From a virus: a stretch of DNA of 64,000 nucleotides. The notes beneath the pieces are model-generated. The model had not been told where the DNA came from. It saw only the letters and a program-made list of their open reading frames with translations, and searched no databases. Of this stretch, positions 1 to 64,000 are shown in pieces. The position numbers were made by a program, and so were the translations under genes. The stretch lies in the IMG/VR virus record IMGVR_UViG_3300033142_000925, positions 1 through 64,000 of that record; one strand, 5' to 3'. Within the stretch, counting starts at the first letter, position 1; the number at the start of each line of letters is the position of its first letter.

Positions 1-59
1 GTAAGGATAGGAAGCTGCCGTATCTTCCTACTTAAAGGTTACCATGGAACCGGTCAGGG

Positions 60-671
60 TCAAACCCCGTAAATGATCCGGTAAGGTTCAACATTGGATT
101 GAAGCTCAGTCTTGTCCATACGCCGATTGAATCCACCCTTACCATCTGCGAACCGTGCGCCCCACGAGTCGTTGAATATTAGAAGTCCGCCATCCTCACT
201 GGTGTACGCCACGACCGCAAGATAGTGACCCGGATCAGTCAAGCATATCTGGACCGCTCTACCCCGGTCTATTTCTTTAATAATGTGATCCCAGCTTGCA
301 CCCCATTCGAATCGCGCTCCGACCCCGAAAACATCCCGCACAGCAACCGGATAGTATTGAGGCACCCGATTCTCCGGGATAGTCGCCCCACCAGTTCCAA
401 GGTCCCTAACGGACTTTAGCTTGTCAGCATTACGCGGATCGTTGAAATAATCCATCAGGACCTCTTCAGGTTGGGGCAAGAACGCGCCCGGACATTTGAT
501 CACAACATTCTTTCCCATAGCTGCCAGACAATTCACCGCAGCCGTCGGTCCGCAAGATTCCAGCCAACTACCCCGATCATTCAGCGTTGCTTTGTTGTAC
601 GCTTCAGTCGGATTGTTCTCTTGAGAATAGTAGGCTTCCTTCGAATCCCATTTCCTTGTTCCACTAAACAT
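60..671 (-). CDS. Papain-like cysteine peptidase (C39-like), possible endolysin or virion peptidase
   Basis: SCGPTAAVNCL (catalytic Cys), PGHYLAVVAY (His) and IFNDSWG (Asp/Asn) motifs in the C39-like order. Confidence 0.7.
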   Translation of the reverse strand: MFSGTRKWDSKEAYYSQENNPTEAYNKATLNDRGSWLESCGPTAAVNCLAAMGKNVVIKCPGAFLPQPEEVLMDYFNDPRNADKLKSVRDLGTGGATIPENRVPQYYPVAVRDVFGVGARFEWGASWDHIIKEIDRGRAVQICLTDPGHYLAVVAYTSEDGGLLIFNDSWGARFADGKGGFNRRMDKTELQSNVEPYRIIYGV

Positions 672-1042
672 TAGCTATACCTCCCCGTATACATATGCAT
701 CGACGACCGCATCATGGTCGCCAGCCGTTCCTCTTCTAACATTATACCCCATAACTGTTCCCACGGCGGAGACTCTACCCAATGCAATCGCCACGCGGCC
801 ATAGGCCCCCCGATCTTATTGTCGTCAGTCGTCCACTTGTGGATATCCTCATCGTGTTCAGCCTGACTCTTGATCGCCAGTATCAGATTGACCATGGCTT
901 CCTTTCTGGTCTGTCTCTGAGGGGGTGAAAACTCGACGTTGTATTCCTCGTTCAACCGAGTGACACACATGCGGCATATAGGAGAGTCGCCGGAGAATTG
1001 GTGATCTTCCAGTATTCCTTCGCATGTGATACATCGTCGCAT
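671..1042 (-). CDS. Hypothetical protein with N-terminal CxxC...CxxC Zn finger
   Basis: CITC...CRMC; ATG at 1042 overlaps the terminase stop (TAATG) with GGGGG upstream. Confidence 0.6.
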   Translation of the reverse strand: MRRCITCEGILEDHQFSGDSPICRMCVTRLNEEYNVEFSPPQRQTRKEAMVNLILAIKSQAEHDEDIHKWTTDDNKIGGPMAAWRLHWVESPPWEQLWGIMLEEERLATMMRSSMHMYTGRYS

Positions 1043-3063
1043 TAACCCCCCTTGATCCACTGTCCAGCGATCCGGGACTGCTTGAACCGGTGCGTCAACA
1101 GGATACGGGTAACATCCCCCACATCTTCACCCGACGCCTGTGCTGCAAGATCCGCATCCACATACTTCTGGGATTTGAACATGAAATCGATAGTATCTTT
1201 GATCTTCTGATCATCAACTACCGGCTTCGGAGGCTCCGGCCTGTTCTGCTTCTGGATATTGATCAACGTGACTTCAGGTGTGAGTCTCTGAAGGTCCGCA
1301 ATCTTTTGTCGCTCTTCTTCCGACAGATTTCCCCCGACAACACTCCGCTTGTCTTGATGACTCGTCAGTGCGTCCGCTTCCTGATCGAAAAACTCAAATA
1401 CATTGTGATCTGGCATAACCATCCCCGCTTGTCTGCAATATGCTTCCGCAAAGAAAAAGTGATCGGGTTTCGATCCTTCCTTCCATACAAATCGACTCTT
1501 CTCAGGATGATCTTCATTGGCTTCCAGTATTCGAGTCGATGCCAACAAATGGTCGTAATAAACACCCTCTTCAAGGAACTCAGCATTCAACGGGTTGATC
1601 AGGTGTTGAAGTTCCACATCCTGCCGTACGTAATCCAGAATGGCCGTACGGTTCATGCTCAGTTCTTTTTTGACGTCATTCTTAGTCAGGTTCGTCGTGC
1701 TTTCCTGAAACCGGCTTGACCAGACATTCGAAAAGTCCGCCTTGATCTCAAGCACCTTGTGAATCTCCGGCAGCGCATCAATCACAGTACAATCCGGTTT
1801 CCACTCCCGCATGATCTGTCCAAGCTGGGAGAATCCGGGGAGCGTCCACATCCCGATCAGTCGATGGGTCACACCTTCCTTACTTCGGACCCGCTCTCTC
1901 ATGACCACATGAAGATCAGCCCCGACATCCACACCCATAAATCGTTTCCGATTCCGTGCTACACGTGTAGGCGGATACGGATAGTTCCGTCGGCAGTCAT
2001 TCAGCATTGTACGTGTGATCCGGGCACCCTTGGAACTGAACGGTAGACCAAGATCAGAATTGAAGAATATCTGAGTCTTCAGATCATTGCCAATCGACTT
2101 ATTCCATTTCGAGTACAGATCCCGGAGCGTAGCCTTCGGTGACAACTGGGCAACCAGTTTACTGACCCTAAAACCCTTCCATTTTCGAAAGGGATGGGCA
2201 TGATCCCAACGTCCCGGACCTAAACGGTCAATCGGGCAGCCGCAATCATGAATTAGCCTAATCTCATCCTCACAGATCGGATTAGGGTCCGCATCGGTAT
2301 CACGCGGCTTGAACACATTAGATGAGGTCTCTCGAACCACGTGCTTGAAAAAGTCAGGTGTGAACCACGTATTACACCGTGGGCAAAGCAATTTCCACTC
2401 GCCCATGGAACTTTCACCGTATCGTTCATCTATTCCAAACCCTTCCACAGTCGGGTTGCTGATCTCTCGTTCAAACTGATAAGGACTTGCCGTGAGCCTG
2501 TCCGGGAGCATCAACAGATTGCCCAGATTGCACCGGTCTTTCTCATCGATGAACGCGCTATCAATAGGTATCTCAATAAACTCATCCTGTACGTTCGAAC
2601 CAACATACGCCAGCGTGCCCTCTCCAAAGTGCATAAGTGATGTCCTATGGACCTTCGTATCCGCCAGCGCAACCATGTGCCGATAATGATCGACACGGCG
2701 ATGCAGCTTGTAGATTCGGTTGTTTACAAACCGGTTTCGCAGTTCATACTTGGGAAGCACATACATAACCGACATACCGCGCTCTGCCGCTTCAAGATGT
2801 GACTGAATGATGAATAGCTCAGATAACCCACACTGAACCGACTTCTCGACGCACATATACGGAATGTCATCAATGAACCTGTACAGGTCCCATAAATAGT
2901 TGGCCCCGTTGTTCAGGGCGAAGTCCATGAACTCCCCTCGAATGTTCCGATGATATTTAAGCGCCCAGTACAAAGGTCGAATGTCCTTAAATATCTCATA
3001 CCGTAGGGTTTCTTCCATATCAGTACTTTCATTCAAAACATCAGCTTTCGTCATTAGATTCAA
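1042..3063 (-). CDS. terL: Terminase large subunit (lambda gpA-like family)
   Basis: KSVQCGLSE Walker A variant, FIDEKD Walker B, ISNPT motif, CPRC Zn site, FFNSDLGLPF, nuclease motif MGVDVG...KPDHFFFA. Confidence 0.9.
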   Translation of the reverse strand: MNLMTKADVLNESTDMEETLRYEIFKDIRPLYWALKYHRNIRGEFMDFALNNGANYLWDLYRFIDDIPYMCVEKSVQCGLSELFIIQSHLEAAERGMSVMYVLPKYELRNRFVNNRIYKLHRRVDHYRHMVALADTKVHRTSLMHFGEGTLAYVGSNVQDEFIEIPIDSAFIDEKDRCNLGNLLMLPDRLTASPYQFEREISNPTVEGFGIDERYGESSMGEWKLLCPRCNTWFTPDFFKHVVRETSSNVFKPRDTDADPNPICEDEIRLIHDCGCPIDRLGPGRWDHAHPFRKWKGFRVSKLVAQLSPKATLRDLYSKWNKSIGNDLKTQIFFNSDLGLPFSSKGARITRTMLNDCRRNYPYPPTRVARNRKRFMGVDVGADLHVVMRERVRSKEGVTHRLIGMWTLPGFSQLGQIMREWKPDCTVIDALPEIHKVLEIKADFSNVWSSRFQESTTNLTKNDVKKELSMNRTAILDYVRQDVELQHLINPLNAEFLEEGVYYDHLLASTRILEANEDHPEKSRFVWKEGSKPDHFFFAEAYCRQAGMVMPDHNVFEFFDQEADALTSHQDKRSVVGGNLSEEERQKIADLQRLTPEVTLINIQKQNRPEPPKPVVDDQKIKDTIDFMFKSQKYVDADLAAQASGEDVGDVTRILLTHRFKQSRIAGQWIKGG

Positions 3064-3751
3064 CCTTTACAAACTCAGCATCCATAGCCGCTTTCCTCGC
3101 ATCCAACATTGTCAACCTATCCAACCGCTTCTGTAACTCCTGCAATTGCTTCGGAGAAGGTGACCGATCCTGACCCTGTGCATAGGGACTCTGGCCATTT
3201 GAAGGCTCACCGCTGCCCACATAAATCGACTGATTGAACACACCTTTCTCCCGACCACCCAGTGCTTCAGGAGAATGTAGAATGTTGTAGCTGAACTCAA
3301 GTATCCGGGCGACCGCTCCGGCATTGTCACCAGTGATCTTGATACTCATAAACTCATGGAGTCGCTTCCAGACCATATTCTCAAGCGCCGACCGTCGAGC
3401 CATAGTATAGAACCGCTTTTCCAGACGCGCCAGTGCAACGTATGACTTCACGCCCGGATGTCTGAGCCATTTTTGGATCGTTATCACAGTCACATCGTAG
3501 GCTTTAGCCCACGCCGTGGCCTTCTTGTATTCAGTCGCATATCTATACGCAAAATCCCTCATCCGCTCAGGAATGAAGGGAAGATCATCCACATTAGGTA
3601 AATTATCCACATCTACAAACTGTGAGAAGGTAGATTCAAGCGGAGCGCGAGCTATCGCGGTCGGGTTGTTATCGTCTATCACAATCTCACGGACCTTGCT
3701 GACATGCAGACCGACTCTCGCATGGAGAGCCTTAATCTCAGAACTTGCCAT
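3041..3751 (-). CDS. Putative terminase small subunit (HTH)
   Basis: Directly upstream of and overlapping terL; HTH-like WAKAYDVTVITIQKWLRHP followed by helical region. Confidence 0.6.
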   Translation of the reverse strand: MASSEIKALHARVGLHVSKVREIVIDDNNPTAIARAPLESTFSQFVDVDNLPNVDDLPFIPERMRDFAYRYATEYKKATAWAKAYDVTVITIQKWLRHPGVKSYVALARLEKRFYTMARRSALENMVWKRLHEFMSIKITGDNAGAVARILEFSYNILHSPEALGGREKGVFNQSIYVGSGEPSNGQSPYAQGQDRSPSPKQLQELQKRLDRLTMLDARKAAMDAEFVKVESNDES

Positions 3752-4151
3752 AGGGCATTATCCTCATAGCCATCAATACCGTAGCAGCTTGCTCCGCATC
3801 GAGGTAAACAAACTGACGACGGCCATCAATCGTCACTTCCACCATCGTTTTTGTTACCACGTTTCCGTTCGAGTCCACCAACAGGTTTGGGGTGTTCATC
3901 GTTCCCTCCCCCTTGATCGTCGGCACTCCCCCCGTCTCTATCACCAATTCCCCCGTCAGTGAGTAGGTCTTCGTCACCTTCTTGGGCGGTGGCTTCTTCG
4001 CGGCTGTCGTCTTCTTCGATTGCGAGGATGAGTTCGTCGACACTTTCGGTTCTGGTTTCTTCGCCCCGGTAGGCTTTGCTGCGGTCGCCTTCTTTCGAGA
4101 CTGAGTAGTCGCGGAGGCTGGCTTCTTGGACTTCGTTGTTTTTTCCTTCAT
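3738..4151 (-). CDS. Hypothetical protein with Lys-rich N-terminus
   Basis: ATG preceded by GGAGG; K/T/A-rich N-terminus then globular C-terminus; overlaps the next ORF in another frame. Confidence 0.55.
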   Translation of the reverse strand: MKEKTTKSKKPASATTQSRKKATAAKPTGAKKPEPKVSTNSSSQSKKTTAAKKPPPKKVTKTYSLTGELVIETGGVPTIKGEGTMNTPNLLVDSNGNVVTKTMVEVTIDGRRQFVYLDAEQAATVLMAMRIMPYGKF

Positions 4152-4395
4152 TGTTCATCCTCCATAGAATCCATCGCTTCAACCGGTAGGCTCGGAGGCT
4201 CACACCCTCTCGCCATCCACAGTCGTTTTTTAGATTTCTTTTTTCGGCAGGCACTCTCCCGCGCACATCGATCCGGCTGCGCAGTGGACCATCCACAAAC
4301 TCAGCCGTAGCAACACACTGCGGAGGTGTTCCGGGCAGCAACAGCAGGTAAGCACAGCCGGAACAATACACTTTCGATCTCTTCATTCGTCTCAT
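3826..4395 (-). CDS. Hypothetical protein (Cys-containing N-terminal domain, acidic tail)
   Basis: YCSGC...QC...NDC motif; ATGA overlap with upstream gene; C-terminal half overlaps 3738..4151. Confidence 0.5.
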   Translation of the reverse strand: MRRMKRSKVYCSGCAYLLLLPGTPPQCVATAEFVDGPLRSRIDVRGRVPAEKRNLKNDCGWREGVSLRAYRLKRWILWRMNNEGKNNEVQEASLRDYSVSKEGDRSKAYRGEETRTESVDELILAIEEDDSREEATAQEGDEDLLTDGGIGDRDGGSADDQGGGNDEHPKPVGGLERKRGNKNDGGSDD

Positions 4396-4970
4396 AACAT
4401 CCCCCTATCCAGTATAGCATGGGCGCTCTCACGGTAGTCAGAACCGGACTCGCCTTCCAGAAACTCAGAAACTATGCCGACGTTGTAATGGAACGCGCGC
4501 ATCTGCTCACGATTCAAATCGTCGGAATACTCCCCCTGCAATGGAAGCCGTGCAAGTACACCCATCGACCGGGAAAACAAAGCGCCATACATCGCATACC
4601 GGTATGCAGTCTCACAAACTGCTGTCGTCAACCGGCTGTTCAAAAACGCTGGCATGGTCGTGGGATAAACTCCCAGTTCTGCCGGGTTCAATAAGCCATA
4701 CAACCAATTCTCTCTACTCGATGATATCTCACCAGTTTCCATCAACATATGGATCAAAGTCAGACGGCCCATGTACTCCTGAGACTCACCTATCAGGATC
4801 GGTTGATCCGAATCCTTCAACGCTTCCTCAGTATATTCAGCGTACGTATAGACTACCCGCACCGGCCCATTTGAATGTAATTCAACCGGTGTAGGATAAG
4901 CCATCGACCCGATCTTGCTCAGATTAAGACGCTTCCTCGGAGGGAGTTTCTTCAGGTATATCACTCTCAT
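4392..4970 (-). CDS. Hypothetical protein
   Basis: Start reassigned to ATG 4970 (MRVIYL) after a GGAGGGGGAGGGAG RBS; 192 aa. Confidence 0.55.
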   Translation of the reverse strand: MRVIYLKKLPPRKRLNLSKIGSMAYPTPVELHSNGPVRVVYTYAEYTEEALKDSDQPILIGESQEYMGRLTLIHMLMETGEISSSRENWLYGLLNPAELGVYPTTMPAFLNSRLTTAVCETAYRYAMYGALFSRSMGVLARLPLQGEYSDDLNREQMRAFHYNVGIVSEFLEGESGSDYRESAHAILDRGML

Positions 4971-5511
4971 CTCCCTCCCCCTCCTTCGGTTTGTCATCTT
5001 TTTTTGTTCTGGTAGAATTACCCGTACCTTTGCCCTTGCCTTTCGGCTTAGCAGGGGCTTTCGGCTTGACCTCTTCATGGAACACGAGAGTGGCCAGAGT
5101 GGTCATTTTCTCGAACTCTATAGCTCGGAAAGTGAAGACTGTGAAAGAAATAGGTTCTCCCACCACAACACTGGCGCTCATGAGGCCCATCACGTCCTTA
5201 GCGTCCTCAGATAGCTCCACGTGGGCTACAACGTCGTCAGGGAGCTTTTTGTCCAGTACAACGTTGGTATATATCCTATACGCGTTGTTTTGACGCATCA
5301 ACCACAGTTCACCCATGATATCAAACCGTCTCCCGGTCATAACCTGATTCCGATCTCCATCGAAGTACATCCGTACACTCGATCCTCTGTCGGGAGTCTT
5401 CAGAGTAGATGATCTCAAAATGATTCCGTTACCATTGTACTCTACTTTCCCAAACGCACCTGAGCCCACGGCTTCCAGATGTTTCTCAAACTTCTCTGCT
5501 TTTGCGATCAT
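4924..5511 (-). CDS. Degenerate dCTP deaminase/trimeric dUTPase-fold protein
   Basis: Pattern NGxxL...WxL...YxI...LPDDVVA...IEFEKMTTLATLVF follows the Dcd/dUTPase beta-fold; RSS and DxGYxG motifs absent; AGGAGG RBS. Confidence 0.5.
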   Translation of the reverse strand: MIAKAEKFEKHLEAVGSGAFGKVEYNGNGIILRSSTLKTPDRGSSVRMYFDGDRNQVMTGRRFDIMGELWLMRQNNAYRIYTNVVLDKKLPDDVVAHVELSEDAKDVMGLMSASVVVGEPISFTVFTFRAIEFEKMTTLATLVFHEEVKPKAPAKPKGKGKGTGNSTRTKKDDKPKEGEGDESDIPEETPSEEAS

Positions 5512-7936
5512 GTCGCCTCCTATTTTTCATCTTGACTGGCATAGCCTTAACAGGGGTTTCAAATGCTTCATGGAACGCGTCAACAACGCGTCTCTTCTCT
5601 GCTGGTACCGTATCAACCAGTCCACAATCATGGACCGTATGTACGATCTTGCTCTCAAACTTACCTTTCTTCAAGAGTCGTGCCAGCCTGATCAATCCAA
5701 TGTAAGTATAGTCTGCTGCGCTCGATTGAATAGGGGCATTCATCGCCTGACGTTCGGCTCTGCCCTGATCAAACCAGCTATCCGACAATCCCATCGGCAA
5801 CCGTCGTTTCCTATTGAACACGGATACCACATAGCCGTGCTTCCTGACGAACCGCTTCTGACTCTCCATCCACTTATAGATGTTCGGCAGCCGCTCAAAA
5901 TACAGGTTCATAAACGCCTGCGCCTCTTCTACCGTCACACCCAGTCCATGGGCCAGCCCAACAGCAGTGATTCCGTATACCAGACCGAAATTGATGGTCT
6001 TAGCCTTCCGCCGTTCCAACTTCGTCGGCTTGTAGCTGTCCGGTAGACCATAGATTGTCCGATAGGTCTGAGCATGAGGGTCAAGGCCCCGCGCAAACGC
6101 ATCAAGGAACGCCGTTTCCCCAGATACCGCCGCGATAGCTGCAAGCTCGGCACTCTTCAAGTCGGCTTCAATCAGATAATTCCCCGGCGTCGCTGTATAG
6201 ATTGACCTGATCAACTTGTCATGCGGTACATTCTGAAGACTCGGGCTCGAACAACTCGCTCTCCCGGTCACGGCCCCAGTCAGATTGTAATGGGCGTGTA
6301 TCCTACCGTCACTTTCCCATCGGAACTCAAGTGCCTGCCCGATATGAGTGTTGACCATTGTTTTCACATAGCTCAGGTCCGAAAGGTATTGAGCTATGTC
6401 AGATTTCGGCTGTGTAGCGATGAACTCGATACTCTCTTTGTCCGTGCTGTGACCTGTCTTCGTTTTCTTCAGCGGAGCGAATCCCATACGCTTGTACAAC
6501 ACCTGTTGAAGCTGTTGTGAACTTGCTATATTGAACTCTTGACCCGCGCACGTATAGATTGACTGCTCCAACCACTCAAGCGATGCTTCACAATGAGCCT
6601 TAACTACGTGGGCTCTTTCTTCGTCCACATAGATGCCCGCGTATTCGGCGTCACTCATCACCCGACGTACCGGCATACTCACTTTATTAAAAAGCGGCAG
6701 CAAATGATCCGCTTTCATCAGTTCTACAGTCTTTTCATATAGAATCCAAGTCGATACAGAATCCAGAGCGCCGTAATCAGACAGCATCTTATAGGGAATC
6801 TTCGCGTAGTCGGCCTTGATCTTGTTTTCGTATTTGTATTTTTCCAGTGGGATGTCGTACCCACCGAAATCAGTGTGTATCCAAGTCAGGTCTTTCAATC
6901 GTTTTGTGAAGTTCTCATCGACCAAGTGGGCCGATATCATCGTGTCAAAGTACTTGTCATAGATCGGGATACCGTTGAACCGCATCACCCGGACCTCATA
7001 AGCACCGTTATGCATGAGCTTTGTCAGCTTCGTATTCCCCAGCATCCCGCGCATCGTCCAATTGAGCCCTTTATTCTTCTCGACCAGAGACCATGGGATA
7101 TAATAGCCGTGAGTACCAGAATTGGCAAACGAACAGCCAATAATATGGGGCTTGGCAGGTTCCTCGTCATTCACACCCGTCTCGATATCGTATGCGAATA
7201 TTTCAGAGGCTACCATCTTCTTGATGACTCTACCCGCCTGTTCTGCGGTTTTCACAACCGTCGTCACGATGTCCGACGCCACATACCGATCTTCCTTACT
7301 CAGTTCCCACGCCCGCATCAGGTCCTTGATCACAAGTTCGGTGCTGAACACTGACTGCTTTCGCTCATTCCGCATACAGTACGATGGGTGAAAGGTAGGG
7401 ATGAACCAGCAGTCGAACTCCCTGAGCCATATCTGCTTACCCTGCCATGTCGTAATCCCGCCGACTACGGTCTCTGACTTCCGGGCGGTCCCCTCTTCCT
7501 GCGCACCCTTATAATAACGCTCAAGCATCGCAGCCAGAGGGACATTCCCCATACCTACGATGACTTTCGGTTTCACTCGCTTGATCTCGGCTTCCAGATA
7601 TCTTCGACACTTCCTGATTTCCAATGAAGACGGGTTCCGGTTCTTCGGAGGGTGACATCGGGTGGTGTTAGTAAATCGAACTTGGCTCTCTGGTATACTG
7701 GCAGGCACAAGCAAGTCATCCCTCAGATATTCCCCGGACTGACCCACAAATGGAAGATTCAATTCATCCTCAGTAGCTCCGGGAGCCTCCCCGATTATCA
7801 TCAGGGCGGCATTGTCAGGGCCGTCGCCCTCCATACACACATTCATAGAGTTGGCGCATAACTTAGGACACAGATCGCAATCTGGCCAGTACTCTACGCC
7901 AGATGGGATATCTGTTCTTTCAAGCTGTTTAGCCAT
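5486..7936 (-). CDS. Family A DNA polymerase with N-terminal family-4 uracil-DNA glycosylase domain and 3'-5' exonuclease (SPO1-type architecture)
   Basis: UDG: CxxC, GEAPG..ED..PFVGQSG, RCHPP, FHPSY; Exo: YDIETG, HNGAYE, YGALD; Pol: TGR..SPSLQN, ADLKSAEL, RRKAKTINFGLVYG, VHDC. Confidence 0.93.
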   Translation of the reverse strand: MAKQLERTDIPSGVEYWPDCDLCPKLCANSMNVCMEGDGPDNAALMIIGEAPGATEDELNLPFVGQSGEYLRDDLLVPASIPESQVRFTNTTRCHPPKNRNPSSLEIRKCRRYLEAEIKRVKPKVIVGMGNVPLAAMLERYYKGAQEEGTARKSETVVGGITTWQGKQIWLREFDCWFIPTFHPSYCMRNERKQSVFSTELVIKDLMRAWELSKEDRYVASDIVTTVVKTAEQAGRVIKKMVASEIFAYDIETGVNDEEPAKPHIIGCSFANSGTHGYYIPWSLVEKNKGLNWTMRGMLGNTKLTKLMHNGAYEVRVMRFNGIPIYDKYFDTMISAHLVDENFTKRLKDLTWIHTDFGGYDIPLEKYKYENKIKADYAKIPYKMLSDYGALDSVSTWILYEKTVELMKADHLLPLFNKVSMPVRRVMSDAEYAGIYVDEERAHVVKAHCEASLEWLEQSIYTCAGQEFNIASSQQLQQVLYKRMGFAPLKKTKTGHSTDKESIEFIATQPKSDIAQYLSDLSYVKTMVNTHIGQALEFRWESDGRIHAHYNLTGAVTGRASCSSPSLQNVPHDKLIRSIYTATPGNYLIEADLKSAELAAIAAVSGETAFLDAFARGLDPHAQTYRTIYGLPDSYKPTKLERRKAKTINFGLVYGITAVGLAHGLGVTVEEAQAFMNLYFERLPNIYKWMESQKRFVRKHGYVVSVFNRKRRLPMGLSDSWFDQGRAERQAMNAPIQSSAADYTYIGLIRLARLLKKGKFESKIVHTVHDCGLVDTVPAEKRRVVDAFHEAFETPVKAMPVKMKNRRRHDRKSREV

Positions 7937-8187
7937 ACTTCACCGAACCTCTTTGTTCCAACCTGTGCCATGACTGTCATCATAAGAAGTGACAGATCCT
8001 GATTTGCTTTCCAATTCAGATTTACCAACGGCTGCCCACGAGGAGTAGTCCCGGCGAAAGTCGCCGACAACATATTCCCGGCACTCATCAAGATGTTGGT
8101 CACCGCCTGCTGAACATCATTATCCGCAGCCATGTACACATCAATAATATCATCTCCGGGGATCACATCAATCTTTGGACTATCCAT
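7894..8187 (-). CDS. Hypothetical protein
   Basis: AGGAGG RBS, fills the gap between exonuclease and polymerase with overlaps on both sides. Confidence 0.6.
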   Translation of the reverse strand: MDSPKIDVIPGDDIIDVYMAADNDVQQAVTNILMSAGNMLSATFAGTTPRGQPLVNLNWKANQDLSLLMMTVMAQVGTKRFGEVWLNSLKEQISHLA

Positions 8188-9082
8188 TTTGGCCTCCTGT
8201 CAATCGATCATACAGATTACCCATTCCACTCTTCAGTAGAACATCACCGAACGCCTCCGCTTCATACGTCGGAGCCTTGAGCCATTCGAGTTCATCCACT
8301 GGCGGCGGATCGATCTTGATTAGTTCAAGATTTCGTTCAAGGACCCACTTATTAGCAATCGTTTTCTCCGCCCACTTCGGGTAACCGTGAATGATCATAC
8401 CATGAATCAGATCATTCTCTCCAAGCTCTCGGTCCGCAGCCAATATAGCCCCCAGTTTCTTAGGGAATCTCGGCACTCCCGACACATTGTCCGAAGGATC
8501 TCCGGTCAGGGCCTTGAACACCCACATCCGCTCCATAGGGATCGGTTCGCAGTTGAACTTCTTCGTAAACTTGGACTGCAACTCTGTCTCAGTCAGAACC
8601 GCATTCTCATATAAGATATCACCATGATCCACAAGTGACCACCAATCCCAGTCAGTAGAAACAAACAGTTTCTTTCCTTCATCGCTCCACATCACTGTCC
8701 ACACCGTGTCATCAGCTTCATGCCGGTCCGCCAATACCTGATCAACCCCCATTGTGGGGAGGCTTTCTTTCACGAGACCAATAGCATCGTGAAAGGCTTT
8801 CCGGGACGATGAAGGCTCCAACGCTCTGTCTTTCTTCCGTTGCGCTTTGTAGATCGGATGTTTTTCCTTTCTCCAATTGTTCCGGCCCTCCCAGATAAAT
8901 ACTATCCGTAAGGCTGGGTTTTTCTTTCTCCACTCGATTATCAACCGGGCCACACCCATAAGCATTCCGGTCTTCCTTCCCTTATATTCCAGCATCGGCA
9001 TACCATAATGACTCCGGGACAACAGGTTCATAGCGTCCACATACATTATCTGGTACGGCTGAAAATCACTCAGATTCTTCAT
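8180..9082 (-). CDS. 5'-3' exonuclease / flap endonuclease (Pol I N-terminal type)
   Basis: YVDAMNL, YKAQR, EADD, STDWD, LTGDPSDNVSGVP motifs. Confidence 0.9.
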   Translation of the reverse strand: MKNLSDFQPYQIMYVDAMNLLSRSHYGMPMLEYKGRKTGMLMGVARLIIEWRKKNPALRIVFIWEGRNNWRKEKHPIYKAQRKKDRALEPSSSRKAFHDAIGLVKESLPTMGVDQVLADRHEADDTVWTVMWSDEGKKLFVSTDWDWWSLVDHGDILYENAVLTETELQSKFTKKFNCEPIPMERMWVFKALTGDPSDNVSGVPRFPKKLGAILAADRELGENDLIHGMIIHGYPKWAEKTIANKWVLERNLELIKIDPPPVDELEWLKAPTYEAEAFGDVLLKSGMGNLYDRLTGGQNG

Positions 9083-9233
9083 CAGATTCCTCCACTGCCA
9101 CCTCTATATGATTACAATTAGAACAGACTACTCTAACGCTGCCATCAGCCAATTCCCACCTGTCTGAAGGAGGGAACTCAATATCATTGATCTTACGTCC
9201 ACAAGCATTACAAGTTACTTCCTTTAATCCCAC
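9066..9233 (-). CDS. 55-aa Zn-finger protein (below the ORF-track length cut-off)
   Basis: Manual translation from GTG 9233: MGLKEVTCNACGRKINDIEFPPSDRWELADGSVRVVCSNCNHIEVAVEESDEESE; fills the gap exactly and overlaps both neighbours. Confidence 0.7.
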   Translation of the reverse strand: MGLKEVTCNACGRKINDIEFPPSDRWELADGSVRVVCSNCNHIEVAVEESDEESE

Positions 9234-9466
9234 GCAGCCTGCCTGCCTTCAGCAACAACCAACTCGATCTGTTCTAACTTATTAAGCTGGTTATCAGATA
9301 AACCATGACCCTCACTACGCAGCCAATTCTCGATAGATTCGAGAAAGTCATCCTCCCAGTTGTTCAAGTCCTCATTGTTGTTTTGGCAATTACTTATCCG
9401 GTCGAGTAGTGCCTCGACCTTCTCCAATCTGCTAAACTCCTTATCCAGTCTGTCCAATCTGCTCAT
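9224..9466 (-). CDS. Hypothetical protein
   Basis: ATGA overlap with upstream gene; LNNWEDDFLESI...LSDNQLNKL small helical phage protein. Confidence 0.6.
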   Translation of the reverse strand: MSRLDRLDKEFSRLEKVEALLDRISNCQNNNEDLNNWEDDFLESIENWLRSEGHGLSDNQLNKLEQIELVVAEGRQAAWD

Positions 9467-9780
9467 AGATTCCCCTTCCACGGCGGTAAACTCATCTTAG
9501 CTTCGGTAATGGACTCCGCACGCGCACTCAACGATTCGATACAGGTATCAAGTTCTTCGTCAGTAGCCGCAACCCAGTAACCCGTACTATCCGAACACAC
9601 AGGAAGAATGAACTCGATCCTGAGACGATGAACACACGCCCGGACCGTGACACTGGTAGCGCCCTTTGACAGGAATCTACAAAGATAACTTGCCTTCACA
9701 GCCGAAGACCTACCTACATGCAATTTCAATATCCGAGCTAATGCGCGGACATCCTTATCACGTGCCTTAACCACACTCAT
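9463..9780 (-). CDS. Putative winged-helix DNA-binding protein
   Basis: HVGRSSAV...VRACVHRLR...PVCSDSTGYWVA pattern; AGGAGG RBS. Confidence 0.55.
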   Translation of the reverse strand: MSVVKARDKDVRALARILKLHVGRSSAVKASYLCRFLSKGATSVTVRACVHRLRIEFILPVCSDSTGYWVAATDEELDTCIESLSARAESITEAKMSLPPWKGNL

Positions 9781-10286
9781 AGCTGTGACCTCCTCGCCCA
9801 CTCTGCTATCAATAAACTATCGGCGTCTTTCTGTTTATCTATCAACTTCGCGAACTTCGGGAACAATCTTATCCCGATATCCTTTGACGCCTTTTTCAAT
9901 TCAGGCGTACCTTTCACACCTTTCGGCAACATGACACGCTGCCACTGCTTGCTATCAACGTATTCATAGGATAACCCGGCCCACTCGACGCAGATCAGAG
10001 TAGCCTCAAGAGCGCGCAACGCACTTACAGTAGCTTTAAATCCTTTCGGATTAACATACGGACGTTCAATAAACACCCGGATATAATCCTTATTACCCCA
10101 CCTCGAAGCGAAGTCAGCCAGCCATGTCTGCAACTGCATCCAATCTATCCGGGTGATGATCGCTTTCTTTTTCGTGTAGCTCTGCTCTTTATGAGTAGGT
10201 ACCGGAGCAAAATACACCTCATCCCCTCCGATGAATGCAAACGATCCAGTCACTCCATTATCAATCCCGATATACGCTTTCATCAC
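9777..10286 (-). CDS. RuvC-like Holliday junction resolvase
   Basis: YIGIDNGVTG, FIERP, WQ/K, DADSLLIA acidic motifs. Confidence 0.8.
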   Translation of the reverse strand: MMKAYIGIDNGVTGSFAFIGGDEVYFAPVPTHKEQSYTKKKAIITRIDWMQLQTWLADFASRWGNKDYIRVFIERPYVNPKGFKATVSALRALEATLICVEWAGLSYEYVDSKQWQRVMLPKGVKGTPELKKASKDIGIRLFPKFAKLIDKQKDADSLLIAEWARRSQL

Positions 10287-10576
10287 TACTCCCTGATATG
10301 CTCTTGCACACCCTCATGATCGGGATCTCCCCACTCACGAGTCTGAATCTCCTCAAACTTCTTCAACACTTCCTCGTACAGGTCGTATCCGCACAGGAAA
10401 GCATGTCCCAATAGAAGAATCACACAATCGGCGGCCTCCACTGGGTCGTGATCCTCTTCCAATTCCAGAACCTCTCGTTTCAAATGGGCAACACGTGTGC
10501 CCGGTGTAGCTGTCGGGAACTTTATCAATCCGAACTCTCCGACCTTTTTCTGCAATTTCGATAACTCACTTACCAC
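10286..10576 (-). CDS. DUF550/MazG-like dATP/dGTP pyrophosphohydrolase
   Basis: HLKREVLEL...EAADCVILL...KFEEIQTREW...HIRE; start reassigned to GTG 10576 overlapping the helicase stop. Confidence 0.75.
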   Translation of the reverse strand: MVSELSKLQKKVGEFGLIKFPTATPGTRVAHLKREVLELEEDHDPVEAADCVILLLGHAFLCGYDLYEEVLKKFEEIQTREWGDPDHEGVQEHIRE

Positions 10577-12195
10577 TTGATAGCATCCTTGATATAGTCC
10601 GGGATGAACTTCTTGTTCCGTTTGTAGAACCATCCGAATCCCGAATCCAAAATATAGGTGACGGCCTTCTCTTTCGGAGACCGCACCGAGCGCCCCAGCG
10701 CTTGTATAAACATGACAGTTGTAATCCACCCATACCAATTATCGTCAAGCTCCATTTTCCGCTTGACTACCTTGTCACCCATACTTGGATAGGGAATCTT
10801 GCAGAACACCTGAATCTTGCTCAGGTCTCCATGGAGGTCCAGACCTTCCCGCAGCCCACTCGCCACGATGAATGATCCGTTCTTCCGCTTATGACTTTCC
10901 AGCATGTCCTGTGGACGGGGAAAGTTCTTGTTGAACGTGAATCTCCTGTCGAACAGGTTGTTCTGTAGATACGAGGCGATCTTCTCGCTGTGAGTCTGGA
11001 TTATTCCCTTACGATCCGGGAATCTGTCCACGATCTCCTGTACCCGGTCCACAATGTTAGGTAAGGTCTCATCGATGTCGTTATAGCTCATCTTACCAGC
11101 ATATTTCTTGACTATAGGCCGATTCTCAGGCGGGAAGGTAGATGGAACCTGTACATAATAGGTTTCATCAGGATTCAATCCAACTTCCCGGCAGAACATT
11201 TCCTTGTTGAGAATTGTGGCACTCATCAGGATCACTCGCTCACCGTAATTGAATAACCAACGGCTTGCCCACTTACCAACAAACACCGGACGGAACGTCA
11301 CGTTAGCACCGTGGCGACCCTTGCTTTTGAAGTCGAATACGAACTCAGTCGGATATTCTTTCTGACGCTCGAACAGATAGGTACTCATCTTTTGAAGCAT
11401 ACCTCCAAGGTCCTGCATACGCCGTAACTGATTCTTATCATCCAGACCGACCGCATTGAACTGACGTTGAAGGGCGTCATATTCTGCCTGATATTCGGTT
11501 CTCGTAGCTCCCACAAAGTCATCGTACTCTCCCAAAGTGTACGCTTCAGGGACCACTATCCCACCTCGACTATCGATGGTGAAACTCAGGAACTCCGTGA
11601 ACTTGCCCGGAATATTATGAGCCTCGTCAACAATCAACAGCTTACGCCCACCATATCCGCCACCATAACTGTTCTGGTAAAAGAATGAATCGAAGTTGTG
11701 AACCGTAACAGGGGCGGCCATTGCTTTCATCTTCGCTACCTGATACGGACAGTTCGGATTCGGTCCCATCTTCCGACGGCGGCAGGGTCCGTTCGCACAG
11801 CTATCCCCGGCCTCGCCCTCTATACAGGCATACGCATTCCGGCCTTTCATCACATACATATCGGGAAAGTCTCTCTGGTACTGGTCCTGCAATAGCTTCT
11901 GGACCGTCACCAAATGAGTACTGTTAGATTGAAACGCAAACGACCGGGCGACGTGGCTCTTTCCTGCGCCGGTGGGAGCATCTACCACAACATACCGGTA
12001 TCCCTGCTCGAAGGCGTCCTCGATTTCTTCGATGGCTTCCCGTTGGTTTGGTCGGTATCCGTTCCCGACAAAGTAGTCTGTAGCAGGCCCGTCAGAGCCG
12101 AATATGTTTTTGGACCCACCATCAGTTTCGATAGCTTTTCCCGCAGCTTTTTTGGCGCTGTTCCTATTTTTTGATGATGCTGTCCGCACAGACAT
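10570..12195 (-). CDS. DinG/XPD-family SF2 helicase
   Basis: YRPNQ Q-motif, APTGAGKS, Cys cluster (YAC..C...C...CPY), DEAH, SAT, EGLD, QALGRSVR. Confidence 0.9.
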   Translation of the reverse strand: MSVRTASSKNRNSAKKAAGKAIETDGGSKNIFGSDGPATDYFVGNGYRPNQREAIEEIEDAFEQGYRYVVVDAPTGAGKSHVARSFAFQSNSTHLVTVQKLLQDQYQRDFPDMYVMKGRNAYACIEGEAGDSCANGPCRRRKMGPNPNCPYQVAKMKAMAAPVTVHNFDSFFYQNSYGGGYGGRKLLIVDEAHNIPGKFTEFLSFTIDSRGGIVVPEAYTLGEYDDFVGATRTEYQAEYDALQRQFNAVGLDDKNQLRRMQDLGGMLQKMSTYLFERQKEYPTEFVFDFKSKGRHGANVTFRPVFVGKWASRWLFNYGERVILMSATILNKEMFCREVGLNPDETYYVQVPSTFPPENRPIVKKYAGKMSYNDIDETLPNIVDRVQEIVDRFPDRKGIIQTHSEKIASYLQNNLFDRRFTFNKNFPRPQDMLESHKRKNGSFIVASGLREGLDLHGDLSKIQVFCKIPYPSMGDKVVKRKMELDDNWYGWITTVMFIQALGRSVRSPKEKAVTYILDSGFGWFYKRNKKFIPDYIKDAIKW

Positions 12196-12356
12196 ATTCC
12201 ATTCTCCAATACGAGCCGTAACTCGTTAAATCTCCGGTCAAACACATGGTGACCAGCCGCGTTCCACTTACTCCCACATCCGGGCCAGATACACCGGCCA
12301 TCTGATCGGGAGCGAACCTTCTCCTGCCAGTCGGCGTCATTCTTCGCGTATGTCAC
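11982..12356 (-). CDS. HNH endonuclease (NinG-like)
   Basis: RC..PGC...AGHH...NGICLCGQHH; overlaps the helicase 5' end. Confidence 0.7.
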   Translation of the reverse strand: MTYAKNDADWQEKVRSRSDGRCIWPGCGSKWNAAGHHVFDRRFNELRLVLENGICLCGQHHQKIGTAPKKLREKLSKLMVGPKTYSALTGLLQTTLSGTDTDQTNGKPSKKSRTPSSRDTGMLW

Positions 12357-12528
12357 GACGCCGCTTCATTTCGCGGACCACTGCGCCCCGCGCAGAGTTC
12401 ACAGACACGCCTATTATTCTTGCAAGAACAGGTAACCCATATAATGAAGTTGGGTGCAACATCGTAGACATATACTCACGGAGTTTTACCATGTCTTTTT
12501 CTGTCCACTCATGATACTTTCGATTCAC
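12337..12528 (-). CDS. Small hypothetical, possible HTH
   Basis: WTEKD...LARIIGVSVNSARG; GTGA overlap with sbcC stop. Confidence 0.5.
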   Translation of the reverse strand: MNRKYHEWTEKDMVKLREYMSTMLHPTSLYGLPVLARIIGVSVNSARGAVVREMKRRRDIREE

Positions 12529-14489
12529 CTCAATACCTCTACCTTAGATTCTCCGCTGTCTGCGCTTACCCTCATAGTATTCGTAAAGATATCGCGCATT
12601 TCTGTGTGACTAACCATCATCACTTGCGGGAACATTTTCCTGAGTGCTTTGTTGATCAGACGAACAAGGTCGTCCCGACGCTTGGGGCTCAGATTCCCCA
12701 TGGCCTCGTCAAGGATCAGATAATCAACAGTCACCTCACGGTAATCCCGGATGATCTGGGATATAGCTACCCGTACAGAGATGAAAAACATCACCTTTTC
12801 CCCGGCGCTCAGTTGATTGAACGTCCGGCCACCCTTACGGTCCTGAAGTGTAAACTCCACACCGGGCTTGCCTCGATCTTCAACCTCAGTCACCGTGATC
12901 CGTCCGCTATCAAACTCCTGATACACCGATGTGGCCACTTCCTCAATCTGGGCCATCGTATCTTGAATCAATCTCATCGGAATCCCGTACCGGCTCCACG
13001 CCTCGATCAACAGCTTGGCCGCTCTCATATCTTTCCGGCCTTGCTTGATATCCGCTTCACAGTCTCGAATCACCTTCTTGACCCCGATATTGTTTTTCAT
13101 ACTCTCCCGGTGGACCTTGATCTCACGGGTATTAGCTGCAATCTCACTGGTAACGTCATCAATCTTGTTACCCATATTCTCAATATCCACATGAAGCTGC
13201 CGGTATTCATCTCCCAATTTTTCCTGAAGATCGATGAACCGGTTATCCTTGTTCATCTTATCCGCTCGAAGTTTCCGCAGTTCCCGGAGTATGACAATCT
13301 CCCGATTCTTATCCCCATCTACCTGAGCAACCGCGTCCTCAATAATGCCCCTCAATTCTATCATCCGGGCTTCTATCCAGTTGAACTCTTTAATCTGAGC
13401 CTTACGATCCACAACCGACTGCTTATCTGCTTTGTATTTCTTCCGAAGACCTTCCAACTCTTTACGCCAGATATCAATCTGATTCTCAGCTACCGGAGCC
13501 GAACATAGCGGACACTTATTATCAACAGATTCAGATTCTACAACCTTGCTCAGAAGTTCACCTCTACCTGAAGCCTCACCTATTGCCTTATCCAAGTCAC
13601 TGATAGTGGCGACCTCATCCTCAACAACGATCTTAGGCTTATCCAAACCGTCACGCTCTTTCACACTCTCCGCTGACAGTACAGTGCTATCCTTCACCCT
13701 ATCTTCGATATCGTCCTGTTCCTCTTCCAACACCTTAATGTCACGGTCGAGGGTCCTACGTTCCACAGATATCGCCGCTTTCTCTTTCAAGAATGCCTGA
13801 TACTTCTCTTCCTCAATCAGCAAGCTATCCTTCTCTGACTTCAGATCCAGATGATCACGGTTCAAGGTCTCGATCTCGGCCTCTGCGTCAGCAACGAGTT
13901 GTTTCGTTGCAACCTCATCTACCAGCCCAGCCTCAGCCCCTTCCTTCTTGGATTCTGCCAGTTTTTTACTACCCTCAGCAGCAGAATACTCGTCCTTTGC
14001 CGCCTTCAGCAGCTTCTTGTAGGGTCCAATCTCGGCGAGCTTCTGTAGAGCTTCCAACCGGTTGGCGGGGGTGACCCGGATCAACGTATCATGGCGCACA
14101 TCGTGGAGACCGAAGAAAGCGGTCAGCATGAACGTATCACCGTCCATACCGAGATGAGCCTTGACCCATTCGTCGGCTTCTCTTCCCTTCACCACCAACT
14201 CACCCGCATTACGAACCTCAAAATAGCCCGTTCCGCTCTTCTTACGGCCCCGCCGAATCTCGATGTTGTCATCCTCCCAGATTGTGACTTGATGCGTGCC
14301 GTCCCCGTTGATCCGGGACATCCCTTCCATGGTCTCTCGACCAATACCGAAATAGGCATAAGGGATAGCTTCCAATAATGAGCTTTTCCCCGCACCGTTC
14401 TCTCCGGTCACCGCAATTGTTGAACCTTCCATATCGACTACCACATCCCGATAGCTCAGGAAGTTCTGTAAACTTATTCTCTTGATCAT
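12525..14489 (-). CDS. sbcC: SbcC/Rad50-like ATPase (gp46-like)
   Basis: GENGAGKSS Walker A, coiled coils with CPLC Zn hook, LSAGEK signature, LILDE Walker B, SH. Confidence 0.92.
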   Translation of the reverse strand: MIKRISLQNFLSYRDVVVDMEGSTIAVTGENGAGKSSLLEAIPYAYFGIGRETMEGMSRINGDGTHQVTIWEDDNIEIRRGRKKSGTGYFEVRNAGELVVKGREADEWVKAHLGMDGDTFMLTAFFGLHDVRHDTLIRVTPANRLEALQKLAEIGPYKKLLKAAKDEYSAAEGSKKLAESKKEGAEAGLVDEVATKQLVADAEAEIETLNRDHLDLKSEKDSLLIEEEKYQAFLKEKAAISVERRTLDRDIKVLEEEQDDIEDRVKDSTVLSAESVKERDGLDKPKIVVEDEVATISDLDKAIGEASGRGELLSKVVESESVDNKCPLCSAPVAENQIDIWRKELEGLRKKYKADKQSVVDRKAQIKEFNWIEARMIELRGIIEDAVAQVDGDKNREIVILRELRKLRADKMNKDNRFIDLQEKLGDEYRQLHVDIENMGNKIDDVTSEIAANTREIKVHRESMKNNIGVKKVIRDCEADIKQGRKDMRAAKLLIEAWSRYGIPMRLIQDTMAQIEEVATSVYQEFDSGRITVTEVEDRGKPGVEFTLQDRKGGRTFNQLSAGEKVMFFISVRVAISQIIRDYREVTVDYLILDEAMGNLSPKRRDDLVRLINKALRKMFPQVMMVSHTEMRDIFTNTMRVSADSGESKVEVLR

Positions 14490-15580
14490 GCCAACACCTC
14501 CGTGATAATACTCTCACCCATCTTCTTGGCATTCGTCCGGTCCTTCAAAGGAACATCCGGGGAATCTCCCAACCAATCAGTCAAGAGCTTCACATGAGAT
14601 ACAGTTTTCTTCTGGGCCGTAACCACCGTTCTGTCTCCCGTAACTTTCGTTTCATACCGGGTCACATGCCCCCCATACTTATTAAACAACGCCCGGACGT
14701 ATGACTCATCAACTACACCATACTGTTTTGCCAGCACCGTGATCTTGATGATCGCGCTGTCTGCAATCTCAGCTATAGCCGCCTCGTCAAGCATGGTCTC
14801 ATCCTTGGCAGTGAGATCCAACTCGACATGCTGCCAACGTGTTCCCATATGATCAGGGAACTCGCATTCCGTATAATCATCAGGATCTTCTAACCGAATA
14901 CTCAAATAACCCTTTCTCTCATCCACTTCCCCAAAATTGTTGATCGTCATCGATCCGGGATACACGACTCGGGCCTTAGTATTTTTCCATGTAATCTGTT
15001 TATGAATATGTCCAGCAAATATCAGTCCCGGCATCTTCGCCAGATCGAGTTCCAAAGCATCGCCAGCCTCGAAGAAAATGTCATTCGAGTACTCACTATT
15101 CACTACCTGTCCATGGGTCACACAGAAGTCTACCGACCCCCTCCACATCTGAGCGATGCTTCGAGCCTTGTCTCTCTGGGCCAACGGGATATGAGGATAG
15201 AACAGCACTTTCGCAGTACCGGTAGAATCCACTATGTTAAATGTTCCGGGCTCAGTAATAGCGACGACATGGCTCATTTTCACTTCCTTGATCATGCCAG
15301 TATTCACCCAGTCAGTACCGGAATCATGGTTCCCCGGTATCACATAAATCGGAACCTCCGGGAAAGCCGAAAGGAACTTGAACCACAGCGCGATAATCTG
15401 CGTGGTAGGGTTCAGTTTATTGAATACATCCCCGGCAATCACAAGCACCTGTCCTGTCTGATGTGCCAAAGTCCCTATATAATGCAACTTGTTCCACAGG
15501 TCCAACCGCTGAACTGGTATCCCTTGCGACAGATATGAATCATTCTCTTTCCCCAAATGGAGATCAGCTATTAGTATCAC
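14486..15580 (-). CDS. sbcD: SbcD/Mre11-like metallophosphoesterase nuclease (gp47-like)
   Basis: ADLHLG, AGDVF, GNHD, THG, GHIH, YPGS. Confidence 0.92.
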   Translation of the reverse strand: MILIADLHLGKENDSYLSQGIPVQRLDLWNKLHYIGTLAHQTGQVLVIAGDVFNKLNPTTQIIALWFKFLSAFPEVPIYVIPGNHDSGTDWVNTGMIKEVKMSHVVAITEPGTFNIVDSTGTAKVLFYPHIPLAQRDKARSIAQMWRGSVDFCVTHGQVVNSEYSNDIFFEAGDALELDLAKMPGLIFAGHIHKQITWKNTKARVVYPGSMTINNFGEVDERKGYLSIRLEDPDDYTECEFPDHMGTRWQHVELDLTAKDETMLDEAAIAEIADSAIIKITVLAKQYGVVDESYVRALFNKYGGHVTRYETKVTGDRTVVTAQKKTVSHVKLLTDWLGDSPDVPLKDRTNAKKMGESIITEVLA

Positions 15581-16652
15581 GTTCAGCCTCCCTTAACTCT
15601 ACAATATCGTACACCTCGGCCAAAGCTAACTCATCAGTCTGCAACAACTTGGCCAGACCCGAAGCGGTATAACTCTTTTTCCTCTCCGGCATCCGTAATA
15701 CCGGAGTTTTCGGCTTATCCGATTTCGTCTTTCCGACAGGCTCCACAAATGCCCCGGTATATTCGAGGAAGGCAATCAAGTCCTTCACTCTATCAATCCC
15801 CACTCCATATTCAATCACAAATGATGCTTTACGATGGGGCGGGAATACTTTATTCTTCTTGAGAGTGACATTGACCATCGTGGCCAACTCCTGCGTGTCA
15901 TCCGGGGCATTGTCATAACCCATGAGCGATTTTCCCGTTTTCTTCCCGGACCGGGGCGCTCTAATCTCCATGAGGTAGGTCGCGTAATAATCCAACGCCT
16001 TCCCTCCCGGACGGGTCTCGGGATTTCCAAATACAACCCCGATCTTCATACGAATCTGATTGATAAAAATGAGAAGCGCGTCGTTCTTTTTGACCAACGG
16101 CGACAGCTTCCGGCAAGCCTGACTCATGAGTCTGGGCTGCAATCCTACATGGGACTCCCCCATCTCCCCTTCCACTTCGGCACGGGGAGTCAGGGCAGCC
16201 ACGGAGTCCACGACCACGAGCTTAAAACCCGCCTTGATCGCTTCCTCCGTAGCATTAAGAGCGTCTTCTGCGCATCCCGGCTGAGAGATCGTCAATCGTT
16301 CCATATCAATCCCCAGCGCTTCGGCATAGTACAGGTCCAGCGAGTGTTCCATGTCGATGAATAGTGTCGGGAGATCAACCCCCGTCATATCCTCAATCAA
16401 CTGGGTCTCTCTGATCGCGTGCAACGCCATCGTGGTTTTTCCGCCTGACTCAGGACCGTATATCTCAGCAATCCGTCCCCACGCATACCCGACAAACGGG
16501 TTACCACTCATGGCAAGGTTCAACAGCAGGCTGCCCGAAGACAGCCCATTGATTATTCGATTCTCAAGATCAGGAATCATACTGGCCAACGACGGCTCTT
16601 TGAGGGCCGCGTTGACCTTGTTGCGCAGTGCTTGAAGCTCTTCTTTATTCAT
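15564..16652 (-). CDS. recA: RecA recombinase
   Basis: GRIAEIYGPESGGKTT, VVVDSVAAL, RLMSQA, FINQIRMKIGV, PGGKAL. Confidence 0.95.
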   Translation of the reverse strand: MNKEELQALRNKVNAALKEPSLASMIPDLENRIINGLSSGSLLLNLAMSGNPFVGYAWGRIAEIYGPESGGKTTMALHAIRETQLIEDMTGVDLPTLFIDMEHSLDLYYAEALGIDMERLTISQPGCAEDALNATEEAIKAGFKLVVVDSVAALTPRAEVEGEMGESHVGLQPRLMSQACRKLSPLVKKNDALLIFINQIRMKIGVVFGNPETRPGGKALDYYATYLMEIRAPRSGKKTGKSLMGYDNAPDDTQELATMVNVTLKKNKVFPPHRKASFVIEYGVGIDRVKDLIAFLEYTGAFVEPVGKTKSDKPKTPVLRMPERKKSYTASGLAKLLQTDELALAEVYDIVELREAERDTNS

Positions 16653-16655
16653 GCC

Positions 16656-17774
16656 CTACAGCCTCGACTTTCCCGACTTCTTACTGCCGGTTTTCTTAGA
16701 TGTAGAACCCGTTCCTGAACGTGCCGATGACGATGTTTTTTTGCTGGTGGTACGCTTCCCAGAAGCCGCCCCTGTACCTGCTCCCTTTTTGGAGGTAGAC
16801 GCTGGTTTTCCAGTAGTCCTCTTCGGAGGGTCCTCAGCTTCTTCTTCCTCTTCCCACGGGATATCGTCTTCGAAGTCGTCATCTGCGGGCGTTTCATCGT
16901 CGCCGGGTTCCTCATCGTCTTCAACATCGTCAAGGTAGGAATCGTCGGGCTCATCCTCGGAGTCGTCTTCCAATTCCACCTCTTCATCGTCGTCCACGTC
17001 TTCGGAGTCCTGACCAGTAAGGTACGCTGCAACCTTGGTCACTTCGTCCACATCGATTACACCCAGTTCGTCAAGATCGAGTTCATCAAGTTCCTTCGAT
17101 ATTTCTACCTCGGGCATGTCAGTCTCTTCTTTCTCGGCTCCCCAGACCACAGCAGTGTACTTGGTAGTCTTCCCTTTCCGACGTTCTTTCTTAGTGAAGA
17201 GAACCCGTGTTGCAAGCTGCTTACCATCTTTAATGAACGGTGTATGTTCACCATTGATCATACCAGTGAGTCCTTCCCACTGGGCCTCGCTCAGGCTGAG
17301 CAATCCCACGTCTACATTGGAATCCTCATTGTCCGGGTCCAGTTCGAAGTCGGCTTCCTGATGCTTCTTGCCATTCTTATCTTTGATCAGAACGTACTGA
17401 CCACGGATCGCTTTCAGCACCACAGCGCCCTTGCCACGGATGTCATTCGCCCTGTTTTTGAGCTTGTTACCCGCTGCCTGCTCGTTCTCCTCTTCACGAA
17501 GACGTTTGCCTTCCTGATAGAGTTCGAGGGTGTGTTCACAGATTTCGCAGTCGTCAGTAGCGAACCCGCCACCTTCAACGCCCCCGGCGCACACTACTGA
17601 ACGCCTGCCCTGCGGACCTTCGTACCAGTGTGAGAAAAAGCTGGTGTATTCCAACCCCAACAGATACCACGGAGTCTTCGAATCGGGTATGCTCAGATAG
17701 AGGCTCTGCCCGCCTGATTCCATAGAAGCACTGGTCTGTTGTATGTCTTCGGTTTTCCCAAGACTTTTAGCCAT
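16656..17774 (-). CDS. Single-stranded DNA-binding protein (gp32-like)
   Basis: Position beside recA; H...C...CEIC Zn motif, KTTKY strand, long acidic tract. Confidence 0.65.
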   Translation of the reverse strand: MAKSLGKTEDIQQTSASMESGGQSLYLSIPDSKTPWYLLGLEYTSFFSHWYEGPQGRRSVVCAGGVEGGGFATDDCEICEHTLELYQEGKRLREEENEQAAGNKLKNRANDIRGKGAVVLKAIRGQYVLIKDKNGKKHQEADFELDPDNEDSNVDVGLLSLSEAQWEGLTGMINGEHTPFIKDGKQLATRVLFTKKERRKGKTTKYTAVVWGAEKEETDMPEVEISKELDELDLDELGVIDVDEVTKVAAYLTGQDSEDVDDDEEVELEDDSEDEPDDSYLDDVEDDEEPGDDETPADDDFEDDIPWEEEEEAEDPPKRTTGKPASTSKKGAGTGAASGKRTTSKKTSSSARSGTGSTSKKTGSKKSGKSRL

Positions 17775-17787
17775 AATCGGCCTCCTA

Positions 17788-18300
17788 CTATAATTCGGCG
17801 AGCGACCCGCTACCCTTCAACGAAGAGGCCGACAGGTTCCGAATCTCGGAGTCTGTCAGACGGGCGATCTCGCGCAGTGTCCAAACTTTTGTATTGTAAC
17901 CACTCACCAAAATATTGACCTTTTTGGTGATATCCTTCAGGTCGCGGAGAGCGGCTTTCTTCGCTCTATACTCACTGGCGTTTTCCAGCATGACTTTGGA
18001 TTTCTTAAACCCCTCAGTCTTCTTACCAAACTCCGTGTCCACATCCATATATTTTTCCTGAAACCAGAGTTCAAAGTCTTCTTCCCCTTCTTCGATCTCA
18101 CGTTCCAGAGGAATGAGAAATGTCTTCCAGTACGATATACGCGCCGGGAGTTCGTTCAATCCCTGTTTGATTTCATCCACTGACATATCATCAAGGAACA
18201 TAGAGTCCACCACAGGGGCCGAATACTTCTTACCCTTGTAAGTAAACTCAATATCGATATTCTCAATGCCCTTGATACCTATTAAACTCTTTTTTGCCAC
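17788..18300 (-). CDS. Putative UvsY-like recombination mediator (coiled coil)
   Basis: GTG 18300 after AGGAGG; helical protein upstream of SSB-RecA-SbcCD. Confidence 0.45.
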   Translation of the reverse strand: MAKKSLIGIKGIENIDIEFTYKGKKYSAPVVDSMFLDDMSVDEIKQGLNELPARISYWKTFLIPLEREIEEGEEDFELWFQEKYMDVDTEFGKKTEGFKKSKVMLENASEYRAKKAALRDLKDITKKVNILVSGYNTKVWTLREIARLTDSEIRNLSASSLKGSGSLAEL

Positions 18301-18325
18301 TTCACGGCCTCCTATATAGTAATAA

Positions 18326-19432
18326 TCACTGTTTTCGAGATTTCCTAACAACTGAATTGATATCCAATCGATCAACCCCTTTCCGGTCGTCGAGCCGCTG
18401 CTGATCTTTCTCAGTTCCACGGATCATCTTATCGATACCCTTGCTGCGAGCCATACCGGACAACAACAGGTGAACCTGTAGCTCAGTTATCCGGGAATTG
18501 TAGTAGCTGGTCCGAATCACCGAAGGGGTGTGTCGGGTAGCCTTGCTCACAGATGTGAATATTTCCTCAATGAACTCCGCAGTCCACGACCACCGTTTCC
18601 AACTCATCGGGACCCCGATGGATATCACATACTGCTTTGCTGTTCTGATATCGAGGGACCCGAACACGAGGCTCGACTCTCTGATCGCACGCATCAACCC
18701 TCCATCCTCATCGACCCTCGCTGAAAATACCATCCGACGCAGATCGATATAGCCATTCTTGGCGAACAGCATTCTGCGAAGGTCATTGGCATCCAACGCC
18801 TTGTACCCCGCGGATACATCAATAAAGTCAGAGTACTTTTCCAACTGGGTCAGCACATGGAACCGCTTCAGACTGGTCACTATCCCGGCGTTCACTGCGC
18901 CCCAGTAATCCCCGTCTTCCGACCGGCCGTACCTCTGGACGCAGAAATCGTTGTCAATCAGAAGAGTCGATACCCGTTCTCTCTGGATATACTCTTTGAT
19001 CAACCGGTCCAGTGCTTCCAAAGCGTTCGGCTTGGTCGGCAATCCTTCCCGACTCTCAGGCAACGTGTAGATCAGGAAAATGTCTTTCCCGAGTTCGATC
19101 AGATAGTCCAGCACCGGGAACAGGAATCCAGTTCCAGCACCTCCGCCTCCACCAATAGTGACAAGCACGCTGCGAGCAGGGCCAAAGTTCTTCCGGTTGT
19201 TCAGAAACTCTTCAATATCCTCAATCCTCTCACTGGCAAGTTGTTCACCAAAGTGAGGATCACGACCCGTCCCACCCGTCTCGAATACAAGCCGCTCATA
19301 CCGACCCATACCCATATGGGCAAAGTCGATCCCGGCAAGGTTCATCACCACTGCCGGGATCTCCATACCCTCTTTGAAAGCCTTGGCGAGTCGTCCCCCG
19401 CCTTGGCCCAAACCTATTACGAAGTCAAACAT
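18326..19432 (-). CDS. Tubulin/FtsZ-superfamily GTPase (TubZ/PhuZ-like)
   Basis: GLGQGGGRLA (T1), GGTGRDP (T3), GGGGGAGTG (T4 signature), LPESREG, IDND, LDANDL (T7). Confidence 0.9.
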   Translation of the reverse strand: MFDFVIGLGQGGGRLAKAFKEGMEIPAVVMNLAGIDFAHMGMGRYERLVFETGGTGRDPHFGEQLASERIEDIEEFLNNRKNFGPARSVLVTIGGGGGAGTGFLFPVLDYLIELGKDIFLIYTLPESREGLPTKPNALEALDRLIKEYIQRERVSTLLIDNDFCVQRYGRSEDGDYWGAVNAGIVTSLKRFHVLTQLEKYSDFIDVSAGYKALDANDLRRMLFAKNGYIDLRRMVFSARVDEDGGLMRAIRESSLVFGSLDIRTAKQYVISIGVPMSWKRWSWTAEFIEEIFTSVSKATRHTPSVIRTSYYNSRITELQVHLLLSGMARSKGIDKMIRGTEKDQQRLDDRKGVDRLDINSVVRKSRKQ

Positions 19433-20237
19433 CGAACTTCTCCTTCATCGCAGTCACCCAATTCTCCATGAGTTCCACAAGAGCTTCCACGTCTCCGGCA
19501 GTGTGCTTGATCACTGCTTTCGAGATTTTCAAGGTAGGTACCAGAGCAATTTCTCTGGCAAAGAAGTCGCGAGTCTTTTTCAGCATCCTCGCAAGGTCTT
19601 CCATCCCGCTCACATCCTTACGGAGTTTTTCCCGCATCTTCTTGAGCTTTTCGATGGCCGCCTCTACATCAGAATCCGTTTCATGCCCCTGCTTCTTGAG
19701 TTCTTCCAGTTCGGTAAGAACCTCATCATACGAAATCTGCAAATCATCATTCGAAGAATCGTTCTGGAACTCGTCAACCTGTAACTGCGCCTCTTTCAAC
19801 TTCTCTTCGAGGTCGGCAATCCGCTGGTCCCGTTCGTCCTCGGGCTCCATGTCCATGTCAATATCGAGATCGTCGTCTTCAGGCGGCGCGATCTGAGCGA
19901 GAGCCTTATTCATACTCGTTGCATCGATCTTCAGGATCACATTCCGGTCAGCATAGATTTTCATATACCTCGACGCCTGCTGGCGACCAAAGTTCAGGTG
20001 CTTGTCAACAAACGGAATCCACTGTCCATGAGGTGTCTTTTCCTTATAAGCAGTGAGGGCCGCACCCACATCGATCCACATCTTGACCGATTCCATAGTA
20101 TGAATCGCAGCATTATTATGAAGCTCATTGATCTTAACCGCAGCTTTGACTGCCGCTGCGTTGGCAGGTTTCGTCGTTACCACAGCCTTTGTCTTAGCTG
20201 GGGTTTTCTTCTTCGTCGCTGTCTTTGTACTGGCCAT
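19425..20237 (-). CDS. DUF3102-domain protein with C-terminal coiled coil
   Basis: VGAAL...K...HGQWIPFVDKHLNFGRQQASRYMKIY matches DUF3102; heptad-rich C-terminus; stop overlaps the tubulin start. Confidence 0.7.
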   Translation of the reverse strand: MASTKTATKKKTPAKTKAVVTTKPANAAAVKAAVKINELHNNAAIHTMESVKMWIDVGAALTAYKEKTPHGQWIPFVDKHLNFGRQQASRYMKIYADRNVILKIDATSMNKALAQIAPPEDDDLDIDMDMEPEDERDQRIADLEEKLKEAQLQVDEFQNDSSNDDLQISYDEVLTELEELKKQGHETDSDVEAAIEKLKKMREKLRKDVSGMEDLARMLKKTRDFFAREIALVPTLKISKAVIKHTAGDVEALVELMENWVTAMKEKFDV

Positions 20238-21144
20238 ATATTTCCTCCACTTGGTCAGGTTCTAATTGATTGGGGTCCATCCCCTCTGGTAACTCTACTG
20301 ATACGGTAGGAACATGGCGGTTCAATAATTTGTACTGCCCCACTTTCTTCTCAGTGCCGTACATCCCATCACCCCCGGCATCGTCACCGTCATAGCTTAG
20401 TACCACTTTCTTGGCATACTTTCGTAGAAGCCGGATCTTCTCCGGCGTCATCGCCATTGTACCCATATTCGCCACGGCAGCTATTCCAAACTGCTGAAGG
20501 TAGATAGCATCAAACTCACCTTCTACCACTACAACAGTAAATAATCGTCGGTTCGGTGAATACCTTACAACCTGTCTCAATCCGAATAGCGCCCGATGAG
20601 GTGATCTGCTCTTCCTCGTTTTCGGTGCCATCTCCGGTTTCACCGCTCTTCCTACATATGAAACCAGCCTCCCTTCCGGCGTATAAATTGGAAGCACTAC
20701 ACGGTCGTGATATTTCTTCACACCTGACCGCATATCAAATCGCCGGATCATGCTCTCGTCTATCCCACGCCGGAGAATGTACTGCCATTCCGGGGAGCCC
20801 TCTTCCAGCTTAGGGAATACTTTATGGAATGATTTGATATTGAAATACTTAAATCGGTTGTCGTCAGAATGCAGCTTCTCCCGGATACGCTCTTCCAGTT
20901 CTGAAATGTCATCCTGACCTCGAACCAATCTACGAGCCAGTGACATGGGAATACCCACAGTCTCCACAAGGAACTCCGCAAGACCGGCCTCAGCACCGCA
21001 AGCGAAGCACCTGAAATAACCACTATCGGCCCAGATTCCCCCGGACGGATTGTGATCGTCGTGAAATGGACAGATCACCATGAGGCGCTTATCGCCATCC
21101 TCGTAATCAACACCTTGACCACGTAAGATCGCTTCAACTTCCAA
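20194..21144 (-). CDS. dnaG: DNA primase (CHC2 Zn finger + TOPRIM)
   Basis: CPFHDDHNPS...CFAC, VEGEFDAI, YDGDDAG. Confidence 0.92.
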   Translation of the reverse strand: MEVEAILRGQGVDYEDGDKRLMVICPFHDDHNPSGGIWADSGYFRCFACGAEAGLAEFLVETVGIPMSLARRLVRGQDDISELEERIREKLHSDDNRFKYFNIKSFHKVFPKLEEGSPEWQYILRRGIDESMIRRFDMRSGVKKYHDRVVLPIYTPEGRLVSYVGRAVKPEMAPKTRKSRSPHRALFGLRQVVRYSPNRRLFTVVVVEGEFDAIYLQQFGIAAVANMGTMAMTPEKIRLLRKYAKKVVLSYDGDDAGGDGMYGTEKKVGQYKLLNRHVPTVSVELPEGMDPNQLEPDQVEEIYGQYKDSDEEENPS

Positions 21145-22594
21145 GGCTCTTCTTCCCCGCTCTCGGTTTAGGTTTCGGCTTCCTCGCCTTTCGTTCCATG
21201 TCTATAGAGTGCCCAGTCATACCGGCAAGCGTACTGGTTCTCTTGACCTCTTCATTCAATCGCATGATCGACAGGTTAGGACTCAGCTTGATCGGTTTCT
21301 TCGGCGGCTCAGCATTACGCATCTTGACTACCTGAAACTTCATCCGACCCTCAATCACATCCTTATCCGTACGGATCAATGCTACAATCACCGGGGCGGC
21401 CTCTGATATTGCTCGGGCATACTTCAGGTCCGACGCGTCGTACAGTTCCTTTCCATAGGCTTCATCAATCACCTGTCCAGCGGTCCACCCTACAAGGTCA
21501 TGCTCATTACAGAATGCCTTGAAATCCCAGACCACCTCGCTCTGATCCTTCCAATCGCTCCGGCCTTTCATGATAGGCTCAACGATGTTAATATAATCCA
21601 ACCCGACCACATCAATCCGCTTCCCCGTCTCTTCCTCGAAGCGCAGCTTATCCCGTTCTAAATCAGCTACCGTCCACCGGCGAGGATATCCACACAAGGC
21701 CAACACGTTATCACGTGATGCTTTGTACTGGATGATCGTTTCGTCCCATCTCTTGTAGTCGGCTGGATCAAGATCGGCGGTCCTGAACTTCATCCCGTGT
21801 ATCCGAGTGAGCCGGGAGTCAATCCTGAATGCCAATTCATCTACTGACATCTCACCGGAACCTATCATCACATTGTGGCCGTGTTCGTAAGCAGTCACAC
21901 AGAACTCAATGATGGCGGCTGTCTTCCCTACTCCGGTCACCCCTGCTACCAGTGCAAACTCTTTCGGCATGATACCGCCAGTCATCCGATCAAACGCATA
22001 GATACCGGTACGGATACCAGCCTCCCCATCCTCGGACTCGTCCTTTGCCGCTTCCTTCTCTTCCATCACTTCCTTTCTATGGGCATAATGATCCAGATAC
22101 AGGACAGCGTTCTCAGAGTCTCGAATTACGGCTTCTCTGGATACACTTGATAGGGTACGTTTCGAAGAGTCCAAATCAAACTGACGTATCGATCCAATCA
22201 CAGACCCACACGCAACAAGGACCCGGCGCGACTCCGACAACCGAAGAAGCTGGGTCATCATATGCCGTACCGTCTTAGGACTGATCGGCGCGGTGTTCAC
22301 TTCGTATAACTGTTCCAGAGCTTCAGCAAATAATCCCTGCTCTGACTTGCTCATGATCCCTCGATCTCGTAGCTCATTCAGGACCATGGCTTTTGACAAG
22401 GTTATCCGAAGGTCCTCGGCTACCGTGTACACGTCCTGTAACAGAATGTCAGAAAACCAGTCTTTCTCTACTGTACCCAACACAGCGGGATTTTCCCGGA
22501 GGGCATAAGCAAGCAATTGGTATTCAATCTCGATGTCTCTAAAATCTGAAGCCCTCTCAGTGACTTCCTGCTCAATACTCTTTTTCCCAGCCAA
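21134..22594 (-). CDS. dnaB: DnaB-like replicative helicase
   Basis: GVTGVGKT, SGEMS, LDYI, KMRN; likely TTG start 22594 after AGGAGG. Confidence 0.9.
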   Translation of the reverse strand: MAGKKSIEQEVTERASDFRDIEIEYQLLAYALRENPAVLGTVEKDWFSDILLQDVYTVAEDLRITLSKAMVLNELRDRGIMSKSEQGLFAEALEQLYEVNTAPISPKTVRHMMTQLLRLSESRRVLVACGSVIGSIRQFDLDSSKRTLSSVSREAVIRDSENAVLYLDHYAHRKEVMEEKEAAKDESEDGEAGIRTGIYAFDRMTGGIMPKEFALVAGVTGVGKTAAIIEFCVTAYEHGHNVMIGSGEMSVDELAFRIDSRLTRIHGMKFRTADLDPADYKRWDETIIQYKASRDNVLALCGYPRRWTVADLERDKLRFEEETGKRIDVVGLDYINIVEPIMKGRSDWKDQSEVVWDFKAFCNEHDLVGWTAGQVIDEAYGKELYDASDLKYARAISEAAPVIVALIRTDKDVIEGRMKFQVVKMRNAEPPKKPIKLSPNLSIMRLNEEVKRTSTLAGMTGHSIDMERKARKPKPKPRAGKKSLGS

Positions 22595-23375
22595 TTGCTT
22601 CCTCCTGAGTTTCCCGGTCGTACAGTTCACTCGCAAACTTCACGATGTGTGGGTTCATATAATCAATATCCTCTTCCATTCTATCCGACCAATCCGAGTT
22701 CTGAGTCTTCCGGTAATCCTCACCAGCCATAATCAGGAAGCGAAGGTGCCCCCGCAACATGGACATAGTAGATTCCCCGAACATCCTTCCCAGTTCCTCT
22801 TCATGAAGGTTGGTACAGATGATAAACGCGACACCTCCCGATATCATCCGGCGGATAAACTCTTCCAGAGTCTTCGCCACGAAGTTTGATTTCTGGGCGA
22901 TGTATACCTTATCTAACTCATCGAACAATATGATTTTTCCTGACTCATATTCTTCTAAAAGTTCGCTATCTTTTACCTTCACCGCTTCCACATACTGCTG
23001 GGCCGTGAAGTACTGAACAGAATAGCCCTGTACAACCGCAGCTTTTCCGATAGCACACTGAATCGAAGTCTTTCCACGGCCATTCGGACCCATGAGCAGC
23101 ATACCCAGAGATTTCCGAGTCGCTATCTTCAGCTTGTCGATGTATCTGGAAGCCACAACAAGCATCTGCTCCGGGCGGACCTCAGTCAGGTCTTCCAGTG
23201 CGAGATCCCAGTATTCCGTCGGTATCTTCGCCTCGATCAGACCGTTCAGATAACGCTGTACGATCCGACAGGAACACTCATGCTCCCCGATGAAGCCTAC
23301 ACCTTGACAGATCGTACAGCCGTCGACCAACTCAGCTTTCAGGTCTGTCATCTGATCAATCAGTTTCTTTCTCAT
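22572..23375 (-). CDS. DnaC/IstB-like helicase loader ATPase
   Basis: CTIC..G...CSC Zn site, GPNGRGKT, FDEL, CTN, GEDYR. Confidence 0.85.
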   Translation of the reverse strand: MRKKLIDQMTDLKAELVDGCTICQGVGFIGEHECSCRIVQRYLNGLIEAKIPTEYWDLALEDLTEVRPEQMLVVASRYIDKLKIATRKSLGMLLMGPNGRGKTSIQCAIGKAAVVQGYSVQYFTAQQYVEAVKVKDSELLEEYESGKIILFDELDKVYIAQKSNFVAKTLEEFIRRMISGGVAFIICTNLHEEELGRMFGESTMSMLRGHLRFLIMAGEDYRKTQNSDWSDRMEEDIDYMNPHIVKFASELYDRETQEEAIGWEKEY

Positions 23376-24147
23376 TCTTTCCCTCCCCAAACTCTGCAAT
23401 CAACGTCTTCTCCTGTTCATCCAGTAGTTTTTTATACGCTGCACTGTTCTCCATGTTCGTAGATACGTTCAGATAAGTATCGTCATCCTCCATAGCATCC
23501 TCGAACTCTGAAAGCATACTCGGATACAAGAACAGCCCAAAGTTAAACTTCATCCTCGGGTACTTCTCCACACGATACCATTTACAGTACGCATCGAAGT
23601 CCACTTGACCCACAACTTCCAGCAGTGTAGCAAACTTGTTCTTCTTCGTCAGGAACACGGGGTTGATTTGTGAAGGTCTGAAATACTTCAGTAGGATGAC
23701 TTCCACCTTCTGCCAATCCTCATCATCCCTGATATCCTCAGCACTCCACTGACCTTTCAAATGTACACCCGAGTGACCATTTGCCAAACTTTTAGGTTTA
23801 GCCGTAGCCGTCCCGTTCTCTCTCTCTTCTCTTATACTATTACTATATACCTTTAAGATAAGAGGAACAGACTCGGCTATAGCTAAACCTAATTTATTTA
23901 GCACCCGCACCTCCTTTCTGTTACCCTTGGCAGTGGCCACCTCAATAAAACCGGTTGCTGCCAGTGCGCGAGTAGTGTGTGTGATCATCTGCTTAGATAA
24001 CCCTGTAGCTTTCCTGATCTCGTCCTGTGTGGGAGCATCCTGACCGTGGTCCTCGAAGTAACTGAATAGCAGCAGTAGTTGATACCGGTCACTGGCGGCT
24101 GCCAGCTTCCATAGATTTGTACGTGTCTTCGCCGATAGCGCCCTCAT
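23356..24147 (-). CDS. Putative replication initiator (N-terminal wHTH)
   Basis: PTQDEIRKATGLSKQMI...LAATGFI HTH; directly upstream of loader and helicase; AT-rich internal linker. Confidence 0.6.
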   Translation of the reverse strand: MRALSAKTRTNLWKLAAASDRYQLLLLFSYFEDHGQDAPTQDEIRKATGLSKQMITHTTRALAATGFIEVATAKGNRKEVRVLNKLGLAIAESVPLILKVYSNSIREERENGTATAKPKSLANGHSGVHLKGQWSAEDIRDDEDWQKVEVILLKYFRPSQINPVFLTKKNKFATLLEVVGQVDFDAYCKWYRVEKYPRMKFNFGLFLYPSMLSEFEDAMEDDDTYLNVSTNMENSAAYKKLLDEQEKTLIAEFGEGKNEKETD

Positions 24148-24509
24148 TACAGAAGATCCTCCTCAGCAGATACTGAAGGTGGAGCCACTTGATGGACGGT
24201 AGTTGTCATCTCTAAGCTGGACCGTCTTCTCTTTCTGGGATTCTGATACATACCAGAGAATGAGGTATACACCAGTGTCTCGGCAGTTCGCCTACCTATC
24301 CGGGGATCATGCTCGACAAGGGCTCTGGCCGCCTGCCGCTTGTTCATTCCCCTTACCAGACAATCCTCAAGGTACTCGACCCGCTGCATAGTAACGGTCA
24401 TACTCTCCCGGTGCTCACTATACGCCTTTGACAACTCCATCATATCTGGATCATTTACCGTCCCCTGTACAATAACAGTTTCGATAGCTGTGCGCAATCG
24501 TTTCGTCAT
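24147..24509 (-). CDS. Hypothetical protein
   Basis: AAGGGGG RBS; TAATG overlap with the initiator. Confidence 0.6.
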   Translation of the reverse strand: MTKRLRTAIETVIVQGTVNDPDMMELSKAYSEHRESMTVTMQRVEYLEDCLVRGMNKRQAARALVEHDPRIGRRTAETLVYTSFSGMYQNPRKRRRSSLEMTTTVHQVAPPSVSAEEDLL

Positions 24510-24534
24510 AGAGACCCCCTTTAATAAGAACTAA

Positions 24535-25119
24535 TCACACGAGCGGGAGATTTCTAACAACACTTTTGAAAACACGGCGGTGAATTACGTACAGATAGTC
24601 CACGGGGATCGACAATTCGTCCGCCGATTCTTGGGCAGAGTATCCCTTACGCATGAGTCGAAACCAGTCCAAAGCAGTTCGGTATAGTTTTGGACTGTTA
24701 GCCTTTTTCAAAGCAGTTCGGTATTGTCTTGGACGGTTTGCTTCCGTACTGAGTATTTCTTCGATACGGTCAAGGGTGATGTTCGCTTCCACAAGCTCAT
24801 AACATGGGTCATGGTCCGCGAACTCTTGCGGGTGTGCATACTGATCATAGTGGGCCATCTTCTCGTTGAATGGTAGCTTCCTCAGCCGTCCATCGATCAT
24901 ATGGCCATACTTGGAAAATGCTGCGGAGCGGGCAGTCTCCACCGGGGTCTTGCGCCCGTCGTACTTATTCATCGCCTTGATGATCGCTTCCCATATCTCC
25001 TGTTCAGCATCCTCTCTGTCCATGGAATTAGGGAATCTTCGGGCGACCTTGTACGCGTGGTATCCTACATAATTCTTCAGATACCCATCTGTCATTACTT
25101 CATTTAATACGGCAGTCAT
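24535..25119 (-). CDS. Phage sigma70-family (ECF-like) sigma factor
   Basis: Region 2-like DREDAEQEIWEAIIKAMNKYD; region 4 HTH GYSAQESADELSIP; GAGGAGG RBS. Confidence 0.7.
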   Translation of the reverse strand: MTAVLNEVMTDGYLKNYVGYHAYKVARRFPNSMDREDAEQEIWEAIIKAMNKYDGRKTPVETARSAAFSKYGHMIDGRLRKLPFNEKMAHYDQYAHPQEFADHDPCYELVEANITLDRIEEILSTEANRPRQYRTALKKANSPKLYRTALDWFRLMRKGYSAQESADELSIPVDYLYVIHRRVFKSVVRNLPLV

Positions 25120-25151
25120 AGCTTCCTCCTCAAGAAACTTGTTCTGCTATA

Positions 25152-25180
25152 ATAGTACCACATTGACAAGTCTGTGTCAA
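25152..25180 (-). promoter_or_regulatory. Sigma70-type promoter for the sigma/replication operon
   Basis: TTGACA (25180-25175), 17-nt spacer, TG-extended TACTAT (25157-25152). Confidence 0.8.
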
Positions 25181-25209
25181 GTCGTGTTTTTTCGTGTTCT
25201 TCGGGAGAT

Positions 25210-25271
25210 AAAAGAGGTGACTCCATTACAGAGCCACCCCAAAGAGAAGAGAGACCACCCCGAAGGGCGAT
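25210..25271 (-). terminator. Tandem hairpins / intrinsic terminator closing the late operon
   Basis: ATCGCCC-TTCG-GGGTGGT followed by GGGGTGGCTC-N7-GAGTCACCTC-TTTT. Confidence 0.7.
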
Positions 25272-25272
25272 G

Positions 25273-25788
25273 TTATCTTGTACCAAAGTAGATACCGACA
25301 CCGATCAACACAGTCTCCACGATAACTACTACAAACAGAGTATCCCGCTGAGACTTCAGCTTGCCCTGTTTGATTTCATATTCCGTCACGAGATCAATTA
25401 TTGCCTGCTCGTGAACGCCTTCATTCGCCTTCAGTTCCGCCAGTGTATCTGTCAAAGATATCCCCAAGTCGGTCAATTGTTCCTCCAAGCTCAGTATGTG
25501 AGATTCCAAGCTTGCTTGTCTCACTAAGGCCCTCGCTAATACTCTGTTCAAGTCGTCTATTTTCTGCTGCGAGGTCACCTGAGATTCCGAGGCTTCTATC
25601 AAGGTCCGCTCTAAGTTCTTGATTATCCCGCTTTGTGTCTGCCACTGTTGTTTCAAGGTCTGATACTCGGACATTAGCGTCTTCCAGTCCTCGTTTGTAA
25701 CTGTCACGCTCTGCGCGAAGGCTATCGGCAAGTTCATTAGCAGCAGTGAGATCAGGATCAGGCCGGAGACGAACCGCAATCGAGTCAT
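25273..25788 (-). CDS. Signal peptide + coiled coil + C-terminal TM protein (spanin-like partner)
   Basis: N-terminal hydrophobic segment ending AFA-Q, long heptads, C-terminal FVVVIVETVLIGVGIYF. Confidence 0.55.
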   Translation of the reverse strand: MTRLRFVSGLILISLLLMNLPIAFAQSVTVTNEDWKTLMSEYQTLKQQWQTQSGIIKNLERTLIEASESQVTSQQKIDDLNRVLARALVRQASLESHILSLEEQLTDLGISLTDTLAELKANEGVHEQAIIDLVTEYEIKQGKLKSQRDTLFVVVIVETVLIGVGIYFGTR

Positions 25789-25852
25789 AGACCGCCACCA
25801 TCAGCAGAATTATTACCAGCGCTGCTATCGCCTTCCACATCCACGGTTTCAT
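25421..25852 (-). CDS. Putative i-spanin (N-terminal TM + coiled coil)
   Basis: AGGAGG RBS; AIAALVIILLMVAVY TM then heptad repeats; overlaps the partner ORF in another frame. Confidence 0.55.
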   Translation of the reverse strand: MKPWMWKAIAALVIILLMVAVYDSIAVRLRPDPDLTAANELADSLRAERDSYKRGLEDANVRVSDLETTVADTKRDNQELRADLDRSLGISGDLAAENRRLEQSISEGLSETSKLGISHTELGGTIDRLGDIFDRYTGGTEGE

Positions 25853-26183
25853 TCTTACCTCCTGTTACTGTTCGTGCTTGCATACCTGCCCCGATATTCT
25901 TCGAGGTTTCCCGGAGTCCATACCGGGCTGCGATTGCTATGAGAACTCCCGACAACGATGCGAGGACCGTGCCGAACTTCATGTTATCAATGAGTTGTGA
26001 GTAGAACATCACCGGCACTTCCATGAACCTGCCTTCCTCGTCAGTCATGGCCGCAAGTTCCTTCATATCGCCCATGGCTTGGACTGTTAAAAAGCTCATC
26101 AATACCAGTACACCAATACAGATCAACGTGAATGTCAGTGCGATCCTGAACAACCGCCCTCCTGACTGTTTGAATAATGCCAT
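25785..26183 (-). CDS. Putative holin (two TM segments)
   Basis: Two hydrophobic stretches; sits between the tail fibres and the spanin-like pair. Confidence 0.5.
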   Translation of the reverse strand: MALFKQSGGRLFRIALTFTLICIGVLVLMSFLTVQAMGDMKELAAMTDEEGRFMEVPVMFYSQLIDNMKFGTVLASLSGVLIAIAARYGLRETSKNIGAGMQARTVTGGKNETVDVEGDSSAGNNSADGGGL

Positions 26184-26197
26184 CTTATCCCCCTACT

Positions 26198-28780
26198 TTA
26201 CCATCTTGATTTGTCTAATATCAACATTGTGGTTGTTGACAAAGCCAACCCTACCGGCTCATTCACAATACTCTCAAGAGTGTAATCCTCAAATGCTTTG
26301 AACTGAGAATACCAACCCTCCTCTACATTATATCCATAAACAGTTCCAGAGACTAAACTCGACAACCCGGTCAAAATACCTCCGGGTACAACTACTTCAC
26401 AAGTTGCCCCGTCCGCCGCTGCTGTTTGGGCAAAACCAACACATCGTTTAATACCCTCACCAACAACACGAATCAACGAAAGAAATGAAGGATCAGCATC
26501 GTTATCTATAGCAAGTACCTGTCTATCCGAATAAGCTATTTCTCCGGCAGTACCCATGGGAAAAGGTGTTCCAAAAGTGACAACGTAAGTACTTGTATCA
26601 TATTCTATAAGCATCCCCTCAGTACTCGAACAGATCAGATACTTTGATTTAGTCAGCCTATGAAGCCTGCTTGCTTGACTGAACGCTGACGGAGTATATA
26701 TTGTACCCCCAGAAAGGGTCCCTCCTGATTCAGTTACAGTAACAAGCCTGAACCCAGCCGCACCAGTATCTCGCATAACCAATAAAACATGCGTATCATC
26801 GATCATGGATGTGCCTGTGATCCATAACGCAGGAGACGCCCACGCCGCCGCATCTATCGTTGCGATAGAACCCAAAGAAGGATTGACACCTGACGTATCT
26901 ATTACAACCCCACGAATACCTGTTCCTGACTTGAACCAGAAACCATACGCCTTATCTTCAGAAACTATACAGTGTATTGGATATCCCATAGATGAATCCC
27001 CAACCGTATCAGGAGTGTTTTTTGTGATAGTCATATCACTGATATCATAATGATTGGCCTTAAATGTTGCACCACTGACCCAAGTAACTAACACCTTATC
27101 CGCAGATAACAACGATGCTTTATTAAATGCTCCACCACTGGCTTCTTCAGTAACTGGTGTTCCTTCTGTAAGAGAATCAGTACCATTTCTCTTAACAACT
27201 TTCCCTATGATTGTACCTGCACCTACAGTAGAAAGGTATGCCCGTTCATCGTCTAAAGCTACAATACCTGTACGATTTCCAGCAATGTCTCCGGTATTAT
27301 ACATAGGCCAGATACCAACTTCACCTTTAGCATCTAAATCAAGGATACCTACAAATTGGATTCCAGTTCCAATAGCAGTAAACCAGATCGTATTGTTCGT
27401 TCCTTGAAAGAAGAAAGGGGTTGTAAACGTATCTGTACCACTATAGATATCCTGTGACAGTCTACGTCTTGTTATTTTTGTGAACTCATCCATAGTACTA
27501 CCGTCCCATGTTTTCACAGTACCATTGATAAGTCTCTCTATCATATCTCCAATTTCGACACTTTCACCGGCAGCTACTTCATATTCGCCAACAGGTGCAA
27601 GTATTGAAAACCCCAGATGATATTCTTCAATAGCCCCGGCCTGAATCCCTGTACCATCCTCCACATCATCCAACCGCGTCCGTATATCCCACCCCACTGG
27701 CAGAGTGTTATCAATACCGAAATCCGACCACTGTTCCAAAGTTTCCCATGTGAAAATGGGATCGTCCCCAAAGAAGATCCCCAAATCAGAGGCCCCTTCC
27801 ACTATCTCCACTTCGGCAATCTTTATCCAGCCTGCGGTACGTGCCGGAGGTGCTGAGTATGCGCCTGCTTGAGTATCACTCACAAGGGATGTCAAACCTG
27901 TTGCTGTCCCTCCAAACGACAAGATACCGGTCTTTGCAGCAAAGAAGGTGATCGTATCTGTACTTCTGGAAGTTGTAAACGGTTTATCAAAAGCGAACCC
28001 TGTAAAGGCAGCGTCTACCGCCGTTGCTATCACCGTACCTGAATCCAAACTGGTAACAGCAATCTCAGCATACAGGAGATTATCACTCTCCACCAAGTCG
28101 AGAACACTCTGAGGAACCGGATTGCTACCATCGGTATTGAACCAGAGAAGAACCGATTGTCTGAATATGGTCCCTGCTGCATTCCGGGACATAATAAACA
28201 GCATGTACCTACCGTCATACATATTCGACGCCCCGGTCTCTGCCGGGAACTGAAGGTCTGATTCCTGTGTGAGTATCGCCGCCCCTTTCTTTATTGTGAA
28301 CTCGAAGCCATATTCCAGCCCGGTATTCACAACCGCAGTACTGACCAGCCCTGTTACAGGGTCCTTAAAGTTTCTGGACAACGCGTTGTACCCTGCTTCT
28401 GTCGGTCTGATCTCAAGTGAATCCCTACGATCTCCGGTCTGCGCAGTCGCATCATCAAACGCTATAAGCGTGTCTACCGGTACCGGAACTATAAATGGAG
28501 ATTTAGCTTCCGATACAAATCCAAATGTGCCGTTCACCATATACGGACCTTGGTAATCTATGACAACCCCCGTCTTCAGACTCGCGGTAAAATCGGTTGT
28601 GTGAACAAGCTGTAATCCACGAAATACTTCAGCGTGGGTCTCCTGATCCGAGAGTGATGCAAGAAGATCAATCAAGTTCTGATACTGCTGCGTCCCTACC
28701 CGATTGATATCAGCATCTCTGAATATTTCGTTAGGGAACCATTGCTGGGTCTTAACCCCTCGTCCATCTCCGTATTTCAT
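26198..28780 (-). CDS. Tail fibre / receptor-binding protein 2
   Basis: N-terminal baseplate-attachment region homologous to 28804..32997 (QWFPNE, KDPVTGLV, TAGWIK.AEV); beta-rich repeats. Confidence 0.75.
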   Translation of the reverse strand: MKYGDGRGVKTQQWFPNEIFRDADINRVGTQQYQNLIDLLASLSDQETHAEVFRGLQLVHTTDFTASLKTGVVIDYQGPYMVNGTFGFVSEAKSPFIVPVPVDTLIAFDDATAQTGDRRDSLEIRPTEAGYNALSRNFKDPVTGLVSTAVVNTGLEYGFEFTIKKGAAILTQESDLQFPAETGASNMYDGRYMLFIMSRNAAGTIFRQSVLLWFNTDGSNPVPQSVLDLVESDNLLYAEIAVTSLDSGTVIATAVDAAFTGFAFDKPFTTSRSTDTITFFAAKTGILSFGGTATGLTSLVSDTQAGAYSAPPARTAGWIKIAEVEIVEGASDLGIFFGDDPIFTWETLEQWSDFGIDNTLPVGWDIRTRLDDVEDGTGIQAGAIEEYHLGFSILAPVGEYEVAAGESVEIGDMIERLINGTVKTWDGSTMDEFTKITRRRLSQDIYSGTDTFTTPFFFQGTNNTIWFTAIGTGIQFVGILDLDAKGEVGIWPMYNTGDIAGNRTGIVALDDERAYLSTVGAGTIIGKVVKRNGTDSLTEGTPVTEEASGGAFNKASLLSADKVLVTWVSGATFKANHYDISDMTITKNTPDTVGDSSMGYPIHCIVSEDKAYGFWFKSGTGIRGVVIDTSGVNPSLGSIATIDAAAWASPALWITGTSMIDDTHVLLVMRDTGAAGFRLVTVTESGGTLSGGTIYTPSAFSQASRLHRLTKSKYLICSSTEGMLIEYDTSTYVVTFGTPFPMGTAGEIAYSDRQVLAIDNDADPSFLSLIRVVGEGIKRCVGFAQTAAADGATCEVVVPGGILTGLSSLVSGTVYGYNVEEGWYSQFKAFEDYTLESIVNEPVGLALSTTTMLILDKSRW

Positions 28781-28803
28781 CTATCTCTCCTCAATACCTA
28801 TAA

Positions 28804-31800
28804 CTATTTCACAACTAAAGCTGTAGTTGTTACTGCTTTCCCTACAGCTATACCCTTAAAGCTTTCAACTAAAGAAGCATCTGTAAAATCAGCTCTATAC
28901 TCGTGCCCTATATTCAAACCAACCAATCCTTCAAGGATACCACCATGAACCACATCAACTGTATCCCCAGATCCGGCAGTCTCTTTAGCAAGACCTAAAT
29001 ATTTTGGTACTTCAAAAGTGCGGTAATGTACATCTGCTGATCCATCATTATATCTGTAGAAACCCAAACATATACCGGGAGCAACCATAGCAAACTTTCC
29101 TTCTCCGACTATGGATGCTGCAAGTGCGCTTACGTCTATTTCATCAGTTAAAAATACAACTCCTGATGGGCTAATTTTAGCTAACATAGCTCTCATCTGT
29201 AATACTGAACCAGACGATGATGTTTTACTTTGATATGTAAATACTACATATCCACCGCCCAGTACTATAAGTGACGCATCTGTTGAAGATGTACTGTAAT
29301 AAATCCCAGAAAATGAAACATCACTGAATAGTACTTGTAATGTTTTAGGACTTGCAGTAGTTCCATCTAAAGCTTCATGTTTTAAAAGTGCAATTCGACA
29401 TTGATAATCTTCTCTTGCAAATATAACTAAATACCCATCTCCCATATGTCGTAGTCTGACCTCATTAACTCCTGTCCAACCCGGTAGCACAAGAGTGTTT
29501 CGTGTCCATGGAGTAAACGAAGTCCCTGTAAAATAAACCATACCATAACCAACGGTTGAAGCAGTAGTATACGCAAAGGCAAACCATTTATCATTTATTT
29601 CAATACAATCAATCTTTGTTGCTGTACCAGTAATAAGCGTTTGTTTTGAAGCTATTATAGATATAGATGAACCATTAAAATTAAACCCGACACATTTTAC
29701 ATCCGAATCAGTACCATCTTTGTAAACAACAACAAAATCATCATTTGTCATATTACAAACAGCGATACTATTTGTTCCATTTACTTCAAAATTAAGTAGC
29801 GCACCTTCAATTGTTATAGTGCCGCCACCTGAATTATATTTGACAACAATAACTTCACCATCATTCGATCCACCTGTATCATTATATGCAATTACAACAT
29901 ACTCATTACCTAAATAACAGGTATTATGATAATAAGCTGATTCTGTTTGTAATATTGTCTCAGAAGTTTTCCATACTATATCACCATCAACCAGTTCTCC
30001 TACTCTGGCATAAAAATCAGTAACCCCTATATTACACCATGAAACCATAAAAAAGTTGGTTTCCATTGGTGTTACTACAAATTGCACCAGAGTCCCCGTA
30101 TCATAGAGTTGTTCGGCTATCAGCATGTTTAGTTTACACTTTTTATATTCATCATTCTTTTCAAAATAACCTATGGGATCTCCTTTTGTTACAGCTTCAC
30201 TAATTGTAACAGGGACAGACATTATTGACGGATCAAACCCTAAATGCCTTTCTAAAATAGCCTTATCCTGAATCCCCTGACCTGTTCGCATATCATCAGT
30301 GGCCTTTTGAATCGCCAAACTTATTGGAGTACCTGAAGCAATCGCTCTTGGAATAAACGCATCAGGTAAGGCTTCAAAAATCTTACTCTGCTTATTGAAA
30401 TATATATCAGCTTCAAGATTAGTCGTAATGCTTTCGGTCAATAAACCACTATAAATATCAAAGAAGTTTAAGTCACCATTCATACCCAAATAATAAGGTA
30501 AATGGTATGCGTAGAAATCAAGATCCCCAGCAATAAAACGATTATTACCGTAAGCCACATACATATCATCGGCTCCGATAACCCCAGCATCGAACCAATC
30601 AATTCCATTGTAAGAATAAGAAACATGGAAAGCATCATCACCCGCCATGAACACACCATTTCCAAACGCAATTGATCTAACGGCTCCGGGTATTACAATT
30701 CCCCGAGATGTCCATGTTCCGGTTGGGTCTGTTGCTGTATATATTTCACCAGTAGACAGTCCAGCTACATAGATACCATTTCCATAACTTAGGGATATAG
30801 CAGCCGCACCAGCAAACTTATCACCTTGATCAGTCCACGCTCCTGTCGGATCAGCAGTAGTATATATATGGCCAGTACTCTCACCGACGATGTACAGACT
30901 TTCCGCATACAAAGAAGAGCTTCCAGTTAGAACATAACCCGCCCACGTTGCGTTTGCAGTCCAAGTCACCCCGGTCGGTGAGGTATACATGACATTGGAA
31001 GTTCCAGTCATAACAAAGTAACTGGGACTCGCCATTAAAGTATGCCAATAATTATGCACACTTCCTTGGTCAACCCAAGTAAACCCGTCAGTAGAAGTAA
31101 ACGCATTACTATCACCACAAACTACAAGAATTGTTCCATTATAAGCAAAATAACGACCTCGAAGTGTACCTCCTCCCAGAGTATGCTCATCAGTCCAATT
31201 CACACCATCAATTGAAGCCCATATCGAAGTCGACGTTATCATTACAAAAGCACCCGCACCATATCCCGTTCTTTTTATAGGTGTTGCAGTTATAATTCCA
31301 TTAGCAATCCAAGCCTCTGGATCTGAACCACCAAATCGTAGGAGATCCGTGAAATTACTATGCGTATCTGGCGTACCTGACCACGCTGTGTCCTCATTAA
31401 CTGATCCACTTTCTGACGGTATTACAATAAATGTAGAATCGTTTATTCCCCCAGATCCTAAATCTAATGAGGCTATAAACCTCAATGTCTGATTCAATAC
31501 CGTGTACGTAGATCCATTATCAAACTGCTGACTGATTAACTCACGTATAGCTGTTCCATCATACCAACTGAGAATAAACTTATCGGTTGCAAAATCGTAT
31601 TTCAATATTAAATGTGTAGATCCCACATCCCAACCAGCAATAAACTGATCTACAATGGTATCATACTGAAATCTGGGATAATACTCAGTATCAATAGTAA
31701 ACTCATCTAAAAAAAGATGATCGGCACTCACCGCTTCCGGTCCGTGTATACCATTCACAAACGGATAATAAGCCCAACCGGGAGTGATCTGTATATCCTG

Positions 31801-32997
31801 CCAGTAAGTGTATACCGCATCTGTTCCAACCCAATTTGCAAAAACATACGCATGAATGGTATTGCCAATATAAGCTCCAATATCAACTCTGATCTCTAAA
31901 TCAAGAGTATCATCATCCAACCATGTATATTTAAACTCAGTTGTAAAATAATCCGTCACCGTATGTGCAACCCAATCAACAATAACACCAAACTTATGTG
32001 ACTGGTCACTATTGAATATCTGCAATTGTGTATTCGGTGAAGTTCCTCTTTTAGCTCTACCTCTTACTGTATAAAACTGAACATCTGATACAATATCTTC
32101 TGATATTACGCCTCTATATGAAAATCCACTTATCGCTACCTTATTCCAGACCTCACCATTGAGAGTTTCTTGAGTTACAACCACACCGTCGGTGACTGCA
32201 TCCCAGTTAGCAGTGGTCAAGTCTGTAGGATCGGTGACAATATTCGTATATCTACCACCAATAAAATGAGGTATAATCACACTACCCAATCCCGGTCGTT
32301 TTACGTTATCAACATCCACTCCCAGACTCGGATCAAAAAATACGAGGCTTCCTGAATCCACATCCCACGAATCAGAATCCCGAACATCCTTAATATTAGC
32401 CTGAGTGATCGCAGTCGCGCTCTGAGCCACATACACTTCAGCTACCTTGATCCATCCAGCCGTCGACGCGGGAGCTACAGGTGTCGCTGATGGAGTTCCT
32501 GCGAGTACTTGAAAATCAAATCCGTACTCCACCTTTGTGTCGGTCGGAGCCGTTGTAACAAGACCCGTTACCGGGTCCTTGTACGCTCTGGATAAACTGT
32601 CATATTCGGTTCGGTTAGGTCGTACTTCTACAATATCAATACGATCATTGGAGCCATCACCCGTCGTCACTGCGATATTGGTATCCACTGGAACATTGAC
32701 AACAAACACATCGCCCGGAGATCCAACAAAAGCCCATACCCCATCCTGCATATAATACCCAGACACGGACAGGCATATCCCCATTCCCAATGACATAGTT
32801 AAGAGGGTGCTATGCGTCAGCCGCAAGCCATTCACCGCGATATTGGGCGATGCATCTTTTAGACTCAAAGTGTTCATCAAGGACACTATCAGATTCGTAT
32901 ATTCCTTCTCGTTCAGGAAGTTTACATCACCGTCTACTAACTGTTCATTGGGAAACCACTGAGGTGCCCTGATTCCTTTACCTTCTGGAAATTGCAT
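28804..32997 (-). CDS. Tail fibre / receptor-binding protein 1 with BNR-like beta-propeller repeats
   Basis: Follows baseplate genes; S.DG..W and T.DPTG.WT repeats; 1397 aa. Confidence 0.8.
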   Translation of the reverse strand: MQFPEGKGIRAPQWFPNEQLVDGDVNFLNEKEYTNLIVSLMNTLSLKDASPNIAVNGLRLTHSTLLTMSLGMGICLSVSGYYMQDGVWAFVGSPGDVFVVNVPVDTNIAVTTGDGSNDRIDIVEVRPNRTEYDSLSRAYKDPVTGLVTTAPTDTKVEYGFDFQVLAGTPSATPVAPASTAGWIKVAEVYVAQSATAITQANIKDVRDSDSWDVDSGSLVFFDPSLGVDVDNVKRPGLGSVIIPHFIGGRYTNIVTDPTDLTTANWDAVTDGVVVTQETLNGEVWNKVAISGFSYRGVISEDIVSDVQFYTVRGRAKRGTSPNTQLQIFNSDQSHKFGVIVDWVAHTVTDYFTTEFKYTWLDDDTLDLEIRVDIGAYIGNTIHAYVFANWVGTDAVYTYWQDIQITPGWAYYPFVNGIHGPEAVSADHLFLDEFTIDTEYYPRFQYDTIVDQFIAGWDVGSTHLILKYDFATDKFILSWYDGTAIRELISQQFDNGSTYTVLNQTLRFIASLDLGSGGINDSTFIVIPSESGSVNEDTAWSGTPDTHSNFTDLLRFGGSDPEAWIANGIITATPIKRTGYGAGAFVMITSTSIWASIDGVNWTDEHTLGGGTLRGRYFAYNGTILVVCGDSNAFTSTDGFTWVDQGSVHNYWHTLMASPSYFVMTGTSNVMYTSPTGVTWTANATWAGYVLTGSSSLYAESLYIVGESTGHIYTTADPTGAWTDQGDKFAGAAAISLSYGNGIYVAGLSTGEIYTATDPTGTWTSRGIVIPGAVRSIAFGNGVFMAGDDAFHVSYSYNGIDWFDAGVIGADDMYVAYGNNRFIAGDLDFYAYHLPYYLGMNGDLNFFDIYSGLLTESITTNLEADIYFNKQSKIFEALPDAFIPRAIASGTPISLAIQKATDDMRTGQGIQDKAILERHLGFDPSIMSVPVTISEAVTKGDPIGYFEKNDEYKKCKLNMLIAEQLYDTGTLVQFVVTPMETNFFMVSWCNIGVTDFYARVGELVDGDIVWKTSETILQTESAYYHNTCYLGNEYVVIAYNDTGGSNDGEVIVVKYNSGGGTITIEGALLNFEVNGTNSIAVCNMTNDDFVVVYKDGTDSDVKCVGFNFNGSSISIIASKQTLITGTATKIDCIEINDKWFAFAYTTASTVGYGMVYFTGTSFTPWTRNTLVLPGWTGVNEVRLRHMGDGYLVIFAREDYQCRIALLKHEALDGTTASPKTLQVLFSDVSFSGIYYSTSSTDASLIVLGGGYVVFTYQSKTSSSGSVLQMRAMLAKISPSGVVFLTDEIDVSALAASIVGEGKFAMVAPGICLGFYRYNDGSADVHYRTFEVPKYLGLAKETAGSGDTVDVVHGGILEGLVGLNIGHEYRADFTDASLVESFKGIAVGKAVTTTALVVK

Positions 32998-33008
32998 ATT
33001 ATCCTCTC

Positions 33009-33755
33009 CTATACCACAGTCGCGTCTGAAGTCTTCGTCATCTGTACTGTCCCCCGAACGACTGCATCAATGGTTTTATAGAACTGAACGGTCCCGATAA
33101 ACGCATCAATAGTCTTTGTAAACCTAAACTGTTTGATAAATACAAGGTCGAAATCAACTCCCGCTGCTCGTATTCTATCTATAAGTTCACCGACATAAGA
33201 AATAACAGCACCAACACCGTCACCCCCCACAAAGTTCTGATTAACGTATGCTTGATTTGTATTGTTCAGAAATATCGATTCGGTGAAATCCTGCGCACCC
33301 TCGATCCTAACCTGAAAATACAGATTCTTAGAGTCAAACTGCTCAACAACCTGAATGGTAGTCGTATCCACAATGAAGTACGTAAGCGCATCGATAATCG
33401 CCCACCGAGTAGTCCTGCGTGGGTTACTCTGCTGGATCGCAATCGCACGGTACCTCTTCCTGAACGTTTCATCCGGCTCCGCTCTGTTACGTCGAGGGAG
33501 ATTCAAAAAAGCGCTCACAAGGATATCCAGATTCTCATCTTCAGCTATATCTAAATCAAACGACTGAACAAAATAATTTGATACCGTCCGCAAGTACTCC
33601 AACTCGTTACATAATGCCCCACAATTGAAGTCTGAAGACTCCTCAATGACCGGTTCCGGTGTGAAATCTTCAGATCCTATGATGGCAACATACGTTTCCC
33701 CGGTCTTATTCACCGCGTCGGATACTGCTTTGTTGAAAGTACTTATAATTCCCAT
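33009..33755 (-). CDS. Baseplate wedge protein (gpI-like)
   Basis: AEDENLD...RNRAEPDETFRKR...RAAGV motif downstream of baseplate J. Confidence 0.7.
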   Translation of the reverse strand: MGIISTFNKAVSDAVNKTGETYVAIIGSEDFTPEPVIEESSDFNCGALCNELEYLRTVSNYFVQSFDLDIAEDENLDILVSAFLNLPRRNRAEPDETFRKRYRAIAIQQSNPRRTTRWAIIDALTYFIVDTTTIQVVEQFDSKNLYFQVRIEGAQDFTESIFLNNTNQAYVNQNFVGGDGVGAVISYVGELIDRIRAAGVDFDLVFIKQFRFTKTIDAFIGTVQFYKTIDAVVRGTVQMTKTSDATVV

Positions 33756-33757
33756 AA

Positions 33758-34837
33758 TTACACCAATGATACGGAGATCGTACCGGCACGCCCTACCTGA
33801 GTGGCCGCAATAGTCACATTGGCCGCAGGCACCGTAAGGTCCACATCCACAACACCGTACACACCCATGATCGCACCTACGATCTCGTTATAAATGATAT
33901 CAACACCTACTCCCAGCGTATTCACGTATCCGCTCACAGCGTCAACGATATCGTTCTCAAGCTGGTCAGTATCGACCCCTGATAATACTTCGACACTCAT
34001 AGTAATATCCTGAGTTACAATGCTCGGAGCCTGTACTACCACATTCACACCGGCTGACCTGTATCCGGGATTATCCTCAGTGCCATCCCCGTCAATGACT
34101 CCCTGAACTTCCAGCACCTTAGCCGCTGAAACTTCCACCGCCGACCCATCATCCACATATAGATCCACATTGACATTTCCTACAGGGGGAAACAACTCAA
34201 CAACAGATACACTGGTTATTCCCTCAACACTCAGAGCGCCCGCTGTCAATCCAGCAATATTGGACCGTCCGAGTCCTTCAATATAAGCTTGAAACCGGGT
34301 TTTATAGGCAATATCAGATTCCTGATCCACACCACCAGTCGCGGCCAGTGAGTTAGTCACCGTATCGACGCCTGCAATACTGTCTTCAAGAACCGTAAGA
34401 GTTCCACTACCGATATTATATGAACTACCCGCACTCTCGGCTTCACAGGATACAGCGTTCGAATTGACCTGTCCCGCAGCAATCGTGCCTATTTCAGTCG
34501 TCAGGAAGCGCAGCCCGGAAGCCGTCTTAACCCGCGTCCCTATTGGAATTGTAATCTCCCCGTTTGCTATTGCTCGGGAGAACACCACATCAACCGCCGC
34601 TTTCGTACCGTTCTTCCTCTCGAAGTCAAAAGCGGTCTCCTGTACGTTGTCAAGATATCGCCGGAATCCAAGATAGATTCCTACATATATCTCCTCCATA
34701 CTGAGTGCGGACCCTTCAACAAATGACCTGATCACCGATCCCGGCGACAGGTCAGTGATTGAGCTTGAGTTCGCAATGATATACGCAACCATATCAGAAA
34801 CAATATCATCAAACTGTTTTGTCGTAAATCCTGCCAT
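33758..34837 (-). CDS. Baseplate J-like protein
   Basis: DLSPGSVIRS, IPIGTRV, GGVDQESD..YKTR, RSAGV. Confidence 0.9.
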   Translation of the reverse strand: MAGFTTKQFDDIVSDMVAYIIANSSSITDLSPGSVIRSFVEGSALSMEEIYVGIYLGFRRYLDNVQETAFDFERKNGTKAAVDVVFSRAIANGEITIPIGTRVKTASGLRFLTTEIGTIAAGQVNSNAVSCEAESAGSSYNIGSGTLTVLEDSIAGVDTVTNSLAATGGVDQESDIAYKTRFQAYIEGLGRSNIAGLTAGALSVEGITSVSVVELFPPVGNVNVDLYVDDGSAVEVSAAKVLEVQGVIDGDGTEDNPGYRSAGVNVVVQAPSIVTQDITMSVEVLSGVDTDQLENDIVDAVSGYVNTLGVGVDIIYNEIVGAIMGVYGVVDVDLTVPAANVTIAATQVGRAGTISVSLV

Positions 34838-34850
34838 TCTCCTCTCCCTT

Positions 34851-34876
34851 CAAATGGTGCACGCGTGCACCATTTG
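34851..34876. repeat. Perfect 26-bp palindrome CAAATGGTGCACGCGTGCACCATTTG
   Basis: Self reverse-complementary; intergenic between the gp25-like gene and baseplate J. Confidence 0.9.
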
Positions 34877-34878
34877 GA

Positions 34879-36615
34879 TTATGTAACCACCGTCACGGGG
34901 AGGCTTTCTTCAGCCCCTATAACGTTGATATTCATACTGATATTCAATACATCCGAATCAAGGCTTACTATCATATTCTCCACAGACTCGATTCTCGGGT
35001 CCTGTGTGAGTGAGTTCCTGATTGCCGTTTTCAGATACTTGATTGCGAGTTCCGTGCCCGCTATTCCCGCCTGCGCAGTGATACCGAAAGCACTCTGCTT
35101 GATCATACTTCCAGCCATGGTATTGAGTCGGAGGTCTATCGCCTGTTGAATATTCTCAATTCCGCTGATCAAGGCTACATCACTATTTTCTTGAATCACA
35201 ATATCCCCATTAGCATCAATCCTGATATCGGTACCATACGGATCTCGTGTGAAATCCTCAGTAAGAATAAATTGTTCCTTGTTGACACCATCCCCCGGAT
35301 CAACCTGTACGGGTAAGAAAATCTCTTCGCCCGGAGTAAGGTCTTCATTGGAAGTGATCCCAGCATTGACTGAGGCGATATACGGCCACAGATTCTCATC
35401 ACCCAGTTCATTCAATGCGATCCGTTGAAGAGTGTCATCTCCCTTCACCGTATATACTTTCAATCCTGAATATTCATACGATGCCAGTGAGACCGATCTT
35501 TCAACAGTATCTCCTGATACGTCCACGCCTGCATCTTCTTCAATTTCCACGGTGTTGGACTGCTGCCAGCCTACACTGATTTGAAATCCGTAAGTCTTCA
35601 GAGCTTGAATGATGGTCTCCCGAAATAACTCCTGAGCGTTCGCATACCGTTCGAATGTGATCTTCCCAGCCCGGTACGTATCAAACAACGTACCCGTAGC
35701 TATCATCCCGATATCGATCATATTCTTAGAAATGTCCAGCGGAGCGGTCAACACACGAGTGGTCTGATTCAGAAACCGGTTGTACCTCGTTCGGAGTTCC
35801 AAAGATTTGGCTTTCAAGAGAGCAACTGAATTGAGAATACCCTGAACATCTTGATACACGTTCAACAGCGTGTCCAGAAAACCGTCAGCGTCATCGAGGG
35901 CGCTGATCGGGTCCTTGGAGATATTAACCACGCGACCTTTCTTCACTCTCAGCTTGTCAAGTTTTTCATATACAAACAGACTGATCGTGAAAGGATACCT
36001 GAGTGGATTGTCCGCATTCCGGTCCAGTGTGAAATCGAGAAGCACACATTTGTAAGCTTGCTCATCCGCCAGATCGTAAACCCGAAGCTCTTTCTTATCC
36101 CAATCCTTTTTGTCTTTGTAGCGCATGATCTTATCACGGAACTCATAAAAAGCATTCCTGCCTGTGAACCCTACCCGATTACTCGAAGCCTTATCCGCAC
36201 CTGATACCGCAGCCGCCACATCGGTGAATGCGCTCACTACAGCATTGGAATAAGTTGGGAATACGTGCGTGGTCCCGGATATTGCTTTGAGGGTTATCTG
36301 AATATTGTCTGCCCCGTATTCATCCACAAAGGCATTCCCAAAGGTCTTCGTGATCGCGGTCCGCTGAGGTTCCTTAATGGTCAGACTGTTCGGAGGCATA
36401 AGAAGAGTAAACGACTCAACAACATTCCCACTATTTTTATCTACTATTTCAAACAACCAACTCTTGCTCAAAACAGAATCTAAACTACCTCGCGCAGCAT
36501 GGGTACCATATTTTGAGGTGTTGCCCAACCAAGACTGTCCAATCTTGAAGTTAGCTGCACCGGCTCCCGGCTGAGGTCCTGCATTTCCAAAAAGATTCGC
36601 TATTATATCACTCAT
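34879..36615 (-). CDS. Baseplate protein: tube-initiator-like domain + LysM + gp25/gpW-like C-terminus
   Basis: YTVKGDDTLQRIALNELGD..W..IA..N LysM; YGTDI...GIENIQQAI...QDPRIESV gp25-like; start ATG 36615. Confidence 0.75.
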   Translation of the reverse strand: MSDIIANLFGNAGPQPGAGAANFKIGQSWLGNTSKYGTHAARGSLDSVLSKSWLFEIVDKNSGNVVESFTLLMPPNSLTIKEPQRTAITKTFGNAFVDEYGADNIQITLKAISGTTHVFPTYSNAVVSAFTDVAAAVSGADKASSNRVGFTGRNAFYEFRDKIMRYKDKKDWDKKELRVYDLADEQAYKCVLLDFTLDRNADNPLRYPFTISLFVYEKLDKLRVKKGRVVNISKDPISALDDADGFLDTLLNVYQDVQGILNSVALLKAKSLELRTRYNRFLNQTTRVLTAPLDISKNMIDIGMIATGTLFDTYRAGKITFERYANAQELFRETIIQALKTYGFQISVGWQQSNTVEIEEDAGVDVSGDTVERSVSLASYEYSGLKVYTVKGDDTLQRIALNELGDENLWPYIASVNAGITSNEDLTPGEEIFLPVQVDPGDGVNKEQFILTEDFTRDPYGTDIRIDANGDIVIQENSDVALISGIENIQQAIDLRLNTMAGSMIKQSAFGITAQAGIAGTELAIKYLKTAIRNSLTQDPRIESVENMIVSLDSDVLNISMNINVIGAEESLPVTVVT

Positions 36616-36992
36616 TCTGCTCTCACCTTTGTCTGTCCTGCGTCCGTGATCTTGACCGTTGTGGATATGACACAAGCACCTCCACCGTCCAGAACACCCG
36701 GTACGTTTAATGTTCCCGTCTCGTCGTCAACCCGAAGGGGTTCAACTCCATCCACCCTGTTTTTCACAGCGGACGCCGGAACATTCGTCGGGAAGGGCGC
36801 AACTGAAGTACACAGCCCCGGCGTATCTCGCAATCCCGTAGGGATCGTAACAGACAGATTATCTTTATACACTCCGTTAGCTTCAGCTTTCACCTTCGTT
36901 GACGGGGTGCCCAGTACAGTTACAGACCCGGAAATACCGGCTCCCGTAATCCCTATTGTCATTCCCTGAACAGCAACTTCCTTCAGTGCCAT
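36612..36992 (-). CDS. PAAR-like spike tip protein
   Basis: STKVKAE...PLRVDD...ITDAGQTKVRAE; follows the spike gene. Confidence 0.6.
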   Translation of the reverse strand: MALKEVAVQGMTIGITGAGISGSVTVLGTPSTKVKAEANGVYKDNLSVTIPTGLRDTPGLCTSVAPFPTNVPASAVKNRVDGVEPLRVDDETGTLNVPGVLDGGGACVISTTVKITDAGQTKVRAE

Positions 36993-37591
36993 TACTGGTC
37001 CACCTCCAAGTTCCCGTTTATCGTTACTGTTGAAGCACTCGATACAATCGTATTACCGTTTGAATCAGTAAGCTCAAAAGTCCCGGCTGCCACGTCCAAC
37101 TTGAAAAACGTACCGTCCGGGGTCTCTATAGTTATTGTACCATCTTCTTCGATCAGAACCGAAGTACCTGATTTCAAGATGATTTTATCTTCGAGAGGCT
37201 TGTCCGCTTCAAGCATCGTGGTCGCTGTGGTCTTGCTGCCGGAGTTCACCGGAGGCTTGCTAAACTCGTTAGCCAGATACGGAAAGATGGTACCAACTAT
37301 CACTTTGTGCCGGGTACCGTAAGAAGCGTACATAACTACTACGAAATCCTCGATAGCGGGCAAACTAACGGTACCATAAGGCGCTCCGGCAATCGTTCCA
37401 GCCTGAGACATTACCGGTATATTCTGAAGCACTTGACCATCATGCGTCTTCAAATCACAGGTCACCCGCTGGGAATACACCTCGATCACCTGAGCGATGA
37501 ATGCAGACCGCCCATGAGGGGCCATCGTGGTTCGGTTAGGGAATTGCACGGCACTCTGTTCTACCTGTACATCCCGCTTCTGCTTTCTCAT
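36992..37591 (-). CDS. Baseplate spike / gpV-like
   Basis: OB-fold LPAIEDFVVV, beta-helix repeats SGTSVLIEEDG..., ends INGNLEV. Confidence 0.7.
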   Translation of the reverse strand: MRKQKRDVQVEQSAVQFPNRTTMAPHGRSAFIAQVIEVYSQRVTCDLKTHDGQVLQNIPVMSQAGTIAGAPYGTVSLPAIEDFVVVMYASYGTRHKVIVGTIFPYLANEFSKPPVNSGSKTTATTMLEADKPLEDKIILKSGTSVLIEEDGTITIETPDGTFFKLDVAAGTFELTDSNGNTIVSSASTVTINGNLEVDQ

Positions 37592-38991
37592 GACATCGCG
37601 TTCCTTCTGAAGATTTTATCCTTCAGTTCGATAGGCTTAGTTCTATTAAAGCCACGGGTTACAGTAAGGTTGCTCTTCAGGGCCCCTTGATACTGCCACG
37701 TATGCGCAACGCCCTCCACATAGAAGAATCCCTCAATTCCGTACACTTCGATCTTGTCACCAATCTTCGGATCGTCGTCGGAGTTTGAGGGTACCATGTG
37801 AGTAATCGCGCCTGACAGGTAATTCTCATTATCCGTAAACCAATTCAACAGAGTTATGGCCGCTTCCTTGCTGACCGTCTCCGCCGCCCCTTGCGTGATC
37901 TCCCGATCTTCCCCCACAATTTCCTCTATGCGGGTGTAGAACAGTTCTGTGATCAACGGCTTGAACAGGTACTTCCCTACAAGCGGCTTATCAACCTCGG
38001 CCTGTCCCAGCAGGAGACGAGCAAGATCGGAAAGCTCGAAGGCCGGTTGCTTCACAGAGTAAAACGTATAAACCTCATCCATGCTCTTGGCCAGATCAAA
38101 CTGAAGTAGATGGTTCTGATCAATCCGCTTTGCCGGGAGACTGTCGAATGCGTTCCCTACAACTCCGTTGGTTTTGGTACCATTAAACGGTGTTTCTCTG
38201 AATACCAGACACGCTTTCTCCGGGAGTGTCACTTCCTTATTATCGATGGTCACTTTCCTCGGCCCGTTGTCGATCCAGAACTCATTGAACGGTTTCTGAA
38301 CCAACTGCTCAGCCAACTGCCAGAAGGTGAGGGTCTGCTCTGTACCGTTGAAAAGTTCAAACGTTCTCGGGATCGCCGGAGCGAGGCTGCTGGTCAGTCC
38401 TGACCCTACATCGAGATAAGCATCGAGATAGGTAATGAACTTGGTCGCATCGATAGCCGTCAAGTAGTCTATGAATGCTTCAATCAGGACCCTTACCATC
38501 TCAGCAAAAGACACCCCGTCAATCGAAGCGTCAAGGATGGCTTTACTCAGGGCCGCAGCCGCGTCAATCAGACCGTCAGATTCGAGGCCCAGTGCGGTGC
38601 CCAGTCCAAGGCCGACATTTGCGGTTACGAGTAAGCCGCCGAATTGCTGGCATGTGAGTGTCGCGGTTCTGGTAGGCTTTCCATCGGACGGGTTGATCGA
38701 TCCTGAATATGACACCCTTGTGATATACCCCAGAAACTTGAGCGTTCCGAACTCGTAGATTCGAATCACATCCATAAGGTTGAGAACATCCAGAATATGA
38801 GTATCCGCGCTCTGAGGAAGCACGGCTAACTGACAGGACCCTTGCGGATTCTTAATGGTTTTCTGAAACCGGTAATTCATAATGTCCGGCGTAACGTCGA
38901 GGGTATCTTTCTTGTTCCCGGCAGGCCACTCCCACCGGTCAATCTCTACCCTTATGGACATTCGTCGTATTGTATCAATAACAGCGGCCAT
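37588..38991 (-). CDS. Baseplate hub protein
   Basis: Follows TMP; KPFNEFW, RETPF, KIGDK..FYVEGVAH.W...LTVTRG. Confidence 0.7.
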   Translation of the reverse strand: MAAVIDTIRRMSIRVEIDRWEWPAGNKKDTLDVTPDIMNYRFQKTIKNPQGSCQLAVLPQSADTHILDVLNLMDVIRIYEFGTLKFLGYITRVSYSGSINPSDGKPTRTATLTCQQFGGLLVTANVGLGLGTALGLESDGLIDAAAALSKAILDASIDGVSFAEMVRVLIEAFIDYLTAIDATKFITYLDAYLDVGSGLTSSLAPAIPRTFELFNGTEQTLTFWQLAEQLVQKPFNEFWIDNGPRKVTIDNKEVTLPEKACLVFRETPFNGTKTNGVVGNAFDSLPAKRIDQNHLLQFDLAKSMDEVYTFYSVKQPAFELSDLARLLLGQAEVDKPLVGKYLFKPLITELFYTRIEEIVGEDREITQGAAETVSKEAAITLLNWFTDNENYLSGAITHMVPSNSDDDPKIGDKIEVYGIEGFFYVEGVAHTWQYQGALKSNLTVTRGFNRTKPIELKDKIFRRNAMS

Positions 38992-41063
38992 TAGTTACCC
39001 ACCGTCGGAATGACCATTTCGCCATCCGTAAATACGATACCAGCTTCACTCAATGCGGTCACAAGTTCCCGGATCGCTGTTGAAAGTTCACCCTCAGTAG
39101 TTGTCTGCCGGTTATAGAACTGCATAAGGATCGGATCGATTACATCTGTAATTTCACCTTTCTCTCTGATCTTACCCCCGATATCAAACAATCCAAGCCC
39201 CTCAACCGCTTCCTTCTTAGCCTGTCCACGGACCGCAGAGAGAATATCATTAAACAAACTACTAAACCCTCCAACACCTCCGCCGAATGATTGAAAGTCA
39301 CCCTCTTTTAATGATCGCCACGCCCCCATCCATCCGGGAGTAGCATCTGATATTTCATTGATCTGCCCCTGAAGACCTTCATTCTCCCGAAGTGACCGTA
39401 TGGTCGACGCGTTGGTTGCAAAGTTAGGATTTTGAAGCCAAGGGTCAACCGCATTCATATCTTTAATAGTCAAATTGGCTTCATCAATCTCAGCAGTAAG
39501 ATTACTAACATCCTGCGCAGTTATCGTATTCACTTCTTCAATGGTCTGATTTATTTGACCTTGAGCCGCTTCCATAAGGTCCCGGCGCACTCCACCAAAC
39601 TGAACATTGGTCGCATTGGTGTTGATCGGGTTTCCTGTGATCCATGCCGCCACACCCCCGAGCATTGTAGTCAATTCAAGGGCTGCATCCTGAACACCCT
39701 TGAGAGCTTCAATCTGTCTGGCTGCTGTCACTTCCCGAGCCTGATCATAATCAACAAGATTTCCATCGTCATCGTAAATCTTTCCTCTGACTCCGGCGGT
39801 AGCAACCCCTTTACCCGCTGCCGTGGAATATTCTCTACCCGATGATTGGATGAACGCATCAACCATGCTCATGCTGGTCCCGGCTCCCATATACTTCTGG
39901 ACCCTCATTCTCATAAGGTCCTCATCCCCGCCCGTCGACCGCTGAAGGTACTGAAATACAGCTTCATTGGTTTCGGTAGGATTCTGTTCCATCCGCATCA
40001 TAGTATCGGTCACACTCTCACCCGATTTTCTCATAGCCTGAAATGCTATGATGTCTTCCGGTGTTTGAAGCTGTGCCGCGCTCTGGGCTCTATTTGTTGC
40101 CAACTGATTCAAGGCCACTGCGCCGGTTGGTGACAGTCCGCCAAATTGGGCATATCCCGCCAATACGTTGCCTCGTTGATTCACCTCATCCTGAGACAGC
40201 TTGATCCCGCTGGTCATCGCGCCTTCGATGGTTCTGTTCATTTCTGTGAGGAAGGTTCCGAGACTTCCCCGGCCAAACGTTCCCGCGCCCCCGGCCAAGG
40301 TCCCGTATTCCATATTGACCCCGGCCCGCTGTGTAGTACCGAGAAGCTGTCCAAGCAAGCCAGCGTCAACACCTGCCCCTGTCATTACATCAGCAAACAG
40401 GCCAAACTGCCCCGCTGTGCCCTTCGTAAACTGGGCACCCGAAGTGCTGGCCGATGTCATGAGCGCATTTACCATACCAATAGGCACACCCGTACGTCCG
40501 AGTTCAGTCATATAATTCTGAGTGTTTTCGTACGATGCTCCAAGTCGCTGGGAGATCCCCCCACCGAAGACGTTTTCCATACGTCCATATGAACTTTCTG
40601 CGAACTTCTGTACTCCCATGGCCCCTGCTCCGAGTGCCATGAGTGCGATTCCTATAGGACCGCCGACGAGACCGCCAGCCATGTTCGCGAGGCCACCGGC
40701 TGCGGCACCTCCACGACCTGCGCCTGCGGCCTCAGCAGTAGAGAAAGCGCCACCGACCGCACCGGGCCGGATGGCGTTATTGTATCCACTATTCGAGGAT
40801 TGTCTCTGTCTGGATTGTTCCTGATAATCCCGGTTCCGGGTTTCACGTGCGGCTACATCTGCATTCGACTGACCACCCGCCATGACTCCTGAGTTCGGAG
40901 ATACAGCCTTCGAGAAGGGGTCACCTCCACCAATAGCACCGGGTGACAACCCCTTTGCGGAGGCTGCCACCTGATCATAGGCTTCTTTGAGCTTTCGTAT
41001 TTCTCGTGCCGCTTGGTCTGCGCCTTGCGCCTCGACCTTAATCCGGCTGACTATATCCGGCAT
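38991..41063 (-). CDS. Tape measure protein
   Basis: Gly/Ala-rich helical protein after the tail chaperones. Confidence 0.75.
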   Translation of the reverse strand: MPDIVSRIKVEAQGADQAAREIRKLKEAYDQVAASAKGLSPGAIGGGDPFSKAVSPNSGVMAGGQSNADVAARETRNRDYQEQSRQRQSSNSGYNNAIRPGAVGGAFSTAEAAGAGRGGAAAGGLANMAGGLVGGPIGIALMALGAGAMGVQKFAESSYGRMENVFGGGISQRLGASYENTQNYMTELGRTGVPIGMVNALMTSASTSGAQFTKGTAGQFGLFADVMTGAGVDAGLLGQLLGTTQRAGVNMEYGTLAGGAGTFGRGSLGTFLTEMNRTIEGAMTSGIKLSQDEVNQRGNVLAGYAQFGGLSPTGAVALNQLATNRAQSAAQLQTPEDIIAFQAMRKSGESVTDTMMRMEQNPTETNEAVFQYLQRSTGGDEDLMRMRVQKYMGAGTSMSMVDAFIQSSGREYSTAAGKGVATAGVRGKIYDDDGNLVDYDQAREVTAARQIEALKGVQDAALELTTMLGGVAAWITGNPINTNATNVQFGGVRRDLMEAAQGQINQTIEEVNTITAQDVSNLTAEIDEANLTIKDMNAVDPWLQNPNFATNASTIRSLRENEGLQGQINEISDATPGWMGAWRSLKEGDFQSFGGGVGGFSSLFNDILSAVRGQAKKEAVEGLGLFDIGGKIREKGEITDVIDPILMQFYNRQTTTEGELSTAIRELVTALSEAGIVFTDGEMVIPTVGN

Positions 41064-41373
41064 TTGCCAACTGCTCCTTCATCCGTTCAATCTGTTCCGG
41101 CGTATACCCCGCTCTCGCGAAGTTCTTCTCCGCCGTCTCGTCGATCACCGGATCACCCGCTTTCCTGTCATGGAAGCGCTTTATCTGTTCCGACGATGGC
41201 AGTTCAGTCCAGCCATAGAACATCAAAACCTTCTGGTTTTCAGTTAGCTTCTTGAACCTCTCATCCGTCGGCAGTATTCGAAAATGATGCATGATCCATA
41301 GGTCAAGACTTTCGTCCCTTGCTAAGGTCTTCCAGTCCGCCCGATTTAAGTTTTGATTGAAACTCGCCGCGAA
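41038..41373 (-). CDS. Tail assembly chaperone C-terminal extension (gpT-like), probably reached by +1 frameshift
   Basis: Frame is open well upstream of the ATG at 41292, back to ~41400; LWIMHHFRILPTDERF..LT..Q. Confidence 0.6.
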   Translation of the reverse strand, partial: FAASFNQNLNRADWKTLARDESLDLWIMHHFRILPTDERFKKLTENQKVLMFYGWTELPSSEQIKRFHDRKAGDPVIDETAEKNFARAGYTPEQIERMKEQLANAGYSQPD

Positions 41374-41692
41374 ACCGCAAATAGGATGTGTACAGTTCCC
41401 CTATGCACGCCTCATCATAACACGTCCAAGCGGATTTAAACCACTCAGGCGACTCCTCACGGATGACGAGGTTATCCGCGTAGGCTGTAGCTTCGACAAG
41501 CGCGAGGTGATCCGCTGGGTAAGTATCCCGTGCAAATCCTCCGAGCTTCCTTGAGATGTCTGCTTCTATTCCTGCTTTTTCAAACGGGCTTGGGTACTTC
41601 ATTGTGAAGACCTCGCCGTTATACTCGACCGTGAACTTCAGATCATCTTCATGAATAATCTGTTGTCCGATTCTGATATCTTTCTTCGCCAT
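41303..41692 (-). CDS. Tail assembly chaperone (gpG-like)
   Basis: Between tail tube and TMP; GAGGAG RBS before ATG 41692; ends ...YLRFRGE... Confidence 0.75.
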   Translation of the reverse strand: MAKKDIRIGQQIIHEDDLKFTVEYNGEVFTMKYPSPFEKAGIEADISRKLGGFARDTYPADHLALVEATAYADNLVIREESPEWFKSAWTCYDEACIGELYTSYLRFRGEFQSKLKSGGLEDLSKGRKS

Positions 41693-41708
41693 TGTGTCTC
41701 CTCTTCTC

Positions 41709-41749
41709 AAAAGGAATACCCAGTGGGGCTGGACGTAACCCCACCGAGT
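41709..41749 (-). terminator. Hairpin / probable terminator after the tail tube gene
   Basis: ACTCGGTGGGGTT-N6-AGCCCCACTGGGT followed by ATTCCTTTT. Confidence 0.55.
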
Positions 41750-41761
41750 TTAAAACGATGG

Positions 41762-42469
41762 TTAGATCGTTCGCTCTACACTCATCATCCGCAGATTCGC
41801 GGTTATGTAACTGTTGGGCGTGATCTGAACCCCATTACTCGCAATCATAACCTTTCGGAACTGATTTACGAGTTGACCGGTTGCGGTGTTCAGGAATTGC
41901 AGTGTATCGAACTCACCCGGTTTCCCGTCATTCGACTGCACCTGACTCCGTGTCGGTATAAACTCAGCCAAGGCGACCGCGCCGCCATCTGGCCATGGAC
42001 CCTCGCCCGGTCTCTCCGGGAGAAAGGTTGATAGTGTAACAGTACACGAGTATCCCTGCGAATCATAGTCAACAGGACCATGATAGTTCAGGACGTTGGC
42101 TGGATTAACCAATTTTGTTATCCTAAAGGCTTTTTATCCCTTAGTTCTACACCTTCATTTCAGTGTAGTTCAGCATATCTTTTCAACTCAATGAGTTGGT
42201 GCGGCCTCGTGGAAGGATTATATTCTGCCTTAGCAGGTTCACCTTCTATGCGTTGCCCCTGACCAGCCGTTTAAAGCATAGCCTTCGGTTCGGATTCCCA
42301 TCTCAGGGTTCCCGCTTCATTCCGCACTTTCTTACCCCTATATCGCTACAGGGGAGGCCGTCAATCCAGCCCAATCCTCGTCGTAGGAAGCCCCGGTCGC
42401 GAGACCTACAGGCTGTCCGTTAATAAGAACTTGTACCCATGCACCACCAGCAAGTATTTTCTGCGCCAT
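41762..42469 (-). CDS. Tail tube protein, split by a group I intron: exon 1 42469-42368, exon 2 42109-41762 (149 aa spliced)
   Basis: AGGAGG-ATG at 42469 right after the sheath; exon 1 MAQKILAGGAWVQVLINGQPVGLATGASYDEDWA joins in frame to VNPANVLNYHGPVDY... Confidence 0.88.
42110..42367 (-). ncRNA. Group I self-splicing intron (258 nt, no homing endonuclease ORF)
   Basis: U at the 5' splice site with P1 GGGCU/GGCCU U.G pair; P10 GGAUUGAC/GUUAAUCC; P2 with GCGA loop; P3 GUGCGG/CCGCAC; P7 A(C)GCAUA/UAUGCU; P8 CAACUC/GAGUUG; P9 CUACAC/GUGUAG; terminal G. Confidence 0.9.
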
Positions 42470-42478
42470 GCGATCCTC

Positions 42479-44209
42479 CTATACGCTCGCCACGAGTTCG
42501 TGGAAGTGGTTCGTTATGAAATTGAAATTGACTGGCAGTGTCACGTACGCATCGTAATCGATGAATACCTGATCAGCGTTCAATGTGATCTGTACACCCC
42601 ACCATGAGAGCCCGTCAGCCGGGTTCTTGATGAAGATGCCAAGGTCCTGATAGATTGCCAGTCTCGCTTCTACCGCCCCTTTCAAAACACCGCCCGTGAC
42701 TGCCGTTCCCGGCTGCCCAACAAACTGCAATTCCAGTGATTCTCTCAGGTCCCGTGATGCAAAGAACATCTCGGTTACTACTGAGAACTCATTCCACTTC
42801 AGATCGTTTGTCTGGTAAGTGTTAAACTGTCGCACCAGTCGAGGCCGACCAGTCGGTGCGTAGTTGATCGCGGCAACACCTTCCTGTAACAGAGCTTCAA
42901 GGTTGCTGTCAGTTAGCTTGTATTCAAGCTCTATGAAGTCCAATTCCTTGAAGGTGAGAGGTTGGTTGATTGCCAAGGTACATTTCATACCCATCAGCAT
43001 ACAGGCCGCATACGACCCGGAATAATTCTGGATTACTCCATTCACATCCCTTCGAGTACCACCATTGAAGGCGTATAACCCGGCCTTGCTGTTAAGCGTC
43101 TGTGCTGCCGTAACCGCCGCTGCGATATCGGTTGCCAAGACTCCCGTCTTCCACGGAGCCCCTACAAGGAACTGCCGTTCTTTCCGTCCGGTCACTGCGC
43201 TCATTGCCTCACAATGGGTTTTGATAGGCGCGTGTACCGCCGCCAGCGGGTCAGGTGTCGAGATGAACTGCACATTCTCCGCTTCCATCTGCAACAAGGC
43301 CGCTGTCCACTGGGTCGTATCATAGTCACCCTCAACCGCTCCAACAAGGAACTCTGCGACACTGTTGTCCACGATTTCTACATTGGTTGCGAGGTTTCCC
43401 GCCGCCGCTGATACTCTCGCAGACTGCGCGTTGATAACATCAAGCATCGCGTACATTGAAGATTCTGCTTCAACGGCTGCGGCGTTGATGTCCGCTGCGG
43501 TTACTCCGTCCAGTTCCAGTGGGCTATCATTCTCACTGCCCGCAATCGCAAAACAGGTATAGCCAGTCTGGGCGTTGATGTACGTCGCCAATTCGCCGAT
43601 AGTGCCATAATCATTCAAGTCGATACTCAGTGGATTCGTGACATCTGTATCGAGTGTTTGTGCTGCACTGGTATTCACGATGGTCATACTGGACGCGCCG
43701 CCCGTATTCTCAATCGAAAAACTCTTCTTCCAGATGTTGTCAAACTCCTCAACCGGATCGCTCTGAAACTCTATGGTGACTTTTTTACCGAACGTGTCGG
43801 TACTGGTCGCCACAGTCACTTTAATCTGATTCGTATAGAGACCGTAATCCCTACTGGCCAGATTGATCTTTGTGACTGCCGACGCAACCAAGGCGAGCGC
43901 TGCCTGTGTTGCGGCGTTTACACGCATCGCGAAGATGCGCTGGGGGCTTAGTCCTCCCCCCGGACTGAATGCAAGTCGAACAGCCTCCATCAAAGGTCCG
44001 CCACGAAGAGCGTCCACTGCTTCGGCGATGGTATTGAACTGTAGAAGGGTAGCGGGCTGACCCCCCGTACATTGGCCCATAACCACGCCATTGTTAGCAG
44101 AGGCAAGCCCCGCAGCACCTTTCACCGAGTCGATACGTGAGTATGCTCCCGGTATGATGTGCGAACTGATCTGACCAGCACTTTGGAATGTGCGATAATT
44201 CAGACTCAT
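42479..44209 (-). CDS. Tail sheath protein
   Basis: IIPGAYSR N-terminus, KERQ, NQPLTFK, FVG, LPVNF; 576 aa upstream of the tube gene. Confidence 0.9.
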   Translation of the reverse strand: MSLNYRTFQSAGQISSHIIPGAYSRIDSVKGAAGLASANNGVVMGQCTGGQPATLLQFNTIAEAVDALRGGPLMEAVRLAFSPGGGLSPQRIFAMRVNAATQAALALVASAVTKINLASRDYGLYTNQIKVTVATSTDTFGKKVTIEFQSDPVEEFDNIWKKSFSIENTGGASSMTIVNTSAAQTLDTDVTNPLSIDLNDYGTIGELATYINAQTGYTCFAIAGSENDSPLELDGVTAADINAAAVEAESSMYAMLDVINAQSARVSAAAGNLATNVEIVDNSVAEFLVGAVEGDYDTTQWTAALLQMEAENVQFISTPDPLAAVHAPIKTHCEAMSAVTGRKERQFLVGAPWKTGVLATDIAAAVTAAQTLNSKAGLYAFNGGTRRDVNGVIQNYSGSYAACMLMGMKCTLAINQPLTFKELDFIELEYKLTDSNLEALLQEGVAAINYAPTGRPRLVRQFNTYQTNDLKWNEFSVVTEMFFASRDLRESLELQFVGQPGTAVTGGVLKGAVEARLAIYQDLGIFIKNPADGLSWWGVQITLNADQVFIDYDAYVTLPVNFNFITNHFHELVASV

Positions 44210-44394
44210 TTGTTACCCTCCAATACTGATTTTAAGGTTTTTGCCCACTCAGCTTTTGTTTTTAGTATACCACGATACTGCCCTTCAACATAGGCCCTCG
44301 TGTACGGATGTATATCCGGTACTTCGAGTTCTATGTACTTAAAGGCAGGGTATTTCGGTTCTTTTTTAGTTCTGGTAGAACTTGTCTTAGCCAT
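44206..44394 (-). CDS. Small hypothetical protein
   Basis: RBS and ATGA overlap with the sheath start. Confidence 0.55.
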   Translation of the reverse strand: MAKTSSTRTKKEPKYPAFKYIELEVPDIHPYTRAYVEGQYRGILKTKAEWAKTLKSVLEGNK

Positions 44395-44402
44395 ATAACC
44401 CC

Positions 44403-45182
44403 CTATACAGCCCCCAACGTGAAATACGTCGGTAAGGTCTGTGTATCTATTGATGCGATACTCGTCAATGAGGTATCAAATACCGTTGCCCGATGGTTCA
44501 TAGCGAGCGTCACAGTAATATTTGATCCATATAGAAGAGTCCCAAAATCGAGGTTTATATCCCCCGAACGTCGTCCTTGTATTCCTGACAGGTCATACCC
44601 ATCCACATTGTGTAGATCAATTCTCTTCTGAGTTACAAAGTGGGCAACCATATCAAACAGAAAACTCGTTACCTCTTTGCTCTCACTCCACACATTGAAA
44701 TCGATGCTATGACTCGTATGATATTGCTTTGTTATCCCTACAATCGACCCGGTTGCTGCGACCCTTGCCAGAACCTTTGCCCAGCCTGCGTCAGAGCAGA
44801 ACACTTCCTTCGCGTCCCGGTAACCGCCCATGTTTACAATATCTTCCTCACTCCAAATGGCCGCTGTGTATTCGTCGCCCATAACCTCAACATCTTCTTG
44901 CATTGTCGAGTCGACCACGGTCACTGCCGGAAATACGTTCGTACTCTGACTCTGCCCCAGTACCTCCTGAGACAGAAGGATCGCGAACGGGTGGACCGTA
45001 CCCACTCTGATATTGTCAAAGTTGGGGAACAGTTGAGAATATCCAACCGTCTGAAGAAAGTCCCTGACCTCTCGGGCCAGCTTGATCTCTGGATTCTCAG
45101 ACTCCAACAAATAGATGAATCGATCATTTGCAGCTACGGGTCTGACCTCTGCTCTGGATGTCTTGTAAATATTTCCCATCAC
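44403..45182 (-). CDS. Putative tail completion/terminator protein
   Basis: Position between neck and sheath; FPAVTV motif. Confidence 0.55.
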   Translation of the reverse strand: MMGNIYKTSRAEVRPVAANDRFIYLLESENPEIKLAREVRDFLQTVGYSQLFPNFDNIRVGTVHPFAILLSQEVLGQSQSTNVFPAVTVVDSTMQEDVEVMGDEYTAAIWSEEDIVNMGGYRDAKEVFCSDAGWAKVLARVAATGSIVGITKQYHTSHSIDFNVWSESKEVTSFLFDMVAHFVTQKRIDLHNVDGYDLSGIQGRRSGDINLDFGTLLYGSNITVTLAMNHRATVFDTSLTSIASIDTQTLPTYFTLGAV

Positions 45183-46057
45183 TTCATATCCTGTTCGAGC
45201 GCACGCTGTAGAATCTCTTCAGCATACGGTCGCATGTAATCTACTACCGCCTGACGCACGGGCCATGGCGGTTGCTCAGGTACGATCCACGACATCGGGT
45301 CACTCCCAGCCGATACGACCCTGAAGGTAAGGTAGCTTGATGACTTCGCTTTCTGAGTCGACGCCTGCATTGCTACCATACCCGCATATCGTCCAGCCTT
45401 CTGAGTGTATTCACCCATCGTCTTGCCGCCCTTGGTTATGGTCTTTTTCTGGATTCCCCGCTTAGACTTCCTATCAAACCGAGTCCCCCATGAATAATCC
45501 CGTCCTCCCTGACTATTGTTATCCACTGTGGACCGTCCCCCGGTAGGTGACGCCCCGGCTGCTTTCTTCTGATCCGCATCCTTAACCTGTGAACTGAAAC
45601 TCTTATATACAGATATCGGCATAGGGTTATTCCTGAACTGATCGCTTCCCGGAGTCCCGTGCCTGAATGCCACTATGTTATATCGGCCTTTCTTACCTAC
45701 CTTACTCTTCGGACCCTTCAACAGTCCTTCCTTCAGATCAATCAGACCGTGCCCTCTTTCCAGAAGGTCTGTGACTGACATACCGTTCTTTGTCGTATAC
45801 GATGTGAAAACTTCCCATGATGTCGGGCTGATCTGCCTCCGTTCAATAGTCCTGTGATACTGCTTTGAGTTGACCACAAACGGCAATCCGGGAAGGTGCC
45901 CACCGGCAGCTACCCTCATCCACGCTTCCTGATACATCGTACTGAGCTTTTCGACTGCCAGCATCGTAGTGCTGAGTACCAGATTCCCTTTGCCCTTCGA
46001 CATGAGTTGAACGAACTCGGGAACGATCTCTTGTGCTGTTACAGTCAGGGTCTTCAT
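45179..46057 (-). CDS. Putative neck/tail completion protein
   Basis: DLKEGLL...VAFRH, YLTFRVVS..SDPMSWI.P motif typical of SPO1-like neck genes. Confidence 0.6.
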   Translation of the reverse strand: MKTLTVTAQEIVPEFVQLMSKGKGNLVLSTTMLAVEKLSTMYQEAWMRVAAGGHLPGLPFVVNSKQYHRTIERRQISPTSWEVFTSYTTKNGMSVTDLLERGHGLIDLKEGLLKGPKSKVGKKGRYNIVAFRHGTPGSDQFRNNPMPISVYKSFSSQVKDADQKKAAGASPTGGRSTVDNNSQGGRDYSWGTRFDRKSKRGIQKKTITKGGKTMGEYTQKAGRYAGMVAMQASTQKAKSSSYLTFRVVSAGSDPMSWIVPEQPPWPVRQAVVDYMRPYAEEILQRALEQDMK

Positions 46058-47175
46058 CAGTATATCACCTTATCATGGAGCCGGTCCTTCAGTTTAACAC
46101 TGACACGGTTCACGAACGCTTTATTCTCTGAGTTCCGCAGCGTATGAAGGTTGGTCAAGGCTGTGAACGTCGGATGGTAGGTAAACTGGGCCGTATATGG
46201 AATTGCAGGCTTCGTAACGTTCCATTTTAGTTCATTTCGACCAAAAACCTCTACATCGTTGCCCGGACCGGTCGTATAATCGGTTCCGTCCTTCGTGATC
46301 ACCCTCAAAACCCTACTCAGATCATAATAGGCTGTCACCACGTCGTTTCCTGCCACTAACGAGGGTTGAATTACCACCGAACCGATCTGCTCCTGCGAGA
46401 GGGCTGTGAATAGGTCCTCTGGCGCTGGTTGAGCCCAGTAAGGAACCACAAGTATTGCATCCGCATCTTCAAGGACATACGGCTGCTCGTACCTGATTCT
46501 CCCGGAGACGCCGGTAAGCATGAAGTCAAACGGCTTCACATACGTATAATCCACTTCTAAAACGTCACCAACTTCCCATGTACCCATAGCAGTGAGGGTG
46601 ATATATTCCTTTGTAGCACTCGCAACCGTATAGGTCTCTGTCTTGGTCGTATTATATACTCGGGTTACCTCATCAACAGATCCCTCATATGATTTGCCCT
46701 TCTCTATGAACCGGGCGGCCACTACTCTCAACACGTTGGTAGCGTAGACATCAGAGTTCTCGTCGGTCACGGCTACCAGTGGTGAATAGGTATAGGTTGT
46801 AGTCAGAAGCCGGTGCAATGCTGGATAAGGTGGGTCGAGTTGAATATAGGACCCATCAGCCGGTTGCGATACAGCCAGCACAAGCGGCACATCCTTATGA
46901 AAGACTTGCGGCGTTCCTATTACAGGTATGTACTTTGGATATACTCGACCGGTGCTGCTATGCCTTGCCACCTCATCAAGAATCTGAAAGCTGTCCGGGT
47001 TCCTATAAATCGAACCACGTCCCGCACATACGGTACAATTCGGATCGGGTCTCATCGTGTCAGGGTTCAGACAGGAACATTTGACAGCCTGCGTCCACCG
47101 GAGCCACTGTCCGTGTCGGGCGAGAGCTTCTTCATATCTGCGAACGGTTTGAAATGTCCTGAAGGCGTCAGCCAT
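46057..47175 (-). CDS. Putative head closure protein
   Basis: W..AVKCSC....CTVCAGRG Zn motif; position after the adaptor. Confidence 0.6.
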   Translation of the reverse strand: MADAFRTFQTVRRYEEALARHGQWLRWTQAVKCSCLNPDTMRPDPNCTVCAGRGSIYRNPDSFQILDEVARHSSTGRVYPKYIPVIGTPQVFHKDVPLVLAVSQPADGSYIQLDPPYPALHRLLTTTYTYSPLVAVTDENSDVYATNVLRVVAARFIEKGKSYEGSVDEVTRVYNTTKTETYTVASATKEYITLTAMGTWEVGDVLEVDYTYVKPFDFMLTGVSGRIRYEQPYVLEDADAILVVPYWAQPAPEDLFTALSQEQIGSVVIQPSLVAGNDVVTAYYDLSRVLRVITKDGTDYTTGPGNDVEVFGRNELKWNVTKPAIPYTAQFTYHPTFTALTNLHTLRNSENKAFVNRVSVKLKDRLHDKVIY

Positions 47176-47185
47176 ATCCTCTCCC

Positions 47186-48316
47186 CTACGTTATGATGCT
47201 GATCGGTATCGGTGCAAACTTGTACCGGTTCTTTTCCAACCATGAAGTAATTTCATCTGAATACTGTTTGATCCTCGCTCCAAAATAGGCGCTCGTTGCA
47301 CTTTGAGTTGAGCTAAAGCTCTCACTGAGCCCATCCAGACTGACCGACTGGCTTGAGAATCCTGCCAGCAGCCCATCACCGATGACCGAGAGACACTTAA
47401 TTGTAGCATATTTAGCTATCACACTTCTAAGCCCGTCCGGTACGAGGTCGGCATTCTTGTATCCGGTCTCATAATCGAACTCGAAAGCGTCAGGGTACTT
47501 GGCTCCATTATTTCTTGTCCATAAGGGACCATACACAGAGTACGGACCATAACTGAAACCGCCCTGCGGGAACATATGAACCTGTCCGAGTTGCTTCTCT
47601 ACCCTGAGCCAGTCATTCGCGATCATGTCCATAATCTCACCGCCGACCGGAGAGTTCCACTTCGCTCGGGTGACCTTGATGATCGGAAAATGCCTGAACT
47701 GAATGAAGCCATACTTGGTCCACAGTTGTGGATCGAACTCATAAGGCTCATCCTCATTGGTATAATCCACACCTTCTCGCCAGAGCCTCGACTGTACCAG
47801 TGAATCCGCTGGTCGTGTGACCCATGACTTTCGTCGGATGTCCATAGTCAAAAGGGATTCGAACTCGCTCACGGCTTCCCGTGCAATCTGCCGGAACTGC
47901 TCATCCTCCCATTCACTCTGCGCAATGTCAGAACCGATACTATCGATTCCCCACATCATGGTATATCGTAAATCGTCAGGGGTGTAGATGTCTCCCCACT
48001 CTCCCGGAGGTGGTTTGTAATTTCCAAAGGTGTACCCGATCTTATCGACCTCTGTCCCACCCTGAATCGCTGCGGACTGATCACTCTCCGCCCCCGCCGG
48101 TTCTTTAAAATAGGAGGTCTTATACCACTTCGTACTGTCGCCTGCCGCATCATCATAATAGTATTTTGTCTGTTCAGGAATAAGCGGAAGCCGTGTATTT
48201 ACATCAGTAATCTCAACATACGCACCACCCTCAGTATCAGATCGATATATCTTGATCCGGTCATAGTATTCCAAAACATGAGAGATGTTATTTACGTCTA
48301 CTAATAGTCTTACCAT
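47186..48316 (-). CDS. Head-tail adaptor protein
   Basis: YETGY, IGDGLLAGFSSQSVSLDGLSES..STQSA..GARI motif. Confidence 0.7.
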   Translation of the reverse strand: MVRLLVDVNNISHVLEYYDRIKIYRSDTEGGAYVEITDVNTRLPLIPEQTKYYYDDAAGDSTKWYKTSYFKEPAGAESDQSAAIQGGTEVDKIGYTFGNYKPPPGEWGDIYTPDDLRYTMMWGIDSIGSDIAQSEWEDEQFRQIAREAVSEFESLLTMDIRRKSWVTRPADSLVQSRLWREGVDYTNEDEPYEFDPQLWTKYGFIQFRHFPIIKVTRAKWNSPVGGEIMDMIANDWLRVEKQLGQVHMFPQGGFSYGPYSVYGPLWTRNNGAKYPDAFEFDYETGYKNADLVPDGLRSVIAKYATIKCLSVIGDGLLAGFSSQSVSLDGLSESFSSTQSATSAYFGARIKQYSDEITSWLEKNRYKFAPIPISIIT

Positions 48317-48501
48317 CAGTTTCCTCCTGTCAGGGCGCTCGTTATTTCAGGGGCAACAATCTTCGCCCCTGCTGCATCGGGTTCACCCGTAACCTCTGCC
48401 TCCGCTATCTCCGGCTCTTTGGGAATACTCGCCCCTGCCACACTGGGAGACCCCGGAAGTGACGCAATCGTCAACGGTGTGAATGCCGGATCAGTAGCCA
48501 T
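48316..48501 (-). CDS. Small Pro/Ala-rich hypothetical protein
   Basis: Overlaps both neighbours; FTP..ASLPG.P motif. Confidence 0.45.
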   Translation of the reverse strand: MATDPAFTPLTIASLPGSPSVAGASIPKEPEIAEAEVTGEPDAAGAKIVAPEITSALTGGN

Positions 48502-48703
48502 AAACCAAACCCCTTATTATCAATTGTAACACACGATATACAGATGTCGGAGTGTGGGCCTTAACAAGCTCGGGACCTCCCGGAAGTGCCGCCCTTTCCA
48601 AGCTCGGAGTGAATGTGGGTAGAATACCCGCTCCCACACCCTCACCAAACCCATCCGTAATAATAAGATTGCTGTCTCCATACCCTTCAAGAATCAAACT
48701 CAC
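48491..48703 (-). CDS. Small hypothetical protein
   Basis: GTGA overlap with upstream gene; IITDGFG and FTP..AALPG.P motifs. Confidence 0.45.
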   Translation of the reverse strand: MSLILEGYGDSNLIITDGFGEGVGAGILPTFTPSLERAALPGGPELVKAHTPTSVYRVLQLIIRGLVYGY

Positions 48704-50949
48704 ACCCGAACCCTCTCAAAAACATTCTGATAGGCAGGGTTACCATCTACATCCAATAAATTAAAACGCATGACCTCAGTCACATTATCAGCCTTATAGA
48801 AAATCTCTTGATTGGCGTCCTCATCTATGAGCCTTCGTCCACCAGCCTGATCCCACAATAGGACCATAAACTCACCCATGCTTCCAGATATCGGAGTACC
48901 CGGAACAAGGTCCCACACCGCCGCAGATATGGTATTCAGAGACTTAATGGTATCTATCACTGTCATCCCGGCTGAGTTGTCAGTCACGATTCCTGTACCT
49001 TTGATTATTGCCAAACCACCTGTACAGGAAGCATCCAGTATGATAGTTACCTCACGGGCGCTTATATCAACAACACATCCCGCCACCGCATTCACTATCT
49101 GAACAGTTCCCGCATCGGCTATTAAAGAAACTGTCGAAGCTACACCGTTGAAGTCGATGATCGTCGGCACGCTTCCAAATGATACATTCCGTCCACTGAC
49201 AAGACTCCCTGCTCCGAGCGTTATGGTATTGTACAGTCCACAACCCTCCATCAGGAGACTTGCCGTCACGGTGATCCCGTCAACGAGACAATCAATAAAC
49301 TGACAGTTGACCAGTGCGGCAGCCCCGGCGATATACAGTCTTTCAAATCCACAATTGGTATACGTATCAGCAACCCCGAGCGTGAATACATCCGAGACTA
49401 CTGCCCCGGCTCCGAAGAAACTGTACCCGCTAAACGATTGTCCCGGCGTAACCGCTCCTTTGACTGAATACCTATACAGGTTGTAGTTGGCAGCTATCAA
49501 GATCGCATCAGCAAAGTCATCTACCGGAGCGCTTATCGTACCGAACGGAAATACCGTTCCTGAATCGCCACTACCAGAATCATAATAAACCTGATCCCAC
49601 GTCGGAATCGTAATGCTCTCAGGATTGATCAACTCGTTATCGACCGTCGCACCGTTAGAATTATCAGTGAGTTTCGCAGTACCTCGACAAACAATCGTTC
49701 CACCGGTCACCGTCGATTCCAAGATGATCTGCCCTGTAGCCATATCAATACTGACCGCATCGGCTCCTGTCTTGTTGATGAGTCTAATCCCACCATTGTA
49801 CCCACGAAGTGCCAGCGGTTGACCTGCTCCACCGCAATCTATTGTCGGAGTCGCTTGTCCCGGCACACCACTGAAACAGTTCAGGATATGAGCAACTGCT
49901 GACCCACCTAACGTGATTATTCCAAGAAGAATAGAGTCGTGAATCTCTCCGTTGACATAGTTCAGCGTACCTACATGACAATGCTCTATCGTCGTCCCAC
50001 CATCCAGCACCCCTGAAACGGTACAGTCTCGTATCTCACAGTTGAGAGTTAGTGCATCTGTACCTATAACCAAAGCAGTCTGGGTAGCATTCCTGCCGAT
50101 CAGCGTGAAGTTCGCTACGTTGTCTCCCGATCCTAATGTGATATTGGACAACATCTGTAGCGTATCAAATCCTTTCACGTTAGCAATCAGAACCGCATCA
50201 GGTATGTTGTCCACCGGAAACTCTCTCGTACCTATTGGATAACCAATACCAGAGATTCCAGAACCGGTATCCACCCACACCGCATTCTGATAACTACTGT
50301 ACTGGATTGCTTCAAGTTCCTGCGTGGTACCCGATGATGATGATTCCTTCGAGACTGTGGTAAACGCGGTTGATATGAGCGCCGGTATCGGGTCGCCTAC
50401 GTCATCAACCGCTACCAGATTCCCAGATTTAATATCGCACTCTACCACATGATAAAAGCTATACCCGTCTCCCGATTCCCACGTATCATCTGACCCACCC
50501 GTTAGTGGGTAGGTTTTCACGTGGGTCGCGTCTATCCGCTCAATGACTGTCGCCAGTGAACCATCGGTGTTGTTGAAAGCGACATCCCCCGGCTCGATCA
50601 GATCTGAAACGAAGTCAGCCAAACCATCGGTAAGGATAACGCCGGGGAGTCCATTTGTTGTTTCTCCTGCTGTGGTGGTCCCTGTAGAGGAAACGGTAAC
50701 CCGTTGCTCAAACGCCAGTTGAGCATTCTGCAACGTAGCGGTGATACTTACTAACGAAGCCCCACCAAGCGCTTCCTTTCCACCAGCATCGAGTAATGGT
50801 TTATCGTCAAGGCTTTCCTGTGCTGGCTCAAGTATACCGCGAATGGTATCCACCAAATCTTGAACTGAGATGGTAATGGACGGAGCCTCGACTACTATTA
50901 CCCGAGGACTCCTCCACCATTCTACATGAACATCTGACCGTTCAGCCAC
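48700..50949 (-). CDS. Putative virion fibre protein with duplicated beta-helix modules
   Basis: Two copies of V..D.GSG.SG..P.GT...PVD...DA..IA each followed by beta-helix-like text ending G....TDNS.G.TV. Confidence 0.6.
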   Translation of the reverse strand: MAERSDVHVEWWRSPRVIVVEAPSITISVQDLVDTIRGILEPAQESLDDKPLLDAGGKEALGGASLVSITATLQNAQLAFEQRVTVSSTGTTTAGETTNGLPGVILTDGLADFVSDLIEPGDVAFNNTDGSLATVIERIDATHVKTYPLTGGSDDTWESGDGYSFYHVVECDIKSGNLVAVDDVGDPIPALISTAFTTVSKESSSSGTTQELEAIQYSSYQNAVWVDTGSGISGIGYPIGTREFPVDNIPDAVLIANVKGFDTLQMLSNITLGSGDNVANFTLIGRNATQTALVIGTDALTLNCEIRDCTVSGVLDGGTTIEHCHVGTLNYVNGEIHDSILLGIITLGGSAVAHILNCFSGVPGQATPTIDCGGAGQPLALRGYNGGIRLINKTGADAVSIDMATGQIILESTVTGGTIVCRGTAKLTDNSNGATVDNELINPESITIPTWDQVYYDSGSGDSGTVFPFGTISAPVDDFADAILIAANYNLYRYSVKGAVTPGQSFSGYSFFGAGAVVSDVFTLGVADTYTNCGFERLYIAGAAALVNCQFIDCLVDGITVTASLLMEGCGLYNTITLGAGSLVSGRNVSFGSVPTIIDFNGVASTVSLIADAGTVQIVNAVAGCVVDISAREVTIILDASCTGGLAIIKGTGIVTDNSAGMTVIDTIKSLNTISAAVWDLVPGTPISGSMGEFMVLLWDQAGGRRLIDEDANQEIFYKADNVTEVMRFNLLDVDGNPAYQNVFERVRV

Positions 50950-50958
50950 ACTTTCTCC

Positions 50959-53900
50959 CTACGGTAGATTTACTACCGAGTCAGTATTCAATACCGCACC
51001 TATGGACACTCCCGCCTCACCGAAGATAGCGTCCGTTTCGAACGGTTCCTTTCCCTTAACCCTCGCTACCGCAACAAGATTGATCGGCGCTACATACTGG
51101 ATCAGATTACTCAAGCTCGCGCCACCCGCAGTTGTCTCGATAAACACGACGTGTGCATTATCGGTAGGTGTAAGATCCACACCTCCGGTGATATCTCCAA
51201 TGGTTCCCGAGGCCAACGTGTAAATGTTGGTTACCCGGTCCACTGAACTATAGATAAAACTTAGATAGTTTCCCGTGTCGTTCGGGTCCAAAATCCTTAT
51301 GACCCCTGAATCAGGTACGTCATTCGGTGTTGGAGATACCGAGCGGGTTCCAAGCGCCAGCAAGATTGTCGCGTCTCCCAGCCTATTATTCGGGTTCAAT
51401 GTTCCGACTGTAAACTCACCGCGCAGGATAGCTCTACTTCCTACTCCATCAGATCGATATGCCGCTGCCTTAACCCCAGAAGTCAAACCAATAATCGCCA
51501 AGGTCTGAAGGTTCGGTGGATCGTAGGTGTCACCAGCATTGTCGATAAGCTGGATATTCCTAACATCTGCCGTAGCAAGGTAACCCTTCTCGATGTACAC
51601 ACCCTGAGCGCCCTGAACCAGTGTACCGGCTCTTGCACCCATCTGAGATGCACCACGCACCTCTGTAAAGGTAGACCATGCCCGCCTGTAGATTCTGCCC
51701 TCGGTATAATCGGCATCCGTCAGACCGGCCACATTTACCTGATAAACCGATTCCTTCATTAAGATGAACTTCCAGTACTCATACACGGCCTTGACCGCCT
51801 GAGCGTTTACCGGGGTTCCAGCAACCGTTCGAGTAATATCACCCGAAACAACTATCTTGTAGTTCTTGTCGCCCACACCCCCACCGATGTCTTTCGGTGC
51901 GCCATCAGCCGCCGCCGCATCACCCCAATCTGCCACCACTGAGGGGGTAAAAGTTCCACCGGAACCGGCCCCTGTCACAAGGTTTACAGCGTTGAACGGA
52001 GTAGCATTTGCCATCTCAACATAAACGTAGGTGTCATCGTACTCCATGAAATATCCCTGAGCCCCCGAAGTGGCCTGAGTCAAAAGCTCGCCAAGAACAA
52101 GGGCAATCGAGGGGGTCGCAGAGGTGAGACGCTTCTGAACCATCATGACCCGAATATCGGTATCGTATCCAGCTACCTCATCAGCGACCGCATTCACGGT
52201 ACTGGTAGCGCCAGAAACTACTCCGGTGATTGTATCAGTGTTGACAAGGTTCGTAGCGCCCTTATTGTTCCAATAAATTGTTCCTGTTCCACCGACCGTA
52301 GCCTCAGTAACTACAACCCGTTTCGTAATAACCCCCGCGCCATCAACTATGATCGCCTCTTCACCGGCTTCGAAGGTTCCTGTTCCACCACTCTGCGTGG
52401 ATGAATACTGCGCGGTATTGTTGTTCAAACTATCAGAACCGTTCGAGATGAATACTGCATTCTGACCACCAGCAGGGGTGTTAACCTGTGCGGAGTCATA
52501 GGTACTGAAGTATGGCCGCAAGTGCCATGTCAGCGATCCCGCGTTGATCAACTGTCCCAGTGCTGGAACGGTCGGGTTGATATATCTCGGATTTGTAGAT
52601 GTCTTGATTTTCACCAGCGCATCCACATGACCTTCCAACCACCACGAGTCCTGAACCTCTTCGTCCTGCTCTAAGAATAGATCCGGCTGCGGAGTCGGGT
52701 TCGAAATACTGTAGAAGAATCCATGATCCCCGATAGCGTTGACAACTCCCGCTGACTGGTAGTTTCCGATGAGGTTGTTTCCAGCACTATCCTTGAAAGC
52801 TCCCTTTTCAATGAACCTGAAAGAAAGGTCCGGGATAAGATAGTCATTCAGAATCGTATACAACTGGTCTCGTACATCACCATCAAGGGCCGGTTTGTCA
52901 TCCAACTGCCCAAGCTCTTGAAATAGCTCAACCGCGTATGTGTAAAAGGCATTCGCACTTCTCACAAGGTTCAAACTGAGAGTGGGGAAGATACCTCCCT
53001 GATTCACTCTCTGTTGTTTCCGTGAACCGTCCGGGATGTTTACCAGTGCCCCGGTATCCAGATAGAAGTTCTGAGCATTCTCAACCTCTGCAACTTTAAG
53101 CCATGTATCATCGGACTGAAGCACTTCGATGTCTGCCGCGTCGTTCCAGTTTGCTCCTGTCTTTCCAGCAAGTATAAGTTTTCCACTGGCGTCACCGTCG
53201 TCGATCACCGCAAGGACACGTCCCTGAATGGTATTGGCAACCGAATCCTGTATGACATCCCCTACCGAGAAAACCGAACCGGCAACAAGGTTGTCGTAAT
53301 ACACAACATCTTGAATGTAGAGCGCATTGTTATTGATCCATGCTGCCGCTGAAACGTCCGAGTCGATCACACGTATGGACCCAAGTAGCGCTGTCCCGAA
53401 CACTTTCTGAGCGTACCCTTGAGCCCCTGTCACTCCTGTAGTATCAGATATACGTGCATCGTCCGGTACAATGAGCGTTCCAGCATCATCGTAGTGGATG
53501 ATCTCACAGTTGTTCGTATCTGTCGCTCCCGGAACTTCAAGAATCCCAGCAACCTGAGTGGTCCCGAGTTTCACACTATTATCCGTCTCAGTTCCGTCTG
53601 CCGCACATACGTTTGTGGCACTGATATCCAGAGTCTCATCATTCACAAAACCCGTTGTCAGTGTGTCTCCGTAGAATGTACCATGCCCTGCTACCCCATC
53701 AATATTGTACTCGATGAACCGGATCGTCATGATCCCGGTCGCGCCCGATATCACAGCCCCGATCCTGATCAGGTCCTTTCCAGCTTCGATCACTCCATCA
53801 AAATCAAGTGTGCTTAGGACTTCGATGAGTTCGTTGTCCTCGAATTGTCCAAGTACGTTGGTGAGGGCCAACACACCGGTAACAATCGGAGTTCCACCGG

Positions 53901-54060
53901 TTACCGACAAAATCTTTCCAAGCGCCCCGCTGTCTGCTCCCCGAACGTAGTCGCCGACTTCAGGGGCATTCGATGTACCAATATCATAGGTCAGGAGACC
54001 GTCGATATGTGATATAACTTTAGCACTGTAATTAAAATCCCAACAATCTGATATAGCCAT
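50959..54060 (-). CDS. Large putative virion structural protein (1033 aa)
   Basis: G/T/A/V-rich repeated beta modules; in the structural operon between capsid and neck. Confidence 0.6.
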   Translation of the reverse strand: MAISDCWDFNYSAKVISHIDGLLTYDIGTSNAPEVGDYVRGADSGALGKILSVTGGTPIVTGVLALTNVLGQFEDNELIEVLSTLDFDGVIEAGKDLIRIGAVISGATGIMTIRFIEYNIDGVAGHGTFYGDTLTTGFVNDETLDISATNVCAADGTETDNSVKLGTTQVAGILEVPGATDTNNCEIIHYDDAGTLIVPDDARISDTTGVTGAQGYAQKVFGTALLGSIRVIDSDVSAAAWINNNALYIQDVVYYDNLVAGSVFSVGDVIQDSVANTIQGRVLAVIDDGDASGKLILAGKTGANWNDAADIEVLQSDDTWLKVAEVENAQNFYLDTGALVNIPDGSRKQQRVNQGGIFPTLSLNLVRSANAFYTYAVELFQELGQLDDKPALDGDVRDQLYTILNDYLIPDLSFRFIEKGAFKDSAGNNLIGNYQSAGVVNAIGDHGFFYSISNPTPQPDLFLEQDEEVQDSWWLEGHVDALVKIKTSTNPRYINPTVPALGQLINAGSLTWHLRPYFSTYDSAQVNTPAGGQNAVFISNGSDSLNNNTAQYSSTQSGGTGTFEAGEEAIIVDGAGVITKRVVVTEATVGGTGTIYWNNKGATNLVNTDTITGVVSGATSTVNAVADEVAGYDTDIRVMMVQKRLTSATPSIALVLGELLTQATSGAQGYFMEYDDTYVYVEMANATPFNAVNLVTGAGSGGTFTPSVVADWGDAAAADGAPKDIGGGVGDKNYKIVVSGDITRTVAGTPVNAQAVKAVYEYWKFILMKESVYQVNVAGLTDADYTEGRIYRRAWSTFTEVRGASQMGARAGTLVQGAQGVYIEKGYLATADVRNIQLIDNAGDTYDPPNLQTLAIIGLTSGVKAAAYRSDGVGSRAILRGEFTVGTLNPNNRLGDATILLALGTRSVSPTPNDVPDSGVIRILDPNDTGNYLSFIYSSVDRVTNIYTLASGTIGDITGGVDLTPTDNAHVVFIETTAGGASLSNLIQYVAPINLVAVARVKGKEPFETDAIFGEAGVSIGAVLNTDSVVNLP

Positions 54061-54063
54061 AGT

Positions 54064-54387
54064 TTACTCCTTAAACTCTTTGGGCCACTCGTCTTCAGGT
54101 ATGCCCCACTGCTTCGCCATCTCTACGAAGGCTTGCTTTTCGTCATGGAACGCCTTTATGAGCCTGCCATTACGCATCCAGATAAGATTCCCAGACACGG
54201 TATTTACTGTTTTCACAGCGCCGCACAAGCGACATCTGTGACCATCTATGAATACACCACAGGAGGGGCATATGGCATTAGCCCGTCCCTCCTCAGTAGA
54301 TAGATCGGTACTTACTTCAACTTCGACCTCTCCTGAACCGTCCATGGCTCGTAAAGTTTCCTTCTTTGTAGTCTTCGTCTTAGCCAT
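54064..54387 (-). CDS. Small Zn-ribbon protein
   Basis: CPSC...CRLC; AGGAGG RBS. Confidence 0.6.
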   Translation of the reverse strand: MAKTKTTKKETLRAMDGSGEVEVEVSTDLSTEEGRANAICPSCGVFIDGHRCRLCGAVKTVNTVSGNLIWMRNGRLIKAFHDEKQAFVEMAKQWGIPEDEWPKEFKE

Positions 54388-54396
54388 AAAACCCTC

Positions 54397-56661
54397 CTAT
54401 GGTAAATTGACTGACTTATCTCTGATCATCGTAAAGGGAACACTGAAGGTTCCCGTTATGGTATCACTTGCTGCGTTGAACTTGAAGCCTTTCTTTCTGG
54501 CAATCACGCTCACAGCTTGACTTCCTTCATAATTATAGTTGTCCGTAAAGATGCCGCTCGCGTTCGTGACACCCTCCGTGATCAACACCCCTACATCAGT
54601 CTCAATTCTTACATTAACATCGGACACTGCCAACCCTGCTTCGTTTTTACAGGTCACTGTGAGAGACACCGTATTGACGATTATCACCGCGCCTTGAGGA
54701 CTGCCCGTAAAGTAATCGCTTCCGGGATTCGATGTTCCCGAAGCGTTGATTTTCACAATACCGTCCCGGTTGACCTGAAATCGGCAGTCATAGGTTTGTG
54801 ATCCCCATGTTCCAGTATAGGTATTACACGTCTCGCTTCCTGAACCGGCAGCAAGGTACTCAACCTCCAACCTATTGGTAGCATCCCCGCCTGAGTACTC
54901 GATAGCTATATGATATTCGGTCGCGGCGACTAAGGTATACTCGTCCTCGAACTCAAAAGATACATCTGCAAAAGAGGTTAGCAGTGTGGATATATCGAGC
55001 GTGTTGCTCGTTGCCAACGCGGTCCCGGTAGGCGCACCACCTGAATTGGCGTACAGCTTGCAAACTACATTTCCGGTCGGAGAGTTCTGCTTGCGGATAC
55101 TCCAAATAGCCCGCGATAGACTTCCCGCCGTTCCTGTGAACTGCTGAGCTACTCGGGTTATCGAGCCTGAGTAGACATCAACATCCCCATCCTCTGTAGG
55201 TTGGTAGGAATCGACCAACGTCGCGTTCGTCGAGTTCTCGATATCTCCGGTCACCGATCCGGTGAAGACCATATCGTCGTATCCGAAGGTTCCAACAACA
55301 GAATGATGAGCGCCTATAGTACACGCAACAAAGGAACAATCCTTTACATTGTGCGACGTGGACGCGAGCCGGACCGCTCTGCCCGGTGAATTGATAAACT
55401 GGCAGTATTGAACAAGCAAGGTAGATACAAGAATCTCAGCGCAGTTTTCAAAGGTGGATGAGAGTACCTTCTTGTCTATGTTCTCCACCTGTAGTGTGAT
55501 TGTCGATAGATTCTGAAATATACAACCTCGAACACCGAACTTATCGACGTTCGTATCCGAAACATCCAACAACACGCCCACTGATCCTGCGTCTTTGACG
55601 GTGAACCCTGAAATACCCCGTCCACCAGTTTCAGTTCCCATATAGATTTCGGTCGTACCTGTCCCATTGCCTACGAAATTGAGTTCGTAGAAGTCGGCCG
55701 GGAATGCGGTGTCTTTGAAAACCAGAATCTGGGACTCATCCTCAAAGAACGTGTTATCCGTCCCTACGTTATCCCCGATAATGATCTTCCCTTGAATGAA
55801 ATAAACTCCCTCTTTTTTTTCTATGATCCCGAACTTCTTGAGGTCCTCCCCATTGGAGGCATCGGTCATGAAGTCATCAAACGTAGCAGGAGCGCCAGAG
55901 GTGCCTTGCTCTAAGGTCAGACCTGTCCCATAGTACATAACATCCCACCAGCAGTTGATCTTTGAACCAAGAGCGGTAACCGTGAAGGACCAGCCCACAT
56001 AATCGATATCTTCTGGATGCGGACCTATCGTGTAGGATGCTTCGATATTGTCATAGGCCGCATCCACGTGCATGGCAAACGGCACCCATCCACCATCGTA
56101 ACCCTGATCAGACCCGGCAAGCTCCCACTCCCCGTAGTTGTTGGTCGTGATCGTAGTAACTGAGTTAGTGGTCCCCGCTCCGGTCCCGGTTGGAATAGCC
56201 ATCACGGAGCCTGAGACAATCTGTGTGGCACTCTCCACATACCACGTATTGGTCCCGTTATCATAGGACAACAGTTGCCCAATCTGAACACCGTCATCAG
56301 TGACTTGTTTACCAACGTCAGAGGCCACACAGTTGATGTATCCCGCAGAAGATAGCGTGAACCATCTAACCTCGGCCTCGACCCTCATAATGATCCCACC
56401 ATTGGCCTTGAGGTCAAACTGAGAGGGGGTAGCACCGAGCATCCATCCGACAATCAATCCCCCGCTCATATCAGTATGTGTGCCATCACCCGCTGACAGT
56501 AAATCGTAGAGATGGACGGAGGTCGTCTTGGATACCTTCTTGGAGAGCGAACCTGTTCCTTCGACATAGACCTCCTCATCCAGCGTGGGCGAACCACTCC
56601 AATCGGTGGTTGCGTCTGCTGCTGAGATTAAGGTCATATTAGGGACGACTACGCCTGCCAT
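54397..56661 (-). CDS. Putative virion structural protein with beta-helix and C-terminal carboxypeptidase-regulatory-like domain
   Basis: C.F.N repeats; ...G.TNASG...ARKKG C-terminus; 754 aa. Confidence 0.55.
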   Translation of the reverse strand: MAGVVVPNMTLISAADATTDWSGSPTLDEEVYVEGTGSLSKKVSKTTSVHLYDLLSAGDGTHTDMSGGLIVGWMLGATPSQFDLKANGGIIMRVEAEVRWFTLSSAGYINCVASDVGKQVTDDGVQIGQLLSYDNGTNTWYVESATQIVSGSVMAIPTGTGAGTTNSVTTITTNNYGEWELAGSDQGYDGGWVPFAMHVDAAYDNIEASYTIGPHPEDIDYVGWSFTVTALGSKINCWWDVMYYGTGLTLEQGTSGAPATFDDFMTDASNGEDLKKFGIIEKKEGVYFIQGKIIIGDNVGTDNTFFEDESQILVFKDTAFPADFYELNFVGNGTGTTEIYMGTETGGRGISGFTVKDAGSVGVLLDVSDTNVDKFGVRGCIFQNLSTITLQVENIDKKVLSSTFENCAEILVSTLLVQYCQFINSPGRAVRLASTSHNVKDCSFVACTIGAHHSVVGTFGYDDMVFTGSVTGDIENSTNATLVDSYQPTEDGDVDVYSGSITRVAQQFTGTAGSLSRAIWSIRKQNSPTGNVVCKLYANSGGAPTGTALATSNTLDISTLLTSFADVSFEFEDEYTLVAATEYHIAIEYSGGDATNRLEVEYLAAGSGSETCNTYTGTWGSQTYDCRFQVNRDGIVKINASGTSNPGSDYFTGSPQGAVIIVNTVSLTVTCKNEAGLAVSDVNVRIETDVGVLITEGVTNASGIFTDNYNYEGSQAVSVIARKKGFKFNAASDTITGTFSVPFTMIRDKSVNLP

Positions 56662-57065
56662 TCAGCCTCCCTCTTCTTTGCAAACTCGGCGATCTCTACA
56701 CGGTCGTCTCCCCGGCAGTCATAGGACAAGCACGAGGCTGGTGGGTTCGGCCATACAGAACATTTCCCATCGATATGATAAGGACACCCTTTATGGGGAT
56801 CGACCGCCAAGGTAGCGAGATGAGTAGGCCGACCTGTTTTCTCTTTGAGCCAGTCAGGTGTATCGATATAGTGCATCTTGAACTTTCGGTTCAGGAACTC
56901 ATCTCGATTCATGACGGGGAATAGACTCCCTTTGCAACACGGAGCCTCACACCCTTCACACATGGATGGTTGACGCGGACCTTGCTCTATGGTCGCTACT
57001 TTGAGTTTGTCGCCGTTAGCGGCTATCGTGATGTTCCACACTTGAACAAGGTGTTTATCTTCCAT
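56649..57065 (-). CDS. YkgJ-family Cys-cluster (CxxCxxxCC) protein
   Basis: CEGCEAPCC...CPY...CSVW..PP.SC..YDC. Confidence 0.75.
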   Translation of the reverse strand: MEDKHLVQVWNITIAANGDKLKVATIEQGPRQPSMCEGCEAPCCKGSLFPVMNRDEFLNRKFKMHYIDTPDWLKEKTGRPTHLATLAVDPHKGCPYHIDGKCSVWPNPPASCLSYDCRGDDRVEIAEFAKKREAEWQA

Positions 57066-57074
57066 CCTGTTTTC

Positions 57075-57851
57075 CTACGGTATCTGATCAAGTGTCAGAT
57101 ACGCAATTCCACCCGACGGGGCAGCTATAAGTTCAACCTCATGTACTGCCATCCGTACTTCAATCTGCTCCGTCAACCTTGAAGCCGCAGTAACTATAAC
57201 GAACGTGGTGTTATTCAACCTCACAGAGTATGAGCCCTCTGTGGTCCCTGTTACAATAATACTAACTACGGGAGCGGGAACACCTTCGATCACACCCCCA
57301 CTGCTAACTTCAAGCAACTCAATAACACCGTCGGCATTTCTTCTTACAAATATCACGTTATACTTTGCATAAAACGCCGCGTTGTAACTATCCAAAGCCG
57401 TAGTGGGTACACCATACGGATCAGGAAGAGAACTTTGACCGGTCAGAGTTACACGTCTAAGGCCACCCGTGGTAGCCTCATCATAATTGTTAGTAGCAGC
57501 ACATTGAACTACTATCCAATAAGTAGCTCCGGCAACTAATGGAAAAGCTGCGATAACAGCAGAGTACCAACCCACCGTATTTAATATCGTTGTACCCCTT
57601 CCGATGGCACTTACAATATTTCCGGGTCGATCATTTCCAGAATCATGATCATATAGAGCTATTTCAAAATCTTCAGAGGTATTCGACGCCAATGATTGAT
57701 ACCAGCCAAGTTCCTTAATTTCGTTTACACCCGCCGGGGCCGTGACCTTTATACCAATGGCGCTGTCACCCAAAGATTCACTTGTTCCAACGGGATCAAC
57801 TGTAGGCGCAGTTAATACAAACCCCGCATTGGTTCCTGTTACTATAGCCAT
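57075..57851 (-). CDS. Putative virion protein: N-terminal beta domain + C-terminal module paralogous to 57867..58154
   Basis: C-terminal ~93 aa nearly colinear with the neighbouring 95-aa protein. Confidence 0.65.
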   Translation of the reverse strand: MAIVTGTNAGFVLTAPTVDPVGTSESLGDSAIGIKVTAPAGVNEIKELGWYQSLASNTSEDFEIALYDHDSGNDRPGNIVSAIGRGTTILNTVGWYSAVIAAFPLVAGATYWIVVQCAATNNYDEATTGGLRRVTLTGQSSLPDPYGVPTTALDSYNAAFYAKYNVIFVRRNADGVIELLEVSSGGVIEGVPAPVVSIIVTGTTEGSYSVRLNNTTFVIVTAASRLTEQIEVRMAVHEVELIAAPSGGIAYLTLDQIP

Positions 57852-57866
57852 CTATTCGTCCCCCGC

Positions 57867-58154
57867 TTACGGCATCTGATCGAGAGTGAGATATGCAATT
57901 CCGCCTGCCGGTACAGCTACAAGTTCAACCTCGTTCACTGACATTCTAACAAAAATCTGCTTGGTCAACTGAGCCGCCGCCGTGAGTATCACAAACGTGG
58001 TATTGTTCAACCGAACAGAATACGATCCCGCTGTAGCCCCGGATACAATGATACTTGTTACCGGAGCCGGAATGCCGTCAAGAGGTGTAGCATCACTGTT
58101 CGTGGCATTCATCTCAATGATACCGTCTGCCCTTCTTAAAATTGCTAAAGCCAT
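57867..58154 (-). CDS. Putative small virion/decoration protein
   Basis: GAGGAG RBS; paralog of the preceding C-terminal module. Confidence 0.65.
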   Translation of the reverse strand: MALAILRRADGIIEMNATNSDATPLDGIPAPVTSIIVSGATAGSYSVRLNNTTFVILTAAAQLTKQIFVRMSVNEVELVAVPAGGIAYLTLDQMP

Positions 58155-58174
58155 TTGTTACTCCTCATGCTTAA

Positions 58175-58549
58175 TTATAGCACGTTCCGCCACTCCCAAA
58201 GAGTGCCGGTCTTGTCTGCTTCTATCAATAGAACCTTATCCTCATCCACGCACCGTAACCCGATGAGCCACACATGACTTCTGCTTGTGGACCCTCCACT
58301 TACGGATACCTGAACTGAGGTTCTTTTCCTGTATTCAATTTTAGTCTTTCCCATCTCGGGGAACTTGATACGACGCCCACCGTGTATGATGAACGTGTTA
58401 CTCACGCAATCCACATAAATGGAGTTCGCATTCCATAGGAACATGATCGACTTGATCTGATCCTTGATAGCGAATAGGTCTTCGAACTTTACTTCGTGAG
58501 GGCTGGGTTCATTCTCAACCGACACGATTATTTCCAGTTTATCTTCCAC
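58175..58549 (-). CDS. Hypothetical protein
   Basis: 124-aa ORF with RBS filling an intergenic space. Confidence 0.55.
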   Translation of the reverse strand: MEDKLEIIVSVENEPSPHEVKFEDLFAIKDQIKSIMFLWNANSIYVDCVSNTFIIHGGRRIKFPEMGKTKIEYRKRTSVQVSVSGGSTSRSHVWLIGLRCVDEDKVLLIEADKTGTLWEWRNVL

Positions 58550-58566
58550 TTCTCTCTTCTCCTGAG

Positions 58567-58595
58567 AAAATGCACAAACCCCCGATTAAGGGGGT
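58567..58595 (-). terminator. Probable intrinsic terminator
   Basis: ACCCCC-TTAATC-GGGGGT followed by TTGTGCATTTT. Confidence 0.55.
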
Positions 58596-58600
58596 AGCGC

Positions 58601-59134
58601 TTACTGTTCGTCGTACTGGAAAGTGATCGTTTTTTGGTTGAGCCCTCCTGCGGGAGTGTTCTCGGTCACATCCAGTTGCAGAACTATCCAATCGCTGTAC
58701 GCCGGGGCCGCAGTGATCTGGCCCGAAAGCCCGCCGCCTATCCCGATGTTGGCGCTGGCCGGTTCTACTTCAGGCATGACTTGATCCGCATCTGCCGAGT
58801 CCGCTTCAATAGGCCCACCTACAAGGTAGGACGCTGCTGAGTAACCCGATATACGTAGATTTGTAGACATGCCCTCTTCTGTTAGCCATCCACCACCGAG
58901 ATTCGACAACCATATTTTGATGTTGTCCACGATGGTGGACCCACCCATATCAGACACGAATAACCGGAGCCACTTCTCGAAAGCGTGACCGTCGGCTTGC
59001 GCGGTTATAGGGTAAGTTGCAGGGACCAACTCCGAAGAGTCATCGGACCCCATATTGATATTGTTCGGATCGACCGTTTCTACGGAACCGGCCTGCGGAC
59101 CATTTGTCTCCGCTATGACGACTGTGGCAGCCAT
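58601..59134 (-). CDS. Putative virion protein
   Basis: Ends SDWIVLQL.V...FQYDE; two genes downstream of the MCP. Confidence 0.55.
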   Translation of the reverse strand: MAATVVIAETNGPQAGSVETVDPNNINMGSDDSSELVPATYPITAQADGHAFEKWLRLFVSDMGGSTIVDNIKIWLSNLGGGWLTEEGMSTNLRISGYSAASYLVGGPIEADSADADQVMPEVEPASANIGIGGGLSGQITAAPAYSDWIVLQLDVTENTPAGGLNQKTITFQYDEQ

Positions 59135-59137
59135 GGG

Positions 59138-59461
59138 TTATTCAGCCCACGCAAGCCATGTCACGATCAGAGCATCCCCGGAGGTATCAGTTCCGCCTGT
59201 ATTGTCAATTTCAGCGTCCACTCGGATCAACTGACCCTCATCAGTATTCAAAACAAACTCTGCGGTCCTATCTACCAGTGCAGCGGTTGTGGTTGTCACC
59301 TCAATAACGCTCACAAGCTGATCGCCCTTCTTGATGTCAGCAACAGTAAAAATACCTGCGGTGGAACCATCAATAGGTGCCTGACGTACAAAAGGCGTCG
59401 GACGCTCAAGCATCTGTCGCCATATTGGAATAGCTCTCTGGATTCTTTCTTTAAAACTCAT
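59138..59461 (-). CDS. Putative head decoration protein
   Basis: Immediately after the MCP; GGAG RBS before ATG 59461; IDNTGGTDTSGD.L.V.W. Confidence 0.5.
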   Translation of the reverse strand: MSFKERIQRAIPIWRQMLERPTPFVRQAPIDGSTAGIFTVADIKKGDQLVSVIEVTTTTAALVDRTAEFVLNTDEGQLIRVDAEIDNTGGTDTSGDALIVTWLAWAE

Positions 59462-59546
59462 TTCATTTTCTCCTCGATCAAGATAACCGGGAGCCCTCAT
59501 TGAGGACCCCCGTTATGAATAATCTCAATTCAAAAGGTCAACGACC

Positions 59547-60941
59547 TTAGAACCAACCGAGATTAGCTGGACTGACATTTTTGATGTAAGCGTGCTGCTC
59601 TTCTTTCTTCAGCGCCAAGGCACCAAATAAGAGCATGAGGAAAGGATACACGGCTTCATTTGTGGGATACAAATCGAATTTCATTAATGGCAAAAATTGA
59701 AACCACTCTATCGCATCGTATATCTCATCCATGGTAAGGATGAAGATGTCAGATGTTCCGGGGAGGCTCGCATTGTCGTCAACGATTGCATCTGCATCGC
59801 CGTCCACATAGGTTGAAAAATATCCCATGAAACGAACATCGCTGCCGTCGGCTGCACCCACTTTGGACCTGTATACCGCATAAGCGGTGATCGAGGCGTC
59901 AGGGGTAACCGATACGGAAAATACGTTCGTATCGCCGACAGTCGTAATAGTATCAGAATCTTCAGTGGAGGCAAGGCCCTCACCATATCGATTCACTGCG
60001 GAAACTTTATAGTGATACTCACCAAGGTCCCCTGCTGCAAAGTACGAATCGCCGGTTGCTGTTCTGGTAATGCTGTTGATGGTGACCTGTGCAGGTCGAA
60101 GCGCTGTCAGGGTTGAAGCTACGGGAGCCGCACCTTCGTTGATGAATACGTCATCGAGCATTTCCAGTTTCCCGAATGGAGTCGGATACTCATTGAATAT
60201 GGCAGCACCAACATCCTGACCTGACTGAAACCGCACGCGATCTCTGATCAAGTTCTGAAGATCCTGATGGACCATGGTGGAAGAAAGCAGCAAGCTACCT
60301 TTTCCATACTGATCACGAATCTGGCGTGAGCCATCATTGATCAGTTTTTCTACCGATGAACCGGAAGCAGTCGCCCCACGTGCATCAAGCACATTGGATG
60401 TAGCCTGCTGTTTGATTCCTTTCGGCTGTTCGGGAAAGATTGTGTCATTCCCGTTAAACATTGCCTTCTCAACTTCGCGGATTACCCACAAAGCTCCGGC
60501 ATTCTGTTCAATGGTCAGGGCATTCTCGATCATGTTCGAGAGAGTCGCCTGCAAAGTCGCCTTTCGGAGAGTCTGCAAGTACTTGGCTGTCTCATACACA
60601 CGAGCAATGGTCTGGTCAGCTTCCTGACTCTGGCCACCTTCAGGCACCCATGCTCCATCGCTGGAACCTACTGCCGTACGCTTGTCCCACTGGTGAACAG
60701 GGCTGGCTATGGGTTTCTTTTTCACCCGCTGGAAGAGGCGAGCCTCATCCTGCGACCACAACACGTTTACGAGCGTGTTTTCAAGGGATTCCGGGATCAA
60801 TGCACGGCCACCAGCAAACCCGCTGGCGTCTACACCTGATCCGGCTTCTAACGCTTTAGTGAGTTCCTGTAGGACCTCAACGTTACCGAAGTCTCCGTGT
60901 CCCACGAAGTTCTGAGGGAATAGTTCAGGATTTATGTTCAT
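59547..60941 (-). CDS. Major capsid protein
   Basis: GGRALIPESLE N-terminus, E...F.G, Ig-like insertion YKVSAVNRYGE, LPLMKFDL...FGAL...IKNV; follows protease and scaffold. Confidence 0.9.
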   Translation of the reverse strand: MNINPELFPQNFVGHGDFGNVEVLQELTKALEAGSGVDASGFAGGRALIPESLENTLVNVLWSQDEARLFQRVKKKPIASPVHQWDKRTAVGSSDGAWVPEGGQSQEADQTIARVYETAKYLQTLRKATLQATLSNMIENALTIEQNAGALWVIREVEKAMFNGNDTIFPEQPKGIKQQATSNVLDARGATASGSSVEKLINDGSRQIRDQYGKGSLLLSSTMVHQDLQNLIRDRVRFQSGQDVGAAIFNEYPTPFGKLEMLDDVFINEGAAPVASTLTALRPAQVTINSITRTATGDSYFAAGDLGEYHYKVSAVNRYGEGLASTEDSDTITTVGDTNVFSVSVTPDASITAYAVYRSKVGAADGSDVRFMGYFSTYVDGDADAIVDDNASLPGTSDIFILTMDEIYDAIEWFQFLPLMKFDLYPTNEAVYPFLMLLFGALALKKEEQHAYIKNVSPANLGWF

Positions 60942-61622
60942 TTAATTACCCTCCTTCATGAGCGCTTCAACCTTCTGGTCTACCCGGTCATTCCGGTTTC
61001 CCAGTTGGTTCTTGTTGATGCGTCCCTCGATCATACCGGCCTCAGTGAGGTCGATCTTCCCGGCGCGGACCCATTCTCGTGATTTCTGAAGCACGGTCAT
61101 ATTGTCGTACTCCACTTTCCCGCCTTCAAATCGGCTCTTATTCAGAACCTTGACGGACTGGCTTCGAACCGGAGTGCCCCCGATCTGACGGATCATATCG
61201 GCTGTACTTTTTTCGAGTTTGGCAGTCATCAGGAGAACTTCTCCCTGACTCTTCACCATTTTCTCTACCCGGTTGAACTTTGCCTGCATGGACTTGCTTA
61301 GCTGCATGATGGTTTCATCCATCGCTTTAGTAAGCTGGCGCAGGAAAGGTTCGACATCAATTGCCGCAGCCGCGTTCGGATCTTCGGCAAGGATTTCAGA
61401 GATGGACTTTTCGTAATCCATATCCTCTTCTTCCTCTTCCTCAGACTCGTCTTCGTCTTCGGCATCTTTTGACTTGCCCTTGGGCTCGTCGTCATCTTTG
61501 GCCTTCCGAAGTGATTCTTCCGAATCGGATTCCAACGACTTCTGGAGGTCGGTCAAGGCGTCGTTGAAATCCTTTTCGATGAGTTCATCATCCAGAAGAA
61601 CTTCTTGTATTGCTTCACTCAT
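60942..61622 (-). CDS. Putative scaffolding protein
   Basis: Acidic/coiled coil with repeated KS/KA sites, between protease and MCP. Confidence 0.65.
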   Translation of the reverse strand: MSEAIQEVLLDDELIEKDFNDALTDLQKSLESDSEESLRKAKDDDEPKGKSKDAEDEDESEEEEEEDMDYEKSISEILAEDPNAAAAIDVEPFLRQLTKAMDETIMQLSKSMQAKFNRVEKMVKSQGEVLLMTAKLEKSTADMIRQIGGTPVRSQSVKVLNKSRFEGGKVEYDNMTVLQKSREWVRAGKIDLTEAGMIEGRINKNQLGNRNDRVDQKVEALMKEGN

Positions 61623-61648
61623 ACTGTGAAACCCTCCAAGTGATATTT

Positions 61649-62446
61649 TTACCTTCCCGCCCCAACAACGTTAGGGATTTTCCGGGATAGGTAGTTGATA
61701 ATTTTAGCTGCTGAATTGCCTTCATATCCTCTATCGTATACGAAGTTAAGCATGTCATTATAGCTACCAATCTTATTATCTCTGACTGCTTTTAAAAGGT
61801 CACCAAACATTCCCCGTAGTTCTTCCGGGGGAACCATATTGTCGACCGTTGATCCCTGAAGACTCTCAGGACTGAGGGCACGACCGCCTGTAAATACAGA
61901 CGCATCTACTCCACCACCCGCCATGAGTGCTTTAGCGAAAGCGGCGAACGGTACCATCTGAACACCACCAAGAGTCCCATCATTGACGGGCCTATGTGTG
62001 ATCGCGGTTTCGTCCCATATAACTTGCTTGATTGCATTCTCGCTCTTTTGGAGAATACCACCACCGATTGAAGCGCCGAGGCGCTTTGCCCCACTCTGGA
62101 TATTCTTCCAAACCTTCTGTGCGATGTCGTTGGCCTGATACAGATAACCTTTTACAAGGGTCCTGTGATCTTTAGTGAACTTCACTTCCAACGGTTCGCC
62201 GATGATGAATCCCGGATCATGTGTCGCTTTATGCTTGTGATCCCACGATAGAACACCGTGCGAGAGGAAGTAGTCGGCGGCTTTCTGTAAGGCCGCCATG
62301 TCTACGGTCTCTCCGTCCTGATCTTTCATCTCGTTAGAGGCTTGGAGATAGACTATCCACTGCCCATTTTCTTCGGCGCCCTTGATAAGGACATCGCTGA
62401 ATGGGCTGTAGAATGGGTTGCTAAGCTGTGCAATTCCCTGTCTCAT
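61649..62446 (-). CDS. Prohead protease
   Basis: ASNEMKDQDGE, WDH, IGEP, GASIGG, AITHRPVN. Confidence 0.85.
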   Translation of the reverse strand: MRQGIAQLSNPFYSPFSDVLIKGAEENGQWIVYLQASNEMKDQDGETVDMAALQKAADYFLSHGVLSWDHKHKATHDPGFIIGEPLEVKFTKDHRTLVKGYLYQANDIAQKVWKNIQSGAKRLGASIGGGILQKSENAIKQVIWDETAITHRPVNDGTLGGVQMVPFAAFAKALMAGGGVDASVFTGGRALSPESLQGSTVDNMVPPEELRGMFGDLLKAVRDNKIGSYNDMLNFVYDRGYEGNSAAKIINYLSRKIPNVVGAGR

Positions 62447-62463
62447 CGTTTCACTCTCCCATT

Positions 62464-62509
62464 AAAAAAACCCATCTCACCTGATATTGCAATATCAGCC
62501 AAGATGGGG
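62464..62509 (-). terminator. Intrinsic terminator immediately upstream of the prohead protease RBS
   Basis: CCCATCT..CTGATATTGCAATATCAG..AGATGGG followed by TTTTTTT. Confidence 0.75.
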
Positions 62510-62574
62510 CTTCAATGAGCCTCTTTTAGTAAAGGTCCAAATGGTCACTCGGGAATCCATTTGCCTTAATTAAA

Positions 62575-62973
62575 CTATACCACAGGATGGCCGTTTGAAA
62601 CAAGTGCTTTGCAGTGGCGACATTTCACCTCCACAAGTGCCTTCTCTAACCCTCGACCTTTCAACAGAAGAGCGCCGCAATCAGGACACCGAAACTCATC
62701 AAGGTCCCCTCCAATCACAAGATTGAAACTCTTCTTGACTGTTTTCTTCCAATCCTTCTTGCCGCCCTTCCACTCATCCACTGTTTGCTTCTTCTTCGCT
62801 CGTTCCTTACTGAACTTCGGTTTGAACTCACCCGTCCGGGCCATACGTTTATAGATTCCTACAATGTACTCGTAGTCCTCACCGTGACCTTGTTCTTCGG
62901 CGCGTTCTTTGGCGAGCTTCCACTTCTCTTCGTCGAAGGGCTCACCATGTACCGTCTTCCAGTTAGGAGGCAT
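62575..62973 (-). CDS. Protein with C-terminal Mu Com-like Zn ribbon
   Basis: EFRCPDCGALLLKG...VEVKCRHCKALV matches the Com pattern RC..C.KLL......IKC..C. Confidence 0.65.
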   Translation of the reverse strand: MPPNWKTVHGEPFDEEKWKLAKERAEEQGHGEDYEYIVGIYKRMARTGEFKPKFSKERAKKKQTVDEWKGGKKDWKKTVKKSFNLVIGGDLDEFRCPDCGALLLKGRGLEKALVEVKCRHCKALVSNGHPVV

Positions 62974-62978
62974 TTGAT

Positions 62979-63290
62979 TTATTCGCCGAATACTTTCGGA
63001 AAGCTCTTCACCAAAAGGTCTAACTCCACGGCGGAAAGAGAGCGGGCTGCAAGTCTTTTCATTGCAACGCGAAGGTCTTCCACATCCAACGGTTTCACTT
63101 TCTTCGCTTTCGCTTTGGGTGCTTTCACAACTTCTGCTTCACTGGTTTTCTCAACCGCTCCCTCATCAGGCTCGGTTGCCGGGGTCTCAACGGTGGGAGT
63201 ATCTGCTCCGGTTTCGTTGATCTCTTCGTCCTTAGATTTTTCGTCTCCTGCTGTCAGCACATCGGCCTCCTTGTCTTTGTCTCTTGCCAT
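62979..63290 (-). CDS. Hypothetical acidic protein
   Basis: AAGGAG RBS before ATG 63290. Confidence 0.55.
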   Translation of the reverse strand: MARDKDKEADVLTAGDEKSKDEEINETGADTPTVETPATEPDEGAVEKTSEAEVVKAPKAKAKKVKPLDVEDLRVAMKRLAARSLSAVELDLLVKSFPKVFGE

Positions 63291-63385
63291 CGGTTTGTCT
63301 CCTTGCCCGCTCTTCACGGGTTATTTAATACTCTAAGTATATCACAGGTCCAACGGACCTCAAAACCTTGTTCTGCTATAATTGT

Positions 63386-64000
63386 CTAATTCCACGGGGT
63401 CGGTTTGATCAATTTTTCAGGATCGTCTATAGGCTTCTGAAGCCTTGCGCCCTCCCGCATAGCCGCCTCCATAGACGCTCTGAACTTCGCATCGATGTCC
63501 TCAAACCCCTGAATGTACTTCACCCACGTACATCGACAGTGCGGGTGCTGAGTCCCAGCAGCTACCCACCAGTCAGCACGTCGGCGGCCATAGTTGTCTT
63601 TCCCCGGCCAGATCGCAGTGTACATTGTACCATCTATCATTACCTGATCGCCACTGTCAGGGGGTTCCGGCAATAGGACCACGACCCTATCATTCACTTG
63701 ACCCACACAAAACGGGCACGCCTCCGATGAGGATATGCCCTTCATGAATATCGTTTCATCCGGTCGCGCCCGGTCCATCTCTGTAATGAGTTGACCGTTG
63801 TTCATGGAGTTTCCGATCTCGGTCTCAGCTATACGCCGCCAGTCCCGATTCATCTCTCCGAACTTATCGAATAGATTCTCCCGGAGTTCCCGGTGACTCT
63901 GCCGATTCTTGATACCAGTTTGTAGGGTGTCATGGATCTTTTTGTACTGGTTCTGCTTCAGGTCCACAATCAACTCACCAGCGTGTTGCTGAGCAAAAGC
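63386..64000 (-). CDS. Head morphogenesis protein (Mu F / SPP1 gp7-like), 5'-truncated by the window edge
   Basis: RDWRRIAETE, ACPFC, HPHCRC; frame open to the window end. Confidence 0.8.
   Translation of the reverse strand, partial: AFAQQHAGELIVDLKQNQYKKIHDTLQTGIKNRQSHRELRENLFDKFGEMNRDWRRIAETEIGNSMNNGQLITEMDRARPDETIFMKGISSSEACPFCVGQVNDRVVVLLPEPPDSGDQVMIDGTMYTAIWPGKDNYGRRRADWWVAAGTQHPHCRCTWVKYIQGFEDIDAKFRASMEAAMREGARLQKPIDDPEKLIKPTPWN

What the first reader, a model, noticed from the sequence alone, without database searches (positions are those of the whole stretch)
18326..20237. Tubulin/FtsZ-family GTPase coupled to a DUF3102-coiled-coil protein inside the replication operon
Seen: intact tubulin-superfamily motifs (GLGQGGG, GGGGGAGTG, LDAND T7 loop); the start codon overlaps the stop of a DUF3102 + coiled-coil gene, and the pair sits between primase and the SSB/RecA block. 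Known: phage tubulins are described mainly as PhuZ of jumbo phages and TubZ of the TubZRC/TubY system of Clostridium phage c-st; no TubR-like or shell gene is recognisable in this window. Inference: the DUF3102 protein is a DNA-binding adaptor and the pair is an undescribed two-gene segregation/positioning system for replicating phage DNA or a plasmid-like prophage.
Basis: partly seen in the sequence, partly recalled or inferred. Interest (0 to 1): 0.8.

Follow-up and report, generated by a model that had tools for sequence, protein, structure and literature searches.

The report
Phage TubZ-like tubulin with optional adaptor
An uncultured tailed phage of about 80-100 kb carries a tubulin-type filament GTPase as a fixed part of its DNA-replication operon. 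The DUF3102 coiled-coil gene coupled to it is a plausible but unproven DNA adaptor, and many related phages lack it.

Summary
Window 18326-19432(-) encodes a 368-aa tubulin/FtsZ-superfamily GTPase with intact T1, T4 and T7 motifs. Window 19425-20237(-) encodes a 270-aa DUF3102 + helical-hairpin protein whose last codons hold the tubulin's ribosome-binding site and start codon.

The window is part of an 80.8-kb myovirus record. The AlphaFold model of the tubulin is closest to plasmid TubZ (Z 34.8), ahead of CetZ, FtsZ and PhuZ. On a tree it sits in its own clade of metagenomic phage proteins.

The order primase - tubulin - UvsY-like - SSB-like - RecA - SbcDC recurs wherever enough flank is held, down to 43-45% tubulin identity. 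The tubulin is therefore a core replication-module gene.

The DUF3102 pairing is not conserved:
- The gene just upstream belongs to at least four unrelated long helical families in 7 loci, 8 counting the window.
- It is absent, small or of another kind in 10 loci, including the basal branches.
- Nearly identical tubulins have different upstream genes.

DUF3102 genes follow ParA in both Leptospira plasmids inspected, which fits an adaptor role. No binding, DNA site or centromere could be shown here.

The scan noted the same kind of pair on another genome (e1-5239298).

Verdict: a new TubZ-like phage tubulin subfamily (near certain) with a lineage-specific candidate adaptor (about even odds).

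The parts
18326..19432 (-). TubZ-like tubulin/FtsZ-superfamily GTPase, 368 aa (P0001). T1 loop is GLGQGGG, T4 is GGGGGAGTG, T7/H8 is LDAND (D214, D217). A long C-terminal helix H11 (331-353) is followed by a low-confidence tail holding the conserved motif (V/I)(D/E)xLD(I/L).
   Evidence: Pfam PF00091 37.8 bits. AF2 model pLDDT 85. VIA Z 34.8 to B. cereus TubZ 4ei7. Invariant G94-G98, G100, G102 and D214 in 17 relatives.
19425..20237 (-). DUF3102 + helical-hairpin protein, 270 aa (P0002). It has a basic Lys-rich N-tail (1-32, net +8), a DUF3102 helical domain (33-105), an acidic linker and helix (106-187, net -20), and a conserved C-terminal helical hairpin (188-270). Candidate DNA-to-filament adaptor.
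   Evidence: Pfam PF11300 32.5 bits and phrog_6146. Family alignment A2. AF2 model pLDDT 69. Charge profile.
19425..19445 (-). Translational-coupling junction. The AAGGAG Shine-Dalgarno (19445-19440) and the tubulin ATG (19432-19430) lie inside the last codons of the DUF3102 gene, whose stop is at 19427-19425.
   Evidence: Sequence read. It explains the invariant C-terminal EKF(D/N/G)V of the DUF3102 family.
20194..21144 (-). DnaG-type primase. It is the upstream anchor of the conserved synteny, and its end overlaps the DUF3102 start by 44 nt, so there is no intergenic space for a tubC-like site.
   Evidence: Pfam Toprim_2 and Zn_ribbon_DnaG, phrog_47. Synteny in L001-L007, L010, L017, L020-L023.
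17788..18300 (-). 170-aa conserved gene directly after the tubulin. It is probably a UvsY-like recombination mediator that travels with the SSB-like gene rather than with the tubulin.
   Evidence: Start GTG 18300 behind AGGAGG. Followed by the SSB-like gene in 10 loci; in L020 three small genes separate it from the tubulin. One neighbouring Atlas cluster is 16% UvsY (a lead only).
16656..17774 (-). SSB-like protein, 372 aa, with a Cys/His cluster and a long acidic C-terminal region. Part of the downstream recombination block, together with RecA at 15564-16652.
   Evidence: Sequence. No Pfam or PHROG hit. Conserved next to RecA. The SSB call is inference from composition and position.

Best explanation
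P0001 is a TubZ-like, polymerisation-activated GTPase. It is a core gene of the replication/recombination module in a clade of uncultured ~80-100 kb myoviruses. It most likely assembles GTP-dependent cytomotive filaments during infection that position or spread the replicating phage DNA.

In the window's own sub-lineage a DUF3102 + coiled-coil protein was recruited directly upstream and is made by coupled translation. It most likely acts as an accessory adaptor or modulator: the basic N-tail and DUF3102 domain on DNA, and the acidic linker and C-terminal helical hairpin towards the filament. This is analogous to TubR/TubY but not homologous to either.

Shown: the genes, the motifs, the fold, the synteny, the coupling and the variability of the slot. 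Inferred: polymerisation, DNA binding, contact between the two proteins, and the cellular role.
For: Tubulin identity:
- Pfam Tubulin above its cut-off.
- AF2 model pLDDT 85.
- Foldseek top hit is TubZ 4ei7, E 1e-21, TM 0.80.
- VIA Z: TubZ 34.8/32.6, CetZ2 29.9, c-st TubZ 29.8, FtsZ about 24-25.
- hhalign E-values: 5.5e-16 to a tubulin that follows an overlapping MarR-like gene on an Alicyclobacillus plasmid, 3.8e-9 to c-st TubZ, 1.3e-7 to E. coli FtsZ, 3.8e-4 to phiKZ PhuZ.

Active-site conservation: the T4 glycines and D214 are invariant, and D217 is D or E, across 37-88% identical relatives.

Core-gene status:
- 56 clusters at 90% identity and 412 representatives at E<1e-3.
- Primase precedes the tubulin in 14 loci, and the UvsY-like gene and SSB-like gene follow it in 10, down to 43-45% tubulin identity.

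Phage identity: terminase, PolA, sheath, baseplate and major head protein.

Adaptor role:
- SD and ATG lie inside the DUF3102 gene.
- Basic N-tail and acidic linker.
- The DUF3102 gene sits right after ParA in 2 of 2 Leptospira plasmids inspected.
- Long helical genes of at least four unrelated families (DUF3102, a sub-threshold ParB_N match, two with no Pfam hit) occupy the position immediately before the tubulin in at least three lineages.
- Centromere-binding proteins are known to be poorly conserved within partition types (PMC7762940).
Against: - In 10 of 17 surveyed loci there is no such upstream gene, including the basal branches where the primase abuts the tubulin.
- L015, L016 and L019 have nearly identical tubulins but three different upstream genes, so the slot is hypervariable and also takes unrelated cargo such as a MazG-like gene (my reading of the sequence, no family scan), a 404-aa gene beginning with a ParB-like motif, and small ORFs.
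- Start/stop overlaps are common throughout this operon, so coupling is weak evidence.
- The tubulin C-terminal motif is kept whether or not an upstream gene is present, so it is not adaptor-specific.
- The DUF3102 N-domain has no recognisable DNA-binding fold match.
- No repeat array or strong palindrome lies in or next to the pair.
- More distant DUF3102 genes in other viral contigs have no tubulin within 3 kb.
Confidence: 0.5

Rival explanations
1. The tubulin works without a dedicated adaptor, as PhuZ does, and pushes or centres replicating DNA. The DUF3102 coiled-coil gene is independent cargo of a hypervariable insertion slot between primase and tubulin, for example a DNA-binding regulator or nucleoid-type protein with no contact to the filament.
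For: Basal and many derived lineages lack any such gene. The slot holds unrelated genes, and nearly identical tubulins have different upstream genes. The C-terminal tail motif is independent of the upstream gene. The DUF3102 domain occurs elsewhere without a tubulin.
Against: At least four unrelated families of long helical proteins each sit immediately before the tubulin in 7 of the 8 sequences that have one, and not next to the primase when other cargo is also present (L002, L004, L017). The DUF3102 domain holds the partner position after ParA in partition cassettes. The C-terminal half of P0002 was found only in P0002's own small family, which sits upstream of the tubulin in the two cases with visible context (window, L010); the more distant DUF3102 genes match only its N-terminal part.
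Confidence: 0.33
2. This is a type III (TubZRC-like) partition cassette that keeps the phage as a low-copy plasmid prophage, with the DUF3102 protein as centromere-binding protein.
For: TubZ-like fold. The gene order adaptor-then-tubulin matches tubR-tubZ and the Alicyclobacillus plasmid pair. DUF3102 is used in plasmid partition cassettes.
Against: No integrase, ParA-type or ParB_N gene in the 80.8-kb record, which is 84% complete. The genes sit inside a lytic-type replisome/recombination operon with its own PolA, DnaB, primase, RecA and SbcCD. There is no tubC-like repeat array and no intergenic space upstream. The adaptor is absent in many relatives.
Confidence: 0.1
3. The tubulin targets the host division machinery, co-assembling with or poisoning FtsZ to block division during infection.
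For: Sequence similarity to FtsZ is detectable (PDB FtsZ E 1e-6; hhalign 1.3e-7). Phage inhibitors of FtsZ are known (my own knowledge).
Against: Only about 20% identity to FtsZ. TIGR00065 FtsZ scores 25.5 bits against a cut-off of 295. No FtsZ_C domain. The fold is clearly nearer TubZ. Its placement is in the replication module.
Confidence: 0.05

Closest known systems
TubZ of type III partition systems (pBtoxis TubZ, pXO1/B. cereus RepX-TubZ, Clostridium phage c-st TubZ) with TubR, tubC and TubY
   Same: Best structural match, over the GTPase domain, the activation domain and the long C-terminal helix H11 (Z 34.8, rmsd 2.7 A, 336 residues, 4ei7). T1, T4 and T7 motifs are present. A flexible C-terminal tail follows H11. 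A gene for a putative DNA-binding protein lies directly upstream and overlaps the tubulin start, as in tubR-tubZ. The architecture of P0002 (basic N-terminal part with the DUF3102 domain, then helical hairpins) recalls TubY (PMC7762940).
   Different: Only 16-19% identity, and a separate clade on the tree. The upstream protein is 270 aa with DUF3102, not a ~100-aa winged helix. It has no detectable similarity to c-st TubR or TubY. There is no tubC repeat array. It is embedded in a phage replisome operon rather than a stand-alone par locus. The upstream gene is dispensable in many relatives.
PhuZ of nucleus-forming jumbo phages (201phi2-1, phiKZ)
   Same: A phage tubulin that acts during infection without a DNA adaptor. 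This parallels the adaptor-less basal lineages here. A conserved acidic motif in the C-terminal tail might serve subunit contacts as the PhuZ tail does (inference).
   Different: Much weaker similarity: hhalign probability 36%, BFVD PhuZ-type TM about 0.5, and not in the top 50 of VIA. The record is 80.8 kb, not jumbo. The three largest ORFs without a named family have no PHROG match, but chimallin itself was not searched.
ParA-DUF3102 partition cassettes of Leptospira plasmids and phage-plasmids (e.g. lcp1 of L. interrogans Linhai)
   Same: The same DUF3102 N-domain (27-38% identity over about 50-80 residues) in a protein encoded next to, and overlapping, a partition-type NTPase gene.
   Different: There the NTPase is a Walker-type ParA and comes first. 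Here it is a tubulin and comes second. The C-terminal halves are unrelated.
Uncharacterised 'FtsZ' of uncultured Caudovirales (BFVD A0A6J5RW92)
   Same: Best viral structural match: TM 0.82, 22% identity.
   Different: 452 aa with extra sequence. Its context was not examined.

Membership tests
Tubulin/FtsZ superfamily | GTPase domain with the T1 loop and the T4 signature GGGTG(S/T)G | tested here: met
   PF00091 37.8 bits against a cut-off of 33. GLGQGGG and GGGGGAGTG are invariant or nearly so in 17 relatives.
Tubulin/FtsZ superfamily | T7 loop/H8 acidic residues that activate GTP hydrolysis in the next subunit | tested here: met
   LDAND: D214 is invariant and D217 is D or E. They lie at the loop before helix 215-222 of the model, in register with FtsZ NxDxxD in the hhalign match.
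TubZ (type III partition GTPase) | TubZ-type fold including the long C-terminal helix H11 | tested here: met
   VIA Z 34.8 (4ei7) and 32.6 (2xka) against 24-25 for FtsZ; model residues 1-350 aligned.
TubZ (type III partition GTPase) | Groups with characterised TubZ on a tree | tested here: inconclusive
   The window's clade (41 rows, SH-aLRT 94) is separate from pXO1/pBtoxis TubZ and from c-st TubZ+PhuZ. The base of the tree is unresolved, and only one FtsZ was available as outgroup.
TubZRC system | Small winged-helix TubR encoded upstream | tested here: not met
   The upstream gene is a 270-aa DUF3102 protein. hhalign to c-st TubR gives probability 0.2%.
TubZRC system | tubC centromere of iterated repeats upstream of the operon | tested here: not met
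   The primase overlaps the DUF3102 start by 44 nt. No tandem repeats other than one weak 24-nt pair elsewhere. No strong repeat or palindrome in 18000-21500.
TubZRC system | TubY (MerR HTH + coiled coil + Lys cluster) | tested here: not met
   hhalign of A2 against c-st TubY gives probability 0.4%. The control TubY hits MerR_1 and P0002 does not. The resemblance is in architecture only.
PhuZ | Sequence and fold grouping with PhuZ; jumbo, nucleus-forming phage | tested here: not met
   hhalign probability 36%. BFVD PhuZ-type TM about 0.5. The record is 80.8 kb, and relatives reach about 96 kb.
FtsZ | FtsZ equivalog score and FtsZ_C domain | tested here: not met
   TIGR00065 25.5 bits against a cut-off of 295.2. 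Pfam reports only the Tubulin domain.
DUF3102 (PF11300) | Match to the family model above its gathering score | tested here: met
   32.5 bits against 24.4 for P0002, and 37.4 bits for the L010 orthologue.
Centromere-binding protein (functional class) | Sequence-specific DNA binding to a cognate site | not testable with these tools
   Only indirect evidence: a basic N-tail and the ParB-like position in ParA cassettes. No fold match for the N-domain.

The most novel reading that the evidence does not exclude
A phage tubulin that belongs to the replisome operon has repeatedly and independently recruited unrelated DNA-binding coiled-coil proteins (DUF3102, ParB_N-type and others) into the same upstream, translationally coupled position. 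This would make a modular tubulin-based DNA-positioning system in mid-size, apparently virulent myoviruses. DUF3102 would then be a general centromere-binding module able to serve both ParA and tubulin motors.
Probability: 0.35. Interest if true: 0.75.

Novelty: new variant of a known kind. Interest (0 to 1): 0.6.

Why it matters
Phage tubulins have been studied almost only in nucleus-forming jumbo phages (PhuZ) and in the plasmid prophage c-st (TubZ). Here a distinct TubZ-like clade is a fixed part of the replication/recombination operon of ordinary-sized, apparently virulent myoviruses. This suggests that cytoskeletal positioning of replicating DNA is more widespread among phages than thought.

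The variable upstream slot gives a natural experiment: the same filament occurs with no adaptor, with a DUF3102 adaptor, or with a ParB_N-type one. That could show how filament motors acquire cargo adaptors. It could also give the uncharacterised DUF3102 domain a testable function shared between ParA- and tubulin-based systems.

Tried and rejected
- Complex prediction of the tubulin (A1) with P0002 residues 140-270 (A2) gave no verdict (score 0.00). It is neither support nor evidence against.
- The look-up of sequencing runs: none was listed and no RNA holder was listed.
- tblastn of the tubulin and of P0002 against the GenBank phage collection found no match. DNA search found only a 167-nt weak hit.
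- Foldseek of the P0002 model against PDB found nothing at E<=0.001. VIA wide search gave only generic helical hairpins for residues 185-270.
- The PDB profile search with A2 gave only coiled-coil noise.
- hhalign of the DUF3102 family against the L004-type partner family gave probability 0.2%, so common ancestry is not shown.
- The lead from earlier scan notes, a palindrome inside the DUF3102 coding sequence, was not found here. The best site is a single imperfect 18-nt palindrome at 19541-19558, a count reached by chance in 17 of 100 shuffles.
- No tandem repeat array was found in the 80.8-kb record.
- NCBIfam gave nothing useful for any of the five proteins tried.
Full report
**1. What is there**

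All genes of the region run on the minus strand.

- Window 18326-19432 encodes a 368-aa protein, P0001.
- Window 19425-20237 encodes a 270-aa protein, P0002.
- P0001 matches Pfam Tubulin PF00091 above its gathering score (37.8 against 33 bits, E 3e-9). It matches no PHROG family.
- P0002 matches DUF3102 PF11300 (32.5 against 24.4 bits) and four PHROGs of unknown function.
- The DUF3102 stop (19427-19425) overlaps the tubulin ATG (19432-19430). An AAGGAG Shine-Dalgarno lies at 19445-19440 inside the last DUF3102 codons.
- This dual coding explains why the C-terminus EKF(D/N/G)V is invariant in the DUF3102 family.

**2. Setting**

The window is bases 1-64000 of an 80.8-kb IMG/VR virus record rated 84% complete. 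Relatives lie on contigs up to about 96 kb.

The record is a contractile-tailed phage. It has a large terminase, family A DNA polymerase, tail sheath, baseplate protein and major head protein.

Around the pair, in transcription order, lie:
- a DnaD-like gene;
- a DnaC-like loader;
- a DnaB helicase;
- a DnaG-type primase;
- the DUF3102 gene;
- the tubulin;
- a 170-aa gene;
- a 372-aa SSB-like gene;
- RecA;
- SbcD;
- SbcC;
- a helicase.

Two of these need comment:
- The 170-aa gene really starts at GTG 18300 behind AGGAGG. Its nearest Atlas clusters are viral, and one carries UvsY in 16% of members. This is a lead only.
- The 372-aa protein has a Cys/His cluster and a long acidic tail. It is called SSB-like by inference.

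No integrase, AAA_31-type ParA or ParB_N gene was found in the 80.8 kb held.

**3. The tubulin**

The AlphaFold2 model built on 17 relatives has mean pLDDT 85. Only residues 352-368 fall below 50.

| Comparison | Result |
|---|---|
| Foldseek, B. cereus TubZ 4ei7 | E 1e-21, TM 0.80 (top hit) |
| VIA, TubZ 4ei7 | Z 34.8, rmsd 2.7 A, 336 residues |
| VIA, pBtoxis TubZ | Z 32.6 |
| VIA, CetZ2 | Z 29.9 |
| VIA, c-st TubZ | Z 29.8 |
| VIA, FtsZ and eukaryotic or bacterial tubulins | Z about 24-25 |
| hhalign, tubulin behind an overlapping MarR-like gene on an Alicyclobacillus plasmid | E 5.5e-16 |
| hhalign, c-st TubZ | E 3.8e-9 |
| hhalign, E. coli FtsZ | E 1.3e-7 |
| hhalign, phiKZ PhuZ | E 3.8e-4 |

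PhuZ is not in the VIA top 50. PhuZ-type models in BFVD reach only TM about 0.5.

On a 73-row tree the window's protein lies in a 41-row clade (SH-aLRT 94). That clade is apart from pXO1/pBtoxis TubZ, from c-st TubZ+PhuZ, and from a third clade of larger tubulins found on high-GC contigs of 109-185 kb. The deepest nodes are unresolved, and only one FtsZ was available as outgroup.

Across relatives of 37-88% identity, the T4 glycines and D214 are invariant and D217 is D or E. The residues needed for nucleotide binding and for polymerisation-activated hydrolysis are therefore under selection. Polymerisation itself is inferred.

**4. Size and context of the family**

- The word-indexed search found 56 clusters at 90% identity.
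- The exhaustive search found 412 representatives at E<1e-3 and 16 at E<1e-30.
- From viral, genome and metagenome collections I fetched 26 loci with a tubulin relative. Upstream context could be judged in 17 of them.
- Wherever enough flank is held, the primase precedes the tubulin (14 loci). The UvsY-like and SSB-like genes follow it in 10 loci, with RecA, SbcD and SbcC beyond in seven. This holds down to 43-45% tubulin identity.
- In L020 three small genes separate the tubulin from the UvsY-like gene, which stays next to the SSB-like gene. That gene therefore belongs to the recombination block and not to the tubulin.

**5. The upstream slot**

A gene for a 270-376-aa, largely helical protein lies immediately upstream, usually overlapping the tubulin start, in the following:

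| Locus | Upstream gene | Pfam |
|---|---|---|
| Window | 270 aa | DUF3102, 32.5 bits |
| L010 | 274 aa | DUF3102, 37.4 bits; only 28% identical although the tubulins are 78% identical |
| L001 | 304 aa | no family |
| L002 | 376 aa | N-terminal ParB_N match of 24.6 bits, below the 26.3 cut-off |
| L004, L007, L017 | 279-284 aa | no family |

In L005 a 240-aa relative of the L004 type lies two small genes away from the tubulin.

No similarity between these families could be shown.

In ten other loci there is no such gene:
- The primase directly abuts the tubulin in L020, L021 and L022.
- Only a small ORF intervenes in L003, L006, L013 and L023.
- A different 160-246-aa protein intervenes in L015, L016 and L019.

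On a tree of the tubulins from these loci, the branches without such a gene are basal. The long helical genes appear in at least three derived lineages. L015, L016 and L019 have nearly identical tubulins with three different upstream genes.

The slot also holds other cargo, such as a gene I read as MazG-like from its sequence. The slot is therefore hypervariable, and the DUF3102-tubulin pair is not a conserved two-gene unit.

The conserved C-terminal tail motif of the tubulin, (V/I)(D/E)xLD(I/L), is present with or without an upstream gene. Its partner is thus either the next subunit, as described for the TubZ tail (PMC5322520) and, from my own knowledge, for PhuZ, or a factor common to all these phages.

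**6. What speaks for an adaptor all the same**

- P0002 has a Lys-rich N-tail (net +8, no acidic residue), the DUF3102 helical domain, a strongly acidic stretch (net -20), and a C-terminal helical hairpin that is its best-conserved part.
- Its nearest plasmid relatives are DUF3102 genes on 21 Leptospira plasmids. In both that I inspected, the gene follows and overlaps a ParA/AAA ATPase gene, in the place of ParB.
- Centromere-binding proteins are known to be poorly conserved even within one partition type (PMC7762940). Replacement by unrelated families is therefore not unexpected.
- The order adaptor-then-tubulin equals tubR-tubZ. The architecture recalls TubY (HTH, coiled coil, charged tail; PMC7762940), although no homology to c-st TubR or TubY is detectable.

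**7. What could not be shown**

- No DNA site. The primase overlaps the DUF3102 start, so there is no upstream intergenic region.
- No tandem array.
- The best palindrome inside the gene is not above chance.
- A 26-bp palindrome occurs three times in the genome against none expected. Nothing links it to P0002.
- The complex prediction gave no verdict.
- The N-domain gave no fold match.

**8. Verdict**

The tubulin is a new, uncharacterised TubZ-like subfamily and a core replication-module gene of a clade of uncultured myoviruses (confidence about 0.9). I found no paper describing it.

The DUF3102 protein is a lineage-specific, translationally coupled candidate adaptor or modulator, at roughly even odds against being unrelated cargo of a variable slot.

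A plasmid-prophage partition role is unlikely on present evidence, but it cannot be excluded from an incomplete record.

The scan had already noted the same kind of pair on another genome (e1-5239298). My survey agrees with its picture of a swappable partner. Its palindrome inside the coding sequence is not present here.

Noticed in passing
window 23758-23783, 62538-62563; L012 14439-14464 (genome 78439-78464): A 26-bp palindrome of the form CAAATG..CAC.CG.GTG..CATTTG occurs three times in the 80.8-kb record, against none expected in shuffles. One copy lies inside the DnaD-like gene and one in the intergenic region before the head genes; the third lies in a stretch without a long minus-strand ORF. 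It is a candidate operator or docking site of an unknown dimeric DNA-binding protein. It is not found in the 78%-tubulin relative L010.
   Followed up: partly
window 24670-24741 and 23792-23892: Two tandem 33-nt direct repeats (88% alike, 39 nt apart) lie inside ORF 24535-25119, and a 19-nt inverted repeat lies inside the DnaD-like gene. Both are just upstream of the helicase-loader genes and may mark a replication origin.
   Followed up: no
window 62471-62508: A 38-bp near-perfect palindrome is followed on the minus strand by a T-run. It looks like an intrinsic terminator between the block upstream and the gene starting at 62446.
   Followed up: no
window 17788-18300 and 16656-17774: The 170-aa gene after the tubulin starts at GTG 18300, not at 18420 as the ORF list suggests. 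It travels with the SSB-like gene in relatives and may be a UvsY-like mediator. The 372-aa SSB-like protein has a Cys/His cluster, a very acidic stretch and then a basic Ser/Thr/Lys-rich tail, and matches no Pfam or PHROG family.
   Followed up: partly
L008, L009, L024, L027 (viral and metagenome contigs of 43-185 kb, high GC): A separate, well-supported clade of larger tubulins (about 440 aa, with an N-terminal extension, 25-28% identical to the window's). In L008, L009 and L024 a small 83-106-aa ORF (which I read as winged-helix-like, but which has no Pfam match) and a methyltransferase-like gene lie upstream. This may be a TubR-TubZ-like cassette of large phages.
   Followed up: no
L010 (CAZQXW010000007.1, 67 kb): A contig filed in a MAG labelled 'uncultured Thermoplasmatales archaeon' carries the whole replication module of this phage group (tubulin 78% identical) with bacterial-type DnaB, DnaG and RecA genes. 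It is probably a phage contig binned by mistake.
   Followed up: no
L040 (Alicyclobacillus mengziensis plasmid NZ_CP071183.1, 39714-41241): A 112-aa MarR-like winged-helix gene overlaps the start of a 398-aa tubulin gene. Both are annotated as hypothetical, and a ParA gene lies 2.6 kb downstream. It looks like an unannotated tubR-tubZ cassette, and its tubulin is the closest to the window's family among the named records compared by hhalign (E 5.5e-16).
   Followed up: partly
L015, L016, L019 (metagenome contigs): Nearly identical tubulin genes are preceded by three different genes (191, 160 and 246 aa). This shows very recent turnover of the gene in front of the tubulin.
   Followed up: partly

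Follow-up and report, generated by a model that had tools for sequence, protein, structure and literature searches.

The tail tube gene on the minus strand of the viral metagenome record IMGVR_UViG_3300033142_000925 is interrupted by 258 nt (positions 42367-42110 of the window, i.e. of the stretch of 64,000 nt at positions 1 to 64,000 of the record that was analysed here), which very probably constitute a functional, ORF-less group I intron. By its sequence it belongs to an IA1-like phage family together with TMP-IVS3b of Bacillus and the introns in the terL and tape measure genes of phage JCL1032. The record is a metagenomic assembly of 80.8 kb with an estimated completeness of 84%, and the intron is present in it as a single copy.

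The interrupted tail tube gene

The order on the minus strand is tail sheath gene, exon 1, insert, exon 2, a pair of tail assembly chaperone genes and a gene for a 690-aa tape-measure-like protein. The sheath gene (44209-42479, 576 aa), located upstream of the tube gene, matches phrog_279 at E=3.5e-59. Exon 1 (42469-42368) consists of an ATG and 33 further codons, ends with ..DEDWA and carries an AGGAGG ribosome-binding site ahead of the ATG, as read from the sequence. Its last codon is GCU, whose final U (42368) is the U of the 5' splice site. Exon 2 (42109-41762) opens with GTTAATCC, in frame with a 116-aa ORF of the ORF list, and comprises 115 codons (42109-41765; VNPAN...ERTI) followed by the stop codon (41764-41762). 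The TTG 'start' of the 116-aa ORF at 42112 lies within the 3' tail of the intron, straddling the 3' splice site, and is an artefact. In-frame reading from exon 1 into the intron ends at a TAG at intron nt 28-30 (42340-42338), resulting in a 43-aa ORF in the list. The proper annotation here is one joined 149-aa CDS instead of the 116-aa TTG ORF and an orphan 43-aa ORF. Upon re-reading of the sequence, the coordinates and all sequence details reported in an earlier note on this DNA proved correct.

We assign the gene to the tail tube because of its Foldseek matches and its position directly after the sheath gene. At the level of sequence families the support is weak: the best match of the protein is phrog_985 ('virion structural protein', E=5e-5), with exon 1 weakly matching positions 10-36 of this family, there is no Pfam family for it, and a sequence-profile search of the PDB gave nothing meaningful. 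The AlphaFold model of a 90%-identical intronless homologue (pLDDT 68) has its best Foldseek matches in the tube of phage 812, the diffocin tube CD1364, the tube of cyanophage Pam3 and Hcp (E=2e-3 to 4e-2, TM about 0.45-0.5), with the tube protein of the Twort-like phage 812 as top match. The genes downstream of the tube gene match chaperone phrogs. Modelled structure and gene order thus support the interpretation of the earlier note that the interrupted gene, lying between the sheath and the chaperone and tape measure genes, is the predicted tail tube gene of a myovirus-like phage. The chaperone region itself (41038-41710, minus strand) contains an ORF of 129-135 aa (phrog_1038) and, overlapping with it, an ORF of 84 aa matching longer chaperone families in their C-terminal part (phrog_25000 positions 145-199). 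From its sequence this ORF pair has the layout usual for a programmed frameshift that would yield a G/GT-like chaperone pair.

A search with exon 2 yielded 86 relatives. Almost all have a length of exactly 149 aa (34+115), and about 80 of them are intronless. Exon 1 aligns with residues 1-34 of the intronless 149-aa homologues. The insertion point lies between codons 34 and 35, inside the motif DEDW-A/V-NP. The comparison of the spliced 149-aa product with intronless homologues, which had been proposed by the earlier note, gave an alignment that is continuous across DWA/VNP, with neither gap nor overlap at DEDWA/VNPAN, the most conserved stretch of the tube family. Among the loci on viral contigs 23 of 24 are uninterrupted. 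The same applies to every junction-spanning locus among the 62 on metagenome contigs but one, and this one and the interrupted viral locus are on one and the same contig (L014 = L029 = L182, in the following L029). L029 carries an insert of 257 nt at a position identical to that in the window. The scan of metagenomic tube genes gave no further carrier. Two carriers are known, the window and L029, which makes the intron a rarity in tube genes, although the homologues P0024 and P0025, also of 116 aa, are probably split as well. A tblastn search of GenBank phages with exon 2 gave no match.

Architecture of the intron and covariation of its helices

The earlier note had named the helices P1, P10, P2, P3, P4/P5, P7 with a bulge, extra helices between P7 and P3', P8, P9 and P9.1, and all of them are present in the insert (all positions in the following refer to the minus strand). 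The internal guide sequence (42355-42367) provides nt 1-8 (GGAUUGAC) for P10 and nt 9-13 (GGCCU) for P1. GGCCU forms P1 with GGGCU at the end of exon 1, the pair at the splice site being a U.G wobble, and this stem is also contained in the MFE fold. P10, immediately 5' of the P1 partner, is formed by GGAUUGAC and GUUAAUCC (exon 2 nt 1-8) with 8 of 8 positions paired. By simple arithmetic, the chance of such a pairing at one fixed place (G.U allowed) is about 1/2048. In L029, 7 of the 8 P10 pairs are kept. The exon-intron boundary can be moved by 1 nt leaving the spliced sequence unchanged; a U before the 5' splice site results only from the placement chosen in the earlier note, and the last base of the insert is a G (42110).

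The P2 hairpin (42335-42354) comprises 8 bp with a GCGA loop of the GNRA type and holds the in-frame TAG (42338-42340). It is followed by the 5' strand of P3 (GUGCGG, 42322-42327; partner CCGCAC, 42199-42204), the P4-P5 hairpin (42291-42314; CGG/CCG, internal loop GAA/AAU, CCC/GGG) and P6 (CC/GG) with the P6a hairpin (42258-42288). With only three Watson-Crick pairs in P4 and only two in P6, the P4-P6 domain is minimal. The 5' strand of P7 (42247-42253) reads A, a bulged C and GCAUA; its 3' strand UAUGCU (42172-42177) is preceded by AAAAGA, both together being S-element-like. The G-C pair of P7 beside the bulge is the expected guanosine-binding site. Between P7 and the 3' strand of P3 lies P7.1 (GAAGG/CCUUC) with the nested P7.1a hairpin (42212-42246), an extra domain typical of subgroup IA. 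The P8 hairpin (42184-42198) and, after the 3' strand of P7, the P9 and P9.1 hairpins (42123-42168) complete the structure, which leads into the tail GAUAACAAAAUUG closing with the terminal G at 42110. The MFE of the insert has a z-score of -4.4, and none of 200 shuffled sequences folded as stably.

No sense-strand ORF of 30 aa or more is present in the intron, and two antisense ORFs of 60 and 75 aa have no Pfam match, in line with the description of the insert as ORF-less and devoid of a homing endonuclease in the earlier note. The neighbouring genes encode sheath and chaperone, and no endonuclease gene lies beside the intron.

A further observation concerns the hexamer GAGGCC (42206-42211) just 5' of the P3 3' strand, which is invariant in an alignment of eight family members described below and exactly complementary to GGCCUC in the guide region (42354-42359). 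By sequence, both could pair in competition with P1. The hexamer differs in plasmid pBWB404 (GAGACC) and in phage phiR1-37 (GAGUCC), and the complementarity may be a coincidence.

Catalysis and splicing in vivo are inferred from this anatomy as follows. The late sheath-tube transcript would fold into the P3-P9 core, and the guide sequence at the 5' end of the intron would pair with the end of exon 1 to form P1 with its U.G wobble. Free guanosine bound at the P7 G-C pair would then attack after the splice-site U. Subsequently the terminal G (42110) would take the place of the guanosine while P10 aligns exon 2, and ligation would result in the mRNA for the 149-aa tube protein. Ribosomes continuing past exon 1 would halt at the UAG in P2, ahead of the catalytic core.

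Two alignments were used to examine covariation. The first comprises eight sequences taken from three or four different host genes and covers the introns of tube, reductase and polymerase, laid out from P2 through P9.1. Standard pairs occupy 96% of the cells in this alignment, a share that falls to 31-43% when the partners are slid. Of its 59 pairs 30 are compensatory, i.e. changed on both sides. P9 and P9.1 are paired to 100% in the eight sequences, with 4 of 6 and 5 of 7 compensatory pairs, respectively. For the second alignment we built a covariance model of the intron core (R1) from the intron family of the window, from which the P7 pseudoknot pairing was deliberately omitted. The search with R1 yielded 112 copies in 100 loci, of which 106 distinct sequences were used. 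In this alignment, which is fitted to R1 for every helix except P7, the share of paired cells is 96.4%, with compensatory changes in 30 of 34 pairs. All pairs covary in P3 (6 of 6, 99.5% paired) and P7.1 (5 of 5, 99.2% paired), as do all 4 modelled pairs of P8, and changes on both sides were found for 2 of 3 pairs in P4, 3 of 3 in P5, 2 of 2 in P6 and 5 of 5 in P6a. Taking both alignments together, no helix is without compensatory changes.

P7, though absent from R1, is paired in 92.7% of the cells and has three covarying pairs. Its G-C pair is kept in 95 of the 106 sequences, and one of the covarying pairs is that flanking the bulged nucleotide next to it, being A-U in 62 and G-C in 30 of them. 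The P7 of the window, GCAUA/UAUGC, had been taken by the earlier note for a compensatory variant of the usual GACUA/UAGUC. It is indeed a double compensatory change, and the relative L027 carries the canonical form. The core of the window (42169-42329) scores 177 bits with R1, its sequence being among those from which R1 was built. Independent support for the intron is therefore taken from the covariation and from the R1 matches to published introns and not from this score. Structure, covariation and homology to published IA1 introns agree with the assignment to an IA-like group I intron made in the earlier note.

The comparison with the second carrier provides evidence on the state of the intron. 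The introns of the window and L029 are 91% identical, while identity is 71% and 78% in the two exons and 65-69% in the flanking genes. Third codon positions account for 89 of the 109 exon differences; both exons are in frame and under purifying selection. Of the 22 substitutions in the intron 13 are located in helices, and none of them breaks a pair. Each of P2, P7.1a, P8 and P9 shows a double compensatory change, e.g. from A-U to G-C in P8 and from U-A to C-G in P2, where in addition a C-G pair became U.G and the loop GCGA became GUGA. Alternatively it might be that the intron is an inactive relic which no longer splices, leaving the tube gene as a pseudogene or in two pieces, the 43-aa peptide and the TTG-started 116-aa protein. 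This would be conceivable insofar as the contig is an incomplete metagenomic assembly, the TTG at 42112 does open a frame of 116 aa, and an intron with two known carriers among tube genes could be a recently acquired, already dead copy. However, all core helices are intact, and two diverged carriers have kept all pairs through the 13 helix substitutions with four double compensatory changes. Moreover the selection on both exons argues against a pseudogene, and the two-piece version would have to start translation at a TTG that has no ribosome-binding site of its own and is part of the intron's 3' tail, omitting exon 1, which forms the first two strands of the tube fold predicted by the AlphaFold model. 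We therefore regard a relic as improbable and prefer an active intron.

Relatives of the intron and the Rfam model RF00028

The earlier note had suggested a search with group I covariance models, a missing match being regarded as evidence against the intron. In Rfam searches of the window and of relatives, with the gathering threshold as well as with E<=10 or E<=1 as cut-off, no group I match was obtained, and RF00028 gave none in the window even at E<=10. The three introns of Twort orf142, used as positive control, were found by the same model at 64-101 bits. Yet RF00028 also misses the relatives in Yersinia phage phiR1-37, in an Exiguobacterium phage and in Bacillus phage PJN02 as well as the published TMP-IVS3b of pBWB404. 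Since the model fails on published members of the very family to which the intron of the window belongs, the negative result is uninformative; it is a blind spot of the model and not a refutation. This agrees with a survey from 2025, according to which RF00028 and the GISSD models under-represent phage introns and RF00028 is incomplete for them (PMC11878797).

The missing RF00028 match is also what could be put forward for an insert that is no intron of this type at all, i.e. a MITE or IS remnant, a group II intron, an intein, an assembly chimera or a case of translational bypass. Only group I introns have the covarying P3/P7 pseudoknot architecture seen here, and the probability left for these explanations is negligible. 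They were also rejected one by one. The insert has no terminal inverted repeats and no transposase, a group II intron would be much longer, and in-frame stop codons exclude an intein. Translational bypass is known for T4 gene 60, where it covers 50 nt, a length far exceeded by the 258 nt here. The independent contig L029 with the same insert at the same site is incompatible with an assembly artefact.

A group I intron is also what the relatives indicate, whose host genes are typical ones for such introns. A search of viral contigs with the P4-P5 motif detected relatives in ribonucleotide reductase (NPCG/E), in family A DNA polymerase and in a capsid-like gene, and a second motif search extended the family to at least 98 viral contigs. 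By blastn the intron has 65-80% identity to sequences in 69 GenBank phage records and 28 plasmid records, the majority of the matches being located in unannotated gaps that split genes. Further host genes are gyrA, terL, the tape measure gene and a RecD-like helicase gene adjoining a 'mobile intron protein'. Altogether, close relatives occupy at least 8 gene types, early and late ones. A family of this size is undetected by the standard Rfam model, and gyrase, terminase, helicase and ribonucleotide reductase genes consequently stand as separate pieces in deposited genomes. Many such annotations would be mended by a covariance model built for this family.

In three deposited phage genomes R1 matches unannotated gaps at 89-118 bits, and the flanking CDS look like gene halves. 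These are Yersinia phage phiR1-37 between g328 and g329 (gyrase A; L038:1465-1632), Exiguobacterium phage vB_EauM-23 after terL and before an HNH gene (terminase; L039:1497-1647) and Bacillus phage PJN02 between two RecD-like helicase CDS (L040:1423-1594). By their sequence the three gaps are probably unannotated introns.

The ribonucleotide reductase gene of several viral contigs contains an intein whose end, ..ILIHN, immediately precedes CGE in the NPCGE motif. Two codons past this intein, after CG/E, follows a group I intron of the same family, so that two selfish elements are inserted within about 6 nt. This was found at L028:1924-2162 (the same sequence occurs in L032 and L034), L031:8845-9092 and L037:8871-9112. 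More distant relatives (R1 about 27 bits) are found at L026:2206-2515, L030:3942-4251 and L035:8779-8916 inside an apparent major capsid gene after ..IANTD. These have canonical P, Q and R elements (AAUUGCGGGAA, AAUCCGCAGCC and GGUUCAACGACUAG) and an ORF within the intron.

The range of host genes has a bearing on the function of the intron. The earlier note had suggested that splicing could gate tail assembly on the availability of guanosine or Mg. More generally, conditional splicing might serve as a checkpoint on tail production, controlled by the supply of guanosine or Mg or by translation, and an intron within a high-copy late gene would be well placed for such a role. We found no support for gating. 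The same intron family occurs in many unrelated genes, early and late, most tube genes have no intron, and the 258-nt ribozyme carries no sensor domain. Because the family is spread over many unrelated genes and is rare in tube genes, a selfish element explains the data better than an evolved regulator, and a checkpoint appears very improbable.

Known introns in late phage genes and possible spread of the intron

The closest published introns are those of prophages of the Bacillus cereus group, TMP-IVS3b, TMP-IVS3a and term-IVS1, which are group I introns of subclass IA1, with TMP-IVS3b lacking a nuclease gene (Tourasse & Kolsto 2008, PMC2504315). The intron of the window shares 73% identity with TMP-IVS3b over intron nt 77-255 (blastn). 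R1 matches TMP-IVS3b of pBWB404 at 113 bits over the full model, the locus being in the tape measure region of this Bacillus mycoides KBAB4 plasmid. Both introns are ORF-less, reside in a late tail gene, have the nested P7.1/P7.1a and are missed by RF00028. They differ in the host gene, which is tape measure or terminase in the Bacillus prophages, and in guide sequence, P1 and P2; furthermore P4 of pBWB404 is CAA/UUG where the window has CGG/CCG. The hosts of the Bacillus introns are Firmicutes, whereas the phage of the window is uncultured and known from environmental metagenomes.

Within the family, experimental proof of self-splicing is reported for Lactobacillus delbrueckii phage JCL1032, which has one intron in terL and another in the tape measure gene (Riipinen & Alatossava 2004, as referred to in PMC6669764). 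R1 matches exactly these two genes, both annotated as joined CDS, terL at 57 bits (E=2e-15) and the tape measure gene at 23 bits (E=3e-5). Like the intron of the window they are located in late genes, but they are more distant in sequence and their host genes are different ones.

With regard to the function of the host gene, the counterpart is orf142 of Staphylococcus phage Twort with the introns I1-I3, later recognised as tail tube gene (PMC11878797); the ribozyme of I2 has been crystallised. The Twort introns and that of the window share a P2 with GNRA loop, an R-like GCAACG..UA element and a bulged P7, and the 3' layout of I2 and I3 is identical to that of the window (P7'-UGAAC-P9-AA-P9.1-UAACAnAAUUG). 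In contrast, RF00028 finds the Twort introns and R1 does not, and for the intron of the window the reverse is true. Twort, T4 and SPO1 gave no better value with R1 than an E of about 0.3, and the match in T4 is a false positive inside gene 46. Furthermore the Twort gene contains three introns and shows exon skipping. Twort introns have tandem P7.1 and P7.2 hairpins (IA2) and the window has the nested P7.1/P7.1a. In the Michel-Westhof scheme nested P7.1/P7.1a define IA1 and tandem P7.1/P7.2 define IA2, and the predicted structure of the intron thus fits an IA1-like type.

Group I introns of further major virion genes can be likened to that of the window by the kind of host gene. They include the tail tube intron of the BwK1 prophage (B. 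weihenstephanensis KBAB4 pBWB401 and B. cereus B4264), which has no complete nuclease gene (PMC2504315), and introns in capsid and tail genes of Cluster J mycobacteriophages, which are spliced during late expression (PMC3706429). The statement of the earlier note that introns in a late tail gene have a precedent in Twort but are uncommon therefore holds for Twort and has to be extended by these other precedents. Group I introns in tail tube and other late genes (Twort orf142, BwK1, Cluster J; tape measure, terminase, capsid) are already known, and the window adds one more case. That a selfish ribozyme occupies the best-conserved motif of a high-copy virion protein is likewise a documented pattern. 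The added value lies in a clean example of a large intron family unseen by Rfam.

The carriers differ at 59% of exon third codon positions and, by simple arithmetic, at about 7% of the unpaired intron positions. Due to this difference the intron looks much younger than the split of the host genes. A co-conversion gradient was not visible in the exons adjoining the intron when the window was compared to L029. We give about even odds to the interpretation that a nuclease-less intron is spreading horizontally, its whole family being invisible to RF00028 and leaving phage genes in GenBank split without annotation. If so, an intron that encodes no endonuclease would have to move by reverse splicing, with the help of a nuclease provided in trans, or through recombination in co-infected cells. 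The same puzzle, spread in the absence of a nuclease gene, has been raised for TMP-IVS3b (PMC2504315).

Some viral contigs contain several copies within 1-2 kb, namely L133 (three R1 matches, 493-1869), L113 (three, 1165-2129), L123 (three) and L061 (two). These clusters of two to three intron copies resemble the three introns of Twort orf142.
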